Source: a bacterium
GTDB lineage: Bacteria > Zhuqueibacterota > Zhuqueibacteria > Oceanimicrobiales > Oceanimicrobiaceae
Length of the DNA stretch: 23,326 bases
Direction: 5' to 3'
NCBI GenBank assembly: GCA_046757025.1
Contig: JBHHXN010000078.1
Coordinates: 1 to 23,326 of the forward strand
In this document: positions 1-23,326 of the stretch, one piece after another
Numbering within the stretch: the first letter of the stretch is position 1
Layout of the letters: each line of letters starts with the position of its first letter
Notes under the pieces: generated by a model
The model's database searches: none
Told to the model about the DNA's origin: nothing
The model's input: the letters and a program-made list of their open reading frames with translations, nothing else
Program-made: the position numbers and the translations under genes

Positions 1-55
1 TGGATTCCCGCTTAAAGATGCGGGAATGACAAAAAAAGGCTCTTTACGGATGGAC
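1..55. mobile_element. Right part of a MITE truncated by the window edge, carrying a REP-like palindrome
   Basis: Hairpin ATTCCCGC(4-11)-8 nt-GCGGGAAT(20-27) ends in GAC. It is followed by TTTACGGATGGAC (43-55), which resembles the right end TTTTCGGATGGATAC at 1949-1963, and then TAATTA (56-61). The left end is outside the window. Confidence 0.65.
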
Positions 56-61
56 TAATTA

Positions 62-191
62 GCGTCTGACCGACAACGACCCTCTTTTGACGAAGACCTC
101 CTGGCCGAGGAGTGAATTCCTGCTTGGTTCGGGTGGAAACATTCGTGAAGAAGATTTTAAAACGCGCATTTCTCGAATTTCGGTCAGACAA
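62..191. mobile_element. 130-bp MITE, family A, copy 1
   Basis: Ends GCGTCTGACCGACAA (62-76) and ATTTCGGTCAGACAA (177-191) share a perfect 10-bp inverted core, GTCTGACCGA. TAATTA flanks both sides (56-61, 192-197). A homologous copy lies at 11554-11678. Confidence 0.85.
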
Positions 192-198
192 TAATTAG

Positions 199-227
199 AT
201 TTGATCCGGCAAAAGACCGGTTCAAAT
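199..227. terminator. Stem-loop upstream of the operon leader, possible terminator or insulator
   Basis: ATTTGATCCGG (199-209) and CCGGTTCAAAT (217-227) pair at 10 of 11 positions around a 7-nt loop. Flanks are AT-rich but there is no clean U-tract. Confidence 0.35.
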
Positions 228-296
228 TAAATGAAAGATAATTTGATGTTACAATTCATTGACTCCGCGCACTGCTTTTAAAACATTTCAATTACA

Positions 297-355
297 GCCA
301 AGTGAACCCCAGCGCCAAGAAAGAAGGAGCTTGGGACTCACGTGGCGGAGCTGTA
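297..355 (+). promoter_or_regulatory. Leader hairpin plus ops-like element, candidate antiterminator loading site
   Basis: Outer stem GCCAAGTGA(297-305)/TCACGTGGC(338-346) and inner stem CCCCAGCGCC(307-316)/GGAGCTTGGG(326-335). GGCGGAGC (344-351) resembles the RfaH ops core GGCGGTAG and lies about 33 nt before the NusG-paralog start. Confidence 0.55.
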
Positions 356-384
356 TCGGAAAGAACTAAACTGATTCTCAAATC

Positions 385-939
385 ATGGACAAAAATTTAA
401 AAATCAATAGCAATGTGAATTGGCAATGGTATGCACTCTACACCCGACCACGGTTTGAAAAAAAGGTGGATTCGCTGCTTAAAGAAAAAGGAATGGAGAG
501 TTTTCTCCCTTTACGCAAGGTTCGAAAGAGATGGAGTGATCGATGGAAAATCATTGAAGAGCCGTTGTTTAGCTGCTATGTGTTCGTGAGAATCCCTTTT
601 AGACAGCGTATCTTTGCTTTGCAAACACAGGGTGTGGTGCGAATGGTGACATTCGACGGCCGGCCGTCTCCCATTCCAGATGAGGAAATGGCGGCGGTGA
701 GGCGTTTGCTTCGGAGTGAAGTTAAATTCGAAATCAGCCCGTATTGTTTTGCCATTGGCCAGAAAGTCGAAATCAAGTATGGCCCGTTGGCCGGCGTCCG
801 TGGACAGTTGATTGAAAAACGCGGTCAAAAAAAACTGCTGGTGGGGATTGAACAGATCCGCCAGGGCTTGCGAATTGAAATCAGTGAACATGAAATCGTG
901 CCGGTTAGTCAGGAGAAAAAACACATCCAAGCAGCGTAA
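385..939 (+). CDS. upxY: UpxY/RfaH-family (NusG paralog) transcription antiterminator
   Basis: NGN domain (WYALYTRPRFEKKV...FLPL...WSDRWKIIEEPLFSCYVFV) and KOW motif (GQKVEIKYGPLAGVRG). First gene of a polysaccharide operon. Confidence 0.92.
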   Translation: MDKNLKINSNVNWQWYALYTRPRFEKKVDSLLKEKGMESFLPLRKVRKRWSDRWKIIEEPLFSCYVFVRIPFRQRIFALQTQGVVRMVTFDGRPSPIPDEEMAAVRRLLRSEVKFEISPYCFAIGQKVEIKYGPLAGVRGQLIEKRGQKKLLVGIEQIRQGLRIEISEHEIVPVSQEKKHIQAA

Positions 940-1142
940 TCATGACAAACGGTCTGCGCAAAGATAACTTGCTCAGCATTTGTACTACCTCTGAATCGTT
1001 CTTCACTGTGAAATTTCAACTGCTCAAATCAACTCGAACTATTAATGTACAGACTGTTATTAGAATCATTGCGAAATGAATTCTGACGGACGGGCAATCC
1101 ATTGAGAAATTAAGCATCATCCATATAAAAAGGAATAAATCC

Positions 1143-1916
1143 ATGAAAGCAGTCATACTTGCCGGTGGTTATGGCACTCGCATTAGCGAAGAGAGCACGA
1201 TTCGCCCCAAGCCCATGGTGGAAATCGGCGGCCAGCCCATCCTCTGGCATGTCATGAAAATATACTCTGCCTTTGGCATCAATGACTTTATTATATGTTG
1301 CGGCTACAAAGGGTATATGATCAAGGAATATTTCGCCCACTATTTTTTGTACCGGGCCGACATCCGATTTGACGTCAAGAACAACACGCAGGAAATCCTG
1401 CAAAATGGCGCAGAACCGTGGAAGGTGGCGCTCATCGACACGGGTATCAGCACCATGACCGGTGGCCGTATGAAAAGAATCCGCCAGTACTTGGACAACG
1501 AACCGTTTTGTATGACGTACGGTGACGGCGTGGCGAATGTGAATATTCAAAGGCTGGTGGAATTCCATCAACAGCAAGGAGCTTCTGCCACTATGACCGC
1601 TGTACAGCCACCAGGAAGGTTCGGGGCGTTTAAGCTGGGCTCGGACGAGTTCAAAGTGGATTCATTTCGCGAAAAACCACACGGAGACGGCGCCTGGGTA
1701 AACGGCGGCTTTTTTGTGCTGGAACCGGAGGTGTTTGATTACATCGACAACGATTCAACGGTATGGGAAAAAGAACCGCTGGAGAATCTAGCCAGAGACC
1801 ACAAATTATCGGCTTACAAACACAAAGGTTTCTGGCAGCCCATGGACACGCTGCGCGACAAAAACGTCCTCGAAGAGCTCTGGCAATGCGGCGAACCGCC
1901 CTGGAAAGTTTGGTAA
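1143..1916 (+). CDS. rfbF: Glucose-1-phosphate cytidylyltransferase
   Basis: [56 protein letters not shown] and C-terminal PWKVW. RBS AAGGA upstream. Confidence 0.96.
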
Positions 1917-1919
1917 TTA

Positions 1920-1963
1920 GGGTCTGGCCGAAAATTGCAAAAGGCGCGTTTTCGGATGGATAC
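1920..1963. mobile_element. 44-bp minimal family-A MITE remnant
   Basis: TAATTA (1914-1919, containing the rfbF stop), then GGGTCTGGCCGAAAA (1920-1934), a 14-nt spacer, TTTTCGGATGGATAC (1949-1963) and a degenerate CAATTT. The ends are 10/15 complementary and match the family-A ends. Confidence 0.6.
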
Positions 1964-1981
1964 CAATTTAGCAGGAAGACC

Positions 1982-3094
1982 ATGAAATCAGCCAAAGACA
2001 TTGTTTTAGAAGATTTGGAATTCATTTGCGAACAGGCCGTGGAAGAACTCGGTCAGATGTCCGGCAAAAGCGTGCTCATCACCGGCGGCGGCGGTTTCCT
2101 CGGTTACTACCTGGTACAGAGCTTGCTTTTCTGGAATAAGCACCATACGAGTGATCGGCCAATTGCCGTTACCGTGTTTGATAACTTCATGCTGGGCGTA
2201 CCGGGTTGGCTGCAAGAGTTGCAGTCGGATGCGAATTTAGTTTTCATCAAACACGACATAACCGCGCCGCTGCCAGCACCGATAGACGATTTTGATTATA
2301 TCATTCACGCTGCATCCATCGCTTCTCCGACGTTTTACCGTCAATATCCCATCGAAACCATGGACGCCAACGTGGCGGGGCTGCGTTCACTTCTGGATTA
2401 TTGCATGCAGCAACAAAGGCGGTGGCAACCCGTGGCCGGGTTTTTGTTTTTTTCTACCAGTGAAATTTACGGTGATCCCACACCGGAAAACATTCCCACG
2501 CCGGAAAACTATCGCGGCAATGTGTCCTGCACCGGACCAAGAGCCTGTTATGACGAAGCCAAACGCTTTGGGGAAACCCTTTGTGTGAATTTTGCCAGAA
2601 AATACGCTCTGCCGATTAAAATCGCCCGGCCATTTAACAATTATGGACCCGGTTTGAAAATCGCAGATAAAAGAGTCATTCCCGATTTTGCCCAGGATAT
2701 TTTCGCTGGTCGGGATTTAGTCATGCATTCGAATGGCGCACCCACTCGAACATTTTGCTACGTAACCGACGCCGTCGTCGGTTATTTCAAAATATTAGTT
2801 AGAGGTCGTTCAGGGGAACCTTATAACATTGGGGTTGAAAAACCCGAAATTTCCATTGCACAGTTAGCCAGTTGCATGGTGCAAATTGCCCGGGAGCACT
2901 TCGGGTATCAGGGGACCGTGGTTCAGTGTAAAAGCACGGATAAAGATTATCTGGTGGACAATCCGAACCGCCGTTGTCCCATGATCACCAAGGCCAGAAA
3001 AGAGCTCAATTACCATCCCAAAATTGCGCTGGATGAGGGATTACAGCGCGCGCTGATCTGGTACCATGACAACCGGCAAGGAGTGATGAACTAA
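1982..3094 (+). CDS. NDP-glucuronate decarboxylase (UXS-like extended SDR)
   Basis: TGGGGFLG, HAASIASP, STSEIYG, GPRACYDEAKR, RPFNNYGPG, TRTFCYVTD and NPNRRCP. Start reset to ATG 1982, which has AGGAAG upstream. The 1763 start overlaps rfbF. Confidence 0.88.
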   Translation: MKSAKDIVLEDLEFICEQAVEELGQMSGKSVLITGGGGFLGYYLVQSLLFWNKHHTSDRPIAVTVFDNFMLGVPGWLQELQSDANLVFIKHDITAPLPAPIDDFDYIIHAASIASPTFYRQYPIETMDANVAGLRSLLDYCMQQQRRWQPVAGFLFFSTSEIYGDPTPENIPTPENYRGNVSCTGPRACYDEAKRFGETLCVNFARKYALPIKIARPFNNYGPGLKIADKRVIPDFAQDIFAGRDLVMHSNGAPTRTFCYVTDAVVGYFKILVRGRSGEPYNIGVEKPEISIAQLASCMVQIAREHFGYQGTVVQCKSTDKDYLVDNPNRRCPMITKARKELNYHPKIALDEGLQRALIWYHDNRQGVMN

Positions 3095-4431
3095 TGCAAG
3101 TGTCCATAATCGGAACGGGATACGTTGGTCTGGTGACCGGGGTGTGTTTAGCGGAAAAAGGTCATCAGGTGGTGTGCGTAGATTTGGATGCCGAGAAAGT
3201 CAATAAAATTAACCGCGCCATACCGCCGATTTTTGAAAACGGTCTGTCTGAGCTGCTGCAGAAGAACGTCAATCAAAAATTGCGTGCTACCACCGATCTG
3301 CGCGAAGCGGTACTCAACACCGAGCTTTCTGTGGTGGCGGTGGGTACTCCGTTCAACGGAGATACCATCGATTTGACGTTTATCGAAAATGTGTCCGCTC
3401 AGATCGGGGCCGCGCTGCTCCAGAAAAACCAATATCATTTGGTGGTGGTGAAAAGCACGGTCATACCCGGCACCACCGATAAAACCGTCATACCCATTTT
3501 AGAGCAATATTCCGGCAAGAAAGCCGGGCCGGATTTTGGCGTCGGCATGAACCCTGAATTTTTACGGGAAGGCCACGCTGTGGCCGATTTTATGGCTCCG
3601 GATCGCATCGTAATTGGCGGGCTGGATGAAAAAAGCCGAAAAAAAATGCAGGAGCTTTATGTGGGTTTCGAAGGCGTTCCCAAAATTGAGACCAACAATC
3701 AAACCGCAGAAATGATCAAGTACACCTCCAATTCTCTACTGGCCACCATGATTTCCTTCTCCAATGAAATTGCCAATTTGTGCGCTACATTAGGAAACAT
3801 CGACGTGGTGGAAGTTATGCGGGGCGTCCATCTCGACAAAAGATTGAGTCCTATATTAGCTAACGGTGAACGCATACGGCCGGACATCCTCACTTATCTG
3901 GAGGCCGGCTGCGGTTTCGGGGGAAGCTGCTTTCCAAAAGATGTGAAATCCTTGGCTGCACAGGGTAGAAAATTGGGCCAGTCCATGCCGCTGTTGGAGG
4001 CCGTGCTGCAGGTAAATGCACACCAACCCCAACAAGTGCTGAGCCGTTTAAAAAAACATTTCCCCAACCTCAAAGGACTGCAAGTGGTTGTACTGGGACT
4101 GGCTTTCAAAGCCGGTACAGATGACATGCGAGAATCGCCGGCGATTCCGATCATCGAGGATCTACTTGCTCAGCAAGTCAAGATCAAAGCGTATGATCCG
4201 GTGGCGATTTCGGCGGCGCACAAATTCTTTGGCAATCATCAAATTCGTTACTTTGATGATATGGAACAAGCCATTCAAAATGTGCAAGCTATTTTGCTGT
4301 TGACTCGCCAGCCGGAGTTTGAACGGCTTCCGCAGTTGCTGCAAGGAATGCAGTCGCAACCCTTATTCATCGATGGTCGTCGTATGCTGGATAAACACGG
4401 CGTGGCGCGTTATGAGGGCATTGGCTTGTGA
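3094..4431 (+). CDS. ugd: UDP-glucose/GDP-mannose dehydrogenase family (NDP-sugar 6-dehydrogenase)
   Basis: IGTGYVGL, VGTP, KSTVIPGT, NPEFLREG, catalytic GFGGSCFPKD and GLAFKAGTDDMRESP. TAATG overlap with the previous gene. Nucleotide specificity cannot be read from the sequence. Confidence 0.9.
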   Translation: MQVSIIGTGYVGLVTGVCLAEKGHQVVCVDLDAEKVNKINRAIPPIFENGLSELLQKNVNQKLRATTDLREAVLNTELSVVAVGTPFNGDTIDLTFIENVSAQIGAALLQKNQYHLVVVKSTVIPGTTDKTVIPILEQYSGKKAGPDFGVGMNPEFLREGHAVADFMAPDRIVIGGLDEKSRKKMQELYVGFEGVPKIETNNQTAEMIKYTSNSLLATMISFSNEIANLCATLGNIDVVEVMRGVHLDKRLSPILANGERIRPDILTYLEAGCGFGGSCFPKDVKSLAAQGRKLGQSMPLLEAVLQVNAHQPQQVLSRLKKHFPNLKGLQVVVLGLAFKAGTDDMRESPAIPIIEDLLAQQVKIKAYDPVAISAAHKFFGNHQIRYFDDMEQAIQNVQAILLLTRQPEFERLPQLLQGMQSQPLFIDGRRMLDKHGVARYEGIGL

Positions 4432-5009
4432 AATTTACAGAAACAAATTTGCCTGGCGTTTTCATCATAGAGCCGCAAAAAATTGAGGACGCACGTGGGT
4501 ATTTCGCCCGGGCCTGGTGTGCAAATGAGTTTGTACAAATGGGCATCCCATTTCAACCGGTTCAGGTCAATCTTGGCTACAGTAAAAAGCGGGGTACTTT
4601 ACGCGGTTTGCATTATCAAATTGCGCCAGGTGAAGAAGCGAAGTTGATTCGCTGTATTCGCGGCGCCATCTTCGATGTGGTCATCGACCTACGGCCAGAC
4701 TCTGACACATACAAACATTGGCTGGGTGTGGAGCTTTCGGCAAATAATCAGAAGATGCTGTTTATGCCAGAGGGATTTGCCCACGGTTACCAAACACTGC
4801 AAGACGAAACCGAAGTTTTTTATCAGGTGTCGCAATTTTATGCGCCCGAGTTTGAGCGCGGCATCCGGTGGGATGACCTCGGTTTTAAAATCCAGTGGCC
4901 AGTGACCAAAGAGGTCATTCTCTCCGAAAAGGATCGGAGCTGGCCGGATTTTAGTGACTCTGGACATGATTTGCAAGTTGACGCCCAATTCGAAAGGATT
5001 CATGAGTGA
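4428..5009 (+). CDS. rfbC: dTDP-4-dehydrorhamnose 3,5-epimerase family (RmlC-like cupin)
   Basis: DARGYFAR, GTLRGLHYQ, GAIFDVVIDLRPDS, PEGFAHGYQTL and LSEKD. GTG start overlaps the ugd stop (GTGA). Confidence 0.92.
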   Translation: MKFTETNLPGVFIIEPQKIEDARGYFARAWCANEFVQMGIPFQPVQVNLGYSKKRGTLRGLHYQIAPGEEAKLIRCIRGAIFDVVIDLRPDSDTYKHWLGVELSANNQKMLFMPEGFAHGYQTLQDETEVFYQVSQFYAPEFERGIRWDDLGFKIQWPVTKEVILSEKDRSWPDFSDSGHDLQVDAQFERIHE

Positions 5010-5827
5010 AGATAATCGGTTTGATACCCGCAGCTGGCACGGCAAAGCGCATTGCACCGCTGCCTTGCAGTAAGGAGCTGTTTCCCATCGGATTTCAAAA
5101 TTCAACTGCAACCGGTGCACAGATTCCCAAAACGGTTTGCCATTACCTGCTGGAAAAGATGCGTTTCGCAGGCGTCAAGAATGCGTATATCGTTCTGCGC
5201 AAAGGCAAGTGGGACATCCCGGAATATTTTGGTGACGGCAACGAACTGGACATGAATCTCGCCTATCTGATCATGAACCGCCCTTTCGGCGCCCCTTTCA
5301 CTTTGGATCAGGCTTACCAATTTGTAAAAGATGCGCAGGTCTTGTTTGGTTTTCCGGATATCCTTTTTCAACCGGAGGAGGCTTTTGTGCGGTTACTCAA
5401 AAAGCTGGCGGATTCAAATGCGGAGGTCGTGTTGGGTCTGTTTCCGACGGATCATCCCCAGAAAATGGACATGGTGGAGATGACGCCTGATGGGCAGATT
5501 TGCCGCATCGAAATCAAACCGATGCAGACACACCTAAAATACACTTGGATCATTGCGGTTTGGACGCAAGTGTTCACGCGATTTCTGCACACCTATCTCA
5601 AAGAGGTTGGCATGGTTGAGTCAAAAACAAACAAGAACCACGACGCGGATTTGAGCAATGAATGGTATGTTGGCGATGTCATACAAGCCGCCTTGGAGGA
5701 CGGCATGCGCATAGAAGCCGTAACCTTTCGCGATGCCAAATATATCGACATCGGTACGCCGGCAGATCTGGCGCGAGCCGTGCACGTTTGGAATCCAAAA
5801 AAGGAGACTTTAAATGATAATCGTTGA
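5006..5827 (+). CDS. Sugar-phosphate nucleotidyltransferase (divergent RmlA-like)
   Basis: GLIPAAGTAKRIAPLPCSKELFPIG and C-terminal YIDIGTP. FGFPD replaces the RmlA LGDN. GTGA overlap. Confidence 0.85.
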   Translation: MKIIGLIPAAGTAKRIAPLPCSKELFPIGFQNSTATGAQIPKTVCHYLLEKMRFAGVKNAYIVLRKGKWDIPEYFGDGNELDMNLAYLIMNRPFGAPFTLDQAYQFVKDAQVLFGFPDILFQPEEAFVRLLKKLADSNAEVVLGLFPTDHPQKMDMVEMTPDGQICRIEIKPMQTHLKYTWIIAVWTQVFTRFLHTYLKEVGMVESKTNKNHDADLSNEWYVGDVIQAALEDGMRIEAVTFRDAKYIDIGTPADLARAVHVWNPKKETLNDNR

Positions 5828-7121
5828 CTCGGCTTTACAAAAACGGGAAATGGCGGGACATCATGTACACGTGGCATTAGTCGGAGCAGGGTACATGGGC
5901 CGCGGTATCGCTTTGCAGTTTCTGACCGCGGTGAAGGGCATGAAACTGGCGGCGATTTCGAATCGCACCGTGGCCAGTGCAGAACACGCCTACCTTCGGG
6001 CAGGGGCTGATTCCGTGAATTTTGTGGAAACCGTGGAGCAGCTCGAGGAATCCATTGCGGCCGGGCAGTATGCGGTAACAAACGATCCATTTTTGTTGTG
6101 CCAGGCAAAAAGTATCGATGTCATCATCGAAGCCACCGGCGACGTGGAATTCAGTGCGCAGGTGGTCATGAATGCCATTGAAAATCGCAAGCACGTCGTG
6201 CTGATGAATGCCGAGCTGGATGCGCTTGTGGGGCCGATTTTGAAAAAGTACGCGGATGAAAATCATGTCGTCATCACCAATGCCGACGGCGATCAACCCG
6301 GCGTGGTCATGAACCTTTTGCGTTCTGTGAAAACCACTTACGGCTGCGAGCCGGTTTTGGCTGGAAATATCAAGGGTCTGCAAGATTATTATCGAACTCC
6401 GGAAACTCAGAGAGATTTTGCCGACAAACACAATCTTACACCACAGATGGCCACCTCGTTTGCCGATGGCACCAAAATTTCCATGGAGATGGCGGTGGTG
6501 GCCAATGCTACCGGCTTCAAAGTTGGCCGGCGCGGCATGTACGGCCCAAGCTGTGCTCATATCACTGAAGCACTGGATTTGTTTCCAAAAGAGGACCTGC
6601 TCAACGGCGGCCTGGTGGATTATGTGCTGGGCGCCGAACCCAGTCCGGGTGTATTTGCCATCGGTTACAACGATCATCCTTTGAAAAAACCTTACATGAA
6701 TTATTTTAAAATGGGAGACGGCCCGTTCTACATTTTTTACACACCGTATCATCTGCCCCATTTGGAGGTGGCCATGACCGCAGCCCGGGCGGCATTGTTT
6801 CACGACGCGGCCATCGCTCCGGTGGCCGGGCCCGTGTGCGACGTCATCACTGTGGCAAAACGGGATTTAAACAGCGGGGAAATTCTGGATGGCATTGGCG
6901 GCTTCACCTGTTATGGTATGCTGGAGAACGCCGAGAATTGCCAGGAAGAAAATCTTCTGCCTATGGGACAATCACAAAACTGTCGCTTAATTCGAAGTGT
7001 GGCCAAAGATCAAGCGATTACTCACGAAGATGTGGTTTTACCGCCCGGCCGGCTCAGCGATAAATTGCGTGAGGAACAAAATGAAGTTTTTTACAGCGAA
7101 CACAAATTGGCATTTGTTTAG
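5814..7121 (+). CDS. NAD(P)-dependent oxidoreductase, homoserine-dehydrogenase-like with C-terminal SAF domain
   Basis: VGAGYMGRG, MNAELD..VGPIL, ADGDQPG, SFADGTK..EM..VANATG, PYHLPHLE and SAF segment VAKRDLNSGEILDGIGGF...LPMG. Confidence 0.85.
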   Translation: MIIVDSALQKREMAGHHVHVALVGAGYMGRGIALQFLTAVKGMKLAAISNRTVASAEHAYLRAGADSVNFVETVEQLEESIAAGQYAVTNDPFLLCQAKSIDVIIEATGDVEFSAQVVMNAIENRKHVVLMNAELDALVGPILKKYADENHVVITNADGDQPGVVMNLLRSVKTTYGCEPVLAGNIKGLQDYYRTPETQRDFADKHNLTPQMATSFADGTKISMEMAVVANATGFKVGRRGMYGPSCAHITEALDLFPKEDLLNGGLVDYVLGAEPSPGVFAIGYNDHPLKKPYMNYFKMGDGPFYIFYTPYHLPHLEVAMTAARAALFHDAAIAPVAGPVCDVITVAKRDLNSGEILDGIGGFTCYGMLENAENCQEENLLPMGQSQNCRLIRSVAKDQAITHEDVVLPPGRLSDKLREEQNEVFYSEHKLAFV

Positions 7122-7153
7122 ATAAATATTCATTTCAAAATAAAAAATGAAAA

Positions 7154-8041
7154 ATGAAACCAACACCGTCCATAATTGAGAAAACGTCTCCGCTACCTAA
7201 ACCGCTGATTGAGTCTGCAGAACTGCCGGAAATCATCATTCAACCGTCAAAAGGGTGGGTTTCTCTCAAGATCAACGAATTGTTTGAATATCGCGAGCTC
7301 TTCTATTTTTTGGTCTGGCGCGACATCAAAGTGCGTTACAAGCAAACCGTGCTGGGGGCGGCCTGGGCCATCATACAACCCTTTTTTACCATGGTGGTTT
7401 TCAGTCTGTTCTTTGGCAAATTTGCGAAAATTCCGTCAGATGGCGTACCTTATCCCATATTTGCCTTTGCGGCTCTGGTACCCTGGACCTTTTTTGCCAA
7501 CGGGCTCAACATGGCTTCCAACAGTTTGGTGGCCAGCGCGAATATGATCAAAAAAGTGTATTTTCCACGATTGATAATTCCCGTATCTTCGGTGATGGCC
7601 GGTGTGGTGGATTTTGTGCTGGCGTTCCTGGTCTTGCTTTTAATGATGCTTTATTATGGGCTGATGCCGACCCTGAACATTATTTGTCTGCCGTTATTGC
7701 TGGTATTAGCGTTTGTCACCTCGCTTGGTACCGCATTGTGGTTGTCGGCCATGAACGTGCAGTTTCGCGACGTTCGTTACACCCTGCCATTTTTAACGCA
7801 GTTCTGGTTGTTTGCCACCCCCATCGCCTATCCCAGCAGTTTGCTGCACGAGCCCTGGCGAACTTTGTACGGAATCAATCCTATGGCAGGGGTGGTGGAA
7901 GGATTCCGCTGGGCGCTTTTGGGAACCGACACCGCACCGGGAGCCATCATCATCGTTTCCAGTTTCGTGGCTGTCGGGTTGTTGCTGAGCGGAGCGCTGT
8001 ATTTTCGCCGTATGGAAAAAACCTTCGCCGATGTGGTTTGA
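7154..8041 (+). CDS. wzm: Polysaccharide ABC transporter permease
   Basis: YRELFYFLVWRDIKVRYKQTVLGAAWAIIQP, KKVYFPR, FRDVRY, INPMAGVVEGFR, C-terminal FADVV and about 6 hydrophobic segments. Confidence 0.95.
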   Translation: MKPTPSIIEKTSPLPKPLIESAELPEIIIQPSKGWVSLKINELFEYRELFYFLVWRDIKVRYKQTVLGAAWAIIQPFFTMVVFSLFFGKFAKIPSDGVPYPIFAFAALVPWTFFANGLNMASNSLVASANMIKKVYFPRLIIPVSSVMAGVVDFVLAFLVLLLMMLYYGLMPTLNIICLPLLLVLAFVTSLGTALWLSAMNVQFRDVRYTLPFLTQFWLFATPIAYPSSLLHEPWRTLYGINPMAGVVEGFRWALLGTDTAPGAIIIVSSFVAVGLLLSGALYFRRMEKTFADVV

Positions 8042-8050
8042 GGAGATAAA

Positions 8051-9328
8051 ATGAGCACTATTGCAATTCAGGTGGAAAAATTAAGCAAGCAGTACCGCAT
8101 AGGTACGAAGCAAGAAAGTTATCACACGCTACGCGATACTTTGACGGATACGTTTGCAGCCCCGTTTCGCCGAGTCAAGAAACTGCTGCAAGGTCAAGCC
8201 ACTGGTGCCGCCGATTTAGACGAAATCATCTGGGCGCTGAAAGACGTGTCCTTTAAAGTCGAACACGGGGAAGTACTTGGCGTCATTGGCCGCAATGGCG
8301 CCGGTAAAAGCACTTTGCTCAAGGTACTTTCTCGAATCACGGAACCCAGTGCAGGTCGTGCGCGGATTTGCGGCCGGGTTGGGTCGTTGTTGGAAGTAGG
8401 CACCGGCTTTCATCCGGAGCTAACTGGACGTGAGAATATTTTTTTGAATGGTGCCATTCTTGGCATGCGACGGGAAGAAATTGAGCGCAAATTTGATGAA
8501 ATCGTGGCTTTTTCGGAAGTAGAAAGATTTATCGACACACCGGTCAAGCATTATTCCAGCGGCATGTATCTGCGGCTGGCGTTTGCCGTGGCTGCCCACC
8601 TGCAGCCGGAAATCCTGCTGGTGGATGAAGTGCTGGCGGTGGGCGATTCCGCCTTTCAGAAAAAATGTCTGGGTAAAATGCGCGATGTGGCGGAAGAAGG
8701 GCGAACCGTTCTGTTTGTGAGTCACAATATGGGCGCCGTTTCGCAATTGTGCAGCCGAGCTCTCTGGATCGATGATGGTCAAATCAAAAGCAACGGCCCT
8801 TCAGCGGAAGTGGTGGCGCAGTATTTGACCTCGGTTTCAACCAGCAGTTCTACCTGGATTAACCAATCAAATAACTTTTCCGAGTTGAAAGCCCGTATCA
8901 AATCCGCTACCCTGATAAATTACCGTGGCGAGTTGGAGACCGTGGTGGATTTTAACAAGCCATTTAAAGTTGAAATTGTTTACGATGTGTACGAATCCAC
9001 AAAGCGATTTGCCATTTTGTGCCGTCTGACGAATATGGCCGGCGAAATCGTCTGGACCTCCTGGGATGTGGACACCACCGATTGGAGCCATCGCGAACGA
9101 GAACCCGGTCGTTATGTTTCAATTTGTACTGTGAATGGCAACTTGTTACGCCCCGGACCTTACTTGGTTTCCGTAGGATCCTTGACTCCCAGAGGACGAT
9201 TTCTGAGTTACCACGAACATGTGCTGACGTTTGAAATCTCTTCCATGGGCTTTCCCCTGAATTTAGATCGTGGTGGGGTGATCACACCTTTGCTTGAGTG
9301 GGAAATTCAAAAAATAAGACTTGTCTGA
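8051..9328 (+). CDS. wzt: Polysaccharide ABC transporter ATPase with C-terminal Wzt_C-like domain
   Basis: Walker A GRNGAGKST, signature YSSGM, Walker B LLVDEVLAVGD, H-loop VSH and a ~160-aa C-terminal extension with LRPGPYLV. RBS GAGGAG. Confidence 0.95.
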   Translation: MSTIAIQVEKLSKQYRIGTKQESYHTLRDTLTDTFAAPFRRVKKLLQGQATGAADLDEIIWALKDVSFKVEHGEVLGVIGRNGAGKSTLLKVLSRITEPSAGRARICGRVGSLLEVGTGFHPELTGRENIFLNGAILGMRREEIERKFDEIVAFSEVERFIDTPVKHYSSGMYLRLAFAVAAHLQPEILLVDEVLAVGDSAFQKKCLGKMRDVAEEGRTVLFVSHNMGAVSQLCSRALWIDDGQIKSNGPSAEVVAQYLTSVSTSSSTWINQSNNFSELKARIKSATLINYRGELETVVDFNKPFKVEIVYDVYESTKRFAILCRLTNMAGEIVWTSWDVDTTDWSHREREPGRYVSICTVNGNLLRPGPYLVSVGSLTPRGRFLSYHEHVLTFEISSMGFPLNLDRGGVITPLLEWEIQKIRLV

Positions 9329-9347
9329 GATAATTCGTTCATAAATA

Positions 9348-9491
9348 GTGATTGACCGAAAAATCCAAATTTCTTCACCCTGAGCCCTTCTACAAGCTCA
9401 GGATAAACTGCGACGAAGGGTGATAAGCTGTTGTTTTTATGTCATGCTTCGACTCTGCTCAGCATGAAGATGCTCATTTTCGGTCAATCAC
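9348..9491. mobile_element. 144-bp family-A-related MITE with REP-like cargo
   Basis: Perfect 15-bp TIR GTGATTGACCGAAAA (9348-9362)/TTTTCGGTCAATCAC (9477-9491). Direct repeat TAAATA at 9342-9347 and 9492-9497. Internal hairpins TCACCCT..AGGGTGA (9375-9423) and TCATGCT..AGCATGA (9442-9467). Confidence 0.92.
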
Positions 9492-9568
9492 TAAATAGAA
9501 TCATAAAAATATAGTATTTCAAAAGCTATTCATCAACTATTGTTTAATCGGAGGACCGAATTTAGGAA

Positions 9569-10315
9569 ATGTTACAAAAAGTTTTATCTGGAGCAAATAA
9601 ACACATTCAGTCTCTGGTAAGAAATCGTCTGTTTGGGCTGGACGCCATGGCGAAACAATATTTCAGTCAATTTGGTGAAGACGCTTGTATTCAGAGTTAT
9701 TTCCGCGCCAAAGCGTATCAAACTTTTGGCGATGTAACAAAGATGGAAAAGGGATTTTATGTGGACGTGGGAGCGTATTCTCCCAAAAAACTTTCCAATA
9801 CTTACTGGTTTTATAATCAAGGGTGGCGCGGCATAAATATTGAGCCGGCGCCCGGCTCAAAAAAAATATTTGATGCAGCCCGTCCACGAGATTTCAATGT
9901 GGAGGTCGCCATTTCGAACCAGGAAAAAGAAAGTGATTTCTTTGTTTGGGCCGTGCCGTTTGTTTACAACACCCTGAGCAAAACGAAAGCGGAAATCTTT
10001 GCTAAAAAACTGGGCAGAAAGCCTGAAAAAATAAAGGTGCAAACACAGCGATTGGAATCGATTTTGGATAGGTATCTACCGGCCGGCCAACAGATTAGTT
10101 TTTTTTCCATCGATGTAAAAGGCTACATCCTGCAGGTTTTGCAATCCAATAATTGGGTTAAATATCGTCCTGAGTTGGTGGCTATCGAAGATTTCAAGAC
10201 CAATATCCAGGAACTGCTGGATTCGGAAATTTCAAAATATATGTACAAACAGGGGTATATTTTGAAATATTGGGTACCGCCAAGCAGCATCTACGTGAAA
10301 GCAACGTTCGATTAG
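9569..10315 (+). CDS. FkbM-family SAM-dependent methyltransferase
   Basis: FSQFGED, GFYVDVGAYSP..SNT..FY..GWRGINIEP, RPRD.N..AIS, SIDVKG (consensus IDVEG) and NWVKYRP. GGAGG upstream. Confidence 0.88.
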   Translation: MLQKVLSGANKHIQSLVRNRLFGLDAMAKQYFSQFGEDACIQSYFRAKAYQTFGDVTKMEKGFYVDVGAYSPKKLSNTYWFYNQGWRGINIEPAPGSKKIFDAARPRDFNVEVAISNQEKESDFFVWAVPFVYNTLSKTKAEIFAKKLGRKPEKIKVQTQRLESILDRYLPAGQQISFFSIDVKGYILQVLQSNNWVKYRPELVAIEDFKTNIQELLDSEISKYMYKQGYILKYWVPPSSIYVKATFD

Positions 10316-10567
10316 AGGCAGTGAACCGCCAACAAATATCAAAAGAAATGATTAATTTATTTAACCTGATTAATTCATAATCAACGAAATAACACAGAAA
10401 AAAACAATGAATAGCATATTATTCATGGGCGACTAACTTACTGTTTTTCAATTATCTGTTTTATTCTGTATTTTGGAGTGGTGAATAATTCAGGATAATT
10501 AATTTATGTATCAGTACGATTGCGACGAGTTATGCTACATTTCAATTTGACGATAGACACTTTTATT

Positions 10568-11434
10568 ATGAAAATTAAGAAACTTATTATGAGATTTCTT
10601 TTTAGTATTAGTAAATATGTTGACTTTTTTCTTGAACCAATGGTATCTCAAAAAGGAATTAATATTCAAATCCAGAAATTGTTTTTACTTCCTTATGCGC
10701 TACAAGAAAAATCCAAAATATTTTCTCCCATTTTTGTTGTAGGGTGCCCCCATAGTGGCACCTCCGTAATGTTAGCTATATTAGATAATCACCAAAATAT
10801 AATAGCGGTTACAATGGAAACGAAGGTATTCTACAAAACGAGTCTGGAAAAAATACTTATCTTCCGTGATTGGAGTAAAATGACCATTTTGGCTGGAAAG
10901 CAAAGATGGGCAGAGAAAACGCCTTATCATATTGAGAAAATTAATGAGATTTTGAGATATTACCCTGATGCCAGAATTATATTAATGCTTCGGGATGGTC
11001 GTGATGTCGCTTGTTCCATAAAATATCGCGTGAATGATTTTGAGTTTGGAGTTGATGAATGGTTGAAATGGAACAGGTTTGGAGAAAGTTTTTGGTCAAA
11101 TAAAAAAGTGATGGTAGTTAAATACGAGAGTGTAGTTAAGCATACTCATAATTCACTTAGTAAGATATTTGCATTCCTTGGTGAACCTTATGAAGCAGAA
11201 ATGTCAGAATTAGGCAATAAAAGTAGAAGATGGTATAGTGAAAATATAGAAAAGCCCTCAAGTCGTGCTCGTGAACATCATAATGATTTTCGAAACTGGC
11301 AGATAAACCAGCCGCTTTTTGATGGAAGTGGTAAATGGATTCTTTCCATGACGGATGATGAGCGGATGCTTTTCAAAACAAAAGCTGGAGACCTCTTGCT
11401 TAAATATGGTTATGTAAATGATAATAATTGGTAA
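10568..11434 (+). CDS. PAPS-dependent sulfotransferase (AT-rich)
   Basis: 5'-PSB loop IFVVGCPHSGTS, WAEKTP, 3'-PB RDGRDVACS and VKYE..V. Start uncertain; ATG 10568 preferred over TTG 10520. Confidence 0.85.
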   Translation: MKIKKLIMRFLFSISKYVDFFLEPMVSQKGINIQIQKLFLLPYALQEKSKIFSPIFVVGCPHSGTSVMLAILDNHQNIIAVTMETKVFYKTSLEKILIFRDWSKMTILAGKQRWAEKTPYHIEKINEILRYYPDARIILMLRDGRDVACSIKYRVNDFEFGVDEWLKWNRFGESFWSNKKVMVVKYESVVKHTHNSLSKIFAFLGEPYEAEMSELGNKSRRWYSENIEKPSSRAREHHNDFRNWQINQPLFDGSGKWILSMTDDERMLFKTKAGDLLLKYGYVNDNNW

Positions 11435-11553
11435 ATGACTCTTCAATCCTCCATGGAGTTGCTTCGAAGAGGTCTATATTATCGCACTCGTAACGAATCC
11501 TACGATGGCGACCACAGAAAACATGATGTACGGAAGTCGGTGAGTTGTCGGGA

Positions 11554-11678
11554 GAACGAAAACGACCCTATCTTCCCGAAGGCCTACTGGCCGAGGGTGA
11601 ATTCCTGCTTGGCTCGGCGGGGACGCCTTAGCGAAGAAGTTTTTAAATCGCGTATTTCTCGAGTTTTCGTTCAGACAC
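11554..11678. mobile_element. Family A MITE, copy 2, left end damaged
   Basis: Colinear with 68-191 through shared blocks AACGACCCT, CTGGCCGAGG, GTGAATTCCTGCTTGG, GAAGAAG, TTTTAAA and ATTTCTCGA. Right TIR TTTTCGTTCAGACAC (11664-11678) is followed by TAATTA (11679-11684). Only GAACGAAAA of the left TIR remains. Confidence 0.85.
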
Positions 11679-11728
11679 TAATTACTGAGCAGTTTATTTC
11701 AAATGAAACAAAATTAATTTAAGTGATT

Positions 11729-13054
11729 ATGAAAGTCTTACTAATTCACCTGGGAGATTCACACAGCGGCGGCGGCGGCGGTATAGCCATGCACCGTTTG
11801 TACACTCAATTCAGAAAATCCGGTGTGGATGCACGGATTCTGTGTCAGTGGAAAACCATCGTTTCGCCGTACATTTCTACTCTCCCTTCAACCACGCGTT
11901 TGGAAAGCTGGCTGCGAAAAGTGACTTCCAGGCTGGGTTTGAATGATATTTACAAACTGAGCTCTTTCAAGATAAAAGATTTGGACGTGTTTAAGCAAGC
12001 GGATATCGTCGATTTTCAGGGTATACACAGTGGCACACTCTCGTATCTGGCGCTGCCAGTTCTAACAAAAACAAAGCCAGCGGTGTTTACCTTGCACGAT
12101 ATGTGGGCCTTTACCGGTCACTGTGCTTACACCTATGAGTGCACACGCTGGCAAACCGGCTGCGGCCAGTGTCCCCATCTCGACTCATTGCCAGCGGTCA
12201 TGCGCGACGGCACCAAAATCGAATGGAAGTTGAAAAGCAGGGTTTATAAAAAAGCCAATCTGAGTTTTGTCGTACCGAGTCAATGGCTGGTTCAACAAGC
12301 GCACACCAGCATGTTGGCGCCCTACCCGATTCACTATATTCCGCATGGTGTGGACGTTCGGCAATTCCAGCCTTTAGATCCTGTGCAATGTCGAAAGATG
12401 TTGGGCATTTCGTCTAAAAAGAAAGTTTTGTTATTCGTGGCACAGAATTTTAAAGATAAACGAAAAGGCGGTGATCTGCTTTTGAAAGCACTGCGACGTA
12501 TCCCTGCTACGCTGCAAAAAGAATCCGTGCTGCTTTCCCTCGGAAAAGCAGGCGAGATGGATTTTCATGATTTGAATATGCCGGTTTTGAATCTGGGTTA
12601 TGTTTATCACGATCGCATGAAAGCCATCGCCTACTCAGCAGCCGACCTCTTTCTCTTTCCCACAAGAAGCGATATATTTGGGTTGGTTTCCATTGAAAGT
12701 CAGGCTTGCGGTACGCCGGTGGTTTCATTTCGAGTCGGGGGTGTGTCCGAACATGTTCGCTCCGGTCTGACTGGCTATTTAGCCGAAGCTGAAAATTCAG
12801 ACGACTTTGCCAGTGGTATCCAAGAGCTGCTGGAAGATAATTCAATGCGGGAATCCCTGGGCCAACAAGGCCGGCAAATGGTATTGAATGAATATACCAT
12901 TGAATTGCAAACAAAACGATATTTGAATTTGTACCGACATTTGATGAACAAGGGCAATGGAAAATCTGATGAAGATTTGACTCAGATATCATTTGAAAAT
13001 CAAAAGCGGCCGGTTTGTGAAGCTACGGCTGAGCAGGAAACCATTGAAAAGTGA
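11729..13054 (+). CDS. GT4 glycosyltransferase (WcaC-like)
   Basis: GGGGIAMHRL, TLHDMWAFTGHC Cys-rich insert, YSAADLFLFPTRSDIFGLVSIESQACGTPVV and TGYLA. GTG 11723 is an alternative start. Confidence 0.9.
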   Translation: MKVLLIHLGDSHSGGGGGIAMHRLYTQFRKSGVDARILCQWKTIVSPYISTLPSTTRLESWLRKVTSRLGLNDIYKLSSFKIKDLDVFKQADIVDFQGIHSGTLSYLALPVLTKTKPAVFTLHDMWAFTGHCAYTYECTRWQTGCGQCPHLDSLPAVMRDGTKIEWKLKSRVYKKANLSFVVPSQWLVQQAHTSMLAPYPIHYIPHGVDVRQFQPLDPVQCRKMLGISSKKKVLLFVAQNFKDKRKGGDLLLKALRRIPATLQKESVLLSLGKAGEMDFHDLNMPVLNLGYVYHDRMKAIAYSAADLFLFPTRSDIFGLVSIESQACGTPVVSFRVGGVSEHVRSGLTGYLAEAENSDDFASGIQELLEDNSMRESLGQQGRQMVLNEYTIELQTKRYLNLYRHLMNKGNGKSDEDLTQISFENQKRPVCEATAEQETIEK

Positions 13055-14106
13055 TGAAGAATAAGAAAATAAATTTGGCCATCATCGGCTGCGGTGCCAT
13101 CACGGAAAAGCTGCATTTACCCGTAGCAGTTCAGCAATCAGAATTTTATGTCTCCACTTTGATCGATGTGAATGAGGCGCGCGCCAGGCAACTGGCCCGG
13201 CAGTTTGAAATCAAGAATGTGTACACAGATTACCGCCGCATCATCGGCAGTGAGGTGGATGCGGTTATCAATGCGCTGCCAAATTATTTGCACGCACCTG
13301 TGAGTCGCACCCTGCTGCAGGCAGGCGTTCACGTGCTGGTGGAGAAGCCCCTGGCGTTGACCACTGCAGAGTGCAAGGCCTTGATCAAGACGGCAGAGTC
13401 GTGCGAAGTGGTGCTTGCGGTAGGCTTGATGCGGCGGTTTTCTTACGCCGGCCGTTTCGTGAAAAGCGTGGTGGCGGGCGGTATGCTCGGCAAGGTTCTT
13501 TCATTTGATATTCGCGACGGCTTCGTTTATACCTGGCCGGTGTCTTCGGCAGCATTTTTAAGCGAAGAAAAAACCGGTGGCGGGGTGCTCATGGACCTGG
13601 GTGTGCACGCTCTGGATCAAATTTTGTGGTGGTTTGGCGAGATCGCATCCATCGAATATTTTGACGATAGTTACGGAGGTGTCGAGGCCGAATGCGAACT
13701 GCGTTTGAAAATGAAATCGGGCGCCAGGGGGATACTCGAGCTCAGCCGCACCCGCGACCTGCGGAACACGGCCATAATCCGTGGTGAGAACGCCACGCTG
13801 GAGGTCTCCCTGGTGGAAAATGACCTTCAAATTTGCTTGTCCGAAAATCAGCTTGAATTTGGCGGAAGGGTAAACCCCTCGCCGCATCAGAATTGTCAAA
13901 AACAGAGAATTCAGGAGCTCATCGCTGCCGAGCACCAGGATTTTATTGCAGCCATACAAAATGGCCGGCAGCCAACGGTGAATGCGCGGGACGGCCTGCG
14001 CGCGGTTGCAGTCATTGAAAGGTGTTATGCAAAAAGACGGCCACTTCATCTGCCCTGGGTGGAGAATCCCACAACTGTTGACACTTATATGGGGGCGCGT
14101 GAATGA
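13051..14106 (+). CDS. Gfo/Idh/MocA family oxidoreductase
   Basis: IIGCGAI, ALPNYLH, HVLVEKPLA and GGGVLMDLGVHALD. Confidence 0.92.
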   Translation: MMKNKKINLAIIGCGAITEKLHLPVAVQQSEFYVSTLIDVNEARARQLARQFEIKNVYTDYRRIIGSEVDAVINALPNYLHAPVSRTLLQAGVHVLVEKPLALTTAECKALIKTAESCEVVLAVGLMRRFSYAGRFVKSVVAGGMLGKVLSFDIRDGFVYTWPVSSAAFLSEEKTGGGVLMDLGVHALDQILWWFGEIASIEYFDDSYGGVEAECELRLKMKSGARGILELSRTRDLRNTAIIRGENATLEVSLVENDLQICLSENQLEFGGRVNPSPHQNCQKQRIQELIAAEHQDFIAAIQNGRQPTVNARDGLRAVAVIERCYAKRRPLHLPWVENPTTVDTYMGARE

Positions 14107-15278
14107 CACTTCAGGGAAAAAGGGTCCTGGTTACCGGGGGAACAGGATTTATAGGTGGCCGTCTTATTGAAAAGCTGATCCTTGATCACCAAGCGCAGGT
14201 GCGGGTACTGGTCCGAAATTTTGGCCATGCAGCTCGTATTGCGCGTTTTCCGTTGGAAATGAAATTTGGCGACATTCAGCATGCATCTGTGGTAGATGAG
14301 GCAGTGCAGGGTTGCGATTTCGTTCTGCACTGCGCCCACGACCCCGCTATGAAACCGACCCCGCAAATGAAGCTGGCGGTTCAGGGCACTCGAAATGTGT
14401 GCCAGGCGGTTTTGGCGCATGGAGTTCAGCGGTTGGTGCACGTCAGTACGTTTGCAGTGTATGGCCCTATGAAAGATCGCGAGCTGACTGAAACCTCCAA
14501 CTGGCTGCCCACAAATCAACCGTACATTCTGGCTAAACGCGCAGCCGAACGGTACGTTCTGGATGCCGCTCGAAATAAACGATTGCCGGCGGTGGTTTTG
14601 CAGCCGACGATTGTGTATGGTCCTTACTGCCAACCGTGGACCATTCGTCCTATCATGCAGTTGAAAAACCAGCGCGTGCCGCTGGTAAATGGCGGAGAAG
14701 GCTATTGCAACGCCGTTTATGTGGACGATTGTGTGGAGGCAATTATTCAGGCAGCCGTACAGCCGGAAATGGCTGGAGAAACGTTTTTGGTTTCGGGCGA
14801 ACAGCCGATTTCCTGGCGAACTTTCTATCAAGCATTTGAAAAAACGCTCCATGTTCAGGCAACTGTGGAACTCAGCGCCGAGCAGTTGATGAAAATGATC
14901 AAAGACAAAAAACGCAGTCAGCGTACAATTCATCAACTGCTGAATTTAGCCCGGCATCCCAAAGTCATCAACCGATTTTGTACTTTGCCCGCGACCAGAA
15001 ACCTGCTGCAGATGGTTAAAAAGCACGTCTCACCGCAGCGCTGGCAGTCCATCGAAGCCGCGCTGTATCTTAATAAAAACCACCGGCATCAACTGAATGG
15101 CAAATTAGAGAAGGAAATCTATTTACCTGAGATCACCGAAATTGAGCTGTTCAGATCAAAAACCCAGGTGAAAATAGACAAAGCGAAAAACAGATTGGGA
15201 TACCGGCCGGCATTCAATTTTCAACGCGGAATGGAATTAACCGGGCGTTATATTCAATGGGCTAATCTAAATTGCTGA
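14103..15278 (+). CDS. NAD-dependent epimerase/dehydratase (extended or atypical SDR)
   Basis: VTGGTGFIG, HVSTFAVYG, YILAK (YxxxK), QPTIVYGP, VYVDD and KAKNRLGYRP. ATGA overlap. Confidence 0.88.
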   Translation: MTLQGKRVLVTGGTGFIGGRLIEKLILDHQAQVRVLVRNFGHAARIARFPLEMKFGDIQHASVVDEAVQGCDFVLHCAHDPAMKPTPQMKLAVQGTRNVCQAVLAHGVQRLVHVSTFAVYGPMKDRELTETSNWLPTNQPYILAKRAAERYVLDAARNKRLPAVVLQPTIVYGPYCQPWTIRPIMQLKNQRVPLVNGGEGYCNAVYVDDCVEAIIQAAVQPEMAGETFLVSGEQPISWRTFYQAFEKTLHVQATVELSAEQLMKMIKDKKRSQRTIHQLLNLARHPKVINRFCTLPATRNLLQMVKKHVSPQRWQSIEAALYLNKNHRHQLNGKLEKEIYLPEITEIELFRSKTQVKIDKAKNRLGYRPAFNFQRGMELTGRYIQWANLNC

Positions 15279-16226
15279 GTGAAAATGAAAATGCGCAAAT
15301 TGCTAAACATCGATCAAAATTTGATTTACAATCGCCTGAAATATTTAGCGGGTAAAAATTATTTCACTGCGAAGAGTTTTTACAAATTCAGCTTACGTTT
15401 GCAAAGTCGTCGAATTGAGAAACCGCCGGTCATCCTTTATCAAATGGGAAAAGTGGGCTCATCCACCATCAAGAAATCATTGCAAGCTGCAGACGGAGAT
15501 TTATTAGTCTGTCAAATCCATTATTTAACCGACTATTTTCTCAAAACCAACGAACGGAAATATCGCCAAAGGTTTCGTGATTTTCCGCCCGCCACGCCTG
15601 AGCACCACTGGCTCAGCCAAATATTAAGAAAACAACTGGACAGAAACTTCGATGGTCGGAAATGGAAAATCGTGACCCTGGTGCGCGAACCGGTTGCGCG
15701 CAATATTTCAGCCTTTTTTGAAAATCTTATTGTAACGGATCTCAATTCCGGCACAAAGTTCAAGGTCAAGTCATTTTATGATTTTGAATTGACTGTGACC
15801 GGCGAAAATTTTGAAAAACTATTTGAGCTGTTTTTAGCGAAGTACGATCATGAAACCCCTCTGGAATACTTTGATCGCGAATTTAAAGGGATGTTGAATT
15901 TCGATATTTATGATAGTGCGTTTCCTAAATCAAAGGGATACCAGATTTACGAAGATGAGCGCTTTGATGTGCTGCTGATACGTTTAGAGGATCTGAACAA
16001 TTGTGCCCGAACCGCATTTAAAGAATTTTTGGATATGGAGAATTTCAATTTGAGCGCTCAGAATATCGGTAGTCGGAAATCCTACAACGCGATTTACAAA
16101 TCATTTCTGAAAAACGTAAACTTACCATTGGCCTATCTTGACCAGATGTACCGATCAAAATACGCACAGCATTTTTACACACCCGAAGAAATTGAAAATT
16201 ATAGAAAAAAGTGGTGTCGAAAGTGA
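15279..16226 (+). CDS. Putative capsular polysaccharide synthesis protein (NKWYS-like, sulfotransferase-type motifs)
   Basis: YQMGKVGSSTI (PSB-like loop), LVREPVARNISAFFEN (PB-like), LLIRLEDLN and NIGSRKSY..IY. ATG 15285 and 15291 are alternative starts. Confidence 0.72.
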   Translation: MKMKMRKLLNIDQNLIYNRLKYLAGKNYFTAKSFYKFSLRLQSRRIEKPPVILYQMGKVGSSTIKKSLQAADGDLLVCQIHYLTDYFLKTNERKYRQRFRDFPPATPEHHWLSQILRKQLDRNFDGRKWKIVTLVREPVARNISAFFENLIVTDLNSGTKFKVKSFYDFELTVTGENFEKLFELFLAKYDHETPLEYFDREFKGMLNFDIYDSAFPKSKGYQIYEDERFDVLLIRLEDLNNCARTAFKEFLDMENFNLSAQNIGSRKSYNAIYKSFLKNVNLPLAYLDQMYRSKYAQHFYTPEEIENYRKKWCRK

Positions 16227-16235
16227 TTGATTACA

Positions 16236-17441
16236 ATGTTAGAGAAAATGACTGTTCATAAAAAAGTCTGTTTTTGGATTCTTTTGATCACTTTAACTGC
16301 ATTAATGTGCATGGTTAGTGCCGAGGTATTACTCAGGATTTTTTCTATATCCACAACCTATTATGGATACTCTCCCTCATACCCGTATGTTTATGATCCC
16401 TTTGTTGCCAAGCGACATCGACCCAATTCACAATTTAATTTTCGCACAAAAGAATTTGAAATTCAATTTGTGACTAATAGCGAAGGATTTCGAGCCAGCA
16501 ACGATTTTCTAACCGGTGATGATCGTAATCGGGTCATTGCGATTATTGGTGACTCGTTTGTACAGGCCATTCAGGTCGATGAAAGCGCTACTTTTGTTAA
16601 ACTGCTTGAAACGCAAATGAGGGATTTGGGCATAAATCAAGTTCAAAATTATGGCGTTGCCGGACTGGGGATTGTGCATTATTTGCAAATGTACAAATTT
16701 CACGTTAGAAAACATAACCCTGAGATTGTCTTCATTTTCATTCTAGATGCTAACGACATTACAAATTCGTCTCCATTGCTTGAACCGCCGCTTTTGCGAC
16801 CGAGCTATATCTATGATGGCAAAGGAGAAATTTTGGACGTAGATTTATTTGCAGATAATCCCATTTATTGGTCGCCTGAAGATGAGACGACTCACAAACC
16901 TTTTATGTTCACTTTGCGATATTTTTTAGGAAGCCACTCCGCGTTGTACCGGTTTGCTTCTTTTTTAAAGGTAACTTCTCGAATGCAGGAGAAGATCATT
17001 AATCCATTTCCAGTAGAAGCCTACGTTTATGAAGAACCCTGGAGTGACGAATTTGAGCAAGCCTGGAAACACGCTACATGGGCGCTTGAAAATCTGGTAC
17101 AAGAGATTAAAAAAGATTCGGCCTCACCCTGGGTCGTTCTGATTCCTGCGATGTGGACGACATCCGACAAGTATTGGCAATTATTTCAGGAAAGATACCC
17201 TGGTACGGGCTACCTGGACAAGAATAAAGTAAGAAATAAACTACATGAATTTACTGCTAAAAAAGAAGTTGACTTTATTGACCTTACTCATAGGTTTTTA
17301 TTATCTTACAGTATCGGGGAGCAGCCGCATTTCCCTGTCAACGGTCATCTGACAGCTCTCGGCCATAAGTTGGTTGCGGAGGAAATCTATGATAGGTTGA
17401 TCCGCGATGTTTGGGTAAATAATAAATATTTATTGAATTAA
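16236..17441 (+). CDS. Membrane-anchored SGNH/GDSL-fold protein (acyl esterase or transferase, AlgJ/AlgX-like)
   Basis: N-terminal hydrophobic helix ending AEVLLRIF, TNSEGFR, block I IGDSF, block II NYGVAG, block III ND and block V NGHLTALGH. Start uncertain. Confidence 0.8.
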   Translation: MLEKMTVHKKVCFWILLITLTALMCMVSAEVLLRIFSISTTYYGYSPSYPYVYDPFVAKRHRPNSQFNFRTKEFEIQFVTNSEGFRASNDFLTGDDRNRVIAIIGDSFVQAIQVDESATFVKLLETQMRDLGINQVQNYGVAGLGIVHYLQMYKFHVRKHNPEIVFIFILDANDITNSSPLLEPPLLRPSYIYDGKGEILDVDLFADNPIYWSPEDETTHKPFMFTLRYFLGSHSALYRFASFLKVTSRMQEKIINPFPVEAYVYEEPWSDEFEQAWKHATWALENLVQEIKKDSASPWVVLIPAMWTTSDKYWQLFQERYPGTGYLDKNKVRNKLHEFTAKKEVDFIDLTHRFLLSYSIGEQPHFPVNGHLTALGHKLVAEEIYDRLIRDVWVNNKYLLN

Positions 17442-17498
17442 TTATTTTTGAAAATGAGAAATGAATAACAATAATAACAAAAGTGACGGGAATTCTGA

Positions 17499-18473
17499 AT
17501 GAAAACGCCCATTGCCATGATCATTTTCAATCGAGCTAAAAGCACGGAAATGGTGTTTAAGCAGGTTGCCAGGGTGCGGCCCCAAAAATTGTTTGTCATT
17601 GCGGATGGCCCGCGACCAGGACACCCTGAAGATGAGGGCAATTGTGCGGCTGCCCGCGCCGTCATCGAACGCGTGGACTGGGAGTGCCAGGTGATAAAAA
17701 ATTACTCGGATGTCAACCTCGGTGTGGGTGTGAGACCGGCGTCGGGCCTCTCCTGGCTGTTTGAACAAGTGGATCGCGCAATTATTTTTGAGGACGACTG
17801 TGTGCCGCATCTTTCGTTCTTTCCATTCTGTGAGGAGCTGCTTGAAAGATATCGCGACGACCCACGCGTCATGCACATTTCCGGCTGGTGCCCGTTTGAA
17901 GCGTATTTTGGAACAAAGATGCCATACAGCTACTATTTTTCCCGGGCGTTGAGCGGACACGGCTGGGCCACCTGGGCGCGCGCCTGGCGTCATTTTGATT
18001 TTGATATCAAAACCTGGCCGGCGCTCAAAAACACCGGCTGGCTGCGGGAGGTAATTGGGTATCCCAAAATGGTGAATTTTATGAGCCGGCTATTCGAGCA
18101 CCACTTTCTCGATACTGGCAACCAGATTGGTTGGGACCACCAGTGGAGCTTTTCTGTGTGGGCTCAAAATGGACTGGGAATTCGACCCGGCGTCAATCTC
18201 ATTCACTATCACGGATTTGACGAAGACGCCACCCATCGGTTCTGGTGCAAAAAACAGGAGTATTTTGATCAGCCGGCTTCGGCCATGGCGTTTCCGCTAT
18301 CACATCCCCGGCAAGTTGTTCGAGAACAAAATATGGATTATTTTTTATATAAAACATTCTTTTCGGCTCGCCCCCGAGACAAGCGATTTAAGCGTTTATA
18401 TGGCCGCACACGCGCTCGAATTTCAGCCGTCTTGCCAGAGCCGGCAAAAGATTTAATAAGAAAGTGGAGGTGA
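17499..18473 (+). CDS. GT-A fold glycosyltransferase (GT2-like)
   Basis: IIFNR, LFVIADGPR, NLG, IIFEDDCVP, WATWARAW and WDHQW. Confidence 0.85.
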   Translation: MKTPIAMIIFNRAKSTEMVFKQVARVRPQKLFVIADGPRPGHPEDEGNCAAARAVIERVDWECQVIKNYSDVNLGVGVRPASGLSWLFEQVDRAIIFEDDCVPHLSFFPFCEELLERYRDDPRVMHISGWCPFEAYFGTKMPYSYYFSRALSGHGWATWARAWRHFDFDIKTWPALKNTGWLREVIGYPKMVNFMSRLFEHHFLDTGNQIGWDHQWSFSVWAQNGLGIRPGVNLIHYHGFDEDATHRFWCKKQEYFDQPASAMAFPLSHPRQVVREQNMDYFLYKTFFSARPRDKRFKRLYGRTRARISAVLPEPAKDLIRKWR

Positions 18474-18476
18474 AAA

Positions 18477-19199
18477 GTGCAAAGAATTATAAGGATGCTG
18501 ACCTCTTTGTGGATTCGATTCTGGATGAAGTTCGCAGGATTGAATTCGTTTGGCCGAATCGCCACTCGTATGGTCTCCTGGTTTGCAGCGCCCTACTACG
18601 AACGTACTCAACTGGCGCGTTTAAATGAGAAAGGGTTCGTTGCGCCCAGCGCCACTTTGCATCATAGAAAATTGAGGCTCGGTAAAAATGTTTTGATCAA
18701 CGACCGCGTGCTGATTTATGAAGATAATAAGGGAGGGACGGTTGAAATTGGCGATGGCGTGCACCTGCACAACGACATCACCATTCAAACCGGACAGGGG
18801 GGAAGCGTGATCATCGCAGCGAATACGCATATTCAGCCACGCTGTCAATTTTCTGCGTACAAGGCGTCCATTCAAATAGGAAAGCGTTGTGAAATTGCCC
18901 CAAATTGCGCATTTTATCCTTATGATCACGGCATGCTCCCGGATGAAATTATCCGCAAGCAACCGCTCACAACCAAAGGCGGGATCGTGGTGGAAGACGA
19001 CGTCTGGATCGGATTTGGCGTTATCGTTCTGGATGGAGTTCGCATCGGTAAGGGCGCGGTAGTTGGCGCAGGCGCAGTGGTTACTCGGGATATCCCCACT
19101 GGCGGCATCGCCTTCGGTGTACCAGCACGGCTGATCAAAAATCGCCAGGATTTGGCAAATGGGGAACACCTTCGAACCAAAGTGCTGTATTCCATTTAA
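18477..19199 (+). CDS. Hexapeptide-repeat (left-handed beta helix) O-acyltransferase
   Basis: Repeating [LIV]G.. hexads, YDHG, IVVEDDVWIG..VIVLDGVRIGKGAVVGAGAVVTRD and GVPAR. GTG start. Confidence 0.92.
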   Translation: MQRIIRMLTSLWIRFWMKFAGLNSFGRIATRMVSWFAAPYYERTQLARLNEKGFVAPSATLHHRKLRLGKNVLINDRVLIYEDNKGGTVEIGDGVHLHNDITIQTGQGGSVIIAANTHIQPRCQFSAYKASIQIGKRCEIAPNCAFYPYDHGMLPDEIIRKQPLTTKGGIVVEDDVWIGFGVIVLDGVRIGKGAVVGAGAVVTRDIPTGGIAFGVPARLIKNRQDLANGEHLRTKVLYSI

Positions 19200-19230
19200 G
19201 AAATCAAACGGTGCTAATTTAAAATTGTGG

Positions 19231-19353
19231 GTAACTATTCAGCCTGTCATTCTGGAAGAATCTTTTTTGAGTTTAGACTCTATTGGCTGATCAAGAGAGT
19301 GTTAAAGAACCAACAAGATCCTTCCAGGATGACAAAACAGGGTGAATAGTTAC
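19231..19353. mobile_element. 123-bp MITE, family B, with nested GTCA palindrome
   Basis: TIR GTAACTATTCAGCCTGT (19231-19247)/ACAGGGTGAATAGTTAC (19337-19353), 16/17 match. Flanks AATTGTGG (19223-19230) and AATTTTGG (19354-19361). Inner IR 19245-19264/19315-19334, 18/20 match. Confidence 0.9.
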
Positions 19354-19385
19354 AATTTTGGTATTTAATAACTTTTGTTCAAAAA

Positions 19386-20342
19386 ATGACATCACATTCA
19401 CAACCCCTGGTGAGCGTGGTCACACCGGTTTACAATGGAGAAAAATATATCGCAGTGTGCATCGAAAGTGTGCTCAAGCAATCTTATGTAAATTGGGAAT
19501 ATATCATTGTAAACAATTGCAGCACCGACCAAACACAGGATATCGTTCGAAAATATGTTGAACAGGATGCACGTATTCGGATTCACAACAACGATCGATT
19601 TTTGGACATCATGCAAAATTGGAATCATGCGGTACATCAAATCTCGCCCAACAGTAAATATTGTAAAATCCTGCTGGCAGATGACGTATTATTTCCCAAC
19701 TGCATCGAGCAATTGGTCGCCGTCGCCGAACGAAATCCTTCGGTGGGCATGGTGGGTTCGTATGTTTTGACCGGCGACCAGGTGGCCTGCGATGGCTTGC
19801 CGTTTCCAGATGAAATCATTCCGGGTAAAGAAGTGTGCCGACGAAATTTGTTGCAAAAGCCGTACGTATTTTTGTCGCAATCTTCTTTGCTGATTCGTGC
19901 TGATATCATCTCTGCTCAAAATGATTATTATCCAGAGCCCAATATTCAAGGGGATGTGGAATCTTGCTACCGCGTTTTGCAAAAGTCGGATTTTGGATTT
20001 GTGCACCAGGTTTTAGCGTACATTCGTGTGCATGACGATTCGGTCACATCGAAAATGGCCCTGCCCATGCGGACTTACCTGCTGGCTAATCTGGATTTGA
20101 TGTTGCGATACGGCCCGATTTTTCTTGATAAAAGTGAATATGAAAAAGCCCTGAAACATAGAATTGAAGTTTACTATAAGTTTTTAGGTCACAGCCTGCT
20201 TGAAGGGCGTAATAAAAAATTTTGGCGATTTCATAAAAAGGAATTTGGCAAATTAGGGTTTCGCTTAAACTGGATGAAAATATTCACCACGGGTTTTCGT
20301 GAATTCCTTGCCAGAATCTTCAACCGAGTATGGCCGGCATAA
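19386..20342 (+). CDS. GT2 glycosyltransferase
   Basis: PLVSVVTPVYNGEKYI..CIESVL.Q, IIVNNCSTD, NWN, LLADD and FGFVHQVL..R.H. Confidence 0.92.
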   Translation: MTSHSQPLVSVVTPVYNGEKYIAVCIESVLKQSYVNWEYIIVNNCSTDQTQDIVRKYVEQDARIRIHNNDRFLDIMQNWNHAVHQISPNSKYCKILLADDVLFPNCIEQLVAVAERNPSVGMVGSYVLTGDQVACDGLPFPDEIIPGKEVCRRNLLQKPYVFLSQSSLLIRADIISAQNDYYPEPNIQGDVESCYRVLQKSDFGFVHQVLAYIRVHDDSVTSKMALPMRTYLLANLDLMLRYGPIFLDKSEYEKALKHRIEVYYKFLGHSLLEGRNKKFWRFHKKEFGKLGFRLNWMKIFTTGFREFLARIFNRVWPA

Positions 20343-20346
20343 AAAA

Positions 20347-21573
20347 ATGAAAAAAACGCTTATCATTGCCAATCATTATCCGCTACCGGAAAATAACGGT
20401 TCCAATATCCGAACCATGCACTTTGTGCGATATTTCCAAAAGCTCGGACCGGTGGATATTGTGTATTCCCACACGCTGCCCGGCGCTGAAACCGGCAACG
20501 GCGCCTTTGCCAATGAATATTTATTTGAGCTGCAGGACGATTCAAAGGATTTGATCAGTCGAATGAAAAGGTTCGTGGCAACCAAAAATCGGCCGCTGCC
20601 CATATCCAAATACACCGCTGCATCTGAAACAGAATTGTTCAAAATTATCACGGCAAACGATTACGACTACCTACTTGTGCGCTATATTCGAAACACCTTT
20701 AGCCTTTTCAGGTTAAGTGCAAAATATCAAAAGCGCGTCCTAGTGGATTTCGATGACCTATTGTCGGATGCGCTTTACGATGCGCAAATAAAGCAGGTGC
20801 GGCATCCGCTCCGAAAACTGCGCTTGCAAATTAACCGTAAATATTTGAGGGAGTATGAAAAAAGGTGTTTGCATTTTGGAGCGGCTCTTTTTTGTAACGA
20901 AAGCGATCTTCTGAAAGTCTCCGGCGATCAGATGAAAAACGGCGCCGTCGTCGTTCCCAACGTCTATTCCCGTGCTTCTTTTGCCCGTTACAATTTCGGA
21001 GACGGATTTTCAAATCCCAACATTTTATTGTTCGTTGGCCTGCTTTGTTACAAGCCCAATGTAGATGGATTAAATTGGTTTGTCGATTCAATCTTTCCGG
21101 CTTTTCGACAAAAATACTCCGATGGCAAATTATGGATTGTAGGTCGGACGCCAAATGAAGAGGTCAAGGAAATGTGCGCATACCGAAAAGATATCGAACT
21201 TTTCGCGGACGTGCCGGACGTCAAACCATTTTATCGAAAGTGTCGCGCCGTGGTCGTGCCGGTTTTGACGGGCGGCGGTACCCGCATAAAAATACTGGAA
21301 GCGGCGCTGGCAAACCGTCCGATTCTCTCCACGCCGATGGGTGCTAACGGATTGGCTTTAAATCCTGACTCAGAAATTAAATTGTTTTCTGAAGAAAATG
21401 AATTTGTGAAATGCTACCAGCAACTATCAAATACAACCACTTATAGAAATTTGATCAATAACGCTCGTAAAGTCGTCACCGAAAAGTATAGCCAGGACAA
21501 TTTCGAAACGGTCCTTGATGATTTGCAAACTAAACTCGAAGTTCAAAATGAAAGCGTCAAAAGCGATGAATAA
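20347..21573 (+). CDS. GT4 glycosyltransferase
   Basis: YPLPENNGSNIRT, LFVGLLCYKPNVDGL.WF, IVGR and VPVLTGGGTRIKILEA..PILSTPMGANGL. ATG 20347 is 4 nt after the previous stop. Confidence 0.9.
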   Translation: MKKTLIIANHYPLPENNGSNIRTMHFVRYFQKLGPVDIVYSHTLPGAETGNGAFANEYLFELQDDSKDLISRMKRFVATKNRPLPISKYTAASETELFKIITANDYDYLLVRYIRNTFSLFRLSAKYQKRVLVDFDDLLSDALYDAQIKQVRHPLRKLRLQINRKYLREYEKRCLHFGAALFCNESDLLKVSGDQMKNGAVVVPNVYSRASFARYNFGDGFSNPNILLFVGLLCYKPNVDGLNWFVDSIFPAFRQKYSDGKLWIVGRTPNEEVKEMCAYRKDIELFADVPDVKPFYRKCRAVVVPVLTGGGTRIKILEAALANRPILSTPMGANGLALNPDSEIKLFSEENEFVKCYQQLSNTTTYRNLINNARKVVTEKYSQDNFETVLDDLQTKLEVQNESVKSDE

Positions 21574-22372
21574 TGGTTTGCCCAATTTAATCGTAATTGG
21601 TGCAATGAAATGTGGAACAAGCAGTTTACACCAATATTTGAGTTTGCATCCGCAGATTTGCATGTCAAAAATTAAAGAGCCGGCTTTTTTCATTAAAGAA
21701 CGCAACTGGGTGAAAGGAGTAGAATGGTATAAATCGATTTTCGAATATCATGCCCCAATAATGGGAGAATCATCAACCAGTTATACAAAAGATCCAACAT
21801 TTAAAGGGGTTCCTGAAAGAATGTTCAGTATTGTACCTGATGCAAAATTGATATATTTAGTGCGTGACCCCCTCAAAAGGATTGTGTCTCATTACATTCA
21901 CATGGTGGTGCATTATGGTGAAAAAAGAAGCATAGAAGAGGCCATCTGTGAGGATCATATCAATCAATATATTAGTTATTCTAAATATTATAGCCAACTT
22001 GTTAAATTTCTCGAGTACTATTCCCTGGAAAACCTACTGTTAATAAATTTTGATGATTTTGTTGCGAATACCAAAGACACGATGGGTAAGATTTTTAACT
22101 TTTTGAACTTAGATTGTCAATATGATGAAAAAAATTATTCGAAAGTCCATAATCAAACCATCAAGAAAAGAATTCCCAACAAACTTAAATTAAATTTAAA
22201 GAATGTGCGTGGCTTTAATAGAATCGAAAAGATCGTGCCCTGGGCATTTGGCAAGAAAATAGTAAATATTAATATAGATAGGAAACTTAAAAATCAATTG
22301 AGAGAAGCTTTGGATGAAGATATGAAACAGTTGAAAAAATTAACAGGCTTTTCATTTAATGGCTGGGATTAA
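21566..22372 (+). CDS. Sulfotransferase, heparan-sulfate ST-like, paralog 1 (AT-rich)
   Basis: LPNLIVIGAMKCGTSSL, KEPAFF, GESSTSY and KLIYLVRDPLKRIVSHY. ATG 21566 chosen by alignment with paralog 2 and the ATGAATAA overlap. Confidence 0.9.
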   Translation: MNNGLPNLIVIGAMKCGTSSLHQYLSLHPQICMSKIKEPAFFIKERNWVKGVEWYKSIFEYHAPIMGESSTSYTKDPTFKGVPERMFSIVPDAKLIYLVRDPLKRIVSHYIHMVVHYGEKRSIEEAICEDHINQYISYSKYYSQLVKFLEYYSLENLLLINFDDFVANTKDTMGKIFNFLNLDCQYDEKNYSKVHNQTIKKRIPNKLKLNLKNVRGFNRIEKIVPWAFGKKIVNINIDRKLKNQLREALDEDMKQLKKLTGFSFNGWD

Positions 22373-22409
22373 GGGCTAATTTGAGAACATAAACATTATA
22401 AAAATTAAA

Positions 22410-23219
22410 ATGAATCGTACTTTACCAAATTTATTTATAATCGGTGCCATGAAAAGCGGCACTTCCAGCTTGCACAATTATTTAGCGCTTCATCCAGAAA
22501 TTTGTATGTCCACCATCAAGGAACCCGATTTTTTTATGGAAGAAGGAACCTGGCACAAAGGTTTAGAGTGGTACAAATCAATTTTTCCAGGAACAGCAAA
22601 AATCCTTGGGGAATCTTCCACGAGCTATTCTAAATATCCCACTTACCAGGGCGTGCCGGAGAAAATGGCCCAACACGCACCAGATGCCAAGCTGATCTAT
22701 ATTTTACGCGATCCCATCCGGCGCATCGTTTCGCAGTACATGCACATGGTGGTGCACCATGGCGAAAAACGCGCTTTTGAGGAAGCGGTTACCGCCAACG
22801 GTCAAAATGAATATCTTATCAATTCGCGCTATTATCTGCAATTGGAGCGGTATTTAAATTGTTTTTCCCGAGATCAGATGATGGTCGTGGAATTCGAAGA
22901 TTTCAGTAGAAATACCAAAAGCGTTATGCGGCAGATATTTGCTTTTTTAGGGGTGGATGAAAAGTTTGAAAGCGAAGCGTTTTCGGTGAAGCACCACCAA
23001 TCCAGCAAAAAAAGAAAACAGTATTGGCTTAAAAAACAGGTTCAAAACTTACGAGGCAGTTACCGACTCGAGCAGTGGGCACCCTGGCTGTTTGGCGCGA
23101 AAATATCTAAACCTGCCTTGAACGATTCGATCGCAGCCAAACTCAAATCGGCTCTGCAAGAGGATATCGATAAATTACGAACATTCACGGGCCTAACATT
23201 TGAAGCCTGGAGCCTCTAA
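22410..23219 (+). CDS. Sulfotransferase, heparan-sulfate ST-like, paralog 2
   Basis: LPNLFIIGAMKSGTSSL, KEPDFF, GESSTSY and KLIYILRDPIRRIVSQY. Confidence 0.92.
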   Translation: MNRTLPNLFIIGAMKSGTSSLHNYLALHPEICMSTIKEPDFFMEEGTWHKGLEWYKSIFPGTAKILGESSTSYSKYPTYQGVPEKMAQHAPDAKLIYILRDPIRRIVSQYMHMVVHHGEKRAFEEAVTANGQNEYLINSRYYLQLERYLNCFSRDQMMVVEFEDFSRNTKSVMRQIFAFLGVDEKFESEAFSVKHHQSSKKRKQYWLKKQVQNLRGSYRLEQWAPWLFGAKISKPALNDSIAAKLKSALQEDIDKLRTFTGLTFEAWSL

Positions 23220-23258
23220 AAATAGATTTTGAACACGAGGCAAAAGTTATCTAACAAA

Positions 23259-23326
23259 ATGCCAACAACCCAAATCAACATCATCACTCTCTGGCGCATG
23301 ACCGATTGGGGATTTTACGACCGGCG
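23259..23326 (+). CDS. 5' fragment of the next operon gene, possibly a glycosyltransferase
   Basis: Frame open from ATG 23259 to the window end: MPTTQINIITLWRMTDWGFYDR. The beta-strand-then-DW pattern is compatible with GT-B N-termini, but it is too short to call. Confidence 0.4.
   Translation, partial: MPTTQINIITLWRMTDWGFYDR

Follow-up and report, generated by a model that had tools for sequence, protein, structure and literature searches.

The window, a stretch of 23,326 nucleotides from a bacterium of the Oceanimicrobiaceae (assembly GCA_046757025.1, contig JBHHXN010000078.1, positions 1 to 23,326), carries five short intergenic elements with related ends in positions 1-11684. Eight end sequences had been listed in a preliminary description, and all of them were found at their coordinates; each abuts TAATTA or TAAATA, the only exception being the end at 1963, with CAATTT. 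The ends fall into two classes, AB (GTG[AT][CT]TGA[AC]CG) and C (GTGTCCATCCG). Positions 1-55 are the right-hand part of a type C MITE truncated by the contig start. Its end at 55 lacks the outer 2 nt, a variant present at four sites in the genome, and the sequencing runs contain other copies of this element with the 2 extra nt. A hairpin similar to the NTS/SRM motifs lies at 1-31, where the published SRM pattern is unmatched because the contig ends one base short. The TAATTA hexamer at 56-61 is common to the type C element and an AB-ended MITE of 130 bp (62-191) in a back-to-back junction; the right copy of the TAATTA duplication follows at 192-197. This second element (fold z = -2.8) is a decayed copy of cluster 0, the largest family, with size classes of 131, 155 and 179 bp.

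The TAATTA target at 1914-1919 supplies the stop codon (TAA) of the upstream nucleotidyltransferase gene (1143-1916) and precedes a 44-bp stub (1920-1963) with an AB-like left end, a C-like right end and two mismatches in its right flank, CAATTT. The right half of the stub resembles the type C end together with its subterminal run. It is single-copy, the sole credible tiny element among the two matches of a short-element scan, and probably old or a deletion product. At 9348-9491 lies an AB-ended MITE of 144 bp from cluster 2 (121/144/155-bp classes) with two hairpins (fold z = -5.8), one of which bears a nested 23-bp module; it is flanked by direct, not inverted, copies of TAAATA at 9342-9347 and 9492-9497. 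The last element, a 131-bp cluster 0 MITE (11548-11678), has an intact right end followed by TAATTA (11679-11684). Its left end was traced to 11548, where the outer 6 nt and the hexamer have been lost and replaced. A composite transposon spanning 9348-11678 was considered and is unsupported: the two outermost hexamers are not the same, and the left element is already flanked by a duplication of its own. What had been described as a conserved core of about 100 bp is, by alignment, also readable as an inverted pair of degenerate hairpins. Rfam gave no match within 1-12000. Four of the hairpin-forming insertions are located between the genes of a glycan cluster led by a NusG paralogue, where they could have an effect on transcript stability. 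A loose end-plus-hexamer pattern matched six sites in the window, whereas 100 shuffles gave 0.25 on average and never more than 2; because the pattern was derived from these same ends, a genome-wide test is a fairer measure.

Using a matrix of the 15-nt end, in which the hexamer was not scored, 382 sites were found in the genome at a score of at least 16, compared with nine in one shuffled genome. An exact TAWWTA adjoins 184 of them, or 298 if one mismatch is allowed; the background rate is 0.0011 per base. The further copies expected from the preliminary description, MITEs with many different interiors, were thus found: 171 paired elements, and about 530 ends (528), occur in the genome, with pairs limited to 260 bp and one 283-bp mis-pair removed from an initial 172. 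The elements are short and non-coding, have 15-bp terminal inverted ends, and in no case (0/171) lie inside an ORF of at least 150 aa. Unpaired ends (184/528) and the presence of identical hexamers on both flanks of only 68 of the 171 elements are read as results of decay and contig breaks. Derivatives are widespread, being found in 16 of 20 family genomes and at no fewer than 119 loci across many phyla. Other genomes contain elements as short as 28-36 bp whose 6-bp duplications are exact (L104, L060, L088 and L146), indicating that little interior is needed.

Flank frequencies at 248 exact ends define the target as TANNTA, with A or T preferred in the middle, instead of the TAAWTA proposed earlier. 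The true 6-bp target duplication that had been argued from the TAAATA pair was confirmed, with a direct repeat at 49 of 58 non-palindromic sites and an inverted one at a single site. Where TANNTA was present on both sides, the hexamers were directly identical in 66 of 78 pairs (mean 17, maximum 31 in 10,000 shuffles), and when flank lengths of 2-10 were tried, flanks were identical solely at 2 and 6. Loci from metagenomes gave a similar picture, with direct repeats at 50/60 and, at non-palindromic sites, 29/36 direct versus 1 inverted. A target of just 2 bp (TA), with correspondingly longer inverted repeats, was ruled out, since the central bases of the hexamer recur in direct orientation. Single-hexamer empty sites, which the preliminary description proposed to look for, were recovered in paralogous form: such sites with exactly one hexamer exist for 7 of the 165 elements left after exclusion of 7/172 too near contig ends, and 31 of 39 rows fall at a gap of -6. 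Orthologous empty sites were not found among 20 relatives: four match, and these only parts of the flanking coding DNA, the relatives being too distant. No empty alleles were seen in four sequencing runs of one study, one of them possibly the source of the assembly.

The IS family, earlier held to be unassignable, is ISNCY (NF033593), as assigned from partner proteins scoring above the cut-off of 325 bits (L105 495, L155 517, L158 422 and L181 349). In L105, an element of 1886 bp, these ends enclose a 491-aa ORF that also passes Pfam DDE_Tnp_1 (28.4 vs cut-off 23). A full-length copy with the same ends, which the preliminary description proposed to look for, was found in other genomes, where eleven elements of 1792-1905 bp were delimited by a pattern that favoured TA..TA flanks (identical 6-bp repeats in 4/11); the own assembly yielded only a 3' remnant. 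A perfect AB end with TAAGTA is found 187 bp away from this remnant (C83:14057-14368). Residues D162, D380 and E431 are invariant in all 18 transposase proteins compared, and the predicted structure (pLDDT 82) gave weak integrase matches with a best E of 0.05; a PDB sequence search with the transposase returned no matches. Distant homologues of the partner transposases are annotated as ISRle10, ISMlo5 and ISRtr6.

An intact transposase was not found in the assembly (94.8% complete, 374 contigs), nor was a remnant of the C-type clade, and none of these ends lies near the five DDE_Tnp_1 matches of this genome. Three long "pairs" of 2.9-3.9 kb were rejected, as they consist of unconnected MITEs or stray ends on either side of ordinary genes. 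Median identity to the majority sequence is 88-95% across families. Since the families mostly look old and the assembly has no intact transposase, they are probably inactive or nearly so. IS1182-family MITEs have similar-looking ends (G-G--TG---CG-AAA). An IS1182 partner was ruled out: the genome is without a DUF772 or DDE_Tnp_1_6 match, and none of the 21 DUF772 loci in relatives has a credible end, the one weak score (10.6) being without a hexamer. The MITE interiors had no match at E below 1e-3 to the subterminal DNA of 21 transposase loci, and as they are unmatched in the sampled autonomous copies, a simple origin by internal deletion is not shown.

A single trans-acting, target-specific DDE transposase had been proposed for all elements. 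The target-specific DDE-type partner was supported, and the single enzyme was not: 169 of the 171 elements pair like with like (AB-AB or C-C), leaving two mixed pairs. Type C ends flank a separate transposase clade (L169/L172/L175/L181), about 24% identical to the AB-type enzymes and known from four loci in two genomes, of which L181 alone shows both ends. Because the classes self-pair and each matches a different transposase clade, the claim of a single transposase is probably wrong. A third clade has intermediate ends (GTGTC[CT]GTCCG), so end specificity may be graded. Could one ISNCY transposase with relaxed end recognition nevertheless have moved everything, type C being a successful founder with drifted ends? 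Both classes contain GTG...CG and share the same target, the 44 C-C pairs belong to a single family and are not independent events, mixed cases exist (the two mixed pairs, and the 1920-1963 stub, which looks mixed), and the only transposase remnant of the assembly is AB-type. However, the C sequence matches the ends that belong to a distinct, well-supported clade of transposases, and of 20 family genomes six have C ends, while G013, with 220 strict AB ends, has none. Of the 19 back-to-back junctions, 16 are of the AB|C kind, where 33-42% would be expected (P 8e-6 to 2e-4); this is the pattern that would result if an enzyme shunned or eliminated junctions between ends of its own class. We therefore consider a single relaxed enzyme quite unlikely.

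About 20 types of interior are present between the same ends in this one genome. The interiors are mostly head-to-head doublets of CGTC/SRM-type hairpins, and the earlier statement that any short DNA is mobilised was overstated for this genome, because all five large families have such doublets. Small modules recur across families and end classes: a 27-mer is present in 30 C-ended and six AB-ended elements, and a 24-mer in 41 elements of cluster 0 and 13 of cluster 2. A scan for CGTC-type hairpins ([CT]GTC tag, AT-initiated stem), built from the text of the CGTC REP paper with no use of its family consensus, gave 237 matches compared with 44-61 in shuffled sequence. Of these, 81 are near ISNCY ends, and 151 (about 50 expected by chance) are either beside ISNCY ends or in four clusters with other ends; similar doublets are also carried by other end systems of the genome. 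The published degenerate SRM pattern matched 94 times genome-wide (12-27 in five shuffles) and in 27 of 44 C-ended elements; among AB-ended families it matched 1/12 in cluster 1 and none in clusters 0, 2, 3, 4, 5 and 6. An intact ssn-like gene flanked by such repeats was found at C173:9606-9899.

These REP-like doublets, together with the Y1 transposase and GIY-YIG genes present in the genome, would agree with REP/REPIN-type elements spread by HUH (RAYT) or Ssn enzymes, the inverted ends and TA..TA being a fixed motif. Yet the two flanks carry the variable central bases of the hexamer as direct copies, a single hexamer is present at empty sites, DDE-type transposase genes are flanked by the same ends, and none of the three Y1 (RAYT) matches in the genome is flanked by these ends or doublets. 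This reading is thus highly improbable and largely refuted for whole elements, and possible for the small nested modules. A different proposal concerns the origin of the interiors and not the movement: cargo transposons of the form end-doublet-ssn-doublet-end would have lost the nuclease gene by recombination between the direct-repeat doublets, giving end-doublet-end MITEs. One locus (L334 in G018) has ISNCY ends, an intact 93-aa GIY-YIG gene and flanking doublets 90% identical over 100 bp, another (L102) combines a left end with a hairpin and an intact gene, and in a different end system of the own genome broken ssn-like genes still lie between two hairpins. Against this, both ends were present at only one of 30 fetched ssn-like loci, and there the right end is degenerate and the flanks differ. 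An ssn-like gene was absent from all 125 metagenome loci with an end adjoining TGTCATT (80 with extended flanks), and the L334 doublet was not found between other ISNCY ends in G018 or G002. In the C28 case another element has inserted in nested fashion, which is no direct capture, and the reverse direction, gene gain by an existing MITE, is equally possible. We regard this origin as rather doubtful. Tentatively, we suggest the broader possibility that CGTC/SRM palindromes spread as passengers on MITEs whose ends come from several unrelated DDE ISs, with doublets entering via L334-like cargo transposons and modules swapped between families, perhaps at Ssn-made cuts.

What was directly observed for the elements as a whole comprises their ends and target duplication, empty sites, autonomous elements with matching ends in other genomes, and the transposase remnant near one end in this genome. 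We hold it highly probable that they are non-coding MITEs with 15-bp ISNCY (NF033593) ends and 6-bp TANNTA duplications, likely moved in trans by DDE-type transposases. The transposase would bind the two ends and then excise or copy the element, and insertion would proceed by a 6-bp staggered cut at TANNTA, creating two new target hexamers per insertion. At least two enzyme lineages are likely involved, one per end class. The interior is likely passive cargo, and interiors appear to have been altered after capture by gain of hairpin modules of 23-27 bp, among them one shared by AB- and C-ended elements. The unclassified IS group hereby gains a target rule (TANNTA with a 6-bp duplication) and end sequences that follow the transposase clades, and both enzymes and donor ends can be named as candidates. 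If the passenger reading is true, it would answer how CGTC repeats multiply without a dedicated transposase, a question raised in the parts of PMC3733652 considered here; it would also tie DDE MITEs to the Ssn nucleases described recently, in a mobile system of two tiers by which Ssn target sites are scattered as well.

The family appears to be a new one of a known kind of element, with ISNCY as its partner; no account of it was found in the openly accessible literature searched. With ISNCY (NF033593) it shares the ends and 6-bp repeats, the partner proteins scoring above cut-off, while the window elements are without coding capacity. Members of the ISDol1 group in ISfinder are about 1.6-1.9 kb long with 6-7 bp direct repeats. 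The size of the autonomous copies (1792-1905 bp) and their 6-bp repeat fit these figures, a likeness of dimensions and not of compared sequences. In the consulted part of one source, ISDol1 is named as an ISNCY subfamily (PMC8147514). Bacterial MITEs such as RUP, NEMIS and ERIC (PMC3733652), MITEPye1 (PMC11578231) and QMITE2 (PMC10969869), as far as the consulted sections describe them, resemble the present elements in being 70-300 bp long, intergenic and foldable, with terminal inverted repeats, direct repeats and a transposase presumed to act in trans; QMITE2 carries a GTAG-type REP (PMC10969869, in part). Unlike those MITEs, the present family has an ISNCY partner, a TANNTA target, about 20 interior types between the same ends, and small hairpin modules common to several families and both end classes. 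The hairpins resemble the CGTC-tagged REPs of Di Nocera 2013 (PMC3733652) and the NTS/SRM motifs of Ssn GIY-YIG nucleases of Chenal 2025 (PMC11893778), in the excerpts available, in their TGTC/CGTC tag, AT-starting stem and head-to-head dimers. In the excerpt of the former, CGTC palindromes are reported without a transposase of their own and their means of multiplication is left open. In the present genome, transposon ends and target duplications surround the doublets, an arrangement not described in the consulted parts of either paper.

All eight end positions in the preliminary description were confirmed, and TAATTA or TAAATA adjoins seven of them. The left end at 11548 is damaged, in the element whose right end lies at 11678, and the end at 55 is without its outer two bases, a variant present at four sites in the studied genome (5.96 Mb in 374 contigs; the window is contig C78). 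A 15-nt end matrix, with the flank not scored and a score of at least 16, gave 382 sites in this genome against 9 in a shuffled one, and TAWWTA within one mismatch adjoins 298 of the 382. The further copies anticipated in the preliminary description are present: by a broader definition the genome has 528 ends (416 AB and 112 C), forming 172 pairs and leaving 184 unpaired. The paired elements fell into clusters of 60, 57, 18, 12, 7, 2 and 2, plus 14 singletons, and removal of one 283-bp mis-pair left 171. In the window, a NusG-family gene (385-939) leads a long same-strand glycan biosynthesis cluster, with genes for a nucleotidyltransferase, an epimerase, a Wzt-type ABC transporter, a glycosyltransferase and a sulfotransferase, which is an ordinary context. 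FkbM methyltransferase and sulfotransferase genes lie between two MITEs (9569-11434) at 32-40% GC, compared with 45-49% on either side, possibly as a recent acquisition into the cluster.

Flank frequencies gave the target as TANNTA, with middle positions preferring A/T; the 6-bp size proposed earlier was retained, but the exact motif TAAWTA was not. TANNTA was found on both sides of 78 elements, with direct identity in 66 (shuffle mean 17, maximum 31), while hexamers were identical overall in only 68/171. Non-palindromic hexamers were repeated directly in 49 of 58 cases and inverted in one, bearing out a true target duplication, and in metagenome loci 29/36 were direct and one inverted. When the left and right flanks of 165 elements were queried separately, paralogous empty sites with flanks meeting at exactly one hexamer were found for seven; for one of these, the paralogous site is occupied by the adjacent C element alone. 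No empty alleles were observed in four sequencing runs, all from one study, and the related genomes were too distant to give orthologous empty sites. At C1:144989-145000 a host repeat has a near-doubling of the target hexamer without an intervening element, which may be the footprint of an excision. A stop codon overlaps the hexamer in 21/171 elements (12%), as at window positions 1914-1916; for non-coding TAWWTA sites in the genome the figure is 190/3294 (6%).

IS1182 was considered as the partner family and rejected after searches, and none of the five DDE_Tnp_1 matches in the genome has such ends. A pattern scan of species genomes revealed at least 119 loci with such ends in many phyla. A full-length copy around a transposase gene, as the preliminary description proposed to look for, was found at one of these loci, L105: the element measures 1886 bp and its ends enclose a 491-aa ORF. 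Its protein scored 495 bits against the model for ISNCY transposases, NF033593, where 325 is the cut-off, and also passes Pfam DDE_Tnp_1; the family, left unassigned in the preliminary description, is ISNCY. Homologues turned up in 19 of the 125 class genomes; where the flank reached far enough, most of these loci showed an end of this kind 140-270 bp from the transposase gene. Eleven full-length copies (1792-1905 bp) were delimited by a pattern favouring TA..TA flanks, four with identical 6-bp repeats. D162, D380 and E431 are invariant among the transposases compared, and the predicted fold (pLDDT 82) weakly matches retroviral integrases. The size and repeat length of the full-length copies presumably fit ISfinder's ISDol1 group. 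ISDol1 is an ISNCY subfamily according to the accessible text of PMC8147514, and the accessible content of its six supplementary files does not mention it. In the studied genome, all that is left of the transposase gene is a remnant of its last hundred codons (C83:14057-14368), closest to L158 (68%); a perfect AB end, adjoined by TAAGTA, lies 187 bp away. Two other loci are altered ISNCY elements: L077 is interrupted by another transposase gene, which we take from its N terminus to be IS4-like, and L100 (628 bp) has an internal deletion that spared its two ends and the gene's 3' portion.

The single transposase proposed in the preliminary description is probably wrong, as 169 of 171 pairs join like ends (AB-AB 125, C-C 44, mixed 2) and C-type ends flank a transposase clade of their own. 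The pairing count alone is weak evidence because C is a single family. The separate clade, found at L169, L172, L175 and L181 (four loci, two genomes), is ~24% identical to L105 with support of 100/100, and makes the stronger case for two enzymes. A third clade has intermediate ends, and no remnant of the C-end clade was found in the studied genome. C ends occur in 6/20 family genomes and AB ends in 16/20. Among back-to-back elements sharing one hexamer, 16/19 junctions in the studied genome are AB|C, against 33-42% expected; four of these are perfect, and in 21 genomes none of the AB|AB junctions seen was perfect. Ten junctions in the relative G013 are AB|AB, all of them imperfect and about eight uniting two different AB subtypes; these count against a strict rule of unlike ends. 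The excess could stem from target immunity, from excision where like ends meet or from the loss of palindromes. The ends, the duplicated target, the sites that are empty, the autonomous elements with matching ends and the remnant in this genome are all observed; beyond them, we propose that ISNCY DDE-type enzymes of two lineages mobilised the MITEs in trans through a staggered 6-bp cut, probably with little or no activity today.

The interiors would then be passive cargo, with modules gained later. Compared with subterminal DNA from 21 loci that carry the transposase, no interior showed a resemblance, and those of the large families are inverted hairpin pairs. Length classes within families are set apart by nested modules: a 23-24-bp unit is common to the 131/155/179 and 121/144 classes, and a 27-bp unit to C 120/147 and AB 132/159 (30 C-ended and six AB-ended elements). 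Other genomes contain elements of 28-36 bp whose duplications are exact. Copies are 88-95% identical to the family majority, reaching at least 98% only in cluster 2 (5/18). The SRM pattern, as published in the accessible part of PMC11893778, matched 27/44 C elements, 1/12 in AB cluster 1 and none in other clusters. A looser scan, made from the CGTC description in the accessible part of PMC3733652, gave 237 hairpins against 44-61 in shuffled sequence; 81 lie close to ISNCY ends, four clusters that share other ends account for 70, and 86 are paired or alone. That these CGTC/SRM palindromes spread as MITE passengers seems rather unlikely to us. At least four other inverted-end systems in the genome bracket similar hairpin doublets (e.g. 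C10:28104-28320, C1:92428-92608, C3:17571-17753 and C21:31844-31989), and one has near-canonical NTS motifs, ~12 copies and longer flanking repeats of roughly 10 bp.

The genome's one intact ssn-like gene (98 aa) lies amid several tandem hairpin doublets at C173:9606-9899, where no ISNCY end was found; G013:C206 carries a tandemly duplicated gene 91% identical to it. Several broken ssn-like genes are bracketed by ends of another system, and one such gene sits in an element that splits an ISNCY MITE (C28:25998-26833); further broken copies are at C28:34433, C129:9868, C337:243 and C109:10245. In the relative G018, ISNCY ends enclose a doublet, an intact GIY-YIG (ssn-like) gene and a second doublet (L334:530-1191, contig C484), with a degenerate right end and differing flanks. 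Its layout suggests a possible cargo transposon; L102 is the left half of the same layout. Thirty ssn-like loci were retrieved and one had this arrangement; no ssn-like gene was present at the 125 metagenome loci with such ends, and a search for a gene-less derivative of L334 found none. We regard the link between ISNCY MITEs and the Ssn nuclease as a lead only.

No description of this ISNCY-ended MITE family was found in the open literature that could be searched. In the accessible parts of the sources, QMITE2 (PMC10969869) is a precedent for a REP-bearing MITE, the MITEs of PMC11578231 and PMC11448079 are tied to IS1182 and ISL3, and the IS1202 preprint (10.1101/2022.12.17.520857) concerns a different group. 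The ISNCY-ended elements have the testable features of bacterial MITEs; the set is real and would work as other bacterial MITEs do.

What the first reader, a model, noticed from the sequence alone, without database searches (positions are those of the whole stretch)
9348..9491. Nested element: REP-like bipartite palindrome inside a perfect TIR/TSD shell
Seen: inside the perfect 15-bp TIRs lie TTCACCCTGAGC-CCTTCTACAAGCTCAGG-ATAAACTGCGACGAAGGGTGA and GTCATGCTTCGACTCTGCTCAGCATGA. These form two facing hairpins of the ..CTGAGC..CGAAG / CTTCGAC..GCTCAG.. type, with an extra half-unit nested in the first. I recognise this pattern from memory as a widespread REP-like repeat type that normally occurs without TIRs. 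Inference: a palindromic repeat has been captured by, or preferentially inserts into, a DDE-type MITE, making a parasite inside a parasite. Perfect TIRs and TSD suggest a recent insertion.
Basis: partly seen in the sequence, partly recalled or inferred. Interest (0 to 1): 0.7.

Follow-up and report, generated by a model that had tools for sequence, protein, structure and literature searches.

The report
Mini-transposon carrying nuclease-linked hairpin cargo
This 144-base repeat has the ends of a known insertion-sequence family and carries DNA hairpins that in related bacteria flank a small, untested nuclease gene, and the same hairpin cargo sits inside several unrelated transposon shells, so such hairpin repeats likely spread by hitchhiking on other elements' transposases.

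Summary
In detail: perfect 15-bp TIRs (9348-9362, 9477-9491), a real 6-bp TANNTA duplication, two facing hairpins and a nested, inverted third one.

Shell: a MITE of ISNCY-family (NF033593) insertion sequences, whose ~1.9-kb autonomous copies in relatives have the same ends and duplication. This genome holds about 150 paired copies, with at least seven unrelated cores.

Core: this hairpin pair lies in 20 such shells, and also in IS1182-type and other shells. Its hairpin flanks a small GIY-YIG gene of a UPF0213-like clade distinct from Ssn (12 of 30 loci, against 1 of 18 Ssn-type loci); that gene was not found in this genome. The spacer resembles an IHF site and sits centrally in 11 of 25 MITE families (1.5 expected).

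Capture by a DDE MITE is therefore supported. "Recent" is not: this copy differs from its subfamily at 8 of 148 bases and no empty site was seen. How cores enter shells is inferred, not shown. The scan noted similar shell-plus-hairpin elements before, on other DNA. Verdict: new variant of known kinds.

The parts
9342..9347 (.). left target-site duplication (TAAATA, TANNTA type)
   Evidence: same 6-bp TANNTA duplication around autonomous ISNCY elements
9348..9362 (+). left terminal inverted repeat, ISNCY (NF033593) type
9373..9423 (+). left hairpin P (CTTC-tagged, tag outward), with the nested insert in its loop
9386..9411 (-). nested inverted third hairpin plus tail; optional insert (net +23 bp), also found in the loops of unrelated cores
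   Evidence: of 148 genome matches, 81 lie in another core family, 38 in this context or with this tail, 8 in a third hairpin type, 21 elsewhere
9424..9436 (-). IHF-like site (1 mismatch to the recalled E. coli consensus); exact centre of the 121-bp basal form; binding not tested
9442..9469 (-). right hairpin M (CTTC-tagged, tag outward)
9477..9491 (-). right terminal inverted repeat
9492..9497 (.). right target-site duplication
8051..9328 (+). upstream neighbour (context only): Wzt-type ABC transporter ATPase of a polysaccharide cluster
   Evidence: PF00005, PF14524
9569..10315 (+). downstream neighbour (context only): FkbM-type methyltransferase
   Evidence: PF05050

Best explanation
The element has ISNCY-type ends and a 6-bp target duplication, encodes nothing, and is likely copied by an ISNCY transposase supplied in trans; its cargo is a pair of hairpins that elsewhere flank a small GIY-YIG gene, likely captured as a ready-made pair and now riding passively, with a central site predicted to let an IHF-like protein bend the short element so that its two ends meet. 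Step by step: (1) shown: shell ends and duplication equal those of NF033593 insertion sequences. (2) Shown: the same hairpin pair, in the same order and with the spacer motif in the same orientation where it is present, lies in shells of at least two transposase families. (3) Shown: this hairpin flanks a UPF0213-like GIY-YIG clade. (4) Inferred: hairpin-gene-hairpin units are taken up between TIRs and lose the gene, leaving TIR-hairpin pair-TIR; gene-bearing intermediates are seen in this shell for the Ssn-type hairpins, not for this hairpin type. (5) Inferred: cores pass between shells by recombination or nested insertion and erosion. (6) Inferred: the central IHF-like site favours transposition of so short an element. 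The nested third hairpin is likely a later, independent insert.
For: Shell: NF033593 transposases over the curated cut-off are bounded by these TIRs (L026, L027, L028). Of 84 loci, 61 gave paired ends, with the duplication 6/6 in 36 and 5/6 in 11, median 1,883 bp (a few pairs are mis-called and some are copies from one genome). G000 holds the 3' end of such a transposase with this TIR (C83). Cargo is foreign to the IS: REP-like words lie inside the ends of only 4 of those 61. Many-to-many pattern: one shell holds families of 74, 20, 18, 15, 10, 4, 2 and 2 copies. Of 115 hairpins of this type, 20 lie in paired ISNCY shells, 12 in S4, 9 in S10, 7 in S11, 7 in S12 and 2 in S8. S10 ends equal those of IS1182 elements (L325, L327, L331) and S11 ends those of an IS1182-like element below cut-off (L338). 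Nuclease link: the window-derived strict pattern lies within 200 bp of 12 of 30 UPF0213-like genes, and a looser one by 16 of 30 against 1 of 24 control flanks; strict pattern by 1 of 18 Ssn-type genes; the two protein sets split 100/100. Intermediates: an intact Ssn-type gene with hairpin pairs inside these TIRs in G018 (L252); a broken one in G000 (C28:25996-26835); an unshelled tags-outside pair of this type beside a broken UPF0213-like gene in G014. IHF-like site: central in 11 of 25 MITE families, 1.5 expected, reversed-motif control 2; at the same +55 or +56/53 position in three unrelated 121-122-bp cores of this shell; in 25 of 46 IS left ends against 7.9 expected.
Against: No intact ISNCY transposase was found in G000 (94.8% complete, 374 contigs), and no empty site in four runs of one study at this locus or across two sister copies, so present mobility is not shown. 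The UPF0213-like gene was never seen inside a TIR shell (26 loci checked) and was not found in G000. The IHF-like site is missing from the centre of 14 of 25 families, including the largest (74 copies), so it is not required; only 8 of 20 distinct spacers of this core match it; the 11 positive families amount to about 8 independent lineages; the consensus is recalled; and the two HU/IHF-family genes of G000 stay below the IHF cut-offs. The site lies 55 bp from one tip against 31-33 bp in IS left ends, a difference equal to one hairpin (24 nt), which fits the rival of hairpins inserted into an IS-derived chassis.
Confidence: 0.6

Rival explanations
1. Active parasite-in-parasite: the chassis (TIR, IS-derived IHF site, TIR) came first, and single hairpins were inserted on each side of the site, repeatedly, by their own nuclease-driven mobility.
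For: Three unrelated hairpin types sit around an identically placed IHF-like site in 121-122-bp shells. The +55 position equals the IS position (+31 to +33) plus one 24-nt hairpin. The nested hairpin turns up in the loops of at least three hairpin types, so single units can be added. Single unshelled hairpins exist.
Against: The order P-spacer-M and the motif's orientation are the same in ISNCY and IS1182-type shells and across genera, which is simpler as one inherited pair. An unshelled pair exists beside a nuclease gene. No empty chassis was recognised in G000, and the nuclease was not found there.
Confidence: 0.25
2. The element is kept by the host as an RNA or DNA control element between wzt and the methyltransferase gene, for example a terminator, an mRNA-stabilising hairpin or a nucleoid site.
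For: It is intergenic, 19 bp after a stop codon, in a co-oriented gene cluster; 0 of 20 copies lie inside a long open frame. MITEs and REPs affect mRNA stability and transcription in other bacteria (PMC3184786, PMC10969869, passages).
Against: No terminator-like site and only chance-level promoter matches. The core folds weakly as RNA, and this copy's substitutions weaken its hairpins (P with insert -6.6 against -9.4 kcal/mol in a consensus-like copy). Copies are scattered beside unrelated genes.
Confidence: 0.08
3. It is one simple MITE whose inner palindromes are intrinsic; the likeness to REPs and to other shells is convergence or later gene conversion.
For: In G000 the full tags-outside core was never seen without a shell end, and it fails the published SRM pattern.
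Against: Near-identical cores occur in unrelated shells, hairpins of this type flank nuclease genes across the phylum and in Sphingomonas, and autonomous ISNCY ends lack them.
Confidence: 0.05
4. The shell-core combinations are assembly artefacts of a repeat-rich metagenome bin.
For: Short-read bin in 374 contigs; several copies end at contig edges; a few elements have the left end of one shell and the right end of another (C149:107, C39:29802, C26:32363, C17:23193).
Against: The multi-copy combinations have matching TIR pairs and duplications at different sites. The ISNCY shell with this core recurs in other metagenome records (L114, L121, L131). At this locus, run contigs join the unique left flank to 9487 and 9417 or 9458 to the unique right flank with 0-1 differences.
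Confidence: 0.02

Closest known systems
Bacterial MITEs derived from insertion sequences; here ISNCY family, NCBIfam NF033593 (from memory probably the ISDol1 group; not checked)
   Same: Short, non-coding, multi-copy; TIRs and 6-bp duplication equal to those of an autonomous IS.
   Different: The interior is not IS-derived deletion sequence but exchangeable hairpin cargo shared with shells of other IS families.
Ssn nucleases with NTS/SRM hairpins (Chenal et al. 2025, PMC11893778)
   Same: Small single-domain GIY-YIG gene bracketed by oriented hairpins; other cores of this shell are of this type.
   Different: This hairpin misses the SRM pattern by 3 mismatches and goes with a separate UPF0213-like clade. 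The paper's main text has no occurrence of 'MITE', 'UPF0213' or 'cd10456'.
CGTC-tagged REPs (Di Nocera et al. 2013, PMC3733652)
   Same: 20-30-nt tagged hairpins, mostly extragenic, paired with tags outside; TGTC- and CGTC-tagged versions of this hairpin occur in relatives. The paper notes a few REP dimers inside longer palindromes (H. neapolitanus, A. variabilis).
   Different: The tag here is CTTC. The paper found no dedicated transposase and suggested mobilisation by a broad range of transposases; TIR shells matched to named IS families give a concrete route.
E. coli BIMEs with an IHF site, and Neisseria Correia/NEMIS 155-bp elements (PMC3184786, PMC2229807, passages)
   Same: Hairpin-IHF site-hairpin layout, and an IHF site inside a MITE that was proposed to aid transposition.
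   Different: Here both features are combined in one element; the hairpins are not GTAG/RAYT REPs; IHF binding is only predicted.

Membership tests
MITE | terminal inverted repeats and target-site duplication | tested here: met
MITE | short, non-coding, multi-copy | tested here: met
   144 bp, intergenic; 20 copies with this core, 153 paired shells
MITE | ends shared with an autonomous IS | tested here: met
MITE | filled and empty alleles, or mobilisation in trans | tested here: inconclusive
   no empty-site joint in 4 runs of one study; contigs show presence, not absence
ISNCY (NF033593)-derived element | TIR and TANNTA duplication of NF033593 IS | tested here: met
ISNCY (NF033593)-derived element | intact cognate transposase in the same genome | tested here: inconclusive
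   only a 3' fragment with the TIR at C83; draft genome
ISDol1 group of ISNCY | 1.6-1.9 kb with 6-7-bp duplication and ISfinder assignment (recalled) | not testable with these tools
   size and duplication fit; the ISfinder table was not held
CGTC-tagged REP | terminal CGTC/TGTC/CCTC tag | tested here: not met
   CTTC in the window; TCTTC, ACTTC or GCTTC in 69 of 83 shell-associated hairpins; GTC-tagged forms occur in relatives
CGTC-tagged REP | extragenic, tags-outside (HH) dimers | tested here: met
CGTC-tagged REP | 8-9-bp stem, 4-5-nt loop and CCA-like tail of families 1-4 | tested here: inconclusive
   7-bp canonical stem predicted; the paper's Figure 2 consensus could not be read
Ssn-related motif (SRM) | match to the published degenerate SRM pattern | tested here: not met
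   3 mismatches needed
Ssn-related motif (SRM) | flanks genes of the Ssn-type clade | tested here: not met
   1 of 18 Ssn-type loci; cd10448 itself could not be scored, and 'Ssn-type' rests on likeness and on GTC-tagged flanks
Ssn-related motif (SRM) | flanks a small single-domain GIY-YIG gene (works-like test) | tested here: met
   12 of 30 strict, 16 of 30 loose, control 1 of 24
Ssn-related motif (SRM) | site-specific binding and cutting as single-stranded DNA | not testable with these tools
   needs protein assay
GTAG REP / REPIN-RAYT | GTAG tag and adjacent RAYT gene | tested here: not met
   no GTAG tag; 3 of 3 Y1_Tnp loci of G000 without these hairpins, by eye
BIME with IHF site / Correia-like IHF MITE | IHF-binding site between the repeats | tested here: inconclusive
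   motif enriched and central but consensus recalled, binding untested, host IHF not established

The most novel reading that the evidence does not exclude
A UPF0213-like GIY-YIG clade is a second family of site-specific single-strand hairpin nucleases, separate from Ssn, and bacterial MITEs in this lineage are modular vehicles: IS ends of several transposase families take up nuclease-linked hairpin cassettes around a centred, helically phased IHF-type bend site, so orphan REP families keep spreading after their nuclease is lost. This would be the missing dispersal route of CGTC-type REPs.
Probability: 0.3. Interest if true: 0.75.

Novelty: new variant of a known kind. Interest (0 to 1): 0.52.

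Why it matters
Di Nocera et al. (PMC3733652) left open how CGTC-type REPs spread without a dedicated transposase, and Chenal et al. (PMC11893778) left open how Ssn hairpins expand. This locus offers a directly testable route: carriage inside MITEs of named IS families. It also points to a second clade of roughly 100-residue GIY-YIG proteins with its own hairpin, which the published SRM pattern misses; if it cuts single-stranded DNA site-specifically it widens a new class of molecular tools and gives UPF0213-like proteins a function. The central IHF-like site suggests a design rule for how 120-150-bp elements can still be transposed. For the host, this single copy is probably neutral.

Tried and rejected
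Rfam: nothing at E up to 10 around the element and nothing at gathering score in 10 nuclease or shell loci. First guess that the shell is IS1182/IS5-type: rejected; no such ends at DDE_Tnp_1, DUF772 or DDE_Tnp_1_6 loci. Idea that the CTTC tag is an escape mutation from Ssn cleavage: dropped, because CTTC-tagged hairpins flank their own nuclease genes. RAYT link for a minor core of the shell (C73:22289, C271:3577, likeness recalled): not confirmed. A DNA tree of cores by shell was discarded, because the pattern caught many elements on both strands; its counts are likewise doubled and were replaced. Free versus shelled dimers for the IHF-like site: inconclusive (8 of 48 against 20 of 76; the free class holds many chance matches). 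Helical phasing of the site's distance to the tips (Rayleigh p about 0.008 at 10.5 bp, 24-25 non-independent values) is treated as a hint only. Empty-site search: none seen; no RNA holder listed. A single-protein scan of genome contigs and a viral scan for the nuclease found nothing. The transposases of shells S4, S8 and S12 were not identified. Literature: ten searches found no paper describing REP- or SRM-type cargo exchanged between MITE shells, or hairpins linked to UPF0213-like genes; the library lacks most subscription papers.

Full report
Observation. The element lies at 9348-9491, between a Wzt-type ABC ATPase gene (8051-9328) and an FkbM methyltransferase gene (9569-10315) of a polysaccharide cluster. 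The 15-bp TIRs are perfect and flanked by TAAATA on both sides. No shuffle of the window (0 of 100) gives such a pair. The fold of the whole element is significant because of the TIRs; the core alone is weak. Rfam has nothing.

The shell. The window is contig C78 of genome G000 (5.96 Mb, 374 contigs). A profile of the TIR paired 142 elements, and a second scan 153. The duplication is 6 bp, TANNTA: its free middle bases agree on both sides in 101 of 152 copies, against 28 expected. The TIR pattern occurs in 16 of 20 same-family genomes and 3 of 20 more distant ones, and the reversed control in none. IS1182/IS5-type loci did not carry these ends. NF033593 ISNCY transposases did: L026, L027 and L028 are bounded by them, and G000 keeps the 3' end of such a gene with its right TIR on C83. 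In a wider set, 61 of 84 loci gave paired ends, median length 1,883 bp, with the duplication perfect in 36 (some pairs are mis-called and some loci are copies from one genome). REP-like words lay inside the ends of only 4 of the 61. The shell is therefore a MITE of this IS family, and its interior is not ordinary IS sequence.

One shell, many cores; one core, many shells. The shell holds families of 74, 20, 18, 15, 10, 4, 2 and 2 copies, plus 8 singles; most cores are paired hairpins of TGTC type, and the 20-copy family is the one in the window. Conversely, of 115 hairpins matching a strict pattern taken from this core, 20 are in paired ISNCY shells, 37 in five other paired shells, 26 near one shell end, 2 at contig edges and 30 have no listed shell end, some of these in further unlisted or eroded shells. 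Two of the other shells have the ends of IS1182 or IS1182-like elements. The full tags-outside pair was not seen without a shell end in G000 (read by eye). In relatives the core matched 9 of 20 same-family genomes and 0 of 20 others, mostly in IS1182-type shells. In metagenome records, 76 distinct contexts (from 80 fetched of 86 stretches) show at least six shells by eye, including this same shell-core pair in L114, L121 and L131; many come from a few related samples. A few mixed-end elements may be recombinants or assembly joins.

What the hairpin is. It misses the published SRM pattern by three mismatches (pattern from PMC11893778), and its tag is CTTC rather than CGTC. Small GIY-YIG genes of G000 and relatives are flanked by GTC-tagged hairpins, as described for Ssn. 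One more distant gene, L260 in G011, is flanked by exactly this hairpin. Its relatives occur in 42 of 167 genomes of the phylum at E up to 1e-12, not in G000. Of 30 loci, 12 have the strict pattern within 200 bp and 16 a looser one (12 on both sides), against 1 of 24 control flanks and 1 of 18 Ssn-type genes. Copies typically face the gene from both sides with tags outside, the arrangement of our core. The protein is PF01541, and its only solved relatives are UPF0213 proteins 1ZG2 and 1YWL. In a tree of 48 proteins the two sets separate at 100/100, and four unflanked UPF0213-like proteins form their own branch (the flank labels in that tree were widened after I had seen the flanks). A Sphingomonas plasmid gene has the same hairpin. 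Cleavage is untested.

How cargo gets in. Gene-bearing intermediates exist for the Ssn-type hairpins: an intact gene with hairpin pairs inside these TIRs in G018, a broken one inside an 840-bp shell in G000, and a second shell type around broken and deleted copies. For this hairpin type, an unshelled tags-outside pair lies beside a broken nuclease gene in G014, but no gene was seen inside a shell. Capture of a ready-made pair followed by passive amplification is thus inferred by analogy. The nested piece (9386-9411) is an inverted third hairpin, optional in three shells and common in an unrelated core, which shows that single units can be added and keeps the rival of active insertion alive.

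The spacer. Bases 9424-9436 match the recalled E. coli IHF consensus with one mismatch and lie at the exact centre of the 121-bp form, at the same position as in two unrelated cores of this shell. Such a site is central in 11 of 25 MITE families of the genome, with 1.5 expected from shuffling the central window and 2 for the reversed motif, and is enriched in IS left ends (25 of 46, 7.9 expected). Against a requirement: 14 families lack it, including the largest; only 8 of 20 distinct spacers of this core match; the families are not independent; and host IHF is not established. IHF sites are known in BIMEs and in Correia elements, where a role in transposition was proposed (PMC3184786, PMC2229807).

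Age and local role. The window copy has 8 differences in 148 nt from its subfamily, more than seven of the eight others. Four runs of one study show no empty site here or at two sister copies. No terminator-like site was found. The copy is probably a neutral, somewhat decayed insertion.

What is known. Seen: PMC3733652, parts 1-6 of 8 of the text, figures not available, supplements searched for three terms; PMC11893778, parts 1-5 of 11 plus passages, and 12 of 14 supplementary files searched without a hit for UPF0213, cd10456 or this hairpin's words (the two unsearched files and the figures may bear on novelty); PMC3184786, PMC10969869, PMC11602168 and PMC2229807, passages only. Ten searches found no paper on cargo exchange between MITE shells or on UPF0213-linked hairpins (listed under Tried and rejected). 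The ISDol1 label and the IHF consensus are recalled. Earlier notes of this scan report similar shell-plus-hairpin elements in other genomes and ISNCY MITEs elsewhere in this genome; I saw them after the shell, core and nuclease results, and they are not independent support.

Verdict. A real ISNCY-derived MITE with exchangeable, nuclease-linked hairpin cargo. Every part resembles a known kind; the combination, the second nuclease clade and the centred IHF-like site are the new and testable aspects. New variant of a known kind, interest 0.52.

Noticed in passing
window 62-191: Another, more decayed copy of the same ISNCY shell, with an unrelated GC-rich core (the 74-copy family) and a TAATTA duplication.
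   Followed up: partly
window about 11548-11678: Same shell and GC-rich core with the left TIR mostly lost.
   Followed up: partly
window 19231-19353: MITE of a different TIR family (S6) carrying a TGTC-tagged hairpin pair.
   Followed up: partly
G000:C28:25996-26835 (L162): ISNCY shell enclosing hairpins and a broken Ssn-type GIY-YIG gene that is itself interrupted by a further small inverted-repeat element.
   Followed up: partly
L252:531-1190 (G018:C484): Intact Ssn-type gene between two long hairpin pairs, all inside ISNCY TIRs: a candidate cargo-carrying non-autonomous transposon.
   Followed up: partly
G000 genome-wide: At least 13 MITE TIR families (367 paired elements, with some overlap between two patterns), most with hairpin-pair cores; one family shares the TANNTA target and abuts the ISNCY shell through a shared duplication in 9 cases; another inserts into these hairpins.
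   Followed up: partly
G000:C173:9300-10230 (L161): Intact Ssn-type GIY-YIG gene amid several unshelled TGTC-tagged hairpin pairs; a 91% identical protein occurs twice in G013.
   Followed up: partly
L293 and L301 (G019:C232, G116:C368): UPF0213-like GIY-YIG domain with its flanking hairpins embedded in frame in open frames of over 900 codons that look helicase-like, i.e. an in-frame insertion of the whole cassette.
   Followed up: no
G000:C95:17364-17573 and C59:26963-27172: Two further small GIY-YIG types: one between short inverted repeats inside another gene region, one between tRNA-like repeats.
   Followed up: no
G000:C149:107-225, C39:29802, C26:32363-32466, C17:23193: Elements with the left end of one shell and the right end of another around the shared core: recombination or mis-assembly.
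   Followed up: no
window 385-939 and 21515-23219: The polysaccharide cluster starts with what looks like a NusG/UpxY-type antiterminator gene and ends with two paralogous sulfotransferase-like genes (labels from reading the proteins, not scanned).
   Followed up: no
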